Virus record (IMG/VR): IMGVR_UViG_3300025949_000022
Span: 11,104 to 75,103 of that record
Reading direction: 5' to 3' (one strand)
Length of the DNA: 64,000 bases
DNA from: a virus
Shown piece after piece: positions 1 to 64,000 of this stretch. How positions within the stretch are numbered: position 1 is the stretch's first letter; every line of letters begins with the position of its first letter. The notes beneath the pieces were generated by a model, which was given only the letters and a program-made list of their open reading frames with translations, was not told where the DNA came from and searched no databases. The position numbers were made by a program, and so were the translations under genes.

Positions 1-286
1 CTTGGAAGGGATTTTAGTTGGTGGGATTTGATTGTTGCTTACAGGTATTTAAAGTTCCTTAAAAGGCGTCCAATAGCGGTAAGAATACCAATTAAACTTA
101 AAAAATTAATTAAAAAAATAAACAGATCAAAACCGGAAGATTTTGAAACCATAGCTAAATCTCGAAAATCAGCAGCTGAAATAATTTGCGATTTATTTTC
201 TGTTAAGGTAAATGAAAGTTGTGATTGCATGAGTTAAAAAATTAATCGCTCAACTTCAACGTGGTAGTTAATTTTGACGGTTAGTA

Positions 287-318
287 GGCATCGGCTTTGA
301 TTAGTCGGTGCCCTTTTT
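287..318 (+). terminator. Intrinsic terminator after ORF 28..237
   Basis: GGCATCGGCT...AGTCGGTGCC hairpin followed by a T run. Confidence 0.7.
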
Positions 319-494
319 ATTAACCCTGCATCCAAAAAAAGAAAATAAAAAAACTCAAACTATTTAAGCACTGATCTATCTTTTATTTCAGAATGATTAA
401 CAATAGCGTTATCATCCTGCCACCTACCTATTAAAATAAAAGCAATACAAATTAACAGGGCTAAAGCAAAGCAATATATGAGTATCTTCATGGC

Positions 495-857
495 TTATAC
501 AAAGTTTGCAACGTTTTTAGTTATGATATAATGATGAGACGCATATGTTTTAGTCCAAGATGGCGGAACAAATTCATCTGTGCTATCAACAGTTTCATGT
601 ATACAAGTTTCAGGATTTAATATTGACGGCGTAAATGAAATAGTACCATTGTTTTCCTGTATCAAATTCCATCCGAAAGTATTTTTATCGTTATTTAGCG
701 GTAAAACCGTTTGCAATCCGCACCCACATAAACAACGGTGCGCAGATGTTTGATATTCTTCCGAAATATAAACATGATTATCTTTCATTTCCTTAAATGG
801 TATCATAAATCCATCTAAAAAAACAGGCGTTATTTCAACTTGCTTTATTGTTTTCAT
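495..857 (-). CDS. DUF6527-like hypothetical protein
   Basis: HRCLCGCG...W.L...G.ISFTPSI motif. Confidence 0.6.
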   Translation of the reverse strand: MKTIKQVEITPVFLDGFMIPFKEMKDNHVYISEEYQTSAHRCLCGCGLQTVLPLNNDKNTFGWNLIQENNGTISFTPSILNPETCIHETVDSTDEFVPPSWTKTYASHHYIITKNVANFV

Positions 858-1132
858 GGCTTGGTGGTTTGCAGTACCGTATCGGCGTTTGTAACGGTTT
901 GAGTTGGTTGATTAACCGTTTCTGAAAGGATATCGTCTTTCTTTGAACTGCCGGATGAACTGCCGAAATAATACCCTGTCGCTGCGGAAACGGCGGCTAC
1001 CATAGCAATCAATATTTGAGGATCAGGTTTTATATTCCTGATTGAACACATGAAGAAATAAGAGAAGCCGAATATCACTATTACAAGTGCTAATACTGGC
1101 TTAATGTTGTCGGATAACCACGTTGTTTTCAT
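854..1132 (-). CDS. Holin-like protein (2 TM)
   Basis: Two hydrophobic helices, YYFGSSSGS motif, next to the endolysin. Confidence 0.7.
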   Translation of the reverse strand: MKTTWLSDNIKPVLALVIVIFGFSYFFMCSIRNIKPDPQILIAMVAAVSAATGYYFGSSSGSSKKDDILSETVNQPTQTVTNADTVLQTTKP

Positions 1133-1230
1133 TTTATTTTACTCTTTAATTTTCATTTGTTTCCACCATCCATAACCAGTATAAAAGAACAGTATCCCGT
1201 ATTCTGATATAAAGGTTTGGCTTAGTTCCA

Positions 1231-1746
1231 TTATTCAGGCATATAAGCAAATCCTAATAAATTCAAGTTATGCAGGCTGTGAGGCAAACCCAATGTATGA
1301 ACATTCGCCCAAACTCTATATCCTTCTCTGCCACCGGCCCCATTTGTATTGCCCTCTATTGAGGTGAAATGTTTACCATCCGCGTCAACGTCTATTACAA
1401 TTCCTGTATGCCCGTTTGTGCCGTCACCTTCCTGCCATATTGCCACTGCACCTAAACGCGGGAGAGTACCTGTAATGACCTCTTTAGAGGCTTTAAAATT
1501 AAGCCACATAGTATGAGTAGACGGTGAACAGTATTTTTTAAGATAAGCTAAGATAATAGGCGCATCGGCATAAGCACCGAATAAAACAACCATTACAAAG
1601 AATGCACACCATGAGGCCGATCTGTAAAATCCTACAGCAAGCATTTTCTTTTGGAAGGCCGCGTCTTTAAAGCCCAAATTAGGCGGTATTTCTTCTTGTC
1701 CTATGTAAGACTTTGCCTGTTTAATAATTTCGTCAATGTGGCTCAT
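1231..1746 (-). CDS. CHAP-domain endolysin
   Basis: WCAFFV (catalytic Cys), GHTGIV (His), IEGNT motifs. Confidence 0.9.
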   Translation of the reverse strand: MSHIDEIIKQAKSYIGQEEIPPNLGFKDAAFQKKMLAVGFYRSASWCAFFVMVVLFGAYADAPIILAYLKKYCSPSTHTMWLNFKASKEVITGTLPRLGAVAIWQEGDGTNGHTGIVIDVDADGKHFTSIEGNTNGAGGREGYRVWANVHTLGLPHSLHNLNLLGFAYMPE

Positions 1747-2547
1747 AGTTTAAAATGATTTTGAATTTTTTACTATATATTCAGCAAACTTTTTACGCTG
1801 ATATTTTTTCATATCTATTATATTGGCCTCGATCAATACCCTTTGTTCGTGAGCCTTTACATCAGGTTCTGTGTACCCTAAAACTTTATAATCTGACGGG
1901 CCAGTTATTGTCTTCATTTTAAGAATTAGCAATAATATAAACAGGAATAGCAACCACCAGTACAATGATAATGTAACCTAAAATCAATATCCAAAGTGGC
2001 TGTTTCATTGCTCTTTTTTTAAACTTAAACATTTACTGCATTGAACGAAAATCCAGTTAAAGTTTCCCTCCTTATTAAATCCGGATTCTACAGTTAATTT
2101 TTCGCCCTTATAAATAGCAGTTCCACAACAACTGCAACAATAATTTTTTTTAGCTATCATTATTCCCCTTTTTTAAACTTATCCAAAATATCCACTACTA
2201 CCCCGTTATGATCTACTTCTGCACTTAATACTTCACTTCCTATAGTCTCTAAAGCATCGAGCGTAACGTTAACAATTTTATCAATAGTTTCCTGCTCGTA
2301 ATATTTAGATGTGGCTGTTATTTTTATGACTATCATCTTAATCAAATTTAGAAAATAAAGTTGGTTTATTTGCAAATAAAAAAGCCCTCCATTTCTGAAA
2401 GGCTTTCCCCTGCGTTACCAGTTATTATTTAATAAAATTGCACTCTTAACCGATATTGCTCTTGGGTATCTTCCGACCCTCGGTAGTCACAACGGCGACC
2501 TTTGGACAGTCTTTGTGTGTAGTGCTTCGACCCGCTAAAACGTATGC

Positions 2548-3084
2548 TTAAATATTATTCAAAGATGCGGCTTTTCTATGAACGAAACAACCCTGTGTTT
2601 CTAATAAAGCTATGTTAGCTATTTCGGCTATAGGAATATTAAGCTTATCACACTTCCCGTAATGAATTTTATTTGCAATTATCTTTTCGTTGCTGTTTAA
2701 AGCCTGTGTTTTTTCAATGTCTCTAACGAAAAATCCACAATTATTACAATTGCAATCCAGTAATTGAAGTTCAAAAATACTTTCCTTCTCGAGATTGATT
2801 TTAACATTCAGCGCTGTCTTAAATCCTTTATCGGTTTTCTTTCTTAATGCCATAGCTTTCTCTTTAACCGCATAAGCAGCCGTACCTCTTTGTTTAGAGC
2901 CGTTGAATACAAAAACATAATGGGCGTAAACTCTTAGCGCCTGCGCTATTTTCCTTGCCTTAAACCCGCTTATTTGGTCTATAAGGGTGCCGTTATTTGT
3001 GATAGTTAAACTTTTGATAAGTTGCTCATATTTAACCCTCGCGAACTCCGAACGATTATTAGCTGTCTTTCTGATCGTCTCCAT
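2548..3084 (-). CDS. Hypothetical protein with C-terminal Cys cluster
   Basis: CNCNNC...C...C pattern. Confidence 0.5.
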   Translation of the reverse strand: METIRKTANNRSEFARVKYEQLIKSLTITNNGTLIDQISGFKARKIAQALRVYAHYVFVFNGSKQRGTAAYAVKEKAMALRKKTDKGFKTALNVKINLEKESIFELQLLDCNCNNCGFFVRDIEKTQALNSNEKIIANKIHYGKCDKLNIPIAEIANIALLETQGCFVHRKAASLNNI

Positions 3085-3604
3085 CTTTTTCGGTTAAAAA
3101 CTTGCCATATCTTAAATAATAATTCACATGGAATTGATTCCTGATTACAGATTTTACTTCACTTATTACCTCTTTTGGCACGCCGTATTGCGCCAGTAAA
3201 ATATTAACCGCTATATTTTCATTGTATAATATTTTCTTAACTTGGTCGTGCGGTAAATCTTTTATGGAAACCCTTTGAATAGAGTTTTTATCAATTAATA
3301 AAGCAGCCTGACTTTTTACGATTTTATTTCTTAAATGGGCCTGATTTTCACAACAGGATTTACACATTACCCATTTTCTACCATTATCTGCGCGGGTGGC
3401 AACTACAGGCCCGTCTAAAGGGTAAAACTTTGGTTCATATTCGAAGTTGTAATTCTTGATTAACACTCCGCATTCTGTACAATTTGGATTCTTTTCCAAA
3501 ACGGCATTAATCAGCCGTTGCTTATCTTGCTTGTTCATAATTTTATGGTTTAGTGAAAGTACAAATATACCAATTAAACCAACCATATCCGACATGCTTA
3601 TCAA
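3059..3604 (-). CDS. Hypothetical Zn-binding/HNH-like protein (likely start MNKQ)
   Basis: CTEC...CKSC pairs. Confidence 0.45.
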   Translation of the reverse strand: MISMSDMVGLIGIFVLSLNHKIMNKQDKQRLINAVLEKNPNCTECGVLIKNYNFEYEPKFYPLDGPVVATRADNGRKWVMCKSCCENQAHLRNKIVKSQAALLIDKNSIQRVSIKDLPHDQVKKILYNENIAVNILLAQYGVPKEVISEVKSVIRNQFHVNYYLRYGKFLTEKDGDDQKDS

Positions 3605-3761
3605 GAAAAAAGAAAAAAATAAATGCTTACCGAGCCTTGCGCCAAGTAAGCATTTTCATAAACCTTTTCAATTATAAAACCTTTGATAAATTATGAGCTT
3701 GAGCAGCCCTTTTCAGATAAACAAATGTAATAATTATTTTGAATATTTTGCAGCCATTATT

Positions 3762-4052
3762 TCATCGTGGCCTGTTCCTGATATACAGCCACAAGCGCCA
3801 CATTACAATAACCATTGGCGTATTACAAACAACTCTTAATAGCACTTGGTCGAACGTTTGAAAATAACCTAAATCCCATGCAAGATAATACGAACCAGCA
3901 ACCCCAAACTGCCAACATTTTGCAAGGAATAATTGTATAATTAATATACGCAACAGCCCATCGCGCGATAAGTAAAACTCATACGCAATCATGCCTGAAA
4001 ATATAACTATTCCCCAAAATATTAATTGTGATATGAGCATTTCAGTTGTCAT
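3762..4052 (-). CDS. Small 3-TM membrane protein
   Basis: Three hydrophobic segments; translationally coupled. Confidence 0.6.
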   Translation of the reverse strand: MTTEMLISQLIFWGIVIFSGMIAYEFYLSRDGLLRILIIQLFLAKCWQFGVAGSYYLAWDLGYFQTFDQVLLRVVCNTPMVIVMWRLWLYIRNRPR

Positions 4053-4297
4053 TTCTTAATGGTTTTTATCAGTGTGCTTAGTTCAGAAAGTACCGAAATG
4101 TTATCTTTAGTAGTCTTGTTGGTTTCTTCAAATTGTTTCTCAATTGTTCGCTGCCATTCGGAGCGTTCCTGCCGGTGTAATCTTTCCTGTTCATCCCGCT
4201 CGTCACGGTGGTCTTTCAGTTGTTGCTTTATGAATAAAGCAAGCCAGCCAATACCGCCTAACAATAGTCCTACCGCTCCGTATTGTTCTAACATCAT
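4049..4297 (-). CDS. BhlA/UviB-like holin-like protein
   Basis: One N-terminal TM plus charged coiled coil. Confidence 0.5.
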   Translation of the reverse strand: MMLEQYGAVGLLLGGIGWLALFIKQQLKDHRDERDEQERLHRQERSEWQRTIEKQFEETNKTTKDNISVLSELSTLIKTIKK

Positions 4298-4557
4298 TTA
4301 TTTTTTATAGCCCAGATAGCCTCGCTTAAATCCTGTATCTTTTCGCCCAGTTCTTTAATGGTTGGGTTCATCTCGTCATGGACAATTTTACGTAATTCCG
4401 CATCACGGGCTTCGGAGAAATATTTAAACACCTTGTCTATCCCTTTCCAACACAGCGCAAAGGAGGCAAACAACACCGTGTTGTCTTTTATCCAGTTAAA
4501 TATTGGTTCCCACCACGAAGGCGTTTGTTGTATCATTGTTTTGCTATATGTAGCCAT
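4294..4557 (-). CDS. Holin-like single-TM coiled-coil protein
   Basis: TM helix followed by coiled coil; lysis-region context. Confidence 0.45.
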   Translation of the reverse strand: MATYSKTMIQQTPSWWEPIFNWIKDNTVLFASFALCWKGIDKVFKYFSEARDAELRKIVHDEMNPTIKELGEKIQDLSEAIWAIKNK

Positions 4558-4930
4558 GTCTTGTTGCCGATATTACAATCATAATGGTAGCTACAATGAT
4601 GCCAACTATTGTAAGCTGTAACCCGTAGGTATGCTTTATTAGACTATATTTTTGAGCAATTACGGCTATGTTTAAAATTAAGGTAAAAAAACCGATAATT
4701 ATTAAGAAATTGTTGTCAAATGTGCAGCGTTCCTCTTGTCGTGTACGGGCAAATAAAAAAGATAACAGCATCAATGGTATCATAAGGGAACTATCGTAAA
4801 ATACCGTCCATCCGTAGCTATTCCAGTACGTTAATTCAGGTGTGTCATGGCTCATTCGCCAAAAGTAAATCAACATGCTGAATAAATAGCCTATCAGGAT
4901 GAACGATACGCCGAATTTCTTAATCATCAT
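4544..4930 (-). CDS. 4-TM membrane protein
   Basis: Four hydrophobic segments. Confidence 0.65.
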   Translation of the reverse strand: MMIKKFGVSFILIGYLFSMLIYFWRMSHDTPELTYWNSYGWTVFYDSSLMIPLMLLSFLFARTRQEERCTFDNNFLIIIGFFTLILNIAVIAQKYSLIKHTYGLQLTIVGIIVATIMIVISATRHGYI

Positions 4931-5064
4931 GGCTTCGGGCCGGTAGGCGGTGATACAGGGTCGCCGTTGGTTTGTACCTTTATGCCATGCTTGGCTTCCA
5001 GTTCTGTTTTTTGCTCGTCCGTTAGCTCGTTTAACTGATCCGCCAAATCTTTTAAATCTTCCAT
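4927..5064 (-). CDS. 45-aa peptide MEDLKDLADQLNELTDEQKTELEAKHGIKVQTNGDPVSPPTGPKP (not in ORF track)
   Basis: Manual translation; A-rich start context; TGA overlaps the ATG of the 4-TM gene. Confidence 0.7.
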   Translation of the reverse strand: MEDLKDLADQLNELTDEQKTELEAKHGIKVQTNGDPVSPPTGPKP

Positions 5065-5093
5065 TTTTTACTTGTTTGTTTTTTATAAATGTA

Positions 5094-5879
5094 TTAATTA
5101 ATATTTATAATAGTTTGTACCGGTCCACCCGAAATATTAGAGGATACCTGAACGGTTGAATATCCCTGAATTGGAACAGATACAGATGCCGTTGTTGTTG
5201 TTCCAACTGTGTAAACCGGTGTTAACGTAGTAGTTTTTTGCGCTCCGTTTGTATCTTGATAGGTAATCGTAAAAGAGGCCGTTCCAGCCAACTGTGGCAG
5301 TATTGTTGTCGTTATAGTATATTGTCCGTCACTCGGTACTTCTGCCTGTATGTAATCGCCGGTATTTGTAGCTGGAATTGTAAGATTGAATATGTTGAAT
5401 CCATAGGGCCGGAATACGATTTGGCTATTCATAGAAACCGCTAAATAATTATTGGGTGTTCCAGGGGGCACGTTTATTATTCCATTTATACCGGCTGGAC
5501 CTTGCGCGCCAGTTGCTCCGATAGGACCCTGTGGGCCTGCTGGACCAGTGGCTCCGGTCTGCCCTATTGGCCCCTGCGGCCCGGCTGGTCCTACTGCGCC
5601 CTGAACGCCTTGCGGCCCCGGAATACCGACAGGCAAAGTTATTAACTGCCATCCTATAACTTTCGGGCTAAACGATGTAACGGTTAGCATCCATATTTGA
5701 TTAGACCCAGCAATTACCATTGGCGGATATATAGGCCATTGATTGCCCCCCGAAAAATATGCCATCATTCCATCTTTAGGATTTAAAAATGGAGGGGCAG
5801 GAATAAAAGGTTGCTTGGTTTGCGCTTTAACAACAAAGGCTAAAGAGAAAAGTAAAAGGGTGATGAGTGTTTTTTTCAT
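5094..5879 (-). CDS. Collagen-like repeat protein with Sec signal peptide
   Basis: About 16 Gly-X-Y triplets; likely start [19 protein letters not shown]|Q. Confidence 0.8.
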
Positions 5880-5880
5880 A

Positions 5881-6180
5881 TTAATAAAGTCTAAACCATT
5901 TTGCAACAGAAGCCTCATATTCATAGCACATACATACTCCGGTTGCTGCTGATGTTGGTAGTGTGCTTATTATTCCACTAACCGCTGAAAGTGTTAATAA
6001 TGTTACGCCACCATTGAAAAATAATAATAAATTATCTCTGTCGTTTGGAGAAGATGGGAATGGTAGTGTAGCGTTAGCAAGCAAACTGCCCGTCCCTATT
6101 ATTACCTTCCCGACACCGCTGTTAATTTGGGTACTGCCTGTTGTCGTTACTTGTTGTACGCCCTCTGGTCTTAATATCAT
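5881..6180 (-). CDS. Tail-fibre-associated small protein
   Basis: Resembles fibre C-terminal domain (TLP..P..........KWFRL); follows the fibre gene. Confidence 0.5.
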
Positions 6181-6184
6181 AGCC

Positions 6185-8965
6185 TTAATTAGTCTTGACC
6201 CAGTTGGTCCCGTCTGATTGCAATAAATAAACAGACGTATTAACCAATGTGGTTAGTGAATTGCTTGCCGCATCCTTTACGGTAGCACCTGTAAAACTCC
6301 ATGTAAAACTTCCTGATGTATCCTGGTTCCAAATAGTAAGCTTTTGCCCACTGTAAGTTGATGCAGATGGTATTGATACGGTTCTATTAGCGGTAACAAC
6401 GGGTAGCTTAACCAATTGTCCTGCGGTAGTAACTGTATAATTTGCATCTGTCGCCGTATTTACTACATCGGCGGGGCTGCTTACCAAACTTCCATCCCCG
6501 GCTATAAGTTGATTAGCTGTACCTATGCCTGTTGAGGTAAGGTTCTTGCTTGCATCGGTGAATACTACTTTTGAGGCAGTTAGGTTACTTATATTTACTA
6601 CACCTGCGTCGGTTATGCTAAAACGAGATGTATAACCACCTGAATTAATCTGACTTTTTATAACAAGATTTGAGGTTATAGGAGAAGTCCCGTTTACAGG
6701 TTCATTTTCCATTATCCAGTCGGCCTGTTGAGATGCAGCACCCGTCCATGCAAAGCCAGACCACCTGATTCTTGGCGAATACTGTACAGGAACACCGGAT
6801 GTAGCCGCTTGGTTGTTATTTAACATTGGGCCGTCAGCCGATGTAGTAGCTATATTTGTACGCTGTACCGTTAAAGAACCATTAACCTGCAAGGTGGTTG
6901 ATATCGTTGGAGATGTTGCCAATACATAAACCGTTCCTGATCCGGTTGTCGTTCCTGTATTTAAAGTACCGACACCGCCCGATGTATAAACCGGGCCGTT
7001 ACTTGTTAAGTTGCTTAATGTGGCTATATTTTGGGACGTGCCTACATTTACAGATTGCGCCGGCCATGTTCCGCTTACTGTTGTTCCTGTTCCACTTGCT
7101 AAACTTGGGGTTGCTGTAGCAGTACCTCCATTAGCCAATGGTAATAGTCCTGTTACTTTTGCGGTTAAGTCGATTGTTGAATTGGTGATATCACCGTTTA
7201 CAATAGCTGAATAAGACGGAACAGTTCCGCCGTGCAAAACTGTATTTGCACCACCTATTGCCAGTCTATTCAAGAAACCGCTTGAATTTCTGTAATAAGT
7301 ATCGCCTGTAGCATCCGACCCCAAAGTCATGGTTACGCCGCCAAGCACGTTATTACTATTAGTAAACGTTTGATTCTGCCATGAGTTAGCATGTGTCAAA
7401 GCTATTGAAGCAACCACAGCACCCGTTGTTGGTGATATGGTTAATGTTCCATCTGAATTGCTTACAGACGATACCCCTGTAGCGGGTGTTCCAGTCAATT
7501 GGCTATATGGCAAGGATAATGCCGATAGTGTGGTTAAAGTTGAATTTGTAGTAGCTACCAATATTGAAGCGTTCCCGACACTTGTAACGTCCCCTGTAAG
7601 GTTAGCGTTGGTCGTAACATGTCCCGCTGTAAAGCCACTACCCGCCCCTGTAATATTCGTCCCCACCAAAGCGGAAGGCGTACCCAAATTAGGCGTTGTG
7701 AAAACCGGATTAGTTGTATAAGCCACTACCCCAGTACCACTTTCATCACTTAATACTCCCGCTAATTGCGCTGATGTTGTTGAGGCGAATTGTGATAGTG
7801 GATTAGTCGTTAACGCAAGTGTAGTTGGGAACGTATTTGTCCCGCTTGTTAAATCCTTATTAGTTACAACATTAGTGCTGCTTGGCGTGAGATATGTGCC
7901 ACTGGCTTGTTTCCCATTTAACTGTGTCTGAATAGAGCTTGTTGCATCATTAAAAGCCATTGTAGCTGCTGATACACCATTAGTTGATGTTGGGGTTATT
8001 GCGCCCAATACAACGGTAGGGACAGGCGTTGTGGTTCTGTTTGCCCATGTTATAGCTATGCCATTTGCTGTATTGTCGGTTAATGAAGTTACTGTACCAC
8101 CCGCCGCAAGTGAATAAGTACCGAAATTACCGCTTCCATCCACACCTATAGCAAGCGTTGGGGTAATTGAGGTTAGGCCGCTTATAGTATATCCTGTCGT
8201 GCCTATGTTAAATATCCGGTTTGTTCCGCCTAAACTTGATAACGAAGCATTTCCACTTCCATCGAGGGTTAGCTGTCCATTTGCCGTGTTTGAGGCCACT
8301 AAATTAATCACGTTTGACGCACCCAATAATTGCATATACGTGCCTGAAAACGCAGATGTCCCCGCATAGAATTGATTGGCACCGGTAATTATTTTTGCAT
8401 CACTGGCTAACGTTCCGCCCAAGTCAACGGCAGTTCCATTTGCGGTTGTCCCACTGCCGTCTGTTAAAGCAAAAGTATTTGCGGCAACATAATTAGCTAC
8501 GGCTTGGGTAGTTGGGTATAAAGTATTATTTAGCGTCCCGAATGAAGTCGCCTTATTCGCTATATTTTCAGGGGTGAATCCAAGAGCTGGCTGAACAGCA
8601 ATATTACCGCTGCCTAAAAGTGACGTTGAATTGATTGTCTTTATATTCGTTCCACTTACTAATAATGCCTGCGCTCCAATAGAATTATACGACAATGTTC
8701 TCGCTACTGCGCCATTAAAAATAAAAGAACTTGCATCCCCTGCGCCACTTGAATTTACTGTGAGGGGGTATGTGGTTGTTCCACCGCCCCCTCCGCCACC
8801 GTGCGGATTAAACGCTAATAGTCCCGGCGTGCCTCGATTAAACGCCCATATAGTATCCAATGGGGCAATGACTTTATATTGTAGGGCATTACCTCCGGCA
8901 CTCTGCCATGACTGCGCCTGTGCTAATATGGGGAATAATAGAAGGAGAAATAGGTATCGTTTCAT
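6185..8965 (-). CDS. Tail fibre/adhesin-like protein, Thr/Ser/Gly-rich, with Sec signal peptide
   Basis: LVSGTNIKTIN..SLLGSGNI and LSDESGTG.V....P.FTTP.LGTP fibre-type repeats; N-terminus MKRYLFLLLLFPILAQA|Q. Confidence 0.75.
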   Translation of the reverse strand: MKRYLFLLLLFPILAQAQSWQSAGGNALQYKVIAPLDTIWAFNRGTPGLLAFNPHGGGGGGGTTTYPLTVNSSGAGDASSFIFNGAVARTLSYNSIGAQALLVSGTNIKTINSTSLLGSGNIAVQPALGFTPENIANKATSFGTLNNTLYPTTQAVANYVAANTFALTDGSGTTANGTAVDLGGTLASDAKIITGANQFYAGTSAFSGTYMQLLGASNVINLVASNTANGQLTLDGSGNASLSSLGGTNRIFNIGTTGYTISGLTSITPTLAIGVDGSGNFGTYSLAAGGTVTSLTDNTANGIAITWANRTTTPVPTVVLGAITPTSTNGVSAATMAFNDATSSIQTQLNGKQASGTYLTPSSTNVVTNKDLTSGTNTFPTTLALTTNPLSQFASTTSAQLAGVLSDESGTGVVAYTTNPVFTTPNLGTPSALVGTNITGAGSGFTAGHVTTNANLTGDVTSVGNASILVATTNSTLTTLSALSLPYSQLTGTPATGVSSVSNSDGTLTISPTTGAVVASIALTHANSWQNQTFTNSNNVLGGVTMTLGSDATGDTYYRNSSGFLNRLAIGGANTVLHGGTVPSYSAIVNGDITNSTIDLTAKVTGLLPLANGGTATATPSLASGTGTTVSGTWPAQSVNVGTSQNIATLSNLTSNGPVYTSGGVGTLNTGTTTGSGTVYVLATSPTISTTLQVNGSLTVQRTNIATTSADGPMLNNNQAATSGVPVQYSPRIRWSGFAWTGAASQQADWIMENEPVNGTSPITSNLVIKSQINSGGYTSRFSITDAGVVNISNLTASKVVFTDASKNLTSTGIGTANQLIAGDGSLVSSPADVVNTATDANYTVTTAGQLVKLPVVTANRTVSIPSASTYSGQKLTIWNQDTSGSFTWSFTGATVKDAASNSLTTLVNTSVYLLQSDGTNWVKTN

Positions 8966-9133
8966 TTTGTTTGTATTTTTTCTAATTTTATCCTCATGAG
9001 AAGATATGTTATTATTGTATTGGCCCTTTTTATAATCGCTACCGCCGTTTTAATTATCATAGGGATCAATAACCCTCGTAACTTTCAAAATGGCGGCGCG
9101 TACCATGAAAATGAACGCATACGCAAAATGCGA

Positions 9134-10558
9134 TCAGAATGCCCCCAATGTGGTGTCTAAATAGCCTGAAATGTAATCATGCCCGTTATTCATTGGGTGT
9201 ATGCCGCTCAATAAAGCGTTCCCACCGTTAGCCAACATTAATGGCTTCATATTAAAACACCTTGCAATCCCGTACGAAGTAGCTAAAGTTTGAACCGCGT
9301 TTATATAGGTATCTTGCAAAGCATCGCACCCCGCTCCAAACGAAGCATCCAAATTTGCCCAATACCCACTTATTAAAACAATGTCATTTACCGAATAGCC
9401 AGCGGCTAATATTGTATTTAAAACACTTGTATAAGCGGCTGTGAATATGCTTATATTCATTGTTGGTAGAGTACCTTGAAAGTCATGTATAGTATCATTG
9501 GTGCTATATGCGACAAAAACACGCCTATGATTTGAATCTTTATTAACCAAGTTTAGAATGTCAATATTTTGACAATCTACAATCGTGTGTCCTGATACCC
9601 CCCAATTTATGCAACTGGCATTTTTGTAATAAGACAATGCGGTAGCCCAACAATGCCATGCGGGGCTTGCTAAAAGGCCAACTGTTATACTGTCGCCTAA
9701 AAACTGGAATCCATTATAAATTGAAACTGGGTTTCTGCCAACGCCAAAAGTCCAACGGTCAACAATAGCGTTTGCGGCAACATTGTCCGAATCTGAAAGC
9801 CCATCAGCCATAAAAAACATACCGCATGGACGGTTTGTAGGTGCTTGTGGTGTTCCAAAACTGTTCCATGCACCTACCCAAATATCATTTGTGCTTCCGG
9901 CGTCGCTACCTACCGTTGTCGTGGTTGCCAATTTATTGCCTTGTGCAAATATTGTAGCAAGATTATTAGCTAAAATATTTTGAGTATTTAACCCTATAAC
10001 CTGCGTTGGCGAAAAGGAAAACGATTGCCCGAAATCAGCAAAATAATAGAAACTACCTATTGATGCCGCAAATACATTAAAGGAGGTTACGGATTGCGTA
10101 CCATACTGCGCGCCGCCAGATGAATAAAAATAATACCCAGCCGTATAGCTATATGAACCAAACTCCGATAATAATATACCGCTTGTGAGGTATCCACTCC
10201 CGTCGAATATTATCCCCGATCTGTCCATTACAAAAGTATTGCCTATAGAGGCAACTAAATCTTTTGTTCCGGGCGCCATCATATTCACGAATCCTTCGGC
10301 AAGTGTAGTACCGAAAAACGGGTACAGATAATGTGTTTTAGCCCATAGTCCAGCAGCTTTCCAATCGACTACAAATTGATTTGTTTCATCAATTATCCTG
10401 TAAGCGTCGATAGGATGAAATGTTCCGGGTGTTCCTCCGTATTGGTCGCCTGTATAAACGTTCCCTAATACAACGCCAGCAGCAGCAAGATAAGCTGCTG
10501 CATCCGGGTCTATCGGAGAAGCCGCAGAATAAAAATATGGCAATATCCTCCGTAGCAT
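9134..10558 (-). CDS. Virion-associated protein: lectin/LamG-like region plus C-terminal SGNH/GDSL esterase
   Basis: GDSIT, NWGVSG, STND, SGIHP blocks. Confidence 0.8.
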   Translation of the reverse strand: MLRRILPYFYSAASPIDPDAAAYLAAAGVVLGNVYTGDQYGGTPGTFHPIDAYRIIDETNQFVVDWKAAGLWAKTHYLYPFFGTTLAEGFVNMMAPGTKDLVASIGNTFVMDRSGIIFDGSGYLTSGILLSEFGSYSYTAGYYFYSSGGAQYGTQSVTSFNVFAASIGSFYYFADFGQSFSFSPTQVIGLNTQNILANNLATIFAQGNKLATTTTVGSDAGSTNDIWVGAWNSFGTPQAPTNRPCGMFFMADGLSDSDNVAANAIVDRWTFGVGRNPVSIYNGFQFLGDSITVGLLASPAWHCWATALSYYKNASCINWGVSGHTIVDCQNIDILNLVNKDSNHRRVFVAYSTNDTIHDFQGTLPTMNISIFTAAYTSVLNTILAAGYSVNDIVLISGYWANLDASFGAGCDALQDTYINAVQTLATSYGIARCFNMKPLMLANGGNALLSGIHPMNNGHDYISGYLDTTLGAF

Positions 10559-10559
10559 A

Positions 10560-11147
10560 CTATTGACTTATAGAGTATCTAATTAAAGTATCATCCAAGT
10601 ATTGGCAATCTATAAAGTTGGTATCTCCGGTAACGTAGCTTCCCGATCCGCTTAATTGGTGAAATTCAGTTCCAAATGTTGGTGGAGAGCCATTATTATG
10701 AATCACTAATACAGAAACGCCCAATAATGCTCCTGTTAAATCGGCTGTAATGTTCCCAGTTTCCGGCGTCGCAACAGAACCATAAACAGTGTCTGCGCTA
10801 AACGCAAGTACTGTGCCTGTATCTTCGGGTGTTTGTTCTGGAACGAAATTTCCGCTTATGCCTTTCAACACCAAGTCCCCATCCAATATCCCGTCCTTAA
10901 ACCACCATTCAGCGTTTGTTCCGCCTGTGATAACGCCGTTTACAAGCGTGCCACCTGTATTTATGATGATAGAGAATTGCCCTGTACGATTATTGCCGAT
11001 TAAATAAGCTAATACCTCGGCGGTATCTACATAAGCCCTAAACACAAAGTAAGTCGTGTCATAGTAGTAAGTACGTGCGTCAACTGGCGTGCCTGTTAAC
11101 CCTATAGGCTTATTTGTGGCTGTGAATAGTGCGGGATTAAAGCTCAT
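10560..11147 (-). CDS. Putative virion/tail protein
   Basis: PVDAR motif typical of fibre-attachment domains; context. Confidence 0.5.
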   Translation of the reverse strand: MSFNPALFTATNKPIGLTGTPVDARTYYYDTTYFVFRAYVDTAEVLAYLIGNNRTGQFSIIINTGGTLVNGVITGGTNAEWWFKDGILDGDLVLKGISGNFVPEQTPEDTGTVLAFSADTVYGSVATPETGNITADLTGALLGVSVLVIHNNGSPPTFGTEFHQLSGSGSYVTGDTNFIDCQYLDDTLIRYSISQ

Positions 11148-12061
11148 TATGATGTTAATGTTAAATTATTTTGTCCAGATTGAAGTACCATTGGAATACG
11201 GGTAACATAGTACCGTTCCCCCCCAATAACTACCGGGCCTTGCATAACGCTATCAGGAATAAATCCGTAATTTAAAATAGTATTTAGCCAGCTAATCTTT
11301 ACCGGATTAGTTGCATCTTCCGCAACAGCTAAATAATTACCTGTTGCGGATGAACCAAATGGCAATGTATATGATACCGCGTTAGGAGTTATAGTGCCGC
11401 TGAATAAGAAAATAGCCGTATCAATAGTAGCATAAGGGTCTGTTGCAAACCATCCCCATTTTATCGGTTGTGTAGGCGGTGGTGGCGTAGGTGTTGATCC
11501 GGTTGCGCCTAAAACTGTTACTACTATTACTTGTGTTGGGTCGTTATTCGGGAAGCCATAAATACGCGATGGCGGTGCAGGCGGTGAAGTTGTGTCTAAA
11601 GTACTTCCCACGAGTTCAACGCCATTAATCGTTATGAATATTGGTATTACACTTGTTGCAAAAGGATTGCCATTATCATCTAAGAAAGGCAGATACCAAT
11701 TACCACCCCCGGCATCCAGTAATTGATTGCCGGAACGTACAATATCAATAGGCGCAAATGGCGTTGTTATGCCTATTGTAAACGCAGGGTTTTGGAAGTT
11801 AGGATCAATAGTATTTACAGTAGTATCAACACCGATTGCGGTCACTAATTTATCGTAAACAATAAGAAAATTTGTTGAAGTGTAATCCTGTAAATTATAC
11901 TGCCTAAGCACCGCAATACATAGCCGTGTTATTCTTCTTATAAACCCCCATTTTGCAGATAACGCACCACCAGCTAATGTTATTCTATTGGCCTCTGTTT
12001 TGTTGGCTGCAATAAGTTGCGCTGATAATATAGTTTGCTGAATTTCTGATTGAGTTGGCAT
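11147..12061 (-). CDS. Putative virion/tail protein with Pro-rich linker
   Basis: Context; PTPPPPTQP linker. Confidence 0.5.
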   Translation of the reverse strand: MPTQSEIQQTILSAQLIAANKTEANRITLAGGALSAKWGFIRRITRLCIAVLRQYNLQDYTSTNFLIVYDKLVTAIGVDTTVNTIDPNFQNPAFTIGITTPFAPIDIVRSGNQLLDAGGGNWYLPFLDDNGNPFATSVIPIFITINGVELVGSTLDTTSPPAPPSRIYGFPNNDPTQVIVVTVLGATGSTPTPPPPTQPIKWGWFATDPYATIDTAIFLFSGTITPNAVSYTLPFGSSATGNYLAVAEDATNPVKISWLNTILNYGFIPDSVMQGPVVIGGERYYVTRIPMVLQSGQNNLTLTS

Positions 12062-12062
12062 A

Positions 12063-12518
12063 TCATGTTTGAAGGTTTACGTAAATATTTGCGGCTAAAA
12101 TTTCGTTGTTTGCCGCAATGCCTAACCCTGCTACGCCAAACCGTTGCGCAGCGGCTAAAAACTTTTCTGCTATGTCGAGATTATTAAAATCAGATTCGCA
12201 ACAAGCATCGGATTGTACAAGCCGGTTTAGATAAGCAACGGTGTAAAAACCTTGCGCTAAATAGTTAACAGTTGTCACCCACGGACTGCCCGAAACATCA
12301 TCTGCAACAGTGCAAATAAATCTTAAATATTGGTCGGCTGTTATAGTGTAAGGCGCCGTTAAAGACGAACCCATATCAATGGTGGAAAGCAGCGTCCCAT
12401 TAGGGTCAAAAATGGTTAATATCCTTGATGATACTGTTCCATATGTGCCTGTATCAGTATAGGTTAATTGGTTACCTGCAATGTTGTTTGTAACATTTCC
12501 TGACGGGTTAGATGCCAT
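12063..12518 (-). CDS. Putative tail hub/virion protein
   Basis: First gene of fibre operon; beta-rich N-terminus, helical C-terminus. Confidence 0.45.
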   Translation of the reverse strand: MASNPSGNVTNNIAGNQLTYTDTGTYGTVSSRILTIFDPNGTLLSTIDMGSSLTAPYTITADQYLRFICTVADDVSGSPWVTTVNYLAQGFYTVAYLNRLVQSDACCESDFNNLDIAEKFLAAAQRFGVAGLGIAANNEILAANIYVNLQT

Positions 12519-12721
12519 TGTCTTTTTAATCTATAAATGCTTATCAAATATAATTAAAATACAAGGGCATGAATTACCATTTTGGTGTGAATAGATACGT
12601 GTTAATAGTGGCAATTCGGGGTGTTGTAGTAGATGATTTTCCCCAACATTAAGAGTGCCTAACTATAAATATTCTTTGGTTTCATATTTGTTTATATATT
12701 TGAGAACCAATTTTTGAAAAC

Positions 12722-13072
12722 ATGAAAAAACTAACCTTTGTGGCATTAATATGCCTGCTTTCTGCATGTAAGAAAGAACAAACCTCCCAAACGCTTACTG
12801 TATCCGTCTCCAATCTTCCCAACGGAACTACGTATAATATCAATATTACGGACAAGAAAAAAGGAACGGCGGTATTGCAGGTAACAAATGGAAGCGGGCC
12901 ATACAATCAAACAGCGGGCGTTACAAGCGGACAGCAAATCTCAATCGACTATAGATTTACTTATGTAGCAAATCCAGTCAATTCAGGGGTTTTAAATATA
13001 TCTGTCCCTTCAAAAGTTCTTTTTCAGACAGGACAGGCAGGTAACGGAATAGTTGATGTAACCGTTCCTTGA
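12722..13072 (+). CDS. Lipoprotein (moron-like)
   Basis: Lipobox LLSA|C then KKE; own TATATTTG promoter at 12695-12702. Confidence 0.75.
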   Translation: MKKLTFVALICLLSACKKEQTSQTLTVSVSNLPNGTTYNINITDKKKGTAVLQVTNGSGPYNQTAGVTSGQQISIDYRFTYVANPVNSGVLNISVPSKVLFQTGQAGNGIVDVTVP

Positions 13073-16000
13073 TTATAATGCCCTTTGTTCTGTTTTTGGT
13101 TTTGCCTTTTTATTTGTGAAAGAACTTACACCAATTCCAAATTGTGAGGGTATAAGTACCTTTAATGAATTAGTTATACCGCCTACTTTATAAGCATCGT
13201 AAAGGTCGGTAGCTGGTAATGGTATAAACTCCTGCGGAACATTTGGCCATAGATGATATGGTTGCCCTACCATGTCTTTACCAGCCATTAAATTTGCAGA
13301 ACTCCCCACTATAGGGTTTAATTTCCCACGTAAAAAGCTAATTGCCGCGTCAAACCGTGTAGGCTTGCCGAATTTCCCGCTTGTCAGGCTATTTGGCTTC
13401 GTAGCCCCGGCAGGTACTTTTTGCCCTGTTATCTGCTGGGATAAAAACACAACATATTGCGTTAACCCGCCTAAAATATCGTATCGTGTATCGCCGTCCT
13501 TTATCTTTAAAAAATCAGAGCCTCGCGGGTCGGTAGAAACGCTTAATCCTGCCGCTTTTGCCATGCCAAGTATTACCGCTGCTGTAGCTAATGTCTTACC
13601 GATATCTTTTGCCGCCAAAACTTTAGCTGATCGCGATAATCGCGGGTCACCCCAAAGATATAATGTTTGAATACGTGCCGCCATAAAACGCGGTGAAAAT
13701 AATAAGTTGCTTAATATAGCGGGTTGTTTGCCACCAAGCCAGTCAGGTATGCTACCCCGGCCGGAAAGAACATTAACTACAGTTGCTAAATCCCTAAACG
13801 CATCAGGGTTGTTTTTAAAGGTATAGCCGCGTTCTTGTAATTTAATGGCTTCTGATACGAATACCCCTGTTCTAATGGCGTTAAGGTACCCTGTATACGC
13901 TCGTTCGGCCCCCTGATGTACTTTTCCTAATACAGGTATCTTTTCGAGCAGGTTAGAGGTGAATTGTTCTTCCCTTGCTAATAATTCAGGGTTGTTCTTT
14001 TCTGAAATATACAGCCCGCTTTGCTTCATTAAATCATATTGTGGCGATGTTTTTATATCTGAAAACCAATCCCGATATTTCTTTTCAGAAAACGTCTGCC
14101 CAAACATAGTTTTTAGGGCTTTTATAGCTTCCATAGGGTGTGCTACCGTTGGAATTAAACCCTGTCTTAGCACCGCCGAAAAGTCCAATGTGGCTTTAAT
14201 AGCGCGTGGCAAAGAGGCTACATTTAATAGCACATCCTTTGTTTTCTCAATCTTACTGCGCTTGTCAAGTTCGCGCCTTGCTACATCTAGTTCGTATTCG
14301 TATCTTAATTCATCCCGTTTTCTGCGAAGATCCCGCACTTCCTGGCTTTCTTCGGGCGGTAAGGTTTTTTCTGGCTTGTCAAACTCCTTCCGGTCTATCT
14401 TGCCCTGAAACTCCTCGATGCTTTTTTGAAGTTGCGTTTTAGTCGCCCGTTCATTCTGCTCTTCATAGTATCCGTTTTCCTTGTCCAGTTCTTTCAGGCG
14501 TTTTCTTAACCCGTCTATTTTCTCATTCGCCGCTATTTTCTTAGCTTCGGGTAACTTCCTAAGCCCGTTTTCAGCATCTTCAATTTGGCTCAATAATTTA
14601 GCCTCATTTTTTAGGATGCGTATTTTGTCCTGTAGCTCGCTTTTGGTAGCAGGAGCATTGTATTTACCACTGATAAGGTCGTGCATATCCTTATCGCTGA
14701 TATCGTTTAACTCCAGTTCGTCTTTAATCCTGCGCACCACTTCGCCTAATTCAGTAATACCCTCTCGTGCTAAAGAGGTCACCATTTTTGCAACATAAGG
14801 CGCCGCTGCGCTAAGAAACTGCGCCGAAGCAGAAACCACGTCATTTAGTTGCCCGTTGGTACGCATAGCTTTCAGTTTATTGCTAAAATCTTCTGCTATC
14901 TTTTTTCGCTCCTCTACAAATTCAGCGTGGGTTTTAGCCTTTGTCCGGGGCATTCTCTTTATCGCTTTTTCAGCTTTTAAACGCGCTATTTCAGCCTGTG
15001 ATTCTTTTAACTTTTGCTCGTAGTCTTTATTGGCTTGTTCAAGCGACTGATATTTTTTAGTAACATCCGCCAATTCCTCTGGTGTTAGCTTATCGCCCTT
15101 TATATCGCGTTCCCTAACAATCATATTCTCTAAAGAATAGTTGTTATTCAGTTTGAATTTACCGCTGTTTAAGGCGCGTCCGGCGTCGCTTCTTGTTTGG
15201 TCGTTAGCATCTGCAACATCCTGAAAATCATTCAATGCGGCATCGCGTTTGGCGGTCAATTCGTCAAGTGTTTTGTCGCTTAATGTTGCACCTTCGTCCT
15301 GTAGCCGTTTATTTATTTCGATAATCTCGTCCGTCTTAGCCCCTACATACTTAGCTAAAATAGCGTTTTCAGTATCAGTTGCTACATGCTTTTCGGTCTT
15401 TATTTTATGTACCAAATCGTGGATATCGTAACCGTCTTTAAGTTTGGCATCTGCTTCGGCTTCAACAATTTCTCTGGTGCGTACACCGCCCTTATTGTCG
15501 CCTAAAGTGATATCAACCTTGTCGGCTTGCTCTCTTAAAGATTCTTTTTTCGATGAAACTGTCGGTTCTACTCCGGTTGGGTCGGATGGTTCTCTTTGTG
15601 GAGTTTTATTGCCCGTATCTTGTGGTTCGCCTGTTGAGGTGTCATTTTCGGGTTCTGATACAAGTCCTGTAGGTACTTCAGGTGTTCCGGCTTGATCTGA
15701 TCGTCCGGATTGTTGGTATTCTTCGTATCTTTTTGCATCTTCTGGTGTGATTCCTAATTCTGTTGCAGCCTGATTATGTTCTTCTATTTGACGCGGGCTA
15801 AGTTCGCCAATTTTATTTGATTTTGCATCATTAATATGATTTTGTATATCTTCGCTCGTAAGCCCCTGTCGCCTAATAGACGAACCGCCTAATCCTTCAA
15901 TTATTGGATAGTCGTCATTCTTATCCATTTCCATGACTTTATCAAGCAATCGTTTCGCTGGTGCGGTTTCATAATTGCCTTTAGAAATATCAGAAACGGC

Positions 16001-18073
16001 TTTTCTTTTGTCGGCAGATGACATGCCTAAATCAATACGCGCGCTTGGGTCGTTCTCTTTAAAGTTTTCCGGTACGATTATACCATGAGTAATAGCGTCA
16101 ATAGCTTTTTGCCTTAAAGGGTCAGTAGTTGCTACCGGATTATTTGCAGGTTCTTCATTAACTGGAACATCAGCAACCTTGTTATCTTCTGCGGTAGGCT
16201 GTTCCGGTGTTTGAGCAGGTACTTCCTGATTTGGTTGGGGTTGTTCATTTTTTGATGGGCGTTCTAAGGTTTCAAGGTCGTACCTGTCCTGTGGTATTTC
16301 TTCCTTGACACCATTAACTGTTTTATAAAATGTTCCTTCATCTTCCTCTGTTCCTTTGGAGTAGGTTGAGCGTTTACCCGTTGCCAGTGTTCGTAGTTTA
16401 TCATTAGCCTGGTCAATCTTATTTTGCAATAACTGTTCACCGGGGCTTGGTTCTTCATTAAAGGGCGCGGTTAGCCCGGTACGATATGCCTGTTGTTCGT
16501 CAAGTTGCTTTTGCAGATTGTCACGCCCTATTATTAAGTCAACGGCTTTAGTTGCCTTTTCTTCAGGAAGTCCTTTCGGGATGGATTTTGTTATAGCCGC
16601 TAATTTATCTACATGGTCATTTGTCGCGGCTATTTCTTCCGGCGTCCAACCAACCTGCTGCCCGTTTTCGGATATAAATTGTTTGGTTTTAGCAACATTG
16701 GCATCCGAACTGTCTTTAATAAGGTTGTCAAGCACTACATTTTTATATTCGCTTAGCGGGGTGAGCTTTGATATATCACCCAAAGAGCCTACCGCGCCGA
16801 ATAATGGCGCGGCTTTTAGTGTTTCACCCTCTTGATCGGCTAATGTTCCTAAACTTTCATTGAAAACAGGTTGATCGTTCGCCAAATCAACCCCTTTTTT
16901 TAAGGCAAAGTTTGATACATTGAGTGCCGAAAGGTCGGTGACCGCCTTTTTAGTGTTTTTAAGAAAGTTTACGCCACCTTGTAATGCTTTGTCTCCCCAA
17001 TCCTTTGCTCCTTGTTTAAGCAGATCGGTAAAGCCCTCTGCGGTTATGTCTTTCCCAGCTGCTTCTTTAATAGCGTTCATGGTGATGTTTTTTACTACAT
17101 CGTCTTTTAATGAGCTACTAAGTGAATTGAATATACCGTGTCCTAAATCACCCATCAGCAACCCATTAACGCCGCCTGTCCCTAATATGAATGCTGTTTT
17201 AACTACAGGATTGATCTTGGCGCCGTTTTCTTCGGCCTTATCCATTATTTCCTTGCCCTGTCCCATCCCTTGCAGGTATAGTGTTGCGCCGCCAGTTCCT
17301 TCTGCTGCGGCTGCGGCTGGTAAAAACTCTGCCAATCCCCCGAGGTTAGCCATTGTTTTACTTTTCTCAACCTGATTTTCGCTTGTTTTGGACAGGAAAT
17401 CAGTTGCTTTATCTGCTGAATTGAATGCCTGATCGAAATCGTGCGTATCCGTTAACCCAAGTCCTCTTTGTGAATTAGCTGTTAATTGAGCAAGGTAGGC
17501 CGCGCCCTTAACAACCTGTAATCCTCCTTTAGTAGCTTTTTGAGCCAAATAGGTTAGTCCGTTCTGTATTTTTCCGGGCAACGTTTGCGCATAAGCATAG
17601 TCGCCTTGTTGCGATTGTGGCGTTTCGGATATGGTTTCGTTAGCGTGGCTGGCTACGGACTGTTGTGTTTGTTGGGTTAACGCTTTTTGTTCGTCAGGCG
17701 ATAGTTGCTTCCAGTAATTCTGCATAGCCGATTGCCCTGATTTAACCCACGGTTCTTGTTGCGGCTGTGTGGGTTGTGCGGGTTCTTGCCCCGGCATAAA
17801 AACACCTGAACTATGCTGTTGGGTATTTTGGAAAGGATTTAAGCCACTGCCAGATAAGTCCGCACCATTTGGCAAAGCGTTGCCGACTGGACTTTTTTTT
17901 TGACTATAGTCTATCTGGCTGTTATAATCAGGATATTTTGCAACGATCTTTTTTACAAGTTCGGCGTTATCAATGCTTGCATAATCAGGATATTTCGCCT
18001 TTATCTTAGCCGCAAAATCATCTACAGACAATTTAGGCTGTTCCTGTACTGGCGCGTCTGTGATTTCTCCCAT
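13073..18073 (-). CDS. Large internal virion (DNA ejection/cargo) protein
   Basis: 1666 aa, Q/P-rich N-terminus, coiled coils; third of three successively larger genes after the tail stabiliser. Confidence 0.65.
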   Translation of the reverse strand: MGEITDAPVQEQPKLSVDDFAAKIKAKYPDYASIDNAELVKKIVAKYPDYNSQIDYSQKKSPVGNALPNGADLSGSGLNPFQNTQQHSSGVFMPGQEPAQPTQPQQEPWVKSGQSAMQNYWKQLSPDEQKALTQQTQQSVASHANETISETPQSQQGDYAYAQTLPGKIQNGLTYLAQKATKGGLQVVKGAAYLAQLTANSQRGLGLTDTHDFDQAFNSADKATDFLSKTSENQVEKSKTMANLGGLAEFLPAAAAAEGTGGATLYLQGMGQGKEIMDKAEENGAKINPVVKTAFILGTGGVNGLLMGDLGHGIFNSLSSSLKDDVVKNITMNAIKEAAGKDITAEGFTDLLKQGAKDWGDKALQGGVNFLKNTKKAVTDLSALNVSNFALKKGVDLANDQPVFNESLGTLADQEGETLKAAPLFGAVGSLGDISKLTPLSEYKNVVLDNLIKDSSDANVAKTKQFISENGQQVGWTPEEIAATNDHVDKLAAITKSIPKGLPEEKATKAVDLIIGRDNLQKQLDEQQAYRTGLTAPFNEEPSPGEQLLQNKIDQANDKLRTLATGKRSTYSKGTEEDEGTFYKTVNGVKEEIPQDRYDLETLERPSKNEQPQPNQEVPAQTPEQPTAEDNKVADVPVNEEPANNPVATTDPLRQKAIDAITHGIIVPENFKENDPSARIDLGMSSADKRKAVSDISKGNYETAPAKRLLDKVMEMDKNDDYPIIEGLGGSSIRRQGLTSEDIQNHINDAKSNKIGELSPRQIEEHNQAATELGITPEDAKRYEEYQQSGRSDQAGTPEVPTGLVSEPENDTSTGEPQDTGNKTPQREPSDPTGVEPTVSSKKESLREQADKVDITLGDNKGGVRTREIVEAEADAKLKDGYDIHDLVHKIKTEKHVATDTENAILAKYVGAKTDEIIEINKRLQDEGATLSDKTLDELTAKRDAALNDFQDVADANDQTRSDAGRALNSGKFKLNNNYSLENMIVRERDIKGDKLTPEELADVTKKYQSLEQANKDYEQKLKESQAEIARLKAEKAIKRMPRTKAKTHAEFVEERKKIAEDFSNKLKAMRTNGQLNDVVSASAQFLSAAAPYVAKMVTSLAREGITELGEVVRRIKDELELNDISDKDMHDLISGKYNAPATKSELQDKIRILKNEAKLLSQIEDAENGLRKLPEAKKIAANEKIDGLRKRLKELDKENGYYEEQNERATKTQLQKSIEEFQGKIDRKEFDKPEKTLPPEESQEVRDLRRKRDELRYEYELDVARRELDKRSKIEKTKDVLLNVASLPRAIKATLDFSAVLRQGLIPTVAHPMEAIKALKTMFGQTFSEKKYRDWFSDIKTSPQYDLMKQSGLYISEKNNPELLAREEQFTSNLLEKIPVLGKVHQGAERAYTGYLNAIRTGVFVSEAIKLQERGYTFKNNPDAFRDLATVVNVLSGRGSIPDWLGGKQPAILSNLLFSPRFMAARIQTLYLWGDPRLSRSAKVLAAKDIGKTLATAAVILGMAKAAGLSVSTDPRGSDFLKIKDGDTRYDILGGLTQYVVFLSQQITGQKVPAGATKPNSLTSGKFGKPTRFDAAISFLRGKLNPIVGSSANLMAGKDMVGQPYHLWPNVPQEFIPLPATDLYDAYKVGGITNSLKVLIPSQFGIGVSSFTNKKAKPKTEQRAL

Positions 18074-18079
18074 TGTAAT

Positions 18080-19564
18080 TTAATTAAATATCCCTAAAGG
18101 GTCTTTATGCTTTGGTTGTGCCTGTTGCCCGTTAACTACGGGAAGATGTTTTTTACCCCCTAATGTTTGTAAGGATGATATGTCTACCTTTTCGCCTGTT
18201 AGCTGATTAGTTAACTCGTTAAGTTTTATGTTAGCGTTAGGGTCTTTAGGGTTAATCCAAACGGTATGTGCGGGTGAAACTTCTGTCCAGCTATTTGTAG
18301 AAGCATCCCACTTTTGTTTTGCAGGCACGCCGAAACCAATTTGCCCCGCAAGGTTACCTTTCCCTTTATTTATCAGAAGCGGCCCATCATAAGTGGGATC
18401 AGCGGCTATTTTTGCTTTTAGCTCTTCCCCACTATTCGGCACACCTGTAAGCATATCTGTAATTAACTTTTGGCGGTAAATAGGTTGCGTATTCTTTTCC
18501 TGTTTATCTTTTTGCATCGCCAAACGCTGCTCTGCTAAACTTAAATTGGCTTCGGATAATGCTAATCTTTCATCACTTGTGTTTCTTAGTTTCTCCTGTC
18601 CTATGTTCGCATCAAGCCTATTAGCGAAGTCGGTATAAACCTTACCATACCCAGCATTTTGACGTTGTACTAATTCTGTCAGTTTGTCTTTTGCGTGGGG
18701 GTCTAATGGGTCAATCCCTGCGGCCTGTAATGTGGCAGCATAATGGGGTTGATTGGCATTTTGTATAATATGGTCGGCGATAGCATTTACTGTCGGCGCA
18801 TCGGTTGGGTATATTACGCCCCCATGCCCATTTGGTTGTCCGCCAATATCACCTACATGGGGGTCAATGCCATTTTGCTGTAACATAGGTGCAAATTCAG
18901 GCTGCGACAATACTGTACGTGCCTGCGCTATATGTGCCCCCCTGTCGGGTGCTGTAATATTATAACCGTTAACCGTCTCCTTTTTAGCTACAGCATGGCC
19001 TAATTTTATCGCATCGTTCATGTCCAGGTTCCGTTCTATTAAATCAGGCGGCGGCGCGTAAAGGTTTCCTACGGGGTCTTTCTGATATTGCGTAAGCCAG
19101 TCTATACCCGCTTGTTTGCTTTCGGGGGTATAGTTTTTGCTTTTATCAGCTATCTGTGTAGCATAGGCAGTATGCCGTAAATTAGCTTCATGCGTGGAGT
19201 TGGCTACTGTGTTTAAATCGTTTATCCTTTGAACAAACTGTGGCTGTGTAAAAGGGTCTTGCCCTGTTTTTGTATGATAATCAGCCGCATCGTTTAAAAC
19301 CTGATCGAATTTAGGTTGCAGCCAGTTGGTGTACTCATTGGCTATTTTTGGCGTTTTCTGCTCATAAAGGTGCTGTGCATATTGCGCATTAGCCTTTTGT
19401 TGTGCTTGTTGTATTGCCGCCGCATCATCCCTGCGTTGCTGTGCCTGCTCGTTGGCAAGTTGCATAAAATATCCTACCGTTCTGCTTTGAGGCAATACGT
19501 AAGCTAAACCCTGTCCTTGCTGGGATTCATTACCGTCAAATCCACCTATGTCTTGTGCGTCCAT
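18080..19564 (-). CDS. Internal virion/ejection protein
   Basis: Q/A-rich helical protein; position. Confidence 0.55.
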   Translation of the reverse strand: MDAQDIGGFDGNESQQGQGLAYVLPQSRTVGYFMQLANEQAQQRRDDAAAIQQAQQKANAQYAQHLYEQKTPKIANEYTNWLQPKFDQVLNDAADYHTKTGQDPFTQPQFVQRINDLNTVANSTHEANLRHTAYATQIADKSKNYTPESKQAGIDWLTQYQKDPVGNLYAPPPDLIERNLDMNDAIKLGHAVAKKETVNGYNITAPDRGAHIAQARTVLSQPEFAPMLQQNGIDPHVGDIGGQPNGHGGVIYPTDAPTVNAIADHIIQNANQPHYAATLQAAGIDPLDPHAKDKLTELVQRQNAGYGKVYTDFANRLDANIGQEKLRNTSDERLALSEANLSLAEQRLAMQKDKQEKNTQPIYRQKLITDMLTGVPNSGEELKAKIAADPTYDGPLLINKGKGNLAGQIGFGVPAKQKWDASTNSWTEVSPAHTVWINPKDPNANIKLNELTNQLTGEKVDISSLQTLGGKKHLPVVNGQQAQPKHKDPLGIFN

Positions 19565-19566
19565 TA

Positions 19567-20271
19567 TTAGTAAGGATTAGGTATTTGATAAGGTACAACA
19601 TTGCCTGATACGGGATATGGTGAGGTGTTTTGATAGCCTCCGCCTGCTGCTGATAAGTAAGGATTCCCATTCACCTGTCCCATTGTTTGTACAGTTGGCG
19701 GATTGCTGGTTGCCGCCCCTTTTGCATAACCGATTGCGGCAGAACCGATATCGTCAAGTCCACTATATAAGTTTTGCTGTCCTGCTCCGTACATTGAAGC
19801 GGCGAGGTTTGCAGTCCGTAAATAGGGCTGTAAGGTATTGTTATTATATAATTTACCCCTCCATCCTGCTTGATTTTGTAAAGCGCCCTCGTATTGGCCT
19901 AAAGCACTTTCTTTATACTGTGCCTCCTGTGCGTTTAACTGGTTAGTTGCCGCATTACTTCCCTGTCCGATACGGGTTGCTAAATCCAATATATCGCCTC
20001 CCGATGTTGCGCCTTGTGAACCACGATAAAACTGCGAGGCGGCATTTCTATTAATGTCGTTACGCGCATTAGCATCGCCCGGCATACCGTTCGTATAATT
20101 ACGTGCGGCCAAATCTGTTCCCAACTGAACTTCGGCAGGCATTTCTTCAGGCGTAAAAATATTATTCTTAGCCATACGTTTTGCATCTGCGGCTTGGTTA
20201 GCGCCTTTGATAGCCTTATAAGCTCCTAACCCTGCTGAAACTACTGCTGCTCCGGCGAATACGAATGCCAT
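19567..20271 (-). CDS. Ejection (pilot) protein
   Basis: Hydrophobic Ala/Gly N-terminus followed by A/Q/N-rich helices, typical of podovirus pilot proteins. Confidence 0.65.
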   Translation of the reverse strand: MAFVFAGAAVVSAGLGAYKAIKGANQAADAKRMAKNNIFTPEEMPAEVQLGTDLAARNYTNGMPGDANARNDINRNAASQFYRGSQGATSGGDILDLATRIGQGSNAATNQLNAQEAQYKESALGQYEGALQNQAGWRGKLYNNNTLQPYLRTANLAASMYGAGQQNLYSGLDDIGSAAIGYAKGAATSNPPTVQTMGQVNGNPYLSAAGGGYQNTSPYPVSGNVVPYQIPNPY

Positions 20272-20723
20272 AACTCCTCCTGTTTTTTATCTCCCAAAAA
20301 TGGGTTTTCTCTTTTTTCTATAATATCTTCCTCTACTAAATCGGCAGCTTTTTCTATAGCCTCCGGCGTGTCGTTTTCAGGCATCCTTTCGGTAGGGTGA
20401 AATGTGATTAGCATCGTGTCTGTTATCGTCCTGAAAACACGTCTCGTCCCCGGTTCTGTTACCCCTCTTTTATATCCGATTACACGTTCCCATCCTTTGC
20501 CTTTTAAGTAAATATCAACAACCCCAAACGCGATAACATATTGGTGTTGCGTCTTGTGGCATTTACTGCTAATTTCTACCCCGGCAGGCATAAATAATTG
20601 ACGTGAATAAAGCCCTTTAGTGAACTCATGCACCACCGGCAAGTCTATCTGTGGTCGCGAAGCAATCTCTGCCTGCACCATGTCTAAAACTTCGTCTTCA
20701 GTATATGTTCTTTCTGTTGCCAT
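20241..20723 (-). CDS. Cupin-fold phage protein
   Basis: H.F..GLY.R...MPAG.....K.HK..H motif. Confidence 0.65.
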   Translation of the reverse strand: MATERTYTEDEVLDMVQAEIASRPQIDLPVVHEFTKGLYSRQLFMPAGVEISSKCHKTQHQYVIAFGVVDIYLKGKGWERVIGYKRGVTEPGTRRVFRTITDTMLITFHPTERMPENDTPEAIEKAADLVEEDIIEKRENPFLGDKKQEELWHSYSPEQQ

Positions 20724-20742
20724 TAGTCCCTAAAGTTATACA

Positions 20743-21198
20743 TTATTTACCACTTTTTATTTTTGCAATTGCCGCATCATAAGCATTTAAATTTGTTCCG
20801 TAACTGGTTTGATTTAATTGCGCTACAGGGTATTTATGCGATGATGTTTTACTGCCTAACCACCCATCGGCAGGGGATAAGTCCGGCATGATATCCTCCT
20901 CGGTTTTTGCATCAGGAACCACGGCAGGATTAGCTTTCCATTTGTTGACTAATTGCGCCCTGTAATCAAGTAAATCTTTCTGCACCTGTGGCACTTGGTC
21001 GTATGTTAATGTAAAGTGCGGATTCTGCGCTTTGTAGCTGTCAAACATCTGCTGACTTAACTTCGTATCGCGGTTATCCAGTGCCGGATTGCCTTTCATT
21101 CCTTTAGCCTGAAGATAGTCAATGTATGCGTTCCACTGCGCCCGCTGTTCGGTCGTTAATGGGTGTGATTGCATGGCCGCTGCTTTTACATAAGTCAT
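20743..21198 (-). CDS. Putative virion cargo protein
   Basis: N-terminus MTYVKAA; DGWLGSKT resembles a peptidoglycan-binding DG..G..T motif. Confidence 0.45.
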   Translation of the reverse strand: MTYVKAAAMQSHPLTTEQRAQWNAYIDYLQAKGMKGNPALDNRDTKLSQQMFDSYKAQNPHFTLTYDQVPQVQKDLLDYRAQLVNKWKANPAVVPDAKTEEDIMPDLSPADGWLGSKTSSHKYPVAQLNQTSYGTNLNAYDAAIAKIKSGK

Positions 21199-21199
21199 A

Positions 21200-22123
21200 T
21201 CATAAACTCCTTTCTGTATCTATAAAATATGTCTCGATTGAACTGATTTCCGCGTAAGTAATGTCATCGCATTGCAGATCCACAATTAGCCAGCCCCCCT
21301 GCATCTTTCTGCCACCAAATAATGCACTCAAACGTCTTTGTACGGGATCGCTTATTGTCGCAAAATTGGGATCGTTGACATCAGATAAAATATCGCTCCA
21401 GAGCTTGTTATCAATTAGTTTAAAATTCTTGGCTTTTAATTCTGTTAACATTCCATTTGGGAACTGGCTGCTTGGCGCTGTTTGTATTGAGGGCATATAC
21501 CAATTGCCTACTGCATCTAATCTAAAGTTGTAGAATATCTTTTCCTTTTGGTACTCTGCGTTAACGATTAAAGTTATTTTAGGTGAATACTGTACTCCGT
21601 AAAGATTCCCTTGAATTGGATTAGTATTATGAACCCACAATGCCCCGTCTTTCCAACTTATCAGGCTGTCGATAAACTTGGTCATCGTATCGTTTTCGTA
21701 CTCATAGTCAGAAGCCCATTTATTCGCTTTGTCAAAGAATGATATTACCTGTGCCGATTGCGGGCCTGTCAATAAATCATAAAACGATAATGCGCTAATG
21801 CGCAAATTGCCGTCTGAAAAGAACTTTAAAACAGTGGTGCCTGTAAGCGTTATTGTTTCTGTAAAAGTTCCGTTAGTTGTCCTGTTCGTTCCTGTTACCG
21901 TGCCGGCATATAATTGCACACCACCGCTTGTTAATTGGTCTACCGTAAATGAAAAAACATATTGCCTGCCTATAACTAATCCAAAATTTGTCAGTCCAAT
22001 AATAAAACCACTATTACAAGCGGAGTGAACCGCATACTTACCGCTTATCTCCCAGCCCGTATCGGTCGCCGCCACCGGCGCGTTTACATATCCTGTTGTA
22101 TTTTGAACTATTGTAAGTGCCAT
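21200..22123 (-). CDS. Tail stabilisation protein, C-terminal half, with added N-terminal beta-sandwich domain (likely start MALTIV)
   Basis: ISF.....KW.S.Y.Y....SWKDGALWVHN....NLYG motifs; TAATG overlap with upstream gene. Confidence 0.65.
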   Translation of the reverse strand: MALTIVQNTTGYVNAPVAATDTGWEISGKYAVHSACNSGFIIGLTNFGLVIGRQYVFSFTVDQLTSGGVQLYAGTVTGTNRTTNGTFTETITLTGTTVLKFFSDGNLRISALSFYDLLTGPQSAQVISFFDKANKWASDYEYENDTMTKFIDSLISWKDGALWVHNTNPIQGNLYGVQYSPKITLIVNAEYQKEKIFYNFRLDAVGNWYMPSIQTAPSSQFPNGMLTELKAKNFKLIDNKLWSDILSDVNDPNFATISDPVQRRLSALFGGRKMQGGWLIVDLQCDDITYAEISSIETYFIDTERSL

Positions 22124-25100
22124 TATGGGTTTATGTTTATGGTAAATACATGATTGGCGCTCATATCTACGCCAGTAAAGGTAATATACCCTGCAGTCAT
22201 GCCTCCTGTCCATACACCAGCTATCGGGCCATACGCGGATGCGGTCAATGCCGAACTGGACGGCATATAACCGTTGCCCACATAGAATATCACGGTAGAC
22301 GCTGCGGTTCCTGCTGCGGTATTATCGGTTACATTGCCCAACGGCGGAATATTTATAGATTGCGGATAATTCGTGCCATCAATTTGAATTGACGGCGATT
22401 GTATACCCTTAATAGTGCTATTATTGATAATATTGAAAGTATTTGCAGGCGCTGGTATCGTGCATGCTCCTGTGTTTAATATTGTAGGGATATAATTAGT
22501 ATTTACCACCCTGTTTGTTAATGTGGCCCATACTCCACCTATTTTTTTGTATAGAATATCAGATAGTCCATTATACCATATATCGCCGTCGCTTCCACCG
22601 CTTGGGGACACGTCCGTATTTGGATTTGACGTAATTGTAGCGGTGTTCTGAACAATAGCATCGGGCGAAATATTCCGAATATTCGGCATTATTCGACCTG
22701 TCAGTGCGCCGGTTGTCAGGTTTTTTTCATCGATTATATTCCATCCTTGTTGCCCCGTATTAGCGCCGCCAATCGTTTCGCAATAATTTGTAGTGGCATC
22801 TATTACCCATGTTAAAATCGGGTCAGGCGCTTTGATAATATTGAAACAGAGCTTAATTACCGGTGTAAGCCCCGCGCCTGCGGGTAACGTCCCCTGAAAC
22901 GTAAAGAAGTCTGCACCAACCGTGCTTGTTCCCGTAATTTGTATTTGATTGGCTACTACGGTAGCCGTGCTGTGTGCGGGTTGTGCTACGATAGCCCATG
23001 TTGTGCCGCCGGGGTATAATGCCAAAGTAGTTTGCCAGTCGTTTGTATAAAAGTCACCATTAAAAATGTAGTCTATGTAAGATGGAATTGCCCATAAATC
23101 TTCGCCGTTAAGCCTGTCGCTCGCACCGGTAATCTTTACGTTATTCCTTGCTACTTTGGTTAAAATCGCCCGCGCTTTTTTATCAAAAAGATATAGTTCT
23201 GAAATGGGTATAGAGCCATCCTGCGCTATCCTGATAAAAACCCCTGAATTTGCCGAAGCAAACTTTTGATACGATCCGTCATCAAGCCAGCTTTCAGGGT
23301 TATTACCTATCCCGCCTTCCCATGATGAGTATTGAAGTTCATTAAGTAACTCGCTGGAGGTAGTTAGTAAACTGTTACCCGAATTATCCTGTATTAGCCT
23401 TTTATTTACGGGTGTCCATGTTGTTTTTAAGGGCTTAAAGATAAATAGATAATCCCCTCGCATCCGTGTAAGCGTTATTGCACCGTACTGATCGTTGTAA
23501 TCTTTTCTGTCAAGGTTGTCAAAGTTATTCAACCCGTTTATACGTGTACCCTGAATATAGTTTTTTGAGAACCTTACCCGCTGTGTAAATAATACCTCTC
23601 CAAATCCCTGATCCTGCGGATATACCCGTCCTGTTCCATAAAGGTTTGAGATATAGAAATCGGAGAAGTTCGGGTCGCATATTTGATCTATAATAACCTG
23701 TGGATTCGGGTTTTGATTATTGGTCGGCATCGCCCTGTTGCGCACATACGCATCACCTTGCGAGATTTGTACGATACAAGGGGTAGTAACAGGGTTTAAT
23801 GGGTCTTGGGTTTGTATATTGCCTACATACGCCCCGTTGGTAATTGGGTATTTCTGCTGAAAGTCTGAAAAGTTCAGGTAACCCACATTTCCGATGTTTT
23901 GCTCAGGGCGGTATATTTCAACTAAAATCTGTACGCCAGCAGGGAATGAATAAGTACTCGGCGGGTTTTTGATACGCACTATTCCGCGTGTATCCCTGAA
24001 TGAATAATTAGGATATATGGTTGCCGCGCCTGTGCCACCAGCGTAGTTTACATTCGGCTGTAAGGGAAAATCCAGCACATACGATCCGCCTGATACGCCT
24101 GTTATTAATCTTTGAACATCATTGATAATAATATATTTACCTACGTGGTCTAAATCAGGGCCTTTGTCCGGTGTAACATTATTGCTTGCTGGGAAGGGAA
24201 CGGTAATGTTTGCCGCCACAAGTTCTATAACATCGTCCGAATAGCTTAATACCTCTGTTTCGTAATAAGGGGTATATAGTGTCGCTGGTACCGTTGATTC
24301 ATTGGATATCAGCCGTAGCCTGTCCCCTTTTTTAAACTCGTATTTAAGTATAGCATCGGGATGAATAAGTTGATAAGTGAATAAGCTGCCTACGATCAAA
24401 TCAAGGTAGGTATCTTCATTAGCAACCTCAACCACGTTAACTTGCTGGATTAATAATTGAATAAACGTAGCCGTGTCGTTCGTCCTTACAATAGAATAAT
24501 ATTTAGCCCATGACGGCGGTAAAGAGGTAATGGTAAGGGTATGTATGGGTTGCTGTAATCCTATTGGCGTTATTCCATCAGCGCCGTATTCTGTTTGAAA
24601 AGGCGTCCTGATAAGAAACGAATCGGTTGTGTACGCATTTGAAGTTACGCCGTCATCGTCATAAAAGATAATGCCGTACTTTTCAGTAGCGCCCATCTTT
24701 TTAGTATTTATAGATAGCCCATTATCCAATAAAGTGGAATAATTTACAGCGGTTACATTTGTGCTAAATACTATTGCATTATGCCCCTCATGGGCCTCTA
24801 TGGTAAAATCCCATGATGCATTGCCACCTGCTCCGCTTTCCCCGCTAACCGCGCCTGTGCCAACCGCATCAATAGTTCTAAGCCATTGTTTAATGCGGGA
24901 TGCTACTGTGCTGGCGGTATCTGAATTTGTTGCAGTATATGAAAAGGGCGAAACGCCGTTTCCTCCGGTTGCGCTGATATAAAATACATTCCCTTTTTTA
25001 ACATCAGAACCTACTAAAAAGTGTGTAACAGTTGTCCACCACGAGTTAAATAACCCGCCGCTTTCTGTTGAACTTGTTAACGATGAAGTAAAAGCAGGCG

Positions 25101-26193
25101 AATTAAGCTGGCTTACTGTCCCCGGTGGCAGGTAAAAAGGTTTAAAGGTACAAACTACGCTTCCCGTTATCGAAACTACCGGAAACCCCTCTGTAAAGTG
25201 ACTATACGCAATTGCCCTGTTAAGGAACGACTGACATTTTGGATTTTTTGGCAGATAGGAATAAGGTCGTGCTACTTCTGCCTGATCTACCGTAACCAAT
25301 GGGCCGTCATTATAAAAAGTGTAAACATACGTGCCATAATCCGCTATGCCGACATCTGCCTTGTTCAATACAATAGCACTTGCCCAGTCATCCTGGTTAA
25401 TTTTTACAAGCAATTCAATTTTAGTAACGTCCCTGCTTCCTGTCTCTACTGTCCATTCTATTGCGTTATTGTTGAACGAGATATTGCCCAATCCCAAATA
25501 ACTTTCATTTGGCGGGAGTGGAACATCGCTATAGGGCGAACAGTCGCTTTGCTCATTATCGTAATAATAAAAGCGGTAACACATCTTTATCTGTATGCCG
25601 TACAGATAATTACTACTCTTGGTTATATCTGTGATAAAGTTCCACGTTGGGCTATGTACCGGAGCTTGCTTGTATGCCGTTATTAAATCCTCTGTAATCA
25701 CCGTTCCGTATCCAGTGGCTGTCTTATCTATGCAGCGTAATATATTCGTTTTACGGGCTTTATTTAGGCCGTCAGCCCAATATAAAAGGTCATCTTGTAT
25801 TACGTCTGCGTGATAAATAGGGTAATCAGGATCAAATTTTAAAATATCGACAGAATTGGTATCTGTGAGATTTAAAAGTACCTGTGTTATGGTTTGTGAC
25901 TGAATATTAAAAAAATAAATCCCGTGTGAACCGTTGCTATTCCAGTTGAAAAAATAAAGGTTCCCTCTCTCCTCGTTAGATGCGTAACCAATACACTTGT
26001 TAGTTCCGGCAGGAAGTGTATTAAGGATTTGGGTATTGCCCATTATAGAAGTAGCCACGCCACGCCGTCCCGAACCAAACACGCGCATATTAGTCATGCT
26101 GCGCACGCTGGTTGGCTTTACGTACTGATCGGAAGTGTCTACATCAACGCTATCTGTAAATGTATTTGTGGCTATTTTCTTTTCCTGTGCCAT
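22123..26193 (-). CDS. Tail stabilisation (muzzle, P22 gp10/crAss-like) protein, N-terminal part
   Basis: N-terminal D.D...V...S.R...N.R, LLYWADG.N..RK.NI, NGLNNF......KD....YG.I, GI.NNPES motifs. Confidence 0.75.
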   Translation of the reverse strand: MAQEKKIATNTFTDSVDVDTSDQYVKPTSVRSMTNMRVFGSGRRGVATSIMGNTQILNTLPAGTNKCIGYASNEERGNLYFFNWNSNGSHGIYFFNIQSQTITQVLLNLTDTNSVDILKFDPDYPIYHADVIQDDLLYWADGLNKARKTNILRCIDKTATGYGTVITEDLITAYKQAPVHSPTWNFITDITKSSNYLYGIQIKMCYRFYYYDNEQSDCSPYSDVPLPPNESYLGLGNISFNNNAIEWTVETGSRDVTKIELLVKINQDDWASAIVLNKADVGIADYGTYVYTFYNDGPLVTVDQAEVARPYSYLPKNPKCQSFLNRAIAYSHFTEGFPVVSITGSVVCTFKPFYLPPGTVSQLNSPAFTSSLTSSTESGGLFNSWWTTVTHFLVGSDVKKGNVFYISATGGNGVSPFSYTATNSDTASTVASRIKQWLRTIDAVGTGAVSGESGAGGNASWDFTIEAHEGHNAIVFSTNVTAVNYSTLLDNGLSINTKKMGATEKYGIIFYDDDGVTSNAYTTDSFLIRTPFQTEYGADGITPIGLQQPIHTLTITSLPPSWAKYYSIVRTNDTATFIQLLIQQVNVVEVANEDTYLDLIVGSLFTYQLIHPDAILKYEFKKGDRLRLISNESTVPATLYTPYYETEVLSYSDDVIELVAANITVPFPASNNVTPDKGPDLDHVGKYIIINDVQRLITGVSGGSYVLDFPLQPNVNYAGGTGAATIYPNYSFRDTRGIVRIKNPPSTYSFPAGVQILVEIYRPEQNIGNVGYLNFSDFQQKYPITNGAYVGNIQTQDPLNPVTTPCIVQISQGDAYVRNRAMPTNNQNPNPQVIIDQICDPNFSDFYISNLYGTGRVYPQDQGFGEVLFTQRVRFSKNYIQGTRINGLNNFDNLDRKDYNDQYGAITLTRMRGDYLFIFKPLKTTWTPVNKRLIQDNSGNSLLTTSSELLNELQYSSWEGGIGNNPESWLDDGSYQKFASANSGVFIRIAQDGSIPISELYLFDKKARAILTKVARNNVKITGASDRLNGEDLWAIPSYIDYIFNGDFYTNDWQTTLALYPGGTTWAIVAQPAHSTATVVANQIQITGTSTVGADFFTFQGTLPAGAGLTPVIKLCFNIIKAPDPILTWVIDATTNYCETIGGANTGQQGWNIIDEKNLTTGALTGRIMPNIRNISPDAIVQNTATITSNPNTDVSPSGGSDGDIWYNGLSDILYKKIGGVWATLTNRVVNTNYIPTILNTGACTIPAPANTFNIINNSTIKGIQSPSIQIDGTNYPQSINIPPLGNVTDNTAAGTAASTVIFYVGNGYMPSSSALTASAYGPIAGVWTGGMTAGYITFTGVDMSANHVFTININP

Positions 26194-26196
26194 AGC

Positions 26197-26943
26197 TTAC
26201 ATTTTTGGAGAAGAAACAACATTACTTCTAAAGGCATCTATCCACGCGGTGATACCTTCGTCTGCCTCCCAAACGGATAGCCTGTACATTTCCTGTTTGT
26301 AGTTTTCACGGTTTATTGCCCCTAACTGCGGGTTTCTTGTGCGGTAGTATTTGCCTAATGCAAAATACTCTATCGCTTCTTTGGCTTGTGACGGCACCCA
26401 TTCAGGGCATTTATCCAACCCGTCTGATTTATAGAACATGCCGAACGTATCGGTCGATTGAATTTGACAGCCATTGATAAAACTTTTTCTTTTTTGTGGA
26501 TCGTATGTTACAACACCTGTTTTCCAAAAGTCTGCGGGTAGTCCATAAACTTCTCCGGCTCCAAAGTTCCATGTCTGATAAGGTGCCACAATATTAAACA
26601 GGTCTGAACAAAAAAACTCCCATAGCGTTTCGTCAGGCGTAGTATTTGTTGGCGTTCTGTTAACGTTGCCTAATAAACTGTCATCTACTGCCAGCGCAAA
26701 CGAGCGTTCGTTACGGGTTATAAAGGTCATTAAAGGTTTTACGCACGCGGAAGGCCAGCATAAACTATTAATGCCATTAATTGTTAGCCCTTTCGTAACC
26801 CCCCAACAAGGCATAGCATGGAGTGAAAGGTCGCGTATAGCATCGAAAACACAGCCCCACATGGTCTGTGAATTTTGAAGTCCAGGTTCGCCGACTTCTT
26901 TACATAACTCAATAACGATTTGTTCTGTTGCTACGACGCTCAT
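26197..26943 (-). CDS. Tail ring/head-tail adaptor protein
   Basis: Size and position upstream of the stabiliser. Confidence 0.55.
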   Translation of the reverse strand: MSVVATEQIVIELCKEVGEPGLQNSQTMWGCVFDAIRDLSLHAMPCWGVTKGLTINGINSLCWPSACVKPLMTFITRNERSFALAVDDSLLGNVNRTPTNTTPDETLWEFFCSDLFNIVAPYQTWNFGAGEVYGLPADFWKTGVVTYDPQKRKSFINGCQIQSTDTFGMFYKSDGLDKCPEWVPSQAKEAIEYFALGKYYRTRNPQLGAINRENYKQEMYRLSVWEADEGITAWIDAFRSNVVSSPKM

Positions 26944-26945
26944 TG

Positions 26946-27560
26946 TTAATTATCTTTACTATCTTCTGTGTAATCCTTTGGTTCTCTACGCTCACCGAGC
27001 ATAAAATTAACTATCAAATCCACTACTTTTGTATCTCCGTCAGACGGCAGTATTACTAAATCGGTATCCAACAAGTCGCCAACGTGTACCCATTGTTTTG
27101 TGCGTACTAAATTGGCTAAGGGTGGCTTGTTATAAACCCACACTGTAGCTTGTCCTTCAATCTGATATGACATTACTTTCTTTAATGGCCCGTAAAATTT
27201 TTCGAGTGCATCATCTCCCTGCGTTAACGGGTAACACATCTGCCCGCTCATTGTATTTACCTCCAGTGCGCGACCTTTGGGTAAAGTGATTATGTTCTTT
27301 GGCAGGGTAAAATAATAACGTCCCGAAGATGTGTCTTTTAATATGGGTACGTTTTCAAAAACGGTGTATAGCAAAGGGTTTATGTTATGACCTGCTTCAG
27401 ACCTGTTTTCAGCCCAATACTGCCCGGTCATCACGTAGTTAACCGCCATAGCAAGGTATGTTTCATACTCTCCCCACTTAGCCGAGGCATCCGGATTTGG
27501 CTTACCGCCTTCCACGCGTAACATGGCCTGTCCTATAAGTTCTGCCTTAGTAAAACTCAT
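26946..27560 (-). CDS. Tail ring/tubular protein
   Basis: Position; YFTLP motif. Confidence 0.5.
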   Translation of the reverse strand: MSFTKAELIGQAMLRVEGGKPNPDASAKWGEYETYLAMAVNYVMTGQYWAENRSEAGHNINPLLYTVFENVPILKDTSSGRYYFTLPKNIITLPKGRALEVNTMSGQMCYPLTQGDDALEKFYGPLKKVMSYQIEGQATVWVYNKPPLANLVRTKQWVHVGDLLDTDLVILPSDGDTKVVDLIVNFMLGERREPKDYTEDSKDN

Positions 27561-28246
27561 TGTTTCTCCCCTCCCATAGATGCCGATACAGCGATACCAT
27601 ATTTAGCATATTCCTGTAAAAGTTGTTCACGTACTGATATGCCGTATTTCTCCAGCATACCATATAAAATAAGGTTAAAAGCCGCTTGTGGCCACAACAG
27701 GTTTACACTGTTTATACTGTCATAACTCATTATATCCTCATTGCTTACTGTTGTATATGTAAATGCTATTTTAGCGGCGGTTGGATATGTTAAATAAAAG
27801 GCGTCGTATGGCACTGTTTCCTTTGGATAAAACTGCAATAATGAGGGTGAGTTAAACCGGTAATAAACTTTCTTGCCTGCTGAATTTGGCGCACGTTGCG
27901 GGATGCGCGCTATTGCTATTAATTCTGTTTCATCTATGCTAGAAATACTAAAGGCTGGCATAGCCGATACTACATACCCGATAGCAAGCGGTCTGCTAAC
28001 CACATCAGGGGCTGTACCTAACGCTACAATACCAAGCGAATTGGATGATCCTGATTGCTCTTTAACCCATACGTCAAGTAAAGTTTTAATCTTTTCATTC
28101 TGATCGTATAGTGGTGCGAATAGATTAAATGTTTCTATTTGTACCTCCGCAAGTTTGGAATTAAAATACGCAACGGTATCAGTACCTGATTGGTATTTCT
28201 GACCGTAATCGTTAAGCCTATTCCAAATGTCTATAACTGCTATCAT
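27557..28246 (-). CDS. Tail ring/tubular protein (P22 gp4-like)
   Basis: Position; LQFYP......YL.YP motif. Confidence 0.55.
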   Translation of the reverse strand: MIAVIDIWNRLNDYGQKYQSGTDTVAYFNSKLAEVQIETFNLFAPLYDQNEKIKTLLDVWVKEQSGSSNSLGIVALGTAPDVVSRPLAIGYVVSAMPAFSISSIDETELIAIARIPQRAPNSAGKKVYYRFNSPSLLQFYPKETVPYDAFYLTYPTAAKIAFTYTTVSNEDIMSYDSINSVNLLWPQAAFNLILYGMLEKYGISVREQLLQEYAKYGIAVSASMGGEKQ

Positions 28247-28396
28247 TTGCTATAAAGATATAAAAAAAATAACTATCTGTATTTCTCTTTTTGCTTAGTA
28301 TATTTTTCTTAAAACATTACGGTTTCCCGTAAATAATTTTAATTTATATTTTCTATAATTGTATCGGCAATTCAGCCAAATTAAATAAGTACTAAA

Positions 28397-28840
28397 ATGC
28401 AAGAAAATGTAAAGGTATTCACACCGGAGGTATTAGTAGATATTTTCGGGGAAATTAAACCTAAGGGTGATTTTACTTACAAACTAAGAGTTGACGGCAT
28501 TAGTAGCCGTGAATTAAGAGAACTCGCACAGGTAAACATAGACTACGGGATGGACTTCAATATTAAACGCTCTGGTAAAGGGTTAGTTGTGTTTAGTCAG
28601 TCAATAGATGACCGACGAATTGTTGTGGAAAACGCTCCTACTAAACAACTATTCGTTCGTGACTTTTACGAAAGCCTACCACAAGACGCACGGATAGCAG
28701 CCTTTAACAATACGGCTAAAGTTAAATGGGATTACCCCGCTAACACTTTAACAGAAGCGCTTACAAATTCATTTTATTTTTCAGACACTCCGGAAGGTGC
28801 CAATTATTGGCAAGATGTTATTTTAGAAAATAGAAACTAA
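28397..28840 (+). CDS. Hypothetical protein, paralog of 49280..49750
   Basis: Shared MQENV, IKRS.KGL and ..RDF.E.LPQ.ARIAAF.NTAK.KW...P.GANYWQDVILEN. Confidence 0.75.
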   Translation: MQENVKVFTPEVLVDIFGEIKPKGDFTYKLRVDGISSRELRELAQVNIDYGMDFNIKRSGKGLVVFSQSIDDRRIVVENAPTKQLFVRDFYESLPQDARIAAFNNTAKVKWDYPANTLTEALTNSFYFSDTPEGANYWQDVILENRN

Positions 28841-28863
28841 CTTCTCGAATTTTTAAAGGTGAG

Positions 28864-28897
28864 GCCGATACAGTTGCGAAATTGAATCGGCTTTTTT
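28864..28897 (+). terminator. Intrinsic terminator
   Basis: GCCGAT...ATCGGC followed by T6. Confidence 0.7.
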
Positions 28898-28911
28898 ATT
28901 TATATTTGAGC

Positions 28912-29682
28912 ATGACGTTTGTAAAAGCAGCATCCGCAATACCATATACCCCATATGTAGCGCCTGAAAAAGACGATACTAAACGTTTTATGGCTAATTA
29001 CATGGCATCAAGTATGTATAAAAAGCGGCTTGCATCACAAGGTATTTATTCAACGCCCGATATACAGTCAATATTAAATGTACCAATAAATTACAACACC
29101 AAACAAGATACTCAAGCTACCATTGTTAAAAATGGCGGTCAAATTAAAAATTCAATAAACATTAATAAAAATCAATTAGCGGATGTCAAAAAAGATTTTA
29201 ACTTTCCAGTGTCCATAGATGAGGCTAAAGCACATGAATTATCACACGTATCGAGGCCATTAAGTCAGCAAGAGCAACTACTTATAGCGGGGAAGAATAA
29301 AAGTGATTTGGGATATGGCTTGTTTGCCCAATATCAAACAGATAAATCGTTAGGAAGCTATCAAGGGCAGTATGATGATTATAAAACAAATGGGATAGAT
29401 AACAGTAATGATGCTTATCACGACTATAGACCGAATGAAAATAAAGCCGATTTAGATGCTTTGCGGTTTTTAATGCAAAAAAAAGGGATTTACGATACGT
29501 CTAAAAGGGATATGACAATAGATGATTTCAATAAAGCATCCCAAGACCCTGAAATAAAAAATAGTCTTATATTCAACAGGCTTATACAGCAATTCAAACC
29601 AAAAGATATTATAAGTCTAAATAATACAGTGGCAATGAATAATGCAGCCAGTCCCCAACTATCCGCTGCCTATATGGTATAA
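28912..29682 (+). CDS. Putative zincin-like metallopeptidase/cargo protein (likely start MTFVKAA)
   Basis: AHELSH (HExxH) with downstream E..A (PNENKAD). Confidence 0.6.
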   Translation: MTFVKAASAIPYTPYVAPEKDDTKRFMANYMASSMYKKRLASQGIYSTPDIQSILNVPINYNTKQDTQATIVKNGGQIKNSININKNQLADVKKDFNFPVSIDEAKAHELSHVSRPLSQQEQLLIAGKNKSDLGYGLFAQYQTDKSLGSYQGQYDDYKTNGIDNSNDAYHDYRPNENKADLDALRFLMQKKGIYDTSKRDMTIDDFNKASQDPEIKNSLIFNRLIQQFKPKDIISLNNTVAMNNAASPQLSAAYMV

Positions 29683-29709
29683 AAAAGCGGCAGATAATCC
29701 ACCTGCCGC
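29681..29709 (-). terminator. Intrinsic terminator between convergent genes
   Basis: A6 + GCGGCAG...CTGCCGC. Confidence 0.7.
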
Positions 29710-29740
29710 CTAACCAATTATGAACCCAAAGAAACCTTCT

Positions 29741-30865
29741 TTATGCGATAGATAAACCTTCTTTTTCAGCCGCCAAAACCTTGCGGTAAAGGGCTATTTC
29801 TTCAGCGTTATTCTCCATCGCTTTTTTAGTTAAAACGTGCGTTTTAGGATCGTTTTCATCCTGCTCCGCCCACTTCTTTATCTTCTCGAATTTGCCGTAG
29901 TCTTTTTTCAATTCTACGTATGCTTTCCACAACTCATTATCTACCTCTGCCAGTGTTTCTACTGCGCCGGTTTCCTCAAATGATAAATCGTTTTCAGGCT
30001 TGCTTAAATTAGTGGAAACTGTAATGCCTTCCAGTAAGTTATTAAGCTCGTCTGAATACATATACCATTTTTCTGATATGTGTTCTTCAAGTACTTTTCT
30101 CGCATCAATACCGTACTGTACAGGTATCACTTCCTTGCCGCCTAAGTACCACCGCTGCATACCATTTAAGGTGCGTAAATCGAGGATATGCGCGTCAATA
30201 GCTTCCTGTATTTTGCCTGAAAATGCTACCTCGCGGCTTTCAGCCATATTGATAAATTCAGATGGCTTTTGGTATGCTCTTGCCTTAAGTGTGTTTTTCA
30301 CAACCTCGTCGGTCATATCAGTAACTCCGGCAATACCCATTCCTTTTGCTAAAGTCCGTAAACGGCTTATGCTCCATGCGTTGTTGCCAAGCACTATTGA
30401 CATGGCTATAATGCGGGTTTCATCAATGTCGTTATCAACTTTCGCCAGGTGGTCGTTATCCAAAAACTCATAGAACACCGGTGACGATGGTTTCCTGAAA
30501 GGGCTTTGGCGGTTCATCGGGTTGATGTACCAAAACAGGAATGCCATTTCATCATTTATCAGCACCGCGCCGCCTTCTCCGCACTCCATTGCATTGTCGG
30601 TGGGGAAATACTCAAAATTCTGATCTTTATCTTTCTTTTGGGTTGTGGCTATCCGTACCTGTACTTCCCTGTTTAAAGTAGGGATATACACCGAAAAGGC
30701 ATTGCACATCAGGCGGTGTAAATGCCTTTTATTGCCGTCTTTATCCGTCCTTGTAGGGAACTGGAACCGCTTTTCGCGTGGTGATGGAATTGAGTTTTTG
30801 TTGATGCTAAGCAGTTCAAATAGTTTCGACTTGTTAACAACCTCGTCATTAATGTAAATAGCCAT
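29741..30865 (-). CDS. Conserved structural-module protein downstream of MCP
   Basis: Position equivalent to the post-MCP gene of crAss-like phages. Confidence 0.5.
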   Translation of the reverse strand: MAIYINDEVVNKSKLFELLSINKNSIPSPREKRFQFPTRTDKDGNKRHLHRLMCNAFSVYIPTLNREVQVRIATTQKKDKDQNFEYFPTDNAMECGEGGAVLINDEMAFLFWYINPMNRQSPFRKPSSPVFYEFLDNDHLAKVDNDIDETRIIAMSIVLGNNAWSISRLRTLAKGMGIAGVTDMTDEVVKNTLKARAYQKPSEFINMAESREVAFSGKIQEAIDAHILDLRTLNGMQRWYLGGKEVIPVQYGIDARKVLEEHISEKWYMYSDELNNLLEGITVSTNLSKPENDLSFEETGAVETLAEVDNELWKAYVELKKDYGKFEKIKKWAEQDENDPKTHVLTKKAMENNAEEIALYRKVLAAEKEGLSIA

Positions 30866-30884
30866 TCTTTTTTTATTTGGGTTT

Positions 30885-30909
30885 AAAAAAGGGGGCTTTT
30901 ACACCCCCT
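30885..30909 (-). terminator. Terminator after MCP
   Basis: A6 GGGGG...CCCCC. Confidence 0.65.
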
Positions 30910-30914
30910 GTAAA

Positions 30915-32381
30915 TTATATACCTATCAGTTTAATCATCTGATTGGCTAATGCTTGTTCAGCGCCAATTTCTGACCGTATGTCAAGGAACTTGCCATCGA
31001 TAGATGATGTAGCCGGATCGATGCCCGCGCCTCCTGTGTAATGTTGTTCCATTTCACGTGAGTAGCCACCAAGCGCCTTGTAGCGATAACCTACCGAAGC
31101 GGTTGCGTCTGTGTCGAACTTGCTTTGTACAAAATCGATTGGCAATACGTAACCTACACCCGACCAGTTATAACCTTCTGTTCCGGCGCCCATTTGCTCG
31201 TTAAGTTCCTCCTGTGTGCGTAAAAGGTAGTTGTAACCGCCTTTATGTACGCCGTCAAAGCCTAACCATAAGAAGAAGTCTTCTTTGTTAGAGAACGAGT
31301 TGAACATATCGGAACTGATTTTACCGCTTTGTGAGGCATACTGGAAGCAGGTATTGTTCATGTACGTTTTTAGCGTATTGTCAACCTGTGAGCGCAACCC
31401 GTATGCCATCGGCACAAGGAATGTTTTCGTACCGGCGCGTTCCCTTTGAAGTATAGTACCGATGTTGTCGAAATCAGCCATTGCAAAGTTTCCATAAGAG
31501 TAGGATAACAAGTTGCCACCGGAATTGGTGATATAGTCATCTACTCCTTGAGTAGTACGTACCGGGGCTACGCGGTTTTGAGCGGCTGCCATGTTTTGTG
31601 TAACGTTGCCGTCACCCTGAACCGAAAACCATAACGCTTTAGAAATCCTGTCCATGTGCAGTTTTTCAGTAGCTTCAGAACCTACGATCATCATGTAATT
31701 ACCACCATCAGAACCTGACACTGATACTACTGGCATACGGTCGGTCATTGCTGAACCTGTGATACCATAGGCTGTTTTGATGATCTGCGGATTATTCTGC
31801 TGACGGTATAAACGCGGTTCTTTTGGATCTGCGCCTAATGTTCCTTCTGCAAAGGCGTTGGTAGTTATCCAGTACCTGCCCTGTGCGGTTATTTTAGTCG
31901 CAAGGTCGTTTGTTGTTAAACGGGGCTTAATGGTCAACCGGTGCGGCGTAACGGTTTCATCTTTAAGGATGATCTGCGCTTCGCTATTGTCCACCAATTT
32001 GATAATATCCCACTGTGCTGGGTAAGAGAACGACTGTGTGCCATAGCCTGTTGTGGTAGTGGTGTACATAGATGTGGTGTCAAGTGCTACTACGATAGCC
32101 GAACCTACGCCGGTAGATGGTGTTATTACTGATCCTACCAAAAAGTTATTGATAATCCAGTCTTGTTCCCAGTGTGCATAGTTAGGGCCTTCAACCGATG
32201 TTCCTAAGCCCATTTCTTTAAGCATAGTGTACCAGTTCTTTTCCATTCCATGACGGGAAAGTAATTTTTTACGTACTTGCGGAACGTCCGCAATTAATCC
32301 GAGACCGGTTATAAAACCTTCGGATGTAGTCCCCATCACTGTTGATGGTTGATTTGAGTAATTATAAGGTGCTACTGGCAT
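30915..32381 (-). CDS. Major capsid protein
   Basis: 488 aa; Y.HWE, N..QIIKT.Y.ITGSA, TTQG.D.YI HK97-type motifs; position after scaffold. Confidence 0.85.
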   Translation of the reverse strand: MPVAPYNYSNQPSTVMGTTSEGFITGLGLIADVPQVRKKLLSRHGMEKNWYTMLKEMGLGTSVEGPNYAHWEQDWIINNFLVGSVITPSTGVGSAIVVALDTTSMYTTTTTGYGTQSFSYPAQWDIIKLVDNSEAQIILKDETVTPHRLTIKPRLTTNDLATKITAQGRYWITTNAFAEGTLGADPKEPRLYRQQNNPQIIKTAYGITGSAMTDRMPVVSVSGSDGGNYMMIVGSEATEKLHMDRISKALWFSVQGDGNVTQNMAAAQNRVAPVRTTQGVDDYITNSGGNLLSYSYGNFAMADFDNIGTILQRERAGTKTFLVPMAYGLRSQVDNTLKTYMNNTCFQYASQSGKISSDMFNSFSNKEDFFLWLGFDGVHKGGYNYLLRTQEELNEQMGAGTEGYNWSGVGYVLPIDFVQSKFDTDATASVGYRYKALGGYSREMEQHYTGGAGIDPATSSIDGKFLDIRSEIGAEQALANQMIKLIGI

Positions 32382-32392
32382 TGTCTTAGTTG

Positions 32393-33517
32393 TTAAAGTT
32401 TATAATAATCCTGTACAAACTTCACCCTTGAATCCTGGTCTGACTTACCTGCATGTGCAGCATCCTCGCCTCTTTTTATTGCAGACGGGTTGTGATATTC
32501 CTCTCTGATCTTTTTGTCAGCTACGTTAACAGCGTGTTGCTGCCATGCTTCGTAGTTTTCAAGTATCAGAACGCTTTTTGCAAATGCAGCGATACGGTTT
32601 GCACCATCTTCATTTGCCGGAATATTAGCCCATTCATTTTTCATGTATTGCTCCACTTTTGGCATCAGGCTTTTAAGGCTTTCTTCCGATGGAGTAAAAT
32701 CTGCAAATATGGCTTTATCATCGCTCTTGCCATTGATGTTAACTTTGGCAAACGATATTTCTTTTAAGGCGTTTTTTGCTATCGGTGTAAGTTTTTCAAG
32801 GTGGCCGGTTTGTTTTTCCTGCAATAACTGCTGCTGCAATTCATATTCGGAGGCCGGGGCTTTAGAAACCTGCGCTTTATGGTCTTTCAGGTAATCCCTG
32901 TCATTCCGCGCATCCACTTTTAGCCGGATTTGCTCTCTTGCAATAGTTTCTTCGTCATGCTCTTCGGGGTTGAGTTTATAAGAAGCATCAAGATATACTT
33001 TAGCCTCTTTCTCTGTAAGCCCTTCTTTAACTTGCAGCGCCAATAGCTTAACGTCATAAGGCGACATGCTTTCAAAGTTGTCGTGCTTATTTAGTTTAAG
33101 AAATGCGTCTACCTGTTCGGAAGTTGCTCCGCCTTTTAGCAGGTCGTTGAATTTTTTTGATAAGTCATTAGCGAACGGGTCGGTGCTTACTTTGGCTTTT
33201 AGTGAAAGGTTCTCGTCGTCGAGGGCTTTAACGCGGCTTTCAAAGTCGGTTAACTGCCCTGCCTTTTCTAATAAACCCGCAAGGTCGGTAGAACTTTTGA
33301 TGCTCCCGTTGGTAATCTTTACCAGCTCTTCATCGAAATTAAACTGTGGTTGCGCCTGTTCGGTTGTTTTGGCAGGTTCTGCACTTGCTGCATCCGCTGC
33401 CGGGATATTGTCGGTGTTAGTTTTGTTTAGTGTTTCGTCAGGTATATTTTGCTGTTCCTGTCCGTTAATTTTTAAGCCAGCTTCTTGCAATAATTCTAAG
33501 GTATCTTCTCCGGGCAT
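32393..33517 (-). CDS. Capsid scaffolding protein (putative)
   Basis: Acidic, helical, located between portal and MCP. Confidence 0.65.
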   Translation of the reverse strand: MPGEDTLELLQEAGLKINGQEQQNIPDETLNKTNTDNIPAADAASAEPAKTTEQAQPQFNFDEELVKITNGSIKSSTDLAGLLEKAGQLTDFESRVKALDDENLSLKAKVSTDPFANDLSKKFNDLLKGGATSEQVDAFLKLNKHDNFESMSPYDVKLLALQVKEGLTEKEAKVYLDASYKLNPEEHDEETIAREQIRLKVDARNDRDYLKDHKAQVSKAPASEYELQQQLLQEKQTGHLEKLTPIAKNALKEISFAKVNINGKSDDKAIFADFTPSEESLKSLMPKVEQYMKNEWANIPANEDGANRIAAFAKSVLILENYEAWQQHAVNVADKKIREEYHNPSAIKRGEDAAHAGKSDQDSRVKFVQDYYKL

Positions 33518-33626
33518 ATTGATTGCATTAGTTTAGTGTAAAGATAATTTCGCGACATAACTTAACCTATCACAATTTGCTTATAGTAAAATTATTACAT
33601 ACCTTTATACCGTACACAATAAGGCT

Positions 33627-33824
33627 ATGGAATCTAATAACATTGGCGCAAAAATAAAGGAAGGTAGAAAAGCAAAAGGCTTTAAAAATCAGGCGCAGTT
33701 AGCAGTTAAATTAAATATGTCTGTTAACACAATTAGCGGCCTTGAAAGTGGCCGTAAAAAAAGCACTTCGGTAACTATTTTACAATTAATTGGCAGGGAA
33801 TTAGGAATAACTTTTCAGATATAA
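33627..33824 (+). CDS. XRE/Cro-type HTH regulator
   Basis: IKE.RK..G...QAQLA.KL.MS..TIS.LESG. Confidence 0.9.
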   Translation: MESNNIGAKIKEGRKAKGFKNQAQLAVKLNMSVNTISGLESGRKKSTSVTILQLIGRELGITFQI

Positions 33825-33829
33825 ACAAT

Positions 33830-34069
33830 ATGACTATACCCGGCTCACGCATCCTAATAGAACCTACCGAACCTATCCGTAAACTGGAATCAGGTTTATA
33901 TTTACCCGAAGCGTTTTTACAAAAACCAAACACCGGAAAAGTTGTTGTTACTGGTGTAGATGCACCCCCTGAATTACTTAATAAAACAGTAGTCTATAAC
34001 CCTGTTATTGCTATTAATATTGAAGGGAAGCATTTGATACATATTACTGATTTAAAATTCGTACTTTAG
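33830..34069 (+). CDS. GroES-like co-chaperonin
   Basis: RILIEP......SGLYLP......TGKVVV.G. Confidence 0.75.
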   Translation: MTIPGSRILIEPTEPIRKLESGLYLPEAFLQKPNTGKVVVTGVDAPPELLNKTVVYNPVIAINIEGKHLIHITDLKFVL

Positions 34070-34091
34070 TATCACATTTAACAACAAAATC

Positions 34092-34298
34092 ATGGCATCA
34101 AATATCGTAGCAACTTACCCTCCGGCAGTAGGCGCACCAACCCCTCCGGCTGAACTGGATCCTTTTGGGAACGAATCGGCATCAACAAAAGATTCACTAC
34201 AAAATTATGTAACAACTATCTTACCGACATCGCCTGTTACAAGTTATGTTCTTAGGCGCGAACAGGTTATAAAAGGGATACAGGAGTACCCAAGATAA
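34092..34298 (+). CDS. Small hypothetical protein
   Basis: Good start context; part of plus-strand operon. Confidence 0.5.
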   Translation: MASNIVATYPPAVGAPTPPAELDPFGNESASTKDSLQNYVTTILPTSPVTSYVLRREQVIKGIQEYPR

Positions 34299-34300
34299 TT

Positions 34301-34489
34301 ATGATTATATCAATCTTATTTTTACTGTTTTACTTAGTAGTTGCAGTGATCCTTATTGAAATTGTGTTTTGGATATTAAGTTTAATATTCGCGCCAATTA
34401 TCACTCCCCGTATCAGGGGTTTGGTGTATGCTTTGGTGTTAATATTGGTTCTTATTTATGCCGTTCAACACTTTGGATGGATTAGATAA
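34301..34489 (+). CDS. Small 2-TM membrane protein
   Basis: Very hydrophobic. Confidence 0.6.
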   Translation: MIISILFLLFYLVVAVILIEIVFWILSLIFAPIITPRIRGLVYALVLILVLIYAVQHFGWIR

Positions 34490-34618
34490 CATTCGCTTAT
34501 TATGAGATTAAAACATATCGGACATATCCTATTAGATAGCGGCCTATTTATATTTATGGCTTTTCCTTTTTCTATCCCTTTGCTTATTATAGGAAATGTT
34601 TTAATCTTAATAGATTAC

Positions 34619-36958
34619 CTAACTTGCCTTTCTCGGTTCAAGCAACGATTTTAATCTTATCTCCTGCAATCTCCCCTGATTTTTAATAATCTCTGTTTGA
34701 ATTGCCTGTTGCGCTGCAGCTTGTGATTTCTGTTGTTGTAAAGCAGCTTCATTTTGTAATTCCTGTTGCTGCAATTGTGCATCTGCCTGTGCTTTTTGTC
34801 CTTGTGATTGCTGCTGAACTGCGCCGTTCTGCTGAATAGCCGCCTGCTGCTCCTGTTTCGCTTCGGCCTGACGTTTATTTACCGCAAACGCTGTATAAAT
34901 TTGTGCCTGCTTTAACTTATCAGAGCGAATCATAGCCTCAATTATTAAAAAGTCGTTTTCACTCATTGAAGCAAGTCCGCCTTGCCTTGCCGCACTTCTC
35001 ATATTCATTAAATCCTGCAACATTTGCTCTTTGTCTGAACTATCAAGTCCAGGAGAAATCTGAACAGCAAAATCATAATCAAATATCTTCTCGCTAATAG
35101 AAACAATTTCCAACGATCTTGATATAGATAACTTTTTCTTTTGCTCTGGAGTAGCGTATTTAGCCACACACTGCCATTTTGAAGCCACCACCTCATAGGT
35201 GCCTTGTGTCATTTGTTCAGTAGCGTTTATAAGCGGTGTAAGGGAGTTTTGTGAGCCCTGAAGTAATAATTTAGATACACCCAATCCCATGTCCTCACGG
35301 GGCGTTTGCGCGGCGAAAATATCATTTATGCCTGTTACCTTTTCAATCATTCCTATTACGCGGCCCATATCTTCCCACCATGCCGATATAATTTGCATTA
35401 AGTCAGTTCCTATTGGTGTTATTGGCCGACTTCCGCCTGATTGGTTTTGCCCCCATTGGTTTTTATCGTCAATAAGCAGGTATCCCTCGTCCTGTAGTAG
35501 TTTTAATAATTGCTGTGGTTTGTAAGATACGCCGTCTATCTTCATTCCCTCTAATGCCCCTTTATTAATGGCAAGGTTTGGCGGTGCAGGCATTTTGGCG
35601 CGCGCTACGCGGAGTTTTAACATGATAAGCTGTGCATCATCCACAAAAGGAATAGCGCGCTCTATGATGCTCGTTGAGCCTGTACGGGCAAATCTTAGCG
35701 GGAATATCGGCCATTTTTTACCGCCCTCTGATTTATAGTTAATGTCGGTATCTTCTCCCTGCTCAAATACATATGCCGATCCTAAAACCATTGAGGCTTT
35801 ATAAATGGTCATATTTGTAAAGCTATCCAGTATCTTGCCTTTTTTGTTTGACACTTTAGATAGGTCGTAACTGGCATCTACCTTGTTTACAACTAAGGTT
35901 CCGTTGTCGCGCGTTACGCTTGTCAGGTTTATTTGCTTGCTGCCAATCCAGTATCCGCGAAATACATCAACCTCAATCTGATCGATCATTTTAAAGTCGA
36001 ACTGCTGGTTATCGGATGTTAGATTGGCATAAAATCCGGGGATGTTACCGGTTGAATATTTTCGCGCTATCTCAACAATTTGTTTGTTGGTTAGCTTGCT
36101 TGTCCGGCGCAATTCTGAAATGCTTATTTTCTCCCAGTAGCCACCCCATGATATATCGCGGTAATCCCTGTATTTTGATTGTGGAAATACGGCATGGGCT
36201 ATATCAATATAACTTTCTTCTACTTCATTGGTGTTTGGATTAGTGAAAACCCTGCGGCCACTATAGGCGGCGGTTATCATATCGTCGTTAATCAAATCCT
36301 CAATGCCGGTAGTTTTGCTAATGTATCGTGTGTTGTCGATTAAAGTTTCAAGGGCGCTTTCTTCCTCCAGCATAAATAATCCTATACTTTGCGCTAAATC
36401 TACATCCTGTGGTGAGTTGATCGGAACTGAATTATTGGCTACCGGAAGTTTGGGCTTTACGAGATTTACAGTATGATTTGTGTTAAGTGTTGAGAGTATA
36501 TTTCCAAGCCTGATATCAGTTACAATCTTTGCTATGGCAACCTTTGACTTCTTATCTATTAACGCCTCGTAATCGTTAGCTTGTACGCCAATATCGAGCT
36601 TATTTTTCATTAAAAAACCAAGCACTGCATCCGCTTTTTGTGGAAGCACTTGTGTCATGGCCCATGATATATTTAAAGTGGTTTTACGCTCTCCGCTTTG
36701 GTCTGGCGCACCTACCATCCAGTTCTTATATTTGTTAACGCTATTAGTGCCGTGCCGGTACGCTCTTAACTCTGCTATTGAACGGCGTTCTGCACCCCAT
36801 CCATCATAAGGTAAAGCGCATCTGTTCATAAAGTATTTTGAACACATCGCGTTTAATGCGGCTAAGAAATAACCATCGTCTTTTACAGGGTTTGCTTCGT
36901 CGGGAAATGGATAGCCATTTTCTGAAATATATTTATTTGCGAATTTCGGTTTTTCCAT
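34619..36958 (-). CDS. Portal protein
   Basis: 779 aa after TerL; LR.Y..G......YK, LNISW, IE.VTGIND motifs; Q-rich C-terminal barrel. Confidence 0.85.
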   Translation of the reverse strand: MEKPKFANKYISENGYPFPDEANPVKDDGYFLAALNAMCSKYFMNRCALPYDGWGAERRSIAELRAYRHGTNSVNKYKNWMVGAPDQSGERKTTLNISWAMTQVLPQKADAVLGFLMKNKLDIGVQANDYEALIDKKSKVAIAKIVTDIRLGNILSTLNTNHTVNLVKPKLPVANNSVPINSPQDVDLAQSIGLFMLEEESALETLIDNTRYISKTTGIEDLINDDMITAAYSGRRVFTNPNTNEVEESYIDIAHAVFPQSKYRDYRDISWGGYWEKISISELRRTSKLTNKQIVEIARKYSTGNIPGFYANLTSDNQQFDFKMIDQIEVDVFRGYWIGSKQINLTSVTRDNGTLVVNKVDASYDLSKVSNKKGKILDSFTNMTIYKASMVLGSAYVFEQGEDTDINYKSEGGKKWPIFPLRFARTGSTSIIERAIPFVDDAQLIMLKLRVARAKMPAPPNLAINKGALEGMKIDGVSYKPQQLLKLLQDEGYLLIDDKNQWGQNQSGGSRPITPIGTDLMQIISAWWEDMGRVIGMIEKVTGINDIFAAQTPREDMGLGVSKLLLQGSQNSLTPLINATEQMTQGTYEVVASKWQCVAKYATPEQKKKLSISRSLEIVSISEKIFDYDFAVQISPGLDSSDKEQMLQDLMNMRSAARQGGLASMSENDFLIIEAMIRSDKLKQAQIYTAFAVNKRQAEAKQEQQAAIQQNGAVQQQSQGQKAQADAQLQQQELQNEAALQQQKSQAAAQQAIQTEIIKNQGRLQEIRLKSLLEPRKAS

Positions 36959-36994
36959 TTTGCGTAGTATGCTTAATGGGTGATAAAGATACTG

Positions 36995-39109
36995 TTAAAC
37001 TTTATTATAAACAAACCATGTATTTTCTTTCGCATCACGCAAATCTTCGCCGGGATAACTTAGATATTGTTTATCTCTTGCGATTAATCCCCAGCCAAAA
37101 GCCGTACCTAAATCTTTTTTAGTCCTCACCTTTTTTGAACGGTTCATTGTTAACAAATCTGCGATAATTCTTTTATGCTTAATCGCGTTTGAAAAGTTCA
37201 TTACGTAAGATGATATTAAAGAAAAGAATTGATTGATCGTATCTTCTGTTGCGGGTGTTCCTACCTGCTTAATATTTTTGGCTGCATACCCTGTATGGTC
37301 GAAGGTATCTTCCGGCCTGTCCATTAAATACATTGAATATCCTCTTGCCCTAAAGTAGCTTTTAATAGCCCGTTTATTATTTTCCACGTTCATTTGTGTG
37401 CCGTAATAAACGTGCATCATTAACATGTCTTCAAAAAATACATTTGGGTCGCCCTCGCGGAATAAATAATCGGCTACTACCTGATTCGTTTCCCAGTTCC
37501 ATCCTAAATCAAATGGCGTGCCGTCATCGTGCTTTTTTGCTCCGTCAATATTATCGTCGTACATACGGAAAATAATACCCGCACCTTTCGAAGCTCTGGC
37601 CTTATCTACTATTTCGTCAATGTCATGTTCAAACGGGTCACATGCGCCTCTATACCTGCGTATATTACCCGGTAATCGTATTCCTGCGCTGCTGATCTCA
37701 CATAAATTATCGTTCCCATCCTTTAGCAGGTATGATACTTCCCATTTACCGTCTACGCATGGCTCAAAAACAACTTTTGTATCTCTTTGGCCGTTTACCC
37801 AAACAAAGTTTCCTGTTACCGTCCAGTCTTTAGGCTCAAACCCATAGGATTCAGGATATTCAAGCCGTCTTGATATGTCCTGTAGGTTTTCTTTGTTAAA
37901 TGCCGTCTTTTCACCGCTGGGTGTTAGCGCATCCTCGATTTTTAGCGGCGACTTTCTTAACAGGTTGCCTATTGCTTTTTCATTGCCCCTTGCCCGTAAG
38001 TTTGCGATTTCATTTTCAAGGTGTTTTTTTGCTTCTTCACGCTTCGGGTATCCAAAATCGTCAGTATCCGCACCATCTTCGGCTGATAGAAATACCCGCC
38101 ATACACCTGTTGTTGTCCGTCCGTTTTCGTTAAGGTCGTTGGGGTCGCTATCTTTCCAAAAACGGTTTACCTCGTCTATTTGTTCATCACTTACTTCCTC
38201 AATAGATGATTCTATCCAGCATTTACCTATAATTTCTGCACCGTTAAAATAATGCAGGGTAGGTTTAAATACTTCCCACCATGTGATAAGTGACATTGTT
38301 TCCAGCTTACCAGCTTCATTCAATATGCCCCTGTTGGTTTCCTGTCCATCATAGGCACTCGCTTTCGCCGGTTCAAAGTCAATTTTAGAACCTATTTCTT
38401 CTTCGCTGTACTTTACCTCTTCTTCTTCGGCATCCATACCGGCTTTGCCGCGCATTTTAGCGTCGGTCATCCGTTCGGATGGATAGGAAAACTCCAAACG
38501 GTCTTCAGGATCATCGCTACCCTTATGAACCGGCTTCATAAACCATATCATCTTTTTGTTTGCGCGGGTGATGCGTTTAAAGTTCTTATAGGCTTCTTCG
38601 TCGTTCTTTGATTGGTTATGTCCCTGAACGTTTCTAACGCGCGTACAGAACTCGTATTCCTCACCAAGCGTAAACTCTGTCTTCCCTAACCTTCGTGGGC
38701 CGACAAGAAATAACCCGTAACAATTGGGATCCCTTACAACCATATTCCACAACTGGAAAATGTGGCATTGAACTATTCTAAAGTCAGCATGTTTATTGGT
38801 TTTTGTCCACCAATAGTTTAAAAAGAAGTAGTATGGGCCGGTGATATAAACAGGTTCACCCTTTATGAGTATCCAAACGCCGTTCCTGCGCTTGTGCCAT
38901 TCATTCGCTATCCATTCTTCTTCCTCGCGAGTAACCCTGTTCTTTCTTTGGAGTAGTGATTTTGGTATTTCGACGTGCCTGAACTTTTGTTGCTTTTCCG
39001 GCAGACCATAGTTTATCATTTGGGTTTTAGGCGGCATTTTAGGCAGCGGTATCTTATAGCCTCCAAACTCCGTATATCCACCTATCGCCCTCCAGTCTGC
39101 CGTGTACAT
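36995..39109 (-). CDS. terL: Terminase large subunit
   Basis: YITG.YYFFLN, Walker A GPRRLGKT, Walker B-like ILNEAGK, nuclease GACDP and VENNK. Confidence 0.92.
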   Translation of the reverse strand: MYTADWRAIGGYTEFGGYKIPLPKMPPKTQMINYGLPEKQQKFRHVEIPKSLLQRKNRVTREEEEWIANEWHKRRNGVWILIKGEPVYITGPYYFFLNYWWTKTNKHADFRIVQCHIFQLWNMVVRDPNCYGLFLVGPRRLGKTEFTLGEEYEFCTRVRNVQGHNQSKNDEEAYKNFKRITRANKKMIWFMKPVHKGSDDPEDRLEFSYPSERMTDAKMRGKAGMDAEEEEVKYSEEEIGSKIDFEPAKASAYDGQETNRGILNEAGKLETMSLITWWEVFKPTLHYFNGAEIIGKCWIESSIEEVSDEQIDEVNRFWKDSDPNDLNENGRTTTGVWRVFLSAEDGADTDDFGYPKREEAKKHLENEIANLRARGNEKAIGNLLRKSPLKIEDALTPSGEKTAFNKENLQDISRRLEYPESYGFEPKDWTVTGNFVWVNGQRDTKVVFEPCVDGKWEVSYLLKDGNDNLCEISSAGIRLPGNIRRYRGACDPFEHDIDEIVDKARASKGAGIIFRMYDDNIDGAKKHDDGTPFDLGWNWETNQVVADYLFREGDPNVFFEDMLMMHVYYGTQMNVENNKRAIKSYFRARGYSMYLMDRPEDTFDHTGYAAKNIKQVGTPATEDTINQFFSLISSYVMNFSNAIKHKRIIADLLTMNRSKKVRTKKDLGTAFGWGLIARDKQYLSYPGEDLRDAKENTWFVYNKV

Positions 39110-39639
39110 CAGATAGTCGTTTTACTTTCCGCAAAGCGTTCCGCAAATTGCAGTAGCCTTGCTGTTTCTTCCCTCACCACTTTTCTTGTCTGCGCATCGG
39201 GAAATATCTGTCTTTCGTAATCAACCAGTGACTTGTGTATTGCAGGAAGCTGTTTTTCCACATTTAGGCGCTCTCTAACGGACTTTTCTATGTCATCCGT
39301 ATTCATAGGGCTTCGGATAAACATCGTTAACTGGTGAAAGTTTATGAGCTTTGATTGCCAAATCACAAAGGCCAGGTTATCCATCATCATAAATAACGCT
39401 GTCGCTATTTTGTTGTACTCTTTGTTTTCGCCGGATAATATGTCGGGGTATTCTGCCTTTAGGTGTTTGAGTACTTTAGCCAGCCTTGCGTCATAGTCGT
39501 CACGGTCGGCCTGTAGAAATGGGCTGTCCTCGGATATCATTAAAATAACTACCCGTAATAACTTATCATCCTCTGTTATGCCCTGCAGTGTCGCGTACTT
39601 CTCGCACATTGGCTCTTTGCAGGATGTATCATATCTCAT
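39109..39639 (-). CDS. Putative terminase small subunit
   Basis: Helical 176 aa protein coupled directly upstream of terL. Confidence 0.4.
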   Translation of the reverse strand: MRYDTSCKEPMCEKYATLQGITEDDKLLRVVILMISEDSPFLQADRDDYDARLAKVLKHLKAEYPDILSGENKEYNKIATALFMMMDNLAFVIWQSKLINFHQLTMFIRSPMNTDDIEKSVRERLNVEKQLPAIHKSLVDYERQIFPDAQTRKVVREETARLLQFAERFAESKTTI

Positions 39640-40439
39640 ACTAATTCAGCCTCCTTGCTATTAGCCTTTTTCGATTCCCAATCCTTAACTATCTCTAGAA
39701 TATCGGTATAGTTCCCCCAAATATCTTTACGGTGCGCTACCTCTATATCACGTAAGTCCTCGTTGCCGACCTCATATGATATGCGGAAGCCCCGTTTTTT
39801 CATTAGTAATATTCTATCTCCCTTTTGCAGGGGCATATCTGGTTCGTGTTCGCGCTCCAAATGCGCACGGCATTTTTCGTCAGCCGCAAGCACTGTAGCG
39901 GTATTCATTTCGTACTTATCATGGGTACGAACTAATAATATCCCACTATTCAATTCCAATTTATCAGGCAGTTGGTCGCGCAGGAAGAATATATACCCAT
40001 TAACCGGACACAGGTCGCCGTCACGATACACGCCATATATCCTATCTTGTCTAACAAGTACGCATAATCCATGTTCTTCGGTACGTACTAATCTGCATTC
40101 AGTTTCTACATCGATCTGTTCCCTATAATCAAAAAATACCTTTTCGCCTACCTGAACATCGAACGGCGCATCAAATTCAAGTGAATTTCGAACCATTGCA
40201 TTAAATTCATCACCGCTTCCATCACCCTTATTAGCAAAAAACCATGTTTCTTTTGGTAGCATGATAACCGTACCACTTATGGATAGATATTTTGACTTAT
40301 CCTGATTGAAATATGATAACTGTATGCTTACCTTTCCGTCAGGGGTTGGTATCTCTACAAAATCATAGTTCGGATCGGCTTTTATTAGCACGAAATTGTA
40401 AGGAGTAATTGCAGTTTTTATATCAATAGTTGGAATCAT
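39636..40439 (-). CDS. Tandem GroES-like domain protein
   Basis: Two modules (FVLIK...G.V...P...VQVGEKVFF; PVNGYIF...SGILL...A.V....LQKGDRI). Confidence 0.6.
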   Translation of the reverse strand: MIPTIDIKTAITPYNFVLIKADPNYDFVEIPTPDGKVSIQLSYFNQDKSKYLSISGTVIMLPKETWFFANKGDGSGDEFNAMVRNSLEFDAPFDVQVGEKVFFDYREQIDVETECRLVRTEEHGLCVLVRQDRIYGVYRDGDLCPVNGYIFFLRDQLPDKLELNSGILLVRTHDKYEMNTATVLAADEKCRAHLEREHEPDMPLQKGDRILLMKKRGFRISYEVGNEDLRDIEVAHRKDIWGNYTDILEIVKDWESKKANSKEAELV

Positions 40440-40441
40440 AT

Positions 40442-41377
40442 TTATAAAGTTAATAAACTATTTTGCCTTAGTAAATTTATTTTTGACAACAGTAAATTTT
40501 CCTCAACATATCCTACCGCTTCGTAGTGAGAAGAACCGTTTGGAAACTCTGTCATTGGATGCACATAAGGCAGGTTAAATTCAGGCAAATTATTACTGCC
40601 AAAATATTCAGCGCCAGCCCATGTTGCCTCAAGAAAACTTATGTTGCTCTTTCCCCTGTTTAATGGCGTGTCGCATAACGGGAAAATCATAGCTTTAGGC
40701 TTTAACCGTTTTAAGTAATCGAAGTATTGCATTATCGGCATACACTCTACCGAATAGTAGTTACCTATACCTGCTTTATCCAACGCCATTTCTAACTTAA
40801 TAAACCTATGACCTATAAAGTAGAAATCGAGGTTGTTATTATCGGCTATCATCGCCATTATCTGATCAAAGTTTTCGTAAACATCAGCCTCATGCGTCAT
40901 ACCTCCGCGCCATACTACTTTATTGCTTGTGGTGTTGGCGGCGCTACATTGTCCCAATATATAATCGTTAAGCGCATTAGGAATTACTATGCCGCGTCCG
41001 AATGATAAAGCAATATTATTTGTGCTTACCCAAACCTCATCGGCGGTATCAATCATTTCTAAAATAATATACTTCTGTTCTTTGTATTGCTGGTACACCG
41101 GGGAGTAAGCATCAACGTGCAAAACATCGTCGTCATATTCTACTATTACCTTAATTCCGCACTTCTTTGCAAGCCTAATCATTTTCATGTGATCGGGCGT
41201 ACATGGACGTTGCATAATCAAGATATCAACAGACGCTAAATCCCATTGTGTAATGTGACCGAAATGGGAAATATCACGTAGATGAATGTCGGGATGATTG
41301 ATAAATGGAAGCACCCCAGTAGTGCGGTAAAAATCGGTATTGCTCCAGATAGTTTGTGAATAATAGAGTACTTGCAT
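40442..41377 (-). CDS. Glycosyltransferase (GT-B-like)
   Basis: FYR...., VEYDDD, VIPNA, PL.D..LN.GKSNI.FLE motifs. Confidence 0.75.
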   Translation of the reverse strand: MQVLYYSQTIWSNTDFYRTTGVLPFINHPDIHLRDISHFGHITQWDLASVDILIMQRPCTPDHMKMIRLAKKCGIKVIVEYDDDVLHVDAYSPVYQQYKEQKYIILEMIDTADEVWVSTNNIALSFGRGIVIPNALNDYILGQCSAANTTSNKVVWRGGMTHEADVYENFDQIMAMIADNNNLDFYFIGHRFIKLEMALDKAGIGNYYSVECMPIMQYFDYLKRLKPKAMIFPLCDTPLNRGKSNISFLEATWAGAEYFGSNNLPEFNLPYVHPMTEFPNGSSHYEAVGYVEENLLLSKINLLRQNSLLTL

Positions 41378-41402
41378 AATGAAATAAATAATATATCTTT
41401 AC

Positions 41403-41663
41403 GTGCAGTTTAAGATATTATTCATTTCAATTCATTTCATTATGGCAGCAACTAACATGATCTCCCTATCGGTTCAACAAATAGGGACAACACCACCATC
41501 AAAACTACATCGTATTGGGGTAGCCTCAATACTTGATGTGTTAGATTTTACAGACACTAATTTCCCATTTATTAAGTCTGTAGTCTTTACCAGTAATCCC
41601 GTTTTATCACGGTTATATGTTAACGAATCGGCATCCGCTATTGAGACAACAATTAACAGTTAA
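41403..41663 (+). CDS. Small hypothetical protein (likely start MAATN)
   Basis: Own TATCTTTA element at 41394-41401. Confidence 0.5.
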   Translation: MQFKILFISIHFIMAATNMISLSVQQIGTTPPSKLHRIGVASILDVLDFTDTNFPFIKSVVFTSNPVLSRLYVNESASAIETTINS

Positions 41664-41668
41664 AACAC

Positions 41669-42037
41669 TTATTCTCCCTCGCTGCCTGAATCGGCGGGGG
41701 GGTTTATTAAATCGCTCGGCACTTCAACTAAAACACCATAATAAACCTTGCTGTCTGTGAACCTGATATGTTCGATACTGCCAGTAGTTTCACCTACCGT
41801 AACCGTTTCTCCAATTTTGTACTTAGCTGGTAATTCCATTACATTCTTTTTATGTCCTAACATTGGGTTTTCAACTACAAATATATCGTTACTTTCAAAG
41901 TGTTTAATCTGCCCGTTACTATTTAAGCTAACTACCCAAATCGAATTTATATTTATTGAATAATCAATAACTAATAAAGCCCATCCTTTTCCCAATGGTG
42001 TTTTCACTTCGATAGGTGGATTGAGTTGGATAATCAT
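41669..42037 (-). CDS. Hypothetical phage protein
   Basis: QLNPPI.V.TP.G.G.A...IDY motif plus SH3-like tail. Confidence 0.55.
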   Translation of the reverse strand: MIIQLNPPIEVKTPLGKGWALLVIDYSININSIWVVSLNSNGQIKHFESNDIFVVENPMLGHKKNVMELPAKYKIGETVTVGETTGSIEHIRFTDSKVYYGVLVEVPSDLINPPADSGSEGE

Positions 42038-42744
42038 TTCCGCCGGTAAACCATAATGTGAATCACATTTGCTACGAACTCAAACTCTTTAGCTATGTCA
42101 GTCTGTAACCATTCATCTAAAGCCTTGCATACGGGTTCAATGCCTTGAAAGTAACCAAATGGCTGATGTGTTGAACAAGCGGCGTCATCAACGACTAAAA
42201 AGCCACCTGATTTCACCATTGGGGCGTAGGTAGTTAGGTCAGCAAGCGCACCTTCGTAACTGTGATCGCCGTCAATGTATGCCACATCGTATTCGCGCCT
42301 TGCGCGTTCAATTACCTCTTCGTCTGCAGAATATCCTTGCACTATCAGGGGTAGTTTAATATAAACAAGGTCGCTGTTAAACTTTTTGTAAATCGTGTTT
42401 AGATGCTCCCAATAATCATCGCCAGTCCACCCAGTTCCAACCCCGTTCATCGGAGAAACGCCCCACACGTTGGCAAATGGTTTTAGTTTTTGCCACAAGC
42501 TCAATGTAGCCCCTTTAAACACACCAACCTCTAACATATTCGGGTCGTCTGGCAACTCGTCACAAATAAGCTTCCATAACCACCAAAAGCTGCGTTCACC
42601 AAAGCCAAACACATTTTGCTCCACCCAATCGCGGTGTTCTTTAAGAACCGCGTCGGCATTTACCTTTTCGCAAAAGCTTTCATGTATCTGCTTATGGTAG
42701 TCGGGTTCGTCTACCCACGAATTTTTTAGGTCGGTTAGTGTCAT
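42034..42744 (-). CDS. Class I SAM methyltransferase (Methyltransf_24-like)
   Basis: LEVGVFKG, YIDGDHSY, VKSGGFLVVDD. Confidence 0.88.
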   Translation of the reverse strand: MTLTDLKNSWVDEPDYHKQIHESFCEKVNADAVLKEHRDWVEQNVFGFGERSFWWLWKLICDELPDDPNMLEVGVFKGATLSLWQKLKPFANVWGVSPMNGVGTGWTGDDYWEHLNTIYKKFNSDLVYIKLPLIVQGYSADEEVIERARREYDVAYIDGDHSYEGALADLTTYAPMVKSGGFLVVDDAACSTHQPFGYFQGIEPVCKALDEWLQTDIAKEFEFVANVIHIMVYRRK

Positions 42745-43163
42745 TTCTTTATCTCCCTTGTTATGATTTCTACTATTCGTTCCACATGTTCATTATAAAC
42801 ACCAACTGGATAAGACGGGTATTTGATTACTATAGAAATATCGTTAATCATTACGGCTATTTCAATCGGAAATCTTAGCTGTTCATTTATTTTTTGTGGT
42901 TTTTCTTTAAAGAGGCTCATAGCTTTATCAATTTTTCCCGTAAATGGTTTTAAATCCATCTTTTATATACCAAAACTTCCCGTCTTTATTAACTTTCATG
43001 TGCCTAATTTTATGCCGAAATGGAAATTTAAAATTCCAATAATATTCATAGTGGTAATCAAAATTTACAAATACATGCGTTGGTTCCTTAAATCCATATG
43101 GATTATTGTAAGCCATATCGTTAAACGGTAAATTCACGTAATGTCTATATGCTTCTTGCCAGT

Positions 43164-43832
43164 TCATAATTTCATTAAGTTATCAAGTTTCTCATCAACA
43201 GTGCGCCCATTTTTATGCACGAATATTGGTTCGTTGCCTAATATTTGGAGGCGTCCGTTTTCATACCCGTATTCGTTTTCGTGGATGAAAGAATGTGAGT
43301 TAAAAAGTATTTGGTTACAATCAATCTCAATAGGCCGGTATCTTTCCCTTTGGTCTTGCGTTAAATATACCATAGTTGCCCAAAGCTGGTCGTCATTTTC
43401 AAAATCAACAGGCAAAGAATCGATTAACACGATAAACCAGTCCGATTTGGCGTAATACAATCCACTATTTACAAATCTAAACGGAGAGGTATTATCTAAA
43501 TCGGGGGCGGCTTTGTAAAACTTATCAATTTGCGGAATTGGCCAGCATCCTTTTTCAGCACTGAATATCACGCGCGTATGAAAGTTAAATCCGTTTAGCT
43601 TCTCCCTAAACTCATCCTCGCCTCCAAGCGCCAGCACATCAAAAGCATCACAAAAAATAAACTCTGTAACATCAGGGTTGGATTTAAGATAATTGTACGT
43701 TTCGATAAGTTTAGTTCCGAAGCCTTTCCATTCTGCCTCTATCACTACGTAATCCCACTTATTAGCTACTAATGAGCGGATAAGTGGGCCTGCGTGTTGA
43801 GGGGAGTTGGTTACGGTTATTACTTTAAGCAT
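43164..43832 (-). CDS. PLOD/procollagen-type glycosyltransferase domain protein
   Basis: FCDAFDV, FSAEKGCWP, FVNSGLY, DDQLW, HKNG motifs. Confidence 0.85.
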   Translation of the reverse strand: MLKVITVTNSPQHAGPLIRSLVANKWDYVVIEAEWKGFGTKLIETYNYLKSNPDVTEFIFCDAFDVLALGGEDEFREKLNGFNFHTRVIFSAEKGCWPIPQIDKFYKAAPDLDNTSPFRFVNSGLYYAKSDWFIVLIDSLPVDFENDDQLWATMVYLTQDQRERYRPIEIDCNQILFNSHSFIHENEYGYENGRLQILGNEPIFVHKNGRTVDEKLDNLMKL

Positions 43833-43935
43833 AAAAGAATTATATCTATAATTTTAACTATGATTATGTAAAACACCATTAGCCCTACGTGATTATTAAG
43901 GTAGTTATTGAATATTCGCCAATAGTCAGGTTTAT

Positions 43936-44541
43936 TTACTTTTTCTGCCATAATCCCTTTTTTAAGCCCATTTTTACTTCAGTCCAGCCAAGTTGTTTAA
44001 ACAATTTTTGAACGGGCTTTATGTCTACGAAATCTTCTGTCACGTCATCTACGCAAATCGTTGCACCGCTATCCATGCGTTTATCAAACCAAGTAATTTC
44101 ATTATACAAAGCTGCGACCGTATGTGTTCCGTCCAAATGCACCATAGCATATTTATTACATCTTACAGATTCCAGTTCATATAATTCAACTCCGTGCGGG
44201 TACAAAAGAAAATATTCCGTATCTGTCATTCTCATTGGCATCCATTGCACGTTCTTATCTAACACATAAGCCGACATAGCTGCCATACAACGCTTTGCCA
44301 TGTCGTTTGTATAATCTAACCTGCACGGCCCATTTGGTTCGCGCCCAGTGTACAATATCGATCCGTACGGGTCTATTCCAATTACAGTACTTCCCGGCCG
44401 ATGTTCACAAGCGGCATCAACAATATATTTAGTCCCCATCCCCATGCGTACGCCAACCTCAACAAGTAAGCCCTCAACATCTTTCGATAACTCTACCGCT
44501 TCGGTTAAGAACTCATATTCACCACTGTCGCCTTCGATCAT
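43936..44541 (-). CDS. Class I SAM methyltransferase
   Basis: VEVGVR.G.GT, GIDPYG, VHLDGTH, CVDD. Confidence 0.8.
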   Translation of the reverse strand: MIEGDSGEYEFLTEAVELSKDVEGLLVEVGVRMGMGTKYIVDAACEHRPGSTVIGIDPYGSILYTGREPNGPCRLDYTNDMAKRCMAAMSAYVLDKNVQWMPMRMTDTEYFLLYPHGVELYELESVRCNKYAMVHLDGTHTVAALYNEITWFDKRMDSGATICVDDVTEDFVDIKPVQKLFKQLGWTEVKMGLKKGLWQKK

Positions 44542-45338
44542 AATTCAACTTTTAATGGTAGTGTTCCTTCAATATACCCCTTATGTAACTCATGGTATTT
44601 ACCCCAGGCAGCAGCAGCCAAACTTTCCTTAACCTGCGAATATTCTGTCCCGCCAACATCAATGTGGTCGATGTCTATATGTGGTAAAAACCCGTTCCAA
44701 AAGCCACCCAACAATGAACGCAAACTCATCAGTGTATCGTCAAAACCGTAAACACCGGCCTGAACAAAATAACCCACCGTATCAAGCAACCGCCAGTTCA
44801 ACATCGTACATGTTCCCATAACATCTCTTGATCTCTCAACCACTATCCAACGTTCGCCCGGTTCGTGCGGCAGCATCACAAATTCACTCCTAAAATCAGG
44901 GTCAGGATCATTAGGCGTCTGCCTTAAATCTTTACGCTTTAAACCCAAAACACCAATAGTATTATCGCGCTCAATAGCGGCCTCCATTTCATCAACCCAT
45001 CCCGTATAATTAATAACAACATCGTTGTCAATTTTTATGCAGTGTTCCGATGGCTTTCGCAACTTCAGGCCTTCGTTTATTCCGCGCGCTGTACCAATGT
45101 TTTCGGGTAGGGTAATAACAGTAGGTCTAATCACAGTCGGTTCCGGATATGTCCACACCATACCAAACACACAATCGCGCAATATTGCTTTTGTTACCTC
45201 GCAACTACCGTTATCAATCACCACTAATCTATGCTTATCCCAATCCACCGTTTTACGCAACCCCTCTAACGTGCGTTTCGTATATTCCGAACGTCCATTA
45301 TCCTCTGTATCGTGGCAACACATTATGATTAGTGACAT
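44538..45338 (-). CDS. GT2-family glycosyltransferase
   Basis: VVIDNGS, ENIG.A.G.N, KIDND, YGFDD. Confidence 0.88.
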   Translation of the reverse strand: MSLIIMCCHDTEDNGRSEYTKRTLEGLRKTVDWDKHRLVVIDNGSCEVTKAILRDCVFGMVWTYPEPTVIRPTVITLPENIGTARGINEGLKLRKPSEHCIKIDNDVVINYTGWVDEMEAAIERDNTIGVLGLKRKDLRQTPNDPDPDFRSEFVMLPHEPGERWIVVERSRDVMGTCTMLNWRLLDTVGYFVQAGVYGFDDTLMSLRSLLGGFWNGFLPHIDIDHIDVGGTEYSQVKESLAAAAWGKYHELHKGYIEGTLPLKVEL

Positions 45339-46184
45339 TTAGCCCCCTTTATATCAATATTATCTAAAATATATTTATCTATAGAAGCACAAATTCCTTC
45401 TGACTTATTCCATGGGACTTCTTTATTATTGGTGATATCCCATAACGCAAATTCTCCATTCGGCAATTCACGTTGACCAAATTTAAATGGACGGTCGCCA
45501 TAGGTCTGATTCTCATCGTCGCTATAATGATAATCTATGGTTATTACTTGCGTCATTTTTTAATAAACCCCGCCCATCCCCAATGTTAAGACAGCGCAAA
45601 CTAATCAGGACATACACGGGACGAACGGGAATATTTTAGTTAATTTTAATGCCCTGATCGATTAGTTTGCTTCCGTAAATCTACACTTTATTATTAACCA
45701 AAAAAAAGTTTTTTCACCGCATTTTTTTAACACCAACCCGTAATTATTTTATCGCAAATCGTTAATACGTTTTACTGAATTAAACAACAAGAATATTTCG
45801 CTTAGCACACTATTTAATGTCGATTTAAAAATGGGTTATGTTGTTGTTAGTAGGGGGTATGGGATGCGCTTAATTTTAAAACACTTTATGTAGTTGCAAT
45901 AGTGGGGTAGACGCCCACAGCCACCCCCACCAATTCTCCACAGAAAAACCACTTTACTGCGACCGGGTGGCCTTGATTATTTTGAAAAGCAATCCAACAA
46001 ACTAAAGGCTGTTTTAAAGCTAAGTAGGGGACCAAAAGCTATTTATTTAGATGGCTTATTCTTTCAGATAATAAACCTTATGTTAAGTAGCAACTTTGAC
46101 AGGCTTAAAATAGACTTGTTGTCACTCCCCTATCCTATCGCTTTTTAGCTATAAATAAATAATTAAAATATATTTACAATTAAA

Positions 46185-46215
46185 TTTGGTGGTATTAAAA
46201 TTAGTTGTATCTTTG
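46185..46215 (+). promoter_or_regulatory. Bacteroidota housekeeping sigma promoter (-33 TTTG / -7 TATCTTTG)
   Basis: Consensus match with 19-bp spacing upstream of 46290. Confidence 0.8.
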
Positions 46216-46289
46216 TTGTGTCGAAAGCAATAAAGCATAGATAATTAAACCCTGCTACAGGATAAGCAGCACAAAACACCTGATAAGCT

Positions 46290-46691
46290 ATGATTAGCAA
46301 AGCACAAGTTATCCGCAACAATAGCCAGTACAAAACATTAATCAACGCCGTTATTAATTCTTTAGGTGGCACAGATTACATTGAGGATGTTAATAGCTAT
46401 GGAATGTCAGGCGGCTTCCCCGGCTTCACTTATTATTCTGATACTCATAAATTCGCTATGAGATACCGTAAATTAATTGTTACTATGCTTGAAGATATGG
46501 CCGATCAGTTGGGAGAAGATGTCGTGTCAATGGTTTCCAACTTCGGGGTGTTCCGCAACTCACCAATGGATAAGGACGACAAGAAAGAGCTTTACCGCTA
46601 TTTAGGCGGAGGCAGAAACGCCCAATCAACTATTACTAATGTTATGGCGTGGTTTGCTGCTGAAGAAGTTTGCAGGATGTTTGAAGATTAA
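46290..46691 (+). CDS. Conserved phage early protein
   Basis: G.SGG..GF.YY.DT..F ... MAWFAAEEV motif. Confidence 0.6.
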   Translation: MISKAQVIRNNSQYKTLINAVINSLGGTDYIEDVNSYGMSGGFPGFTYYSDTHKFAMRYRKLIVTMLEDMADQLGEDVVSMVSNFGVFRNSPMDKDDKKELYRYLGGGRNAQSTITNVMAWFAAEEVCRMFED

Positions 46692-46760
46692 TCCATACTA
46701 ACATTAAAGCCAGCCCGACAGCCTCACCGCTTCGGGCTTTGGCGGCTATAAGAACTTACC

Positions 46761-46991
46761 ATGAACACAACAAACCCAAAGGGCGCAGGCCGTAAGACTT
46801 TACCAGCAGCGCGTAAGAAAGTCAAGTGTATTATATTCTTAATCCCATCGGAGATTGAAGCACTGGAGGCTAAATACGGATCCTTAACCCTCGCCATCCG
46901 TTCAGTCATTATCCAGGACAAGCCCGAAATACTTCCCATTCTTGACAAAATCATCGATTTATCAGCCGAATTAAAGGCTTTAATGAGTTAA
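46761..46991 (+). CDS. Small DNA-binding protein (RHH/AT-hook-like)
   Basis: KGAGRK followed by a beta-strand and helices. Confidence 0.55.
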   Translation: MNTTNPKGAGRKTLPAARKKVKCIIFLIPSEIEALEAKYGSLTLAIRSVIIQDKPEILPILDKIIDLSAELKALMS

Positions 46992-47012
46992 AATACCTTA
47001 CTTAGTGTATTG

Positions 47013-47036
47013 AGCGGCATAATAGCCGCTTTTTTT
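47013..47036 (+). terminator. Intrinsic terminator
   Basis: AGCGGC...GCCGCT followed by T6. Confidence 0.8.
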
Positions 47037-47167
47037 ATGTCCTTTATTTTCAAGCACTTAGTCTCATTTGATCACCGCTTAGATACCCTGACTTATTGTA
47101 TTGATTCATAATCAGACCTTTTCTGCCAAGATTAGGCCTTTTTTATGTAAAAAAATGTCGTATTTTT

Positions 47168-47560
47168 GTGTGTAGTATGGAAAAATTAGGGATAAATACC
47201 CTTCCCGCAGACGATTATTGTAACAATGTAATATTAATACCATTGGGTAAATATTTAACGTTGCCATTAGATAGAATTCGCGCATTTATACCTGAAAGGC
47301 GAGGATTTAGATCAAGTGCATGTTTAGACTTGCTGGTTATTATTAATTGTAATCCTCGTCTTGCTATTACACGCGTATCTTCTTTAATGCACAGTAATCC
47401 TTATAAGGCAATTAAAAATGTTGCTTACCTAATGTCATTAGGTTATGTTAGACAGATTGGTAAACCTCGTCTTATTATCCCTTTTCAGCGGTTTAAGATA
47501 GATAAGGGGTATGTTATTACTCAAAGTGGTATAAAAGTACTTCGGGAATTAATGTCTTGA
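47168..47560 (+). CDS. Winged-helix DNA-binding protein (putative)
   Basis: L...GYV....Y.IT.SG...L pattern. Confidence 0.5.
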   Translation: MCSMEKLGINTLPADDYCNNVILIPLGKYLTLPLDRIRAFIPERRGFRSSACLDLLVIINCNPRLAITRVSSLMHSNPYKAIKNVAYLMSLGYVRQIGKPRLIIPFQRFKIDKGYVITQSGIKVLRELMS

Positions 47561-47884
47561 TTAAGGGGCTTAAAATGCTATTTTGAATGTCTATTCTCTA
47601 TCGCTTGGTTATTTTTGGTCTTTTCTTTTTTTGATTAGCTTAAAGGGGTTCGTTTTTATCGGGGTTTCATACCGGTTATATCCTCAATTTCGGCTTCGAT
47701 AATACTTACTTTTACTACGATGGTGTTAATAAAAGCCTCTACGTTTTCAGGTAATAGATACCATACTTCATGAGCGGCCAATTTGGCTTTGTTTAATTGG
47801 TCGCGCTCTATTAATAGTTCTTCAAGTCTGTTCATGTTATTAATGGTTTAAAGGGGCTGTAATTTTAGGTTTTTATGGCGGTTT

Positions 47885-49243
47885 TTATAGCTCAAATCCG
47901 TCTGGGAACGGTGAAATACCTTGCAAATATTCTTGCCTGTCATATTTGGCCTCGTGCCAACCAAAATCCCAATTACTATGGCTTGTTGTTGCTAATTCAT
48001 ATGGGTTTTCAGATAGTGGTTTGCCATCGGCATACGCTTCGTATCCTTCCTGTAAGGCTTCGTCGTTTTTCATCCCTCCTTCCCCTCCTGTAGATTAAGC
48101 TGGTTGAGGAAGTCGCGGAGTTGTATTGCTTCGCCTAAGCTTGCCACGATATTATCGTTATTTTGTTTGATAATAAGCGATTGATGCTCATTGAATTTTA
48201 AACTGACAGGCATTCCATCTTTTTCAAATTCTATTACTATTTCAGTTTTCATAATTTTAAGTTAGTTGTTAACGGATGGTATTATTTAAGGTGGTGGGGG
48301 TTAGTTAAGATCGATTATGTGGCGCAACTTATCAGGGCCATTAGCTTCATCGTATCTAGCTTCTAAGATTGGGAATTGCTCAAAAGCCTCGTCAACTGAA
48401 TCAGCTCTTACATTTAACCATGATGAAATATTATCGATCTGCTTTTTAAGCCCGGCAATACTTGGATAGGCCCTTAGCTTTCCGCTTTTATCCCTTGCAA
48501 TGATGTACTTTTTCATTTTAAAGTGGTTTGGTTAGTTATTTTTTTTGATGTTATGTTCTCTTACTGCCAAATCCCCATGACTTTCAGGGTCTATGGGGTA
48601 GCATACATTCACCGTTGTAGCGGCTTCGATGCTGATATTGGCAGATTGCTAAGACTTAGCATAACTTATACAGTTTCTTTACTGGCCTTTTCTAATAATT
48701 TGCCATATTGAGTACCGAGGGTGAACATGAATTTTTCGTCCGGGCTTTCAAATATAAATTCGCTTTGGTTTGGTGATAACCTATTTTTCTTTACGATAAT
48801 ATCGGCGCCGGTTTCTTCTTCAAACATTTCAATTGCTTCTGAAAGCTTGGCTGCATAATTGTTGTTGAGGGTGATAATTACTGATGAGTTCATTTTTGCT
48901 AAGTTTTAAATTGTTAATATTCTCTTTTTACTGCCTTAACCTCAAGCCTTGTGAGCGTTGAGGTGGCAGACCCTGATACGTATCAGGGCAAATCAGAGTG
49001 TTTTAATATCCCTAAGTAGGTGCCTAAATTCTATTGTCCTTCGGCTATTTGAAGTAGTAGGCTTTCGCAATGCTCATTAATATAATGCTCACACCCCTCA
49101 AACGTTTCAGGATATTCAGGCACATCTTCCCACTCTGTTTCAGCCTCATTTTCCGACCAAATACCCTGTGTGAAAGCAATAAACTGCTCGTCTGTATCAA
49201 ACTCCCATTTTTCGTTGTCAATACTTGTTACTGTTATTTTCAT
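47885..49243 (-). CDS. Array of small early genes (47885-48073, 48070-48252, 48301-48516, 48666-48893, 49031-49243)
   Basis: 60-75 aa co-oriented ORFs with A-rich starts, several acidic. Confidence 0.65.
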
Positions 49244-49263
49244 TTTTGCTAAGTTTTAAATTG
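48889..49263. repeat. Two identical 25-bp direct repeats TTCATTTTTGCTAAGTTTTAAATTG (48889-48913, 49239-49263)
   Basis: Direct reading; each spans the start codon of a minus-strand gene. Confidence 0.9.
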
Positions 49264-49279
49264 CAATTTTAAATTCTTA

Positions 49280-49750
49280 TTATTTGTTTTCTAAAATAAC
49301 ATCTTGCCAATAGTTAGCGCCTTGTGGTGAATCACTAATGTAAAATGATGTTAAGATGGCCTCTTCTAAATCCCTTGCTGGATTTTTCCATTTGCTCTTA
49401 GCTGTATTGTCAAACGCGGCTATCCTTGCCTCTTGTGGCAGGGCTTCAAAAAAGTCGCGCACCATTGGAATTTTCTTTGCCTGAATATCATCTGGGTCGG
49501 CATCATAATAAGAGGAATCAAGGCCTTTAGAATCCGGTTTTGGGCTAAAAAAAATAACCAGCCCTTTATCGGACCTTTTTATTAAAACATCCGACCATTG
49601 CAGTGAATTTGACACTGTCAAAACATCCCCGTTTCCCATTTCTTTGGTAAAGCACCGGATAACACCATCGGGTAGGACAGATACATTTTCAGCCCCGAAG
49701 TTTTGTACTGCGAAATCATTTGTACAAACTGCATTTACATTTTCTTGCAT
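49280..49750 (-). CDS. Hypothetical protein, paralog of 28397..28840 (likely start MQENV)
   Basis: Closely similar C-terminal ~60 aa. Confidence 0.75.
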   Translation of the reverse strand: MQENVNAVCTNDFAVQNFGAENVSVLPDGVIRCFTKEMGNGDVLTVSNSLQWSDVLIKRSDKGLVIFFSPKPDSKGLDSSYYDADPDDIQAKKIPMVRDFFEALPQEARIAAFDNTAKSKWKNPARDLEEAILTSFYISDSPQGANYWQDVILENK

Positions 49751-49778
49751 AATACATTTTTTAATTTTAATCGACATT

Positions 49779-49828
49779 GATTAAGACCGCATTAGCGGTT
49801 TCGCTGAACTACAGCTCGTCAGTTAATC
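49779..49828 (-). ncRNA. Type I hammerhead ribozyme
   Basis: GAUUAA CUGACGA GCUG-UAGUU-CAGC GAAA CCGC-UAAU-GCGG UC|UUAAUC: full catalytic core and three perfect stems. Confidence 0.93.
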
Positions 49829-49840
49829 TTTTGTGTTTAG

Positions 49841-49927
49841 TTAAATAGTTAGCAATTGATAAACTGCGAATATTAATACTATTGTTGCGATTGCGCCGAT
49901 TAGTAATGATTTGTTTAGATTTTTCAT
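49841..49927 (-). CDS. 28-aa single-TM peptide MKNLNKSLLIGAIATIVLIFAVYQLLTI
   Basis: Manual translation; first ORF after a putative promoter, just upstream of the hammerhead. Confidence 0.6.
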   Translation of the reverse strand: MKNLNKSLLIGAIATIVLIFAVYQLLTI

Positions 49928-50046
49928 GTTTGATACGTTTTTTAATTTGCCTTGATTGACGATGTAAATATAAAGCGTTAAATTATCATTTCCAAATCTT
50001 TTTTCATTTATTTTATAATTTAAGTATTTATATTTACTTTTGGCCT

Positions 50047-50310
50047 ATGAACAACAGAGTATATGGCGTGTTTGCCGCTATAATCGATAACAATATTATA
50101 GTCATAGATTTTAATCTTAAAGACTTTTATAAGCAATTTGTGAATAAATGGTCTTGCTTTGATATGAATTATCAGGCGTTATACCGGCGTTTTAAAAAGT
50201 CGGATGCCTTTGAAATGGAACTTAGCGGGGTTGTTATTCATCTCCAGTGCATCATATTGAAGCCGCAAGCAAAGAGAAAAAAAGAAATTAAGCCTCGTAC
50301 TTATAAATAA
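50047..50310 (+). CDS. Small hypothetical protein, divergent from early operon
   Basis: ORF with TATATTTA element upstream. Confidence 0.5.
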   Translation: MNNRVYGVFAAIIDNNIIVIDFNLKDFYKQFVNKWSCFDMNYQALYRRFKKSDAFEMELSGVVIHLQCIILKPQAKRKKEIKPRTYK

Positions 50311-50341
50311 AAAAGCCGGGGTTATCCTTAAGTCCCCGGCT
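50309..50341 (-). terminator. Intrinsic terminator
   Basis: A6 GCCGGGG...CCCCGGC. Confidence 0.75.
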
Positions 50342-51153
50342 CTAAATAATTTTGTTGGTTAATTATTCGGTCTGGGGTTTTCGCTTTGCGCGGGTCTTTT
50401 TGGGTGCTCCTGCGGGTTCTGATAGCTTCTTAGCCATTAAATCTAATTGCCGGGCTTGGTTATCATAAATTACTTTTTGGGCTTTAAGGGCGTTGGTTTG
50501 AAGGTCTATTTGTGCCTGGATTTCTTTGCTCTTTTTTTTGAAATCTGCCGATAGGTCTTTTAATGTCTGTACGTGATCCATTTTTTTAGTTAATAATTCT
50601 GCTTCCTCTTGTTAATTTTTTTTACGGAGTTAGTCAGTCTGTTATGGGGGTTGGTTTTGTCGCTTCATTTGCGTGGTTTTTAAGTTTTTATTTTTTTCTT
50701 TTTTGATTAGCGTGTGGATGTTATGCGACCTCAGCAAGCGAACGGTAAATATTCATTTTGCCATAAGTCCATGCGTTAGGCGTTTTTAATTGAAGCACAT
50801 AATCGTTACCGTTTTTGAAGTATTTGATTACTTTACAAACGATATATTGCCGGGATTGGTAATCTAAAACGCCGACCTTTTTTATTTGACCGGTCGTTAA
50901 TAATTCTATCGTTATGTGATTAATTACCATATCAATTAGCTTTAACCTTAAAGTACTTTAGTGATTTTAACGTTTGTTATTTCGGGAACGCCAGCGCCCT
51001 TTAAAGCAAGATTTTCGCCAAATGATAACTCAACTTTTAGCCCTCTTTGCTTTTCAGCCTCGATAATAAGCTGATTAAGGCTCTTTACGGCGTTCCTGAT
51101 ATCAGTTGCCACATCCCTATCCGATCTAATTTCTACTGCTTCCATTTTTTAAA

Positions 51154-51450
51154 TTAGTTAGCTTTAACCTTAACACTATCCAGCTTAACCCGTGCTGGTA
51201 AATCTTTTAAATAGGCTTCTATGTTTTTATAAACGGTTACTTTTTGAGTATCGTTATTCGCCGGTTCGTACATTGATAACCTTTTATAGTCTTGTAATGC
51301 TCCGTAGATTAGATTATAATCGCTTATAGGCATTGTTACTACTTTCTGATACTTGGCGCTGTCTTTTTTAATTGGTTTCGCCTGCGGGCTTGTTTGGGCC
51401 TTTAAACCGAGGCTTAAAATGATTAAGGTGGTGGTGATTATATATTTCAT
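51154..51450 (-). CDS. Secreted small protein
   Basis: Signal peptide ..LGLKA|Q. Confidence 0.6.
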   Translation of the reverse strand: MKYIITTTLIILSLGLKAQTSPQAKPIKKDSAKYQKVVTMPISDYNLIYGALQDYKRLSMYEPANNDTQKVTVYKNIEAYLKDLPARVKLDSVKVKAN

Positions 51451-51453
51451 GGT

Positions 51454-51819
51454 TTATTTTTTAGAGGTTTTTAGCTTTTTTTTCTTGATTTTCCTGTGGA
51501 TTATTATCGGCTGGTCGCGTCTATAAAATACTCCGTTGCGATAATTGTATCCAGCTATTGACATAGCCGTTACTACGTCGCAATTTGAGCAATTGGCCTG
51601 ATGATGAACCCTTATACCATTTACAAAAAAATCGTCTTTTCGGGGCGCGTCTGTCATGATGGTAGATGTTCCGGTGAGAGTTGTGACAGAAAATAGATTT
51701 TGCCCGCTATATGAAATTAACGAATCAGTCAACTTAATAACTTTAACGGTGTCTGCCTTATTCTGCCCCTTTAAATTAAAAGCAAGGCAAAGGAGTGTGA
51801 TAATTAATAAGTATTTCAT
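51454..51819 (-). CDS. Secreted small protein
   Basis: Signal peptide ..FNLKG|Q. Confidence 0.55.
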   Translation of the reverse strand: MKYLLIITLLCLAFNLKGQNKADTVKVIKLTDSLISYSGQNLFSVTTLTGTSTIMTDAPRKDDFFVNGIRVHHQANCSNCDVVTAMSIAGYNYRNGVFYRRDQPIIIHRKIKKKKLKTSKK

Positions 51820-52050
51820 GCTGCTTTGTTATTTAAGGCGTTAAGTTTACAATAGTTTTTTACGAATACCTTTCGGGCAAGAGAGTGTATCACCTCGGTA
51901 GGCTCGTGACTTACGAGTATTCTATTGCACATACGAAGCGCCGCGTAAATCTTTCCGGTTTCGGTTAATGGTTTTTTCATAATTGATTCGGGTTAATTCA
52001 AAATTAGTGGATTACTTAATAAGTTGCTCTAAAACTGCGTTATTTATTTT

Positions 52051-52446
52051 TTAGAGTGCGGTTTTTCTTTCCAAAATAGCAACCGTTTCTAATTTAAATT
52101 CTATTAGCCCCTCTAATTGCATCCTGTGTATTTTATGACGTAAAGCGGATGCGCTGCGCATTAATTTTTCAGCTATTTTTTGAGAGGTCATATTTTTATA
52201 ATTTTCAATTATGAAATCTACCTCAAACTTTTTATAAGCGTTAAATCCAGGGGGCATAACATATCGGGGCCGGTAAATGTGCGTTTGCTCGCTTTCTATT
52301 CGCCGGGCCAGCGGTAATAAGCCGCCGTTCTTATCTATCATATCCTGAATATCTTTCATTAACTGGCTCTTTGGTTCAGCTAATCCCGGAAATATATCTG
52401 CTGTCATATTATTAATTTTTGGAGTTGGTGAAATAGGTTGTATCAT
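52051..52446 (-). CDS. HTH/Myb-like DNA-binding protein
   Basis: FI.ENY..MT...IAEKL.RS...LR.K. Confidence 0.6.
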   Translation of the reverse strand: MIQPISPTPKINNMTADIFPGLAEPKSQLMKDIQDMIDKNGGLLPLARRIESEQTHIYRPRYVMPPGFNAYKKFEVDFIIENYKNMTSQKIAEKLMRSASALRHKIHRMQLEGLIEFKLETVAILERKTAL

Positions 52447-52551
52447 TTACTGTCATTATTTTAGTTCATACAATCGCATGGCATATTTATGTTTTGGCTG
52501 AATAAATCGCAAACTGATTTTTTTATCTTTTTTTCTTTGGATGCAGGGCGG

Positions 52552-53037
52552 TTATTCGTTGTTAAAGCGCTTTAATTTTATGTCTGATTTGCAATAAAGT
52601 GGATGCTTTGGACTTCCGTTTTTATTGATATGAAGCGCGGCGGCATATGGAAACATTTTTTTTACCTCTTCATCCCGGCCAAATACCCTAAAGTTACCCC
52701 ATGCGAAAACCACGATATTGCATTTAGTAGAAACATGCTTCAGGTGCCTGTCAGCCAAATTAACGTTACCTTTTTCGATATTTAACTTAGTCGGGTCTGT
52801 GCTGATATAGGTAAAAAGATTCATCATGTAAAACCCACCGTAACCTAAATTATTGGCTATGGTTTTTATTCGCCTGATTGTAGGGTCATCGGTTTCAGCA
52901 TTGGCAGTAGACGGATTAAGTCCGATAAACATTATCAGCGGTTTATTATCGTCCCAAACCCGGCATAACCATATACGATGTTTTCCGCACGGGCTAAACA
53001 GCGCATCCTTTTTAATTTCTCCGAACAAATCTTTCAT
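52552..53037 (-). CDS. DUF1643 family protein
   Basis: FIGLNPSTA....DDPTIRR, AWG, G.PKHPLY. Confidence 0.9.
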   Translation of the reverse strand: MKDLFGEIKKDALFSPCGKHRIWLCRVWDDNKPLIMFIGLNPSTANAETDDPTIRRIKTIANNLGYGGFYMMNLFTYISTDPTKLNIEKGNVNLADRHLKHVSTKCNIVVFAWGNFRVFGRDEEVKKMFPYAAALHINKNGSPKHPLYCKSDIKLKRFNNE

Positions 53038-53040
53038 ATT

Positions 53041-53484
53041 TTATAATCTGTTTAAAACCAAATTTAATTTCCTACCCTCTTCGGGGTTATTTTCGACGTA
53101 ATTGTGGTGCTTCATACACAGGCTGCAAAAGTTCGTTTCATCCGTTAGTAACGCTCCGCACCTTCCCCTCAAATGGTGTAGGGTTATATTTTTGCTCCCG
53201 CATCCTGGATATTCGCAAGTCGGGTTTTCCGCAAAATACTTATCCCGCTTCTTTCGGTAAATTCTTAATTCTGTGGTCATTTTATCACTTACTTTTTTGA
53301 TAGGTTTACGCTCTACCTTAAAATACTTAGCTTCTTTCCCGTTTTCGGTTTGGGTTAAGGTTGCCTGCTTGGCTTTATTACGGCTTTTAATGAGGCCAGA
53401 GCAATTACGGCACATCGGCGGGGATGAAATCCAGGGCGGCCTTTCAAAGTGGCATACAGAGCATATTTTTAGCTTTGTTATCAT
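53041..53484 (-). CDS. HNH-like nuclease
   Basis: CE..GC.....LHH.RGR........SLC..HH. Confidence 0.65.
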   Translation of the reverse strand: MITKLKICSVCHFERPPWISSPPMCRNCSGLIKSRNKAKQATLTQTENGKEAKYFKVERKPIKKVSDKMTTELRIYRKKRDKYFAENPTCEYPGCGSKNITLHHLRGRCGALLTDETNFCSLCMKHHNYVENNPEEGRKLNLVLNRL

Positions 53485-53502
53485 TTTCTTTTTTTTGAAT
53501 GC

Positions 53503-53892
53503 TTAAACAGGTCGTTTCCAGCAATCGGCTAATAATTCATTGCCATATTCGAGCATCCAAATGTCATATCCTGTAAATAATGGTTGCTTATCTTCGGGCA
53601 ACATTTCAATAATTCGCGTTGCGCTGTAATTGCCAGCATACCATAGTTCAATCGGATAATCAACATATTTAACCATGGGTATAATTGTTTTAATTTGATC
53701 GGTATAAACAAATGTAGTCTGCACAAATATTGCATCTGGCCGCCAATCGGTTAAAGCCGTTTTTATTGACATTGGCTTATTATAGCAATCGCAAATAACT
53801 AAAACATGGTGCCCGTCAGATTTAAGCTTTATTTCAAAATCTTCTTGGTAGTTATCCAACCATTTGTCAGCTTCGATAAATAATATTTTCAT
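53503..53892 (-). CDS. Stand-alone flavodoxin/receiver-like domain protein
   Basis: MKILFIE.D...L...GH.V......PD.IFV pattern. Confidence 0.4.
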   Translation of the reverse strand: MKILFIEADKWLDNYQEDFEIKLKSDGHHVLVICDCYNKPMSIKTALTDWRPDAIFVQTTFVYTDQIKTIIPMVKYVDYPIELWYAGNYSATRIIEMLPEDKQPLFTGYDIWMLEYGNELLADCWKRPV

Positions 53893-53947
53893 AATTATTA
53901 AGGTTTAAAAGCGCCAATCAAAAAGAGAAAAACAAAATATTTAGTGT

Positions 53948-54619
53948 TCATAAGAGTGTTGTTTGTTTACTTATCTGTTGAATAGGAGTGAATAATTTAG
54001 TTTGAGATATATGTTTTGCAAATCGCTTTTCTTGATCGTTAAAATGCTTTTCGTCTATCTCACACCCGTAGAAATCAAACTGTAAATCGTGAGCAGCTAT
54101 TCTACTGCTGCCACTCCCTAAGTGCGTATCAAGTATTTTAAATCCTTCGTCAGCGTAATTATTAAGCAACCATCTATAAAGTCCTACCGGTTTTTGATGT
54201 ATATGTATTGTTGGTTCATTCTCAAATTTTACTGCTCCGCACCAATGGCCGTTAAAGGTTTTTATTTGAGTTCTTTTGCTATACCAAGCTATATCGCAGC
54301 TGCTCATATTATGTAAATCAGGGTCGGCTTTTTTATCCCAAACTATAAACGATCCTTCGGGCTTTAAATAAATAATTTGATATTGACAACCCCATATGAT
54401 TTGATGTTTTGAAACACGGTACACTTCTTCGTAATATTCAGCACATGGTATATTTTTATTGCGATAAGATGAATCGGTAGTTTTATGTCTTTGAAACTTA
54501 TTCTTGGCCATTATTGAACTTCCATAAGGTGGATCAAGTAAGGCCAAATCAAAGAACCCATCAGGATACCTGCCCATAAACTCCATGTTATCACAATTTT
54601 CTACTATACTGATACTCAT
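53948..54619 (-). CDS. Orphan N4/N6 DNA methyltransferase (beta class)
   Basis: DPPYG, H..QKP..L, ILDTHLGSGS. Confidence 0.9.
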   Translation of the reverse strand: MSISIVENCDNMEFMGRYPDGFFDLALLDPPYGSSIMAKNKFQRHKTTDSSYRNKNIPCAEYYEEVYRVSKHQIIWGCQYQIIYLKPEGSFIVWDKKADPDLHNMSSCDIAWYSKRTQIKTFNGHWCGAVKFENEPTIHIHQKPVGLYRWLLNNYADEGFKILDTHLGSGSSRIAAHDLQFDFYGCEIDEKHFNDQEKRFAKHISQTKLFTPIQQISKQTTLL

Positions 54620-54832
54620 TTTTATTTTTTTGAGGTTAAAAGGTGTTTATCCTTTTGAAATATTTATAATCGTTACTTAGTTCAAAATCCATATTGCCTG
54701 CATCAATGAAATGCTTGCAGATATCAGTAAACAGGGCCGGGTCACGTTTGCCGGTTAAGGCTATTTCAATTCGTTGGCCTGGTTTCATTTCACTGAATTT
54801 TTTAAACCATTTTTCTAAAATTTCATCCATAA

Positions 54833-56605
54833 TTAAAAGGGTTCAGGTTCCAATAAATCATATTCAGCCGAACGCGGCATAGCTTCATAAAAGTTTTTAT
54901 TTTCAACTGGAAGCAGCCAGTTAGCGTCAGGGTCTTCAAATCCTTGATTATAAAACCGCGCATTTTCTTCGTGGTAGGTATATTCAACCATACCTACCTT
55001 TCCTAAATGCTCCCACTTTACTTTTTGGAAGTGTATTTCTGTTTTTGTGGTTTCAGCATTAAAATAAACAGTCAGCCCGTTTTGGGTCATATTAAAAAAG
55101 TCGGCTGATCCTGAAATACTGTACAAGGTGGGCACCGTATAATTTTGGCTATCTTTAAGTTTTGCCATTTTTGTAGGGTGGGCAACTAAAAAGGTATGCA
55201 CCCCGTTTTGCTGATTGAACCTGATAATTTTATCAAGCCGTTCCTGAACCCATTTTATAGGGTTATAGCCATTAGGCATATTGCTTTCTATCCGGTTCCA
55301 AGGGTCGATAATCAAACATTTAATTCCTTTCTTTAAAACCAATAGACGGGCTTTGTCCAATATTTCATCAAGGTCATACCCTTGCGGCGGCGCTATAAGG
55401 TGGTAGCGGCTTTTAAGCCATTGGCGGCACTCTTGAAGTAAGGCGGGGCTTATGTTGTTTTTACTAAATTTCTTTCCTATCAGCCGCTTTATTAGCCTTG
55501 TGTAGTAAAATGCTATCGGGTAGCTTTCTGGTGAACAAATTGCGAAAGTCCAATTTTCTTTCAGGCATAGGCGCAAACTTATTTGATCGAGGTAAATTGA
55601 TTTTCCATGCCCCGGTATCCCTGTAACCATTGTCATTTCGCCGGGCATCAACCCCAAATGGTCATCAAATAATTTATCACCTGTTTTTGCACCGGACGGC
55701 AGCCCGTTATTGTAAATATCCTCTATACCTTCCCAAACATCGTCAATGGTAAAAACTCCCTCTATCGAAAATTCTTTTGCGGCGTCTAAAAGTGATTTAA
55801 GGGCTTGTGGCGCCTTTGCAACTAAATATTCGTTACTATCCTTAAAGTCGCCGAAATCAAGCCAATAACACCTGTCATACCCTAATCTTCGGGCAAGCTC
55901 ATCCCGCAACGATCTGCCTGGTTCATCGTTATCGGTGGCGATAAATATTTTAACTTTGTTAGAAAAGTACTCGTAACAATTATCTAAATATTCAAGTCGC
56001 TGGCTCCCTTTGCTTGCGCCGTTGGGTACTGAAACAACCTCGTTTACTTCGGCCTCAATCCAACTAAGCGCATCTATTTCACCCTCGGTAATGATACACC
56101 ATGTTGATTTTTCTACGGCATCCAAATTGTAAAATATCAATTCAGCATCCTTTACCAATTTGAAGTTTTTTTCAGCGTCACGGTATTTTATATTTACCAA
56201 TTGACCGCTACGGAAATAGTTAAACTGGATTGTGTTTACTTCTTTTTGCTTTTGCGGCATCCATTCCGGACCGGAAGTTATTTTAGCTTTAAGCAACGTA
56301 TTTTGAGATATTCCACGCTTGAAAAAATAATTTACTTCCCGTTCTTTCAAATCAGTTCGGTTGTTGAACACCGGTTTAAAATATTCTTTTACCTCAGCCT
56401 TAAATTTTTCAGCGACACACCCGCTCCAATTGCAGTGGTGGCAGTTGTAAAGTCCGGTGTCAATCGTAACACTCAAACATGGGTCGGTTTTCTTTTTGCG
56501 GGTATGACTGCATTTTGGGCAGGTGGTATTGATTTGATTGCCTTTCAATTTACGCAAGTCAATCCCCAGTGCTTCTAAATTTTTTATGTGGTTAGTCATC
56601 GACAA
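54833..56605 (-). CDS. Twinkle/T7 gp4-like primase-helicase
   Basis: CPKC..CHHC Zn finger, TOPRIM EGEID / DND, Walker A GIPGHGKS, LIIDP, VAHP. Confidence 0.93.
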   Translation of the reverse strand: MSMTNHIKNLEALGIDLRKLKGNQINTTCPKCSHTRKKKTDPCLSVTIDTGLYNCHHCNWSGCVAEKFKAEVKEYFKPVFNNRTDLKEREVNYFFKRGISQNTLLKAKITSGPEWMPQKQKEVNTIQFNYFRSGQLVNIKYRDAEKNFKLVKDAELIFYNLDAVEKSTWCIITEGEIDALSWIEAEVNEVVSVPNGASKGSQRLEYLDNCYEYFSNKVKIFIATDNDEPGRSLRDELARRLGYDRCYWLDFGDFKDSNEYLVAKAPQALKSLLDAAKEFSIEGVFTIDDVWEGIEDIYNNGLPSGAKTGDKLFDDHLGLMPGEMTMVTGIPGHGKSIYLDQISLRLCLKENWTFAICSPESYPIAFYYTRLIKRLIGKKFSKNNISPALLQECRQWLKSRYHLIAPPQGYDLDEILDKARLLVLKKGIKCLIIDPWNRIESNMPNGYNPIKWVQERLDKIIRFNQQNGVHTFLVAHPTKMAKLKDSQNYTVPTLYSISGSADFFNMTQNGLTVYFNAETTKTEIHFQKVKWEHLGKVGMVEYTYHEENARFYNQGFEDPDANWLLPVENKNFYEAMPRSAEYDLLEPEPF

Positions 56606-57273
56606 AGCCCCCCCATTTTTTTAATCGGTGTTTCATTTAAATAACTTTCAAACTTATTTCCGAATAATGTTGATGGTCGTAAATATCCAACCATATTGGG
56701 GTCGTTAAGCCATTGCGAAGTTTTGATATCAATAACTTTTTTAAGATCGTTTTCGGAGTACCCTGATTTTATTTTTGCGGTGATTAGGTTAATGGTTTCT
56801 TTAGTCGTTTTTTCAAAATTTTTCGACACCTTTTTATTTAGATATTCAATAATATTATCAATAACAATATCAATATCATTATCAGTGTTTTGCTTCACTT
56901 TTGCTTCGCGTTTGCTTACGTTTTGCTTGCGTTTTGCTTTACCACCGGATTTGCCAATAGCAGACCGAATTTCTGAAATAGTGCCCTCACGTATCATACG
57001 GCGCGATATTATTTCAAAAGTGTCCTCTTTTATGGCCGAAATATTAAGAATATTGTTGTCAATTAATTCCTGAAAAATTGCTTTAGTTTCTTCAATATTT
57101 GACTTAAAAAGCACCGATAATGTGCGATAATTTGCAACAAAAACACCCTTTTTTTCGGACTTAAACAGCTTAAAAACCAATTTTAATAAAGCAAATTCTG
57201 CAAGGGGTGTAAGGCAGTTTGTGTCCTGTTCCCAGTCGCCAATATAGAGTGGAATATACGGTTGTTTTGACAT
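56596..57273 (-). CDS. Phage replication initiator
   Basis: N-terminal PY.PLY.GDW..DT..L (YdaU-like) and C-terminal YLRPSTLFG.KFESYLN. Confidence 0.85.
   Translation of the reverse strand: MSKQPYIPLYIGDWEQDTNCLTPLAEFALLKLVFKLFKSEKKGVFVANYRTLSVLFKSNIEETKAIFQELIDNNILNISAIKEDTFEIISRRMIREGTISEIRSAIGKSGGKAKRKQNVSKREAKVKQNTDNDIDIVIDNIIEYLNKKVSKNFEKTTKETINLITAKIKSGYSENDLKKVIDIKTSQWLNDPNMVGYLRPSTLFGNKFESYLNETPIKKMGGLCR
56889..56939. repeat. Iteron array (5 x TTTGCTT, 11-bp period), putative replication origin
   Basis: Copies at 56889, 56900, 56911, 56922, 56933 inside the initiator gene, adjacent to an AT-rich tract. Confidence 0.75.
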
Positions 57274-57800
57274 TAGAAACGCCCCCCTTTCGCCAACTCA
57301 ACGGCAGTTAAATAATTATCACCGACTGAATCCCAATTACGTTTATCAATGGTTAAATCAGCATTTTCGTACCCCGGATAAACAAACATTCTATTCTCAT
57401 CATAAGCCTGATCTCCGTTAATAATTCCGTAAGCCTTATCTACTTTTGTAACCCCTTTACAAGTTTCTCTGTAGTAGTATTCATAACATATAAAGTCAGG
57501 CACATCAATAGCAAGAATTACTATTTTACCGCTAATAAGACAAAGCCGCTCTGCCTTCTCTAATTCGGCTTTAAGAAAAGCAAATGGCTTAACTTCTATG
57601 AATGCGCCATTGTGAAACGTTGGTAAATAAAAGTCGGGTAGATACCATAACCCATCAAGGTCATAACCTTCATGTTCGTAGAACCAATTAATATTTAAAG
57701 CATCTAAAAATAAAGCCCATCGTGCCTCTAACCTACTTCTAAAAAGGAAACCTTTATACCTGGTCTCAATTGGTTTTAATTCGGTTATTGGTTTATTCAT
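57273..57800 (-). CDS. PD-(D/E)xK nuclease-like protein
   Basis: FRSRLEARWA, YLPDF, IEVKP. Confidence 0.8.
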   Translation of the reverse strand: MNKPITELKPIETRYKGFLFRSRLEARWALFLDALNINWFYEHEGYDLDGLWYLPDFYLPTFHNGAFIEVKPFAFLKAELEKAERLCLISGKIVILAIDVPDFICYEYYYRETCKGVTKVDKAYGIINGDQAYDENRMFVYPGYENADLTIDKRNWDSVGDNYLTAVELAKGGRF

Positions 57801-58064
57801 CTTAGATAAGAATTACAATTATTATTAAACAAAAAATGCGTTTTCAAAAGGATCAAGAGCTGCCACTCTATCACCTTTATGAAAACGCATCGTCGCAATT
57901 GAAACCACTGGCAGTTAGCTCAAAAAATAATGAATATAAAGATACCGATAAAACGCTAATAATTTGAGAGGCTAAACGCACAATTGCTAAAGAATTTATC
58001 AACATATTAAATCAAATTAAGGGTATCAAATACCAAGCTTTTAAAGTGTGCCTGGTTTCACTTT

Positions 58065-58541
58065 TTAGACGGATAGTATTAGTTTTGGATCCCAAAAAGA
58101 TAATGCGCCCTTGATGTTTAAAATAGGCTCGTAGTACTTTACGGGATTAGCCAGTACCCAATTATATACAGGCACATCTATGGTTGTTTTAACGCCATCA
58201 ATAACTTTGATTACCTTTGCTATATGTTGCGCCCAAATAGAGGTATGATTTAGCACGCAATCAATTATTTCAACCTCGCCAATAATAGCAGAACACGGAT
58301 AAGCAGCCATTAAATCAGGCAACCGCCCCTCTTTTATATCCCAGTGATTATGAACTAAATCTTGCCACTGTTCTTTTGTTGGATTAAAACCATTTGGCAA
58401 TCCGTTCATTGGAATAGCTTTTTGAGAAGCATGGATGTAAACCCTACCCCTAAAATTGGTTTTCCATGTTCGGTTTTCAATGTCCTTGATTCCGTCAACT
58501 ATTAGTTGCGCCCACGGCTGTTTAATGGTTAGTGCTTTCAT
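58065..58541 (-). CDS. ASCH domain protein (likely start MKALTI)
   Basis: LTIKQPWA..IV.G.KDIENRTW.T..RG...IHA. Confidence 0.9.
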   Translation of the reverse strand: MKALTIKQPWAQLIVDGIKDIENRTWKTNFRGRVYIHASQKAIPMNGLPNGFNPTKEQWQDLVHNHWDIKEGRLPDLMAAYPCSAIIGEVEIIDCVLNHTSIWAQHIAKVIKVIDGVKTTIDVPVYNWVLANPVKYYEPILNIKGALSFWDPKLILSV

Positions 58542-58732
58542 ATTTTTAATAATTATATTTAGCTGTTGGCATATCTGATTCATCAAATTTTTTGGCGCAA
58601 TCTTCACAAACGGGCCGGTTAATCTTTTCGTCAATAGTCCATGTATTTGAATCCTGATTACAGAAGATACAGGCCTCCAGTATATCGTTATTGCTTAAAT
58701 CTTCGGGTTCGCTTAAAATAGGAATCATTGGT

Positions 58733-59740
58733 TTAGTATTTATTTAGCATTACAGGCATCTGTAAAGCATTTTCATTTATTACACAACAGCTACTCGCAT
58801 TAGTCATTTTAAAGCTTAATTCAGGCGTTTTAATACTGTCTATTAATTTTAAAATCATCCGCGCATTAAAGCCTATTTCAATATCGGCGCCAGTATGATT
58901 GCAACTCATTTGGCGCTTATAGGCCCGGTCATACATTAAATCTTCACTGCTTAACGTTAGACGGCTATTTACATTAAAAACTACGGCGTGCATCGCAGAG
59001 CCAGCGCAACTCAATGCCTTTTTAACTGCTATTTTTAATTCATTTTTATCAACTTTCATTTCGATTGGCTGTTCTTTAGGGACTATTGAAAGCAGGTCAG
59101 GGAATTTATTATCATCAACGCGCTGAATAATTATCATATCGTCGTTTTCGATAACCAAACGCGAGGCAGAAACTGAAATCCGATAACCCCCATTTGGGAA
59201 TAATGCCATTAAATCAGCGGATTTTTTGCCGATAAGTATTTGTTGCGAATAAGTAAAATCTGATCGCTCAAATATAGCGGAGTGCGCATCGGTAGCCATT
59301 ATAAAGCCGTCTTTTATACATACTGCACACATGGCGGGGCGTAACTCATCTTTACTTATAACAGTTACAGCGCGCCGGATTCTTTCGCAATCTTCTTTAT
59401 TTAATTTTCCAATGTAATTGACCCCGTCAAAAACAATTTTAGGAAAGTTATCTATAGGCTCAAATCGGTATGAATAACTTTCTGTTTCTGTATCAACGCA
59501 AAGTTTCGGGCCATCCTGTTTAAATACTGGATTCCCTACAAAACCGCAAACGTTAATAAACTCCTTTGCATCCTGCACAAAGTTTAATCCGATACCGATA
59601 TTCTTAAATATTACAGATGTATTTAAGTCGGTAATGGTTAGTTGGTCGTTCATTACCAACACACATTCAAGGATAGGTAATACAGTAGATTTTGGCTTAA
59701 TTATGGAATAAGCCTTTTTGATTTGAGTTAAATTTTTCAT
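58733..59740 (-). CDS. dnaN: DNA polymerase III beta sliding clamp-like protein
   Basis: LPILE, TDL, D..RP.M..V, ATDAH, FPD...VP, IGFN, LQMPV. Confidence 0.85.
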   Translation of the reverse strand: MKNLTQIKKAYSIIKPKSTVLPILECVLVMNDQLTITDLNTSVIFKNIGIGLNFVQDAKEFINVCGFVGNPVFKQDGPKLCVDTETESYSYRFEPIDNFPKIVFDGVNYIGKLNKEDCERIRRAVTVISKDELRPAMCAVCIKDGFIMATDAHSAIFERSDFTYSQQILIGKKSADLMALFPNGGYRISVSASRLVIENDDMIIIQRVDDNKFPDLLSIVPKEQPIEMKVDKNELKIAVKKALSCAGSAMHAVVFNVNSRLTLSSEDLMYDRAYKRQMSCNHTGADIEIGFNARMILKLIDSIKTPELSFKMTNASSCCVINENALQMPVMLNKY

Positions 59741-59823
59741 GCTATGGTTTTATAATTTATCAATTTTAAAATAGATGTACTCTTCCCCTTTTGGAACAAT
59801 TACTTTTTTTATAACTGCTATCA

Positions 59824-60375
59824 TTAAAGATTTTTACGTCTTGCCCATTCGCAAATCAAAGCTGCATCCACTATTCCATCATGTGGATTAGTAACACGCT
59901 TGCTTTCTGATTTTCTAAAATCGTAATGCGGGAATAGCCTTGTAGCGCATTTTAAACTCGTTAGTTTGGTATCCAGTGAAGGATTTTTTTGTTCTGGCTT
60001 CTTAGTTTTATAACTCTTATCCCCTTGTTGCCACACTTCTTTTTGCCATTCTTTCGGTTGAACTTTTATTAACTTGAATTTGTGGCTGATAACTATTGCC
60101 TCTATAGCCCCGCATACAAATCCAAAAGTGAAATTTGCGCCTGCTGAAGCTCCGAAAACGCTATGTACATCTTCCAGTATCAAAGTAATATCAAATCGCG
60201 TCCTAAGCGTTTTAAAGAGGTCATATAGCCCGTGAATATCTACATCGTCACCCATAAGAGGTATTATTGATTTAAAAGCTAAATCTCCTTGCTTTGTCAT
60301 GGCTACGACACCACCGTTCTTGCCGGGGTCGATTGCTATATACGCCGGAGTTATTTGATATAATTGATCTTCCAT
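59824..60375 (-). CDS. RuvC-like Holliday junction resolvase
   Basis: IAIDPG..GG, LEDV, F.FG, P.EWQK, DG..DA.LI. Confidence 0.85.
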   Translation of the reverse strand: MEDQLYQITPAYIAIDPGKNGGVVAMTKQGDLAFKSIIPLMGDDVDIHGLYDLFKTLRTRFDITLILEDVHSVFGASAGANFTFGFVCGAIEAIVISHKFKLIKVQPKEWQKEVWQQGDKSYKTKKPEQKNPSLDTKLTSLKCATRLFPHYDFRKSESKRVTNPHDGIVDAALICEWARRKNL

Positions 60376-60376
60376 G

Positions 60377-61030
60377 TTATTTTAAGAGGTTTTGGAGATA
60401 TTCGTTCATAATTACAGAGGCTTCTTCTAAACGATATTCAAGTTCTTTCATAAAAGCTTCGTCCCTGTAAATCCGAATTATTTTTATCTGAAACTTTTCA
60501 TTTTTACAGCGCGGATCGTAGCTGATGAAGTCACACCATTGCGTACCGGTCACAAACATATTTCCCTGCGGCTGCGTGTAATATGCTTCTTCAAAGTCCC
60601 GTAGTTCTTCAACTGAATTACAAAGGCTGATAGCAATATGGTTTTCACTTGCGAACGGGCATTTAACCTCTAAAATACCATCGTCATTAACTTCGGCGTC
60701 CGGGGATCCGCCGTAAATCGAATTGTATGTATAGAAACCGCTTGTTCGGGTTTTAACGCCTGTTTCCTTTTCATACCGGAGTATAGCGTCCTTTTCATTT
60801 GATAGTCCCCAGTCCATACTCATAGAAGTTGGATTTTTAGTTTCACCTGTAAGGATTTCAGCTATCTTAGTTTTGATGTAGGTTAGCGCGCCTTTGCCAA
60901 ATAATTCATCTTTCTTTCGTCCACTGGCAAACAACTTGTGAATTTCCGAAGATGTGAACCGGCCCAAACGAGCTTGCGCCCATTCGATCGTATGCGGTTC
61001 AATGAATTTAGGTTTTACTGTCGTTTCCAT
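60377..61030 (-). CDS. YqaJ/lambda-exonuclease family recombination nuclease
   Basis: EW..ARLG..TSS, WG...E, GSPD, LEVKCP, Y..Q.Q. Confidence 0.92.
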   Translation of the reverse strand: METTVKPKFIEPHTIEWAQARLGRFTSSEIHKLFASGRKKDELFGKGALTYIKTKIAEILTGETKNPTSMSMDWGLSNEKDAILRYEKETGVKTRTSGFYTYNSIYGGSPDAEVNDDGILEVKCPFASENHIAISLCNSVEELRDFEEAYYTQPQGNMFVTGTQWCDFISYDPRCKNEKFQIKIIRIYRDEAFMKELEYRLEEASVIMNEYLQNLLK

Positions 61031-61704
61031 TATTCAAAGCTTAATAGCCACTCGTCCTTTTCCTCTGCGGTTATCTGGCCGGCTGCATAGGCTTTAAGGA
61101 CGTTAATTTTAGAAGTTAGGTCAATCGTTGGAAGTTGTGTTTTTGCAGGAGTATGAGCATCTGAAAGTTCCTCGCTTGATTGCATGCCCATTAATAATTC
61201 AGGCTTATGTAAACGCCCGAAGAACGCAGCGGCCCTGTACTGTATCATAAGTTCAGGCATTGTTTTCCACTTGCTCCCTGGTTTGCTTACCCATCCTTCA
61301 GCTATTGCCATTTCCATTGTTACGGTCGGCCCTTTTATTTCTTCGCCTGTGGCTATCTCTTTAGCAAAGGCAAAGCAAGCTAATGTTTCACCGCTCCCAG
61401 TAATAGAGAAGTTAAGTTTTGAGAAGTCACCGCATTTATTTATCGCGGCAATTATGAAGCTACTGCCCCAGCTTGGCTTGCCCTGAATAACATTTAAGTT
61501 CTGCATAACCATTAACGGGCTTGCGCCGATACGATTAGCCATTTCTAAGGCTATCATAGTATTTTGAATGTTGTTTTTGTAGACCTGCGGTATAAGGTCG
61601 GACGAGGATAGCATTTTAGCCACCCTTTGCGCGTGTTCAAACGACTGCAAAGAGAATGCGCTGTCGCTCGGTATTTGGTTTTGTGTTTGTAATTCTGTGC
61701 TCAT
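61030..61704 (-). CDS. RecT-like single-strand annealing protein
   Basis: LIP..Y......IALEMA.R.G..PL.VMQ....I.GKP, SKW..MP..M..YRA; paired with exonuclease. Confidence 0.75.
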   Translation of the reverse strand: MSTELQTQNQIPSDSAFSLQSFEHAQRVAKMLSSSDLIPQVYKNNIQNTMIALEMANRIGASPLMVMQNLNVIQGKPSWGSSFIIAAINKCGDFSKLNFSITGSGETLACFAFAKEIATGEEIKGPTVTMEMAIAEGWVSKPGSKWKTMPELMIQYRAAAFFGRLHKPELLMGMQSSEELSDAHTPAKTQLPTIDLTSKINVLKAYAAGQITAEEKDEWLLSFE

Positions 61705-62160
61705 TTTAATTGATTTTGTTATAGTAAAAAATGCGTTTTAGGTCGATTAATTGCTGAACATCTTTTAACCGCCAGTTCATAAGAAATGCGGCTGGACTTG
61801 TTCGCTTCCAGTGTTCGCACCAAACAGACTTCCCTTCTTTATGTAGTTTTATTATTTCGGATAAATCTGTGATCGGGTCGCCTTTCATATTGTTGATTAT
61901 TAGTGTATAAGTTAGCTAAAATTAGCCGTAAATCAAAGCTAAAACGCTGATTTTTAAGCAAATAATTTGAATAATCCGCGCTTTGGTTTTGGCCTTGTAG
62001 CGTTCCAAACTGCTTGCTCTGAAAGAAGCTGATAAAACCTTTGTCGGGCTATATCTCGCTCCGTTATGTCCATTGTGCCATCCACCATTCTTATTGGCTG
62101 CGGGCCGGATTGTTGTCTTTTCATTGCGTTACTCATTGGTTATGTTTTTAAATTTATTTG

Positions 62161-62236
62161 AGCCGGGAGCAGGATTCGAACCCGCAACATCCTCATTACA
62201 AGTGAGGCCATCTAATCCAGTTGAATGTATCCCGGC
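62161..62236 (-). tRNA. tRNA-Thr(UGU)
   Basis: Acceptor GCCGGGA/TCCCGGC, anticodon arm CCTCA-CTTGTAA-TGAGG, T arm GCGGG-TTCGAAT-CCTGC; CCA not encoded. Confidence 0.9.
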
Positions 62237-62428
62237 TTTATCCATGTTATTTTCCTTCGCTAAATTCAATTACCTCTGTCGGTATTTTTCTACCGCAAGC
62301 GGATTGCACTTTTAATTGAGTGTTAACCGTCCGTATTATTTCACGGGCTTGAACAGCGATAGCGTCGCCTTTCCCCGGCTCAATGGTGTCTTTTTGCAAG
62401 CCTTGCAAAGTGTCCCATAATGCCGCTT

Positions 62429-62959
62429 TTAAGTTAACTGCGGTAAGTTCTGTAGTAGTCGTAGCCATTGTTTTTTTCTCCTTTTTGATTTATTGTTTGT
62501 ACCTTGAATAGTTCTTAATTCTGATTTGTCGGCGCGTTCGACAAGCACTTTGCCTATCTTCTCAATCAGTATTGCGCATTCAGCAAATTCGCCGTAATTT
62601 TTCTTAGCCCTATGCTGCTGGTCATATTCTATTTTCTTCTTTTTATATTCAGGCTGCCTGCAATATTCTACATGCTTAGGCATCCTTTTTTGATTGTACT
62701 CTCGTTGCTTAATAGGGTCGTATCTTAATTTGTGAGATGCCACCTTTTGAACTTTAAGCTTATCTGCGTTCTTTCTTCGAAACTCCCTGTCGTATTCAGC
62801 TTTCTCTGCTTTCTTTTGCTCTATGGTTTTATTATGTCGCCTGCCAAGCCCGGCGCAAACCCTATTACAATAAATCGGAACGCCAAGCTTATTTGCCCGA
62901 TTGATATAACCAATCCCTACGGTTAATTCCTTTTTACAATAAGGGCAACATTGAGCCAT
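62429..62959 (-). CDS. Zn-finger-containing hypothetical protein
   Basis: CPYC...YCNRVC. Confidence 0.55.
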   Translation of the reverse strand: MAQCCPYCKKELTVGIGYINRANKLGVPIYCNRVCAGLGRRHNKTIEQKKAEKAEYDREFRRKNADKLKVQKVASHKLRYDPIKQREYNQKRMPKHVEYCRQPEYKKKKIEYDQQHRAKKNYGEFAECAILIEKIGKVLVERADKSELRTIQGTNNKSKRRKKQWLRLLQNLPQLT

Positions 62960-63132
62960 TTATTTTTCGATTAAAGGTTTCCAAACAAATCCTGTAAAGG
63001 CATCCCGCCTCTCTTTATAGCCACACCTTTTGCAGTGACGGCGGTGGTTATTTATTGACCGGAAATTGTGACCGAACGTTGCACATATTATTCTTGTGAA
63101 ACGCTGGGCAGTCTTCCAGTTGTCGTTAGTTT

Positions 63133-63507
63133 TCATACGCCGTAATGTGTTTCGTCAAAATGCCCCATAGGAGGTTTTTTATTTTCTTTTTTTGAAGGCT
63201 TGACGTAGCCTATCCTCTTATCAACAAAATCTTTGAAGGCTTTAAAATTGCCCTGTATATATCTAAACACGCGCTTGTTTTTTCGATCAATCGTTTTAGC
63301 ATATTCGTTTACAATTGCGAACCTTTCAGATTCATCTATTATGCCGCGTTGTTTTAAAAAGTTATTTACCATATGCTTATGGTGGTCGGATGATTTTTGA
63401 CCGCCAAACCAGCCCTTAGGGTAAACGGGGTGTCCGGGATTAATGCCCGTATATTCTCCGTTGGCATCCAATATGCCGTCTAACATCATATCTGCTATTT
63501 CTCCCAT
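63133..63507 (-). CDS. Hypothetical phage protein
   Basis: MGEIADMMLDG N-terminus common in phage early genes. Confidence 0.6.
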   Translation of the reverse strand: MGEIADMMLDGILDANGEYTGINPGHPVYPKGWFGGQKSSDHHKHMVNNFLKQRGIIDESERFAIVNEYAKTIDRKNKRVFRYIQGNFKAFKDFVDKRIGYVKPSKKENKKPPMGHFDETHYGV

Positions 63508-63697
63508 GATTACGCCGCTACTAAATTTCCTTTTCTGTCAACGATTCTAAAAGGGTTGCCATTTAGATAGACACTTTTTTTAACCTTGTCTTTTGCCGCT
63601 AATTCCTTAGCCCTGGTTAAAGCCCTTAGTATTTCAATAGTTGAGAAATCACTGCCCTCGACAGTATATACCTCTGATATGTTTCCTGACATTGTTT

Positions 63698-64000
63698 TTA
63701 TGATTTTACTTCTTCAAATTCGTTGTTTGAGTTAAGGCGATATTTAACATTGGCTTTGATGCCGTTTTCGCCGATCAGGGCAACTTTTCGCGCGTAATTT
63801 GAGCCGGTATAATATTCGATTATCAAAACACCTCTGTCACCCGCTGTTGCTGTACCTCTGTAACCCGCTGTTGCTGTACCACTGTCACCCGCTGTTGCTG
63901 TACCTCTGTCACCCGCTGTTGCTGTACCGCTGTCACCCGCTGTTGCTGTACCGCTGTCACCCGCTGTTGCTGTACCGCTGTAACCCGCTGTTGCTGTACC
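63698..64000 (-). CDS. 5'-truncated octapeptide-repeat protein (GTATAG[DY][SR])n
   Basis: Open frame from the window edge: 7 repeats then GVLIIEYYTGSNYARKVALIGENGIKANVKYRLNSNNEFEEVKS*. Confidence 0.85.
   Translation of the reverse strand, partial: GTATAGYSGTATAGDSGTATAGDSGTATAGDRGTATAGDSGTATAGYRGTATAGDRGVLIIEYYTGSNYARKVALIGENGIKANVKYRLNSNNEFEEVKS
63833..64000. repeat. 24-bp tandem repeat, at least 7 copies
   Basis: Unit NCTGT(C/A)ACCCGCTGTTGCTGTACC. Confidence 0.95.

Follow-up and report, generated by a model that had tools for sequence, protein, structure and literature searches.

Two homologous double-hairpin spacers in the early operon of a soil Bacteroidota phage define a small RNA motif family new to Rfam

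Two intercistronic elements in the early operon of a Bacteroidota phage (E1 and E2) are, as judged from covariance-model matches and alignments, homologous members of a small and previously undescribed family of double-hairpin spacers. In the sequences searched the family is limited to a group of soil and rhizosphere Bacteroidota phages, the nearest host-assigned relatives of which are Sphingobacteriaceae prophages, and by the covariance-model searches reported below it is absent from Rfam and hence new to Rfam. The reading preferred here, which is given about an even chance of being right, is that the element may act in cis as an intercistronic mRNA processing or stability module and double as a recombination border; it is drawn from sequence and from analogy with known phage systems. 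The window that was analysed is a stretch of 64,000 nucleotides, bases 11104-75103 of a 75,103-base virus record (G000), with nearly all of its genes on the minus strand. On this strand the early operon comprises, in order, a promoter, a 28-aa hydrophobic ORF, a hammerhead, a 165-aa gene, a 70-aa gene, E2, a 75-aa gene, E1 and genes of 71, 60, 62 (RMF-like) and 59 aa. The elements and their parts are listed below in window positions.

48918-49001, minus strand: element copy 2 (E2), full covariance-model match, between the 70-aa and 75-aa genes.
48971-48988, minus strand: E2 hairpin P2, CCCUGAU-ACGU-AUCAGGG, a perfect palindrome in the sequence and paired in the MFE fold.
48931-48969, minus strand: E2 long hairpin, with P3 CUGCC/GGCAG, P4 ACCUCAA/UUGAGGU, P4a GCU-CACAA-GGC and the 3′ bulge UAA, from the fold and from covariation of P3 and P4 in relatives.
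48920-48930, minus strand: E2 purine-rich 3′ tail, UAAAAAGAGAA, containing the conserved G-UA-aaAGA.
48552-48674, minus strand: element copy 1 (E1), with an extra inserted hairpin, full model match, between the 75-aa and 71-aa genes.
48647-48661, minus strand: E1 hairpin P2, UGCUAAG-U-CUUAGCA, of the same P2 type as in G001, G003 and G007.
48564-48644, minus strand: E1 long hairpin, with P3 CUGCCA/UGGCAG around an inserted arm AGCAU...AUGCU and P4 CCCCAU/AUGGGG, bulge AUU, from the fold and the covariance model.
46693-46758, plus strand: weak third relative consisting of the long hairpin only (AGCCCGA/UCGGGCU, short P3, tail UAUAAGA), between two plus-strand genes; 16.6 bits with covariance model R2, E = 0.044-0.35 depending on search size.

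An earlier interpretation made from the DNA alone (the sequence-only reading) had described two minus-strand elements with one shared layout. Every feature that it listed is present in the sequence, and the folds of the two copies are better than those of shuffled sequences (z = -4.7 and -3.8; 0 of 200 shuffles as good). The tail of E1 is UAAGAGAA, and its inserted arm AGCAU/AUGCU, seen in the sequence and in the fold, holds CCG-CUACAA-CGG. The pattern UCUGCC...GGCAGUAA occurs at two places only in the window, which are E1 and E2, and no further copy with their layout was found in the whole 75,103-base genome using a looser CUGCC...GGCAG scan. Two points of the sequence-only reading were revised. 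The closing stems (CUCU/AGAG in E2 and GUUAUG/CAUAAC in E1) differ in register and have no counterpart in the relatives. The two helices described as additions in E1 both exist, but the AGCAU/AUGCU arm with its CUACAA loop is alone an insertion; according to MAFFT and the covariance model, CCCCAU/AUGGGG is the E1 homologue of CCUCAA/UUGAGG in E2.

Related phages were identified by a search with the large terminase, which returned six records (five complete genomes of 71-76 kb and one provirus). Related prophages were found with the same protein in Sphingobacterium detergens and Pedobacter sp., which indicates Sphingobacteriaceae hosts. When the operon was compared by BLAST with the five complete related records, it matched almost only at the two elements and at a start-codon cassette. 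Homologues of the elements were first seen in G001, G003 and G007, and a covariance model (R1) was built from these three phages only. R1 matched E2 with 54.3 bits (E = 2.5e-12) and E1 with 45.2 bits (E = 1.3e-9); as a model from other phages finds both window copies, their resemblance, on which the sequence-only reading had based their relationship, is not due to chance. R1 also added members in G002, G004 and G005. A second model (R2) was built from eight members and gave 75.8 bits for E2 and 50.2 bits for E1; it added second copies in G001, G003, G004 and G005, the weak plus-strand copy in the window and a member in a further contig, L113. The genome of the window thus carries two copies and one weak copy, and each relative carries one or two.

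The reach of the family was probed in several ways. R2 gave no match at E <= 0.1 in the provirus G006 (51% identity in terL), in the genomes of Sphingobacterium detergens and Pedobacter with their related prophages, in other terL-related contigs or in metagenome loci. A scan for the tail-plus-start pattern gave one new member, L113, among the 80 matches listed and searched. The exact pattern UCUGCC-N20-50-GGCAGUAA-N0-3-GAGAA matched viral contigs 26 times, in each case as an unstructured chance occurrence. The palindrome UGCUAAGUCUUAGCA was found in viral contigs in the relatives, as scattered single matches and in nine copies in one unrelated high-GC phage; its occurrences outside the relatives were judged to be coincidence and were rejected as family members, given that no more than about 65,000 different 15-nt palindromes exist. 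The small proteins encoded beside the elements are almost without relatives: the 165-aa and 75-aa products have none in viral contigs, one relative of the 75-aa protein (P0002, 68% identical) is present in the Logan assemblies, and a metagenome scan with the neighbour-protein pair found nothing. The only sequencing run listed as carrying this DNA is the rhizosphere metagenome from which it came, a DNA sample; no RNA run is listed.

A covariance-model search for homologues and covariation had been suggested in the sequence-only reading, and it returned both: the family comprises 14 instances on eight phage contigs, and in the 14-sequence model alignment 95.6% of the cells pair and 15 of the 20 pairs change on both sides, with P4/P4a paired in every cell. 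The observed values were reached in 0 of 500 shuffles, and slid partners gave 3-5 pairs. Because the 14-sequence alignment is fitted to the model, an independent run was made with MAFFT and RNAalifold on eight sequences; it recovered P3, P4 and P4a, with covariation in eight of 14 pairs.

In the consensus, P2 is a hairpin of 5-7 perfect pairs and variable sequence (CUGCUAA/UUAGCAG, CCCUGAU/AUCAGGG, CCGCU/AGCGG, UUACCU/AGGUAA and others). It is a perfect palindrome in nearly every instance and is missing in the G005, G003b and plus-strand copies. The linker between P2 and P3 is usually a single U (six instances); AUUGAU (6 nt) also occurs. P3 (5-6 bp) is CUGCC/GGCAG in most members, CCGGC/GCCGG in G001, CUGUC/GGCAG in G002 and CUGCC/GGCGG in G004. 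P4 (6-7 bp) stacks on P3 on the 5′ side, and its 3′ side is offset by an A/U bulge of 3-4 nt; beyond P4 a small internal loop is followed by P4a with a loop of 4-12 nt, and P4 and P4a together measure 9-13 bp. The element ends in the purine-rich tail UAAAAGA(C). Conserved unpaired positions are confined to the A after P3, the UU in the bulge and the G-UA-aaAGA of the tail (each kept at a level of 70-90% or more over the 14 instances). The terminal loop is variable (CACAA, UUAG, UUAAAAC, UUAAUU, CCUGAAA), as is the sequence of the bulge; in G005b the bulge bases are paired, giving an uninterrupted stem of 13 bp. Conservation is thus seen at the base of the long hairpin, in the A/U bulge and along the tail, and the distal loop and insertions are free; this pattern fits a hairpin recognised at its base and not a catalytic core.

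Two further features of P2 were noted. Its 5′ strand recurs in its own 5′ flank, with p values of 0.02-0.7 for single instances and p ~0.01 when six independent P2 types are combined by Fisher's method. A pseudoknot between AAGAC of the tail and GUCUU of the P2 loop is feasible only in members with that P2 type; it was dropped for lack of covariation and for its restriction to the one type.

The following signals of the operon and its relatives bear on where the elements lie.

~49965-49996, minus strand: Bacteroidota-type promoter at the operon head, TTTG-N19-TATATTTA, from a motif scan.
~50305-50345, minus strand: canonical U-tract terminator preceding the operon promoter, from a terminator scan.
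47012-47031, plus strand: canonical U-tract terminator, from a terminator scan.
49779-49828, minus strand: type I hammerhead (stem I of 6 bp, CUGACGA, stem II of 4 bp, GAAA, stem III of five pairs with the A-U closing pair counted, GUC), ~770 nt 5′ of E2 and within its operon.
G005:24534-24582: type III hammerhead of G005, about 290 nt 3′ of the G005 hairpins, from a pattern scan.

The elements occupy gaps between same-strand ORFs and are followed by an A-rich leader. In the nine instances with a located upstream stop codon, the element starts 0-31 nt after it. All 14 instances, the plus-strand copy included, are read on the strand of the mapped neighbouring genes; with almost every gene on one strand, this is weak evidence for orientation. 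The next start codon follows after 17, 37, 47 or more than 100 nt, so that no single translation-linked geometry applies. A conserved RHH-like gene, with weak Pfam matches (ParD, Antitox_RHH) that stay below threshold, follows the hairpin in G001, G002, G003 and G004, and in all four its start codon comes exactly 17 nt after the hairpin's end. The hairpin plus leader, UAAAAGACAAUAAGAUUAUG, stands ahead of this gene in G001 and, apart from a single base, in G004; in L113 it stands ahead of a cytosine methyltransferase-like gene. In G000 the element is present and the RHH-like gene is absent.

No U-tract occurs in the elements. The host-type -7 motif TAnnTTTG (TAnnTTT[G/A]) is absent from, and from within 25-30 nt of, the 13 instances checked, and the operon-head control was found in the same way; no sigma-70-like site is present in the elements, and a simple scan listed no terminator-like site on the minus strand from the elements to the operon end near 47656. 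By these motif scans the elements are neither a canonical terminator nor a promoter. Sense and antisense folding energies differ by 0.01 kcal/mol on average, with the sense strand more stable in seven of 13 instances, and this equality makes the thermodynamics compatible with a hairpin at the DNA level.

Recognition of the hairpin by a regulatory protein, whether as a translational operator or as a processive antitermination signal of the nut or put kind, is a rather unlikely alternative. The HK022 put RNA consists of two stem-loops separated by one unpaired base, and in lambda nut the boxB loops are conserved. The elements are likewise cis-acting hairpins in phage early transcripts; their conserved positions cluster at the foot of the helix, in the bulge and in the 3′ tail, the distal part being free, a pattern typical of protein-binding hairpins that favours this explanation, as do the single U between P2 and the long hairpin in six instances, which recalls put, and the exact 17 nt to the RHH-like start codon in G001-G004. 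However, the 17-nt spacing goes with the shared leader and is replaced by 37 to more than 100 nt elsewhere, and G000 has the element without the RHH-like gene. In contrast to put and nut, the elements are not just behind the early promoter but about 1 kb from it, their loops are variable and P2 is dispensable in several members. The lack of any listed minus-strand terminator-like site downstream counts against antitermination, and no candidate binding protein is conserved across all of the genomes.

It is also somewhat improbable that the elements are attenuators or terminators of the PeSL (promoter-early stem-loop) kind, which would grade the expression of successive early genes. The stable hairpins recur within the operon, in gaps between small early ORFs and immediately behind stop codons, and PeSL stem-loops serve as terminators or attenuators in T4-type phages (PMC2839356). 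The 3′ flank of the elements, however, is A-rich and devoid of a U-tract, whereas the same genome uses canonical hairpin-plus-U terminators; and since no promoter follows the elements to restart transcription, strong termination would silence the downstream genes.

A second kind of conserved sequence adjoins the elements, at two places in the window.

48878-48913, minus strand: start-codon cassette (AAUUUAAAACUUAGCAAAAAUGAA), directly 3′ of E2, heading the 75-aa gene.
49228-49263, minus strand: second copy of the start-codon cassette, heading the 70-aa gene; 36 nt at 89% identity with the first copy.

The start cassette also heads non-homologous ORFs in G001 and G003 and can be read inside the listed G007 ORF. 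In the form (A)UUAAAACUUAGCA(AAA)AUGAA it heads each ORF of a slot that is followed by an element of the same P2 type. The slot ORFs encode 75 aa in G000, 94 aa in G001, 109 aa in G003 and ~91 aa in G007, and no blastp match was obtained among these four. In G000 and G001 the identity at the slot border takes in the final four codons of the ORF, and CUUAGCA is found as a short direct repeat at both borders of the ORFan slot. Over the early regions of 3-4 kb, most genome pairs share DNA only at islands formed by the elements and cassettes and at a few genes. From this distribution of identity, the elements and start cassettes look like the marked borders of a slot in which unrelated small early genes are swapped.

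The same observations could be explained by a feature of the DNA only, i.e. a site of recombination and cassette exchange or of DNA binding, acting as a cruciform or as single-stranded DNA with no role in RNA. The perfect Watson-Crick palindromes of P2, present in nearly every instance, would suit a DNA-binding protein; the islands of identity around non-homologous ORFs, the CUUAGCA repeats and the equal folding energies of the two strands point in the same direction. Yet P2 differs within one genome (E1 against E2) and between G001 and G004b, the RHH-like genes of which are homologous, so that one binding protein cannot explain the different P2 sequences. Furthermore, P3 and P4 keep their pairing through double changes, the bulge is asymmetric and the conserved tail lies on one side, which argues that selection acts on a single strand that folds and is read one way. 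A DNA-only role is accordingly considered quite unlikely.

Between the cassette and P2 there is also complementarity across the variable gene: ACUUAGCA of the start cassette can pair with the P2 strand UGCUAAGU. Taken with the recurrence of the P2 5′ strand in the flank ahead of P2, this means that the RNA could toggle between pairings or self-cleave. An undescribed RNA device of this type, in which a toggle between long-range and local pairing, or self-cleavage, would tie the expression of small early (possibly counter-defence) genes to their processing and exchange, is considered very unlikely.

The least probable explanation is a new class of self-cleaving ribozyme, and it has to be seen against the searches of known RNA families. 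With Rfam 15 nothing matched the elements at gathering scores, and nothing was returned at E <= 10 in searches of 7 kb, 1.4 kb and 461 nt or, for the G003 homologue, of 141 nt. The Rfam 15 models of the hammerhead, twister, twister-sister, pistol, hatchet, HDV-like and hairpin ribozymes did not match the elements, nor did any RAGATH covariance model, and the early regions of the relatives gave no match to Rfam. Since the wide Rfam searches missed the hammerhead of the operon, a narrow positive control was run, in which a 91-nt window gave RAGATH-1-hammerhead with 24 bits (below the gathering score) and HH9 with 19 bits. Narrow searches are therefore sensitive, and the elements remain blank in them. 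The suggestion of the sequence-only reading that the elements may belong to no known class agrees with these results, and its upstream hammerhead is real, as judged from the canonical core, the narrow Rfam match and an expectation of 0.01 per shuffled genome under criteria looser than the observed stems. Canonical-core scans for types I, II and III, which are blind to non-canonical cores, found hammerheads in two of the seven related genomes examined (type I in G000 and type III in G005) and none in G001-G004, a 3-kb piece of G007 or L113 (types II and III only in the last).

In the ribozyme explanation the operon RNA would be cut without protein, by an active site composed of the P2/P3 junction, the bulge and the tail. 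The absence of a matching Rfam family means that it would not be a known class; in addition, the RNA structure has covariation support and hammerheads lie in the same early regions of two genomes, upstream of the elements in G000 and downstream in G005. Some ribozyme classes were reportedly found via such hammerhead neighbourhoods in 2015 by Weinberg et al. The elements resemble the RAGATH motifs (RNAs associated with genes associated with twister and hammerhead ribozymes) in being structured phage RNA near a hammerhead with no function assigned, but differ in that the canonical-core scans showed the neighbourhood in two of the seven genomes examined, the other five carrying the element without a hammerhead in these scans. 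Most motifs from the original hammerhead-neighbour survey are said not to self-cleave. The ribozyme proposed in the sequence-only reading is not upheld by the anatomy of the family: conserved unpaired positions are few, the linker length, bulge and terminal loop vary, a whole hairpin is tolerated as an insertion in E1, P2 is absent in the G005, G003b and plus-strand copies, the bulge of G005b is fully paired and the proposed closing stem is not conserved. A self-cleaving class is thus held to be highly improbable. Three other candidates were rejected: CRISPR-repeat or host-RNA mimicry (R2 matched neither of the two candidate host genomes at E <= 1), a stop-codon read-through or bypass signal (inconsistent distances to the stop codon) and an operator of the RHH-like protein (P2 differs between genomes with homologous RHH-like genes).

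In the preferred reading the transcribed module would be a signal for the processing and stability of the mRNA. What the sequences show is homology, structure, covariation, position, the cassette pattern and the absence from Rfam; every functional step is inferred. An endonuclease would cut the bulged helix or the tail; candidates are an RNase III-like enzyme for the bulge and, for the UA-rich tail, a single-strand-specific RNase. A 3′-terminal hairpin that blocks exonucleases would stay on the upstream cistron, the downstream cistron would receive an unstructured leader, and the small early genes would in this way be given individually set mRNA lifetimes. The sequence-only reading had supposed that the operon RNA is cut into single-gene units by a series of RNA elements; such cutting is plausible and, if it occurs, host RNases at the hairpins would be likelier agents than self-cleavage.

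The T7 early transcript carries the RNase III signals R0.3-R1.3, which are irregular hairpins in intercistronic gaps. The proposed module would follow the same logic, together with the hammerhead cut elsewhere in the operon. In both cases several related irregular hairpins are placed in the intercistronic gaps of a phage early transcript, and two helical segments are broken by an asymmetric unpaired region, here P3, the 3-4 nt 3′ bulge and P4/P4a (continuous in G005b). Five such signals are contained in the T7 early polycistronic RNA, and RNase III sites with bulges or loops can be cut in a single strand to leave protective 3′ hairpins (PMC3867540); a protective 3′-terminal hairpin on the upstream message would be the expected product here as well. 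The elements differ from the T7 signals in having no sequence relationship to them, in possessing P2, a conserved purine-rich tail and a shorter helix, and in their Bacteroidota host, and cleavage is only proposed for them. The helix of the long hairpin, at 14-18 bp, is rather short for an RNase III substrate if P2 does not stack on P3, which counts against an RNase III site.

The module would also be a homologous border at which small ORFan genes exchange between phages; this role is proposed because the module is conserved between ORFs that are not. In T4-type phages, PeSL cassettes border ORFans and bring about their exchange (PMC2839356, PMC4122927). As with PeSL, a repeated, conserved intergenic stem-loop motif ends at the start codon of the next gene, flanks small ORFans in variable early regions and forms islands of identity around non-homologous ORFs. 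Unlike PeSL cassettes, the elements are without a promoter and without poly-G/poly-C stems, and they have two hairpins and a covarying bulged architecture.

The elements provide a covariation-supported RNA motif from soil Bacteroidota phages, to which no function is assigned and which is a solid candidate for a family of the Rfam type. To our knowledge, there is almost no experimental RNA biology of these phages. If the hairpins are processing sites, they would show how early operon RNA is split in hosts without Shine-Dalgarno-led initiation. If they are recombination borders, they would help to locate variable early (possibly anti-defence) genes in metagenome data. In either case the motif appears to mark a slot in which unrelated small early genes are swapped, occasionally near hammerhead ribozymes.

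Small ORFs without mutual homology lie 5′ of the element, the double-hairpin RNA spacer found between cistrons, and in at least four genomes they begin with a conserved start-codon cassette, (A)UUAAAACUUAGCA(AAA)AUGAA, which was located as follows.

Window 48878-48913, minus strand: start-codon cassette
Window 49228-49263, minus strand: start-codon cassette
G001 (related phage), about 39502: start-codon cassette
G003 (related phage), about 46887: start-codon cassette
G002 (related phage), about 67050: start-codon cassette

The cassette core, ACUUAGCA, is complementary to UGCUAAGU, the 5′ strand of P2 (the short perfect 5′ hairpin) in the element 3′ of the same ORF, and in G002 the cassette and P2 sides are altered jointly (AGCUUAGC versus GCUAAGCU). 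Judged from the sequences, this complementarity could represent long-range pairing over the ORF or else short direct repeats that border, on either side, the slot holding these non-homologous ORFs.

The P2 5′ strand is also nearly repeated in the 5-7 nt immediately 5′ of P2, at a spacing of 8-10 nt (combined significance p of about 0.01); the P2 3′ strand thus has two potential pairing partners, its own 5′ strand and the flanking copy.

Window 48989-49001: P2 5′ flank, CUCUGAU; also in G002, in G003a and in both G004 elements (G004a and G004b)

A second 3′ half of the element, reading GGUCAGC-CACAGA-GCUGGCC-UU-UGGCAG-UAGAAAAC, was found in G004. This half is a further potential partner for the 5′ CUGCCA strand of the G004a element, and represents a partial duplication or else an alternative structure.

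G004 31770-31826, plus strand: second 3′ half, inside L066/L224 and downstream of the G004a element

A 15-nt palindrome identical to the P2 type, UGCUAAG(U/A)CUUAGCA, is present in nine apparently intergenic copies in an unrelated high-GC phage contig (IMGVR_UViG_3300022685_000009; L075 and L077), often immediately 5′ of a start codon and its ribosome-binding site. These copies resemble a repeated regulatory hairpin or operator belonging to that phage itself, and their identity with P2 is probably coincidental.

In the related phage G005 an ORF-free stretch of roughly 700 nt holds, besides two hairpin elements, a type III hammerhead of canonical form, with 8 bp in stem I, 4 bp each in stems II and III, and the cleavage triplet GUA; Rfam lists this hammerhead neither at the gathering score nor at E ≤ 5.

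G005 24534-24582, plus strand: type III hammerhead, inside L225/L070

Away from the elements, canonical hairpin-plus-U-tract sequences indicate that the phage uses ordinary intrinsic terminators.

Window 47012-47031, plus strand: terminator closing the plus-strand gene pair
Window about 50305-50345, minus strand: terminator closing the operon that precedes the hammerhead operon

The operon that carries the elements also encodes a 62-aa early protein which, by its match to the ribosome modulation factor family (Pfam PF04957; E = 4.9e-8, exceeding the gathering score), is a phage-encoded RMF-like protein.

Window 47885-48073, minus strand: RMF-like early protein

Four related genomes share a conserved gene, about 65 aa long, whose ribbon-helix-helix signals (ParD, Antitox_RHH) are weak and below threshold. 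In each of them it adjoins the 3′ side of the element and of the variable ORF slot; it is absent from the phage of the window.

G001 38945-39136: RHH-like gene
G002 about 66443-66628: RHH-like gene
G003 47317-47523: RHH-like gene
G004 30517-30711: RHH-like gene

The order of slot and RHH-like gene recalls arrangements in which a small, conserved regulator comes after variable anti-defence genes.

Follow-up and report, generated by a model that had tools for sequence, protein, structure and literature searches.

Here we describe a complete type I hammerhead motif on the minus strand of a phage genome, at 49779-49828, which we believe with a probability of about 78%, judging from sequence, to be a genuine self-cleaving ribozyme that processes the head of a minus-strand transcript. 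The earlier note had read the motif in this way, and its interpretation is supported by a complete core, by a score of 61.7 bits against a covariance model built from other phage hammerheads, and by a fitting position. The motif, its uniqueness in the genome, its class membership and its position are established; transcription, cleavage and an effect on expression are inferred.

The window, by which we mean the whole stretch of 64,000 nucleotides that was analysed, spans bases 11104-75103 of a viral contig that is complete at 75,103 bp and carries direct terminal repeats. The phage, from rhizosphere soil, has a 75-kb genome that is podophage-like and of Bacteroidota type. Distant kinship (26% identity) links its large terminase only to the terminases of phages of Flavobacterium, Cellulophaga and Tenacibaculum. 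Its DNA is found in rhizosphere and soil metagenomes, and nearly all of its genes lie on the minus strand. A blastn search of the hammerhead region against cultured phages gave no match. Reading along the minus strand, one passes a 72-aa gene, a terminator, an 87-aa gene in the opposite orientation and a 119-nt divergent control region before reaching the ribozyme unit, which consists of a 28-aa mini-ORF, 12 nt, the 50-nt hammerhead, 28 nt and a 156-aa gene. The landmarks, all on the minus strand, are as follows.

50300..50343 (-), intrinsic terminator, 10-bp G+C-rich stem plus U-tract (-17.4 kcal/mol, z -3.6)
49965..49996 (-), Bacteroidota-type promoter-like site, TTTG, 20 nt, TAtaTTTA, recognised by homology to the upstream regions of the gene family
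49933..49948 (-), 16-nt leader AAATTAAAAAAYGTAT, first copy, before the mini-ORF
49841..49927 (-), mini-ORF of 28 aa (MKNLNKSLLIGAIATIVLIFAVYQLLTI) with one predicted membrane helix
49779..49828 (-), type I hammerhead ribozyme motif with an open stem I of 6 bp, found by descriptor search and by covariance model
49752..49767 (-), 16-nt leader AAATTAAAAAAYGTAT, second copy, before the 156-aa gene
49280..49750 (-), downstream 156-aa gene of the MQENV... family

The hammerhead is thus wholly intergenic, in a 90-nt spacer, and it sits on the coding strand, downstream of the terminator, the divergent gene and the conserved promoter/leader. The terminator stem (50343-50312) and its U-tract end the upstream minus-strand unit of the 72-aa gene. 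The promoter-like site rests on homology, because by itself the Bacteroidota promoter pattern is no more frequent in the window than expected (10 found against 11.5). The earlier note had placed the ATG at 49750 some 34 nt past the cut; the arithmetic is correct and the start codon is verified by homologues, since M1 and Q2 are invariant in 11 of them, which makes ATG 49750 the true start and not the upstream ATG at 49777. Neither the 156-aa protein nor the neighbouring small proteins have a Pfam or PHROG match. The 87-aa gene, 50047-50310 (+), encodes a basic protein without a family match; alone in its opposite orientation, it shares the divergent control region (49928-50046) with the ribozyme-bearing unit, converges on a terminator of bidirectional appearance, and its product may be a regulator of that unit.

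All the defining core positions and the type I topology that the earlier note had reported are present. Read from 49828 to 49779, the minus strand gives GAUUAA / CUGACGA / GCUG-UAGUU-CAGC / GAA / A-CCGC-UAAU-GCGG-U / C, followed across the cut by UUAAUC, and its parts are these.

49816..49822 (-), core C3 to A9, CUGACGA
49803..49815 (-), stem II hairpin GCUG-UAGUU-CAGC, 4 bp with a 5-nt loop, including the G10.1-C11.1 pair
49786..49802 (-), G12-A13-A14, then the stem III hairpin A-CCGC-UAAU-GCGG-U, 5 bp with a 4-nt loop, including the A15.1-U16.1 pair
49784..49785 (-), predicted cleavage site at the consensus position, 3' of C17, between C49785 and U49784
49829..49829 (-), unpaired A immediately 5' of stem I (81% of the class described below have A here)
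49777..49778 (-), unpaired AA immediately 3' of stem I (77% of the class have A at the first position and 77% at the second)

The 5' strand of stem I begins at G49828 (G49828-AUUAA). The core has C3 U4 G5 A6 N7 G8 A9 at 49822-49816 and G12 A13 A14 at 49802-49800, and stem III runs from 49799 to 49786, closed by the pair A49799-U49786, with C49785 as the non-G nucleotide at 17. The pairs adjoining the core are all Watson-Crick: G49815-C49803 (10.1-11.1), A49823-U49784 (1.1-2.1) and A49799-U49786 (15.1-16.1). A published rule accepts as hammerheads those motifs in which three helices with standard pairs adjoin the core (PMC3088659), and the motif agrees with it, with stems I, II and III of 6, 4 and 5 bp; loops close stems II and III and stem I is open, which is the type I topology. 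The cleavage position that had been claimed, 49785/49784, is arithmetically correct and fits the consensus. As for the further claim that stem I can be extended by ACA/UGU, the extension is present on the minus strand but amounts to three weak pairs, and what the class conserves there is instead the unpaired A(-1) and AA(+1,+2). The class signature of A(-1), AA(+1,+2) and U...U in loop II is seen, with a G at loop position 3, and the AA at 49777..49778 is probably part of a tertiary contact with loop II. A contact between stem I and loop II is required for fast cleavage at the Mg2+ concentrations of the cell. We conclude that the motif is real, complete and rightly placed.

The hammerhead models of Rfam, which the earlier note had suggested running with Infernal, do not report it: no gathering cut-off was reached. 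Over the window at gathering score, a tRNA was the sole match, with no hammerhead family, and at E <= 10 RF00163 matches nothing in the genome. When a 111-nt slice was searched, hammerhead families took the two top places, both with weak scores, namely RF03152 RAGATH-1 with 24.0 bits (cut-off 56.3) and RF02275 with 15.4 bits (cut-off 52). As a control, the same library at gathering score was run on five phage loci (L068, L164, L126, L085 and L109), where it found 0 of about 18 clear type I hammerheads. Because the models miss all class members in the control loci, their negative result for 49779-49828 is uninformative, and the score below cut-off reflects the models more than the RNA. A covariance model of our own, CM R1, was made from 75 independent phage type I hammerheads with the element of the window left out. 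On 49774-49833(-) it gives 61.7 bits (E 1.6e-14) over its full length, against 13.1 bits for the runner-up in the window. Covariation counts are high on the 75-sequence alignment, but its rows had been selected for pairing, and so the reality of stem I rests on a control in which the partner strand is slid.

The class was gathered with a loose core pattern that left stem I unspecified and that has matches in at least 120 viral contigs. Among the matches listed, 117 were distinct in raw form, and in 99 of these stem I has 4 bp or more flush with the core, with a sharp mode at exactly 6 bp; once the partner strand is slid, this holds for only 1. The class is thus real independently of the pairing filter. 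The matches listed comprise 156 non-redundant type I hammerheads, often several to a contig and each before a gene, and their commonest architecture (57/156), with a 6-bp stem I, a 4-bp stem II and a 5-nt loop II, is that of our element. Their flanks agree as well, with A directly 5' of stem I in 81% and AA directly 3' in 77% and 77%, and N7 is C, as here, in 60/156. The cut precedes the start codon by a median of 26 nt in the listed class, the distance being 20-35 nt in 86/151, and here it is 34 nt. A feature of loop II counts against the element: in the class this loop follows the pattern U-N-A-N-U, and UAGUU fits it except for the G at position 3, where 77% of the listed members have A and 5% have G. 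Taken as a whole, the element belongs to a very abundant class of minimal phage hammerheads in short stop-to-start spacers.

Several phages in IMG/VR (L068, L086, L097/L162, L164, L109, L010) carry arrays of 3-7 type I hammerheads, one per small gene, and Rfam 15 at gathering score reports no array hammerheads in the five control loci. A metagenome scan for the same stem II and stem III sequences found 11 hammerheads, which are of another subclass and come from phages that use Shine-Dalgarno sequences; none of the 11 is related to the cassette that holds our element. Around the hammerheads with an identical stem I (L085, L126, L176), tblastx found no shared genes.

Also against the element, stem I is A/U-rich, and its nearest-neighbour equilibrium probability in context is 0.002, since the model prefers a competing helix upstream and a hairpin downstream. 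Within the class this is about the 10th percentile, and 27% of the members fall below 0.01. The two competitors are the following.

49857..49870 (-), candidate anti-ribozyme strand in the mini-ORF, at about codons 20-24 (-11.6 kcal/mol), its function speculative
49767..49784 (-), alternative hairpin UUAAUC-AAUGUC-GAUUAA, weak (-3.0 kcal/mol)

The first of these would pair with 49815-49828, that is, with the 5' strand of stem I plus CUGACGAG, and it raises an alternative in which the 49870-49857 helix forms first during transcription and locks the hammerhead until a translating ribosome melts it, so that cutting would report translation of the mini-ORF. The competing duplex is indeed unusual for its place (z -3.95), since 1000 shuffles of the 60 nt upstream never reached such an energy and equally good pairing with the target occurs in only 0.27% of natural 60-nt windows on the same strand; the fold predicted in context is dominated by this duplex, and the mini-ORF and hammerhead arrived jointly as a 181-nt insert. 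Yet the idea was one of about four structural ideas tested post hoc, and the competing helix is not a feature of the class, where z averages +0.27 and is below -2 in 1% of 91 members. The energy model, moreover, ignores tertiary stabilisation of the ribozyme, and a single sequence allows no covariation to be seen. On balance we regard gating by translation as unlikely, and it is rather unlikely that the mini-ORF and hammerhead together make up a 181-nt translation-gated RNA switch which would free the downstream message only while the membrane peptide is being made. The competing helix offers a concrete candidate for translation-dependent control of a ribozyme. The downstream hairpin could cap the 5' end of the cleaved mRNA; in the class, a 5'-terminal hairpin shows weak enrichment at most (10 found, 5.3 expected). 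We also considered a pseudoknot in which loop II (UAGUU) would pair with an upstream AACUA and rejected it, its observed number in the class being that expected, and here P = 0.16 with one copy.

The surroundings of the hammerhead bear the marks of an insertion. The leader AAATTAAAAAAYGTAT occurs in exactly two copies in the window, and these bracket 181 nt that hold the mini-ORF and the hammerhead; the duplicated leader, together with homologues that have no ribozyme, implies that mini-ORF and hammerhead were inserted as a unit before the gene. The genome contains a paralogue of the 156-aa gene at 28397-28840 (+), with 53% identity over two thirds of its length, and this paralogue and two homologues from IMG/VR have in common a conserved promoter/leader that ends in ATG-CAA-GAA; the form without the insert lies at 28310-28405. 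At the ribozyme locus this promoter/leader ends instead with the mini-ORF's own ATG, which thereby occupies the place that the ATG of the 156-aa gene family has in the homologues. On another contig, a homologue of the 156-aa gene has the family leader directly before its ATG. As a single query in IMG/VR the 156-aa protein found no relative; the family alignment found 5 loci, 0 of them with an upstream hammerhead. The paralogue is itself the first gene of a two-gene island of lower G+C at 28397-29682 (+), within the minus-strand structural module.

Among relatives of the phage, the four closest near-complete ones (TerL identity 74-82%) are free of hammerheads of every type. A fifth, which is more distant (58% TerL identity), has a type III hammerhead with stems of 7/4/4 at the head of its own small-gene block. 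This hammerhead, at L028:1478-1526 (+), which is the same as G004:24534-24582, belongs to a 71-kb phage, is cut after CGUA and stands in a 700-nt gap free of ORFs, in which it is followed by about 115 nt of apparently structured RNA and then the next ATG; the gap has no tRNA and no Rfam match. In contigs from other soil samples, position 48939 is joined directly to 49952 by 199 unrelated bases, so that the whole cassette of mini-ORF, ribozyme, 156-aa gene and next ORF is replaced. With close relatives lacking the hammerhead and soil relatives lacking the cassette, this copy has no conservation or covariation of its own.

Another alternative is that the motif is a recently inserted or decaying copy that folds poorly, does little and travels as a passenger when cassettes are shuffled. 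In favour of this, all close relatives lack it, its cassette is replaced in soil relatives, homologues of the 156-aa gene work without it, and its predicted stem I occupancy is low. Against it, zero core or core-adjacent positions are damaged, the A/AA flanks specific to the class and the 6-bp stem I are intact, and equally low occupancy is predicted for many class members. We hold the passenger reading to be quite improbable.

The last alternative is that 49779-49828 is a chance match to the consensus in A/T-rich intergenic DNA. Our own descriptor code covered the full 75,103 bp of the genome on both strands and all three circular permutations (types I, II and III), and 49779-49828 (-) was the single match. 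In a very large amount of scanned DNA rare chance matches to a short descriptor must arise somewhere, but block shuffles yield 0.01 matches per genome even at the far laxer stem lengths of 4/3/3, and the match also fits beyond its descriptor, in A(-1), AA(+1,+2) and a stem I of exactly 6 bp, and lies on the coding strand 34 nt upstream of a start codon, so that chance is a far-fetched explanation.

Returning to a working ribozyme that processes the head of the transcript, the following course of events is proposed. The ribozyme would emerge about 130-180 nt into the minus-strand transcription unit, where stems II and III and the 6-bp stem I would assemble around the CUGACGA/GAAA core during transcription, and the RNA would cut itself after C49785. 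The cut would part a head fragment of about 175 nt from the message of the 156-aa gene and the small genes behind it. Established hammerhead chemistry (PMC8782182) leaves a 2',3'-cyclic phosphate on the upstream product and a 5'-OH on the downstream one. The head fragment, made up of the leader and the 28-aa membrane-peptide ORF, would accordingly end in the stem II and stem III hairpins and a cyclic phosphate, and the downstream message would have a 5'-OH end and an A/U-rich leader fixed at 34 nt, a start that would suit a host phylum not reliant on Shine-Dalgarno pairing. The stability and the translation of the two parts of the transcript would then likely become independent of each other.

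Further along the minus strand, downstream of the hammerhead, there are two other intergenic elements, at 48918-48992 (-) and 48551-48662 (-). Like elements occur in three related phages (L044:7432-7512(+), L041:6954-7040(-) and L035:8668-8750(-)), and their layout consists of a hairpin, UCUGCC, a variable insert and GGCAGUAAAAGA, with the next ATG about 15-40 nt further on. Homology with soil relatives stops exactly at the junction GGCAG/UAA (48563/48565 and 48935/48939), and the genes between are swapped. The two GGCAGUAA elements have no Rfam match at E <= 5, and they could be another processing or recombination signal.

Taken alone, the element is one more unannotated phage hammerhead, real but ordinary. 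What gives it some value is, first, that Rfam 15 at its gathering cut-offs misses the minimal type I class, with its 6-bp stem I, A/AA flanks and position about 26 nt before a start codon, and standard annotation will for that reason keep missing such hammerheads. Second, the locus provides a natural comparison, the same gene family, promoter and leader being found with and without the insert of mini-ORF and ribozyme, and because of this the biological effect of phage hammerheads (PMC6765202) is directly testable with two short constructs.

Among the known families, RF00163 Hammerhead_1 (type I) has, by definition, a topology and core identical to those of the element, and fails to match it just as it misses the class members of the control loci at gathering score. 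RF03152 RAGATH-1 resembles it in an open stem I of 5-6 bp, an A-rich 5' flank, the core and the GUC site. The upstream hairpin of that model (positions 1-20) is unmatched here, with a 5-nt deletion and non-standard pairs, and stem II is in our case a regular 4-bp hairpin; with 24.0 bits, far under 56.3, the element is not a member of RF03152. A functional parallel may be seen in insulators of the RiboJ type, attributed to Lou et al. 2012, in which a hammerhead in the 5' UTR reportedly strips off the RNA context upstream, so that the gene is preceded by a defined 5'-OH leader and, optionally, a hairpin. RiboJ is said to be an engineered type III sTRSV ribozyme, and any insulating effect of our element is putative.

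The closest counterparts are the phage and prophage hammerheads of Perreault et al. 2011 (PMC3088659), which flank genes and cleave in vitro and in E. coli. The same paper notes a hammerhead of haloviruses HF1/HF2 whose cut site falls where the 5' end of an early polycistronic transcript has been mapped. The role proposed for phage hammerheads is the processing of polycistronic RNA (PMC3088659, PMC6765202). Our element is like those of Perreault et al. in its core, its type I topology and its intergenic place on the coding strand, and in the cutting of long transcripts into gene-length mRNAs that has been proposed for them. It differs in being a single copy, whereas the intergenic or clustered hammerheads form arrays that flank each gene, and in its absence from the closest relatives and its coupling to a 28-aa mini-ORF in a 181-nt insert. 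In kind, it is another member of a group of ribozymes that has been known since 2011.
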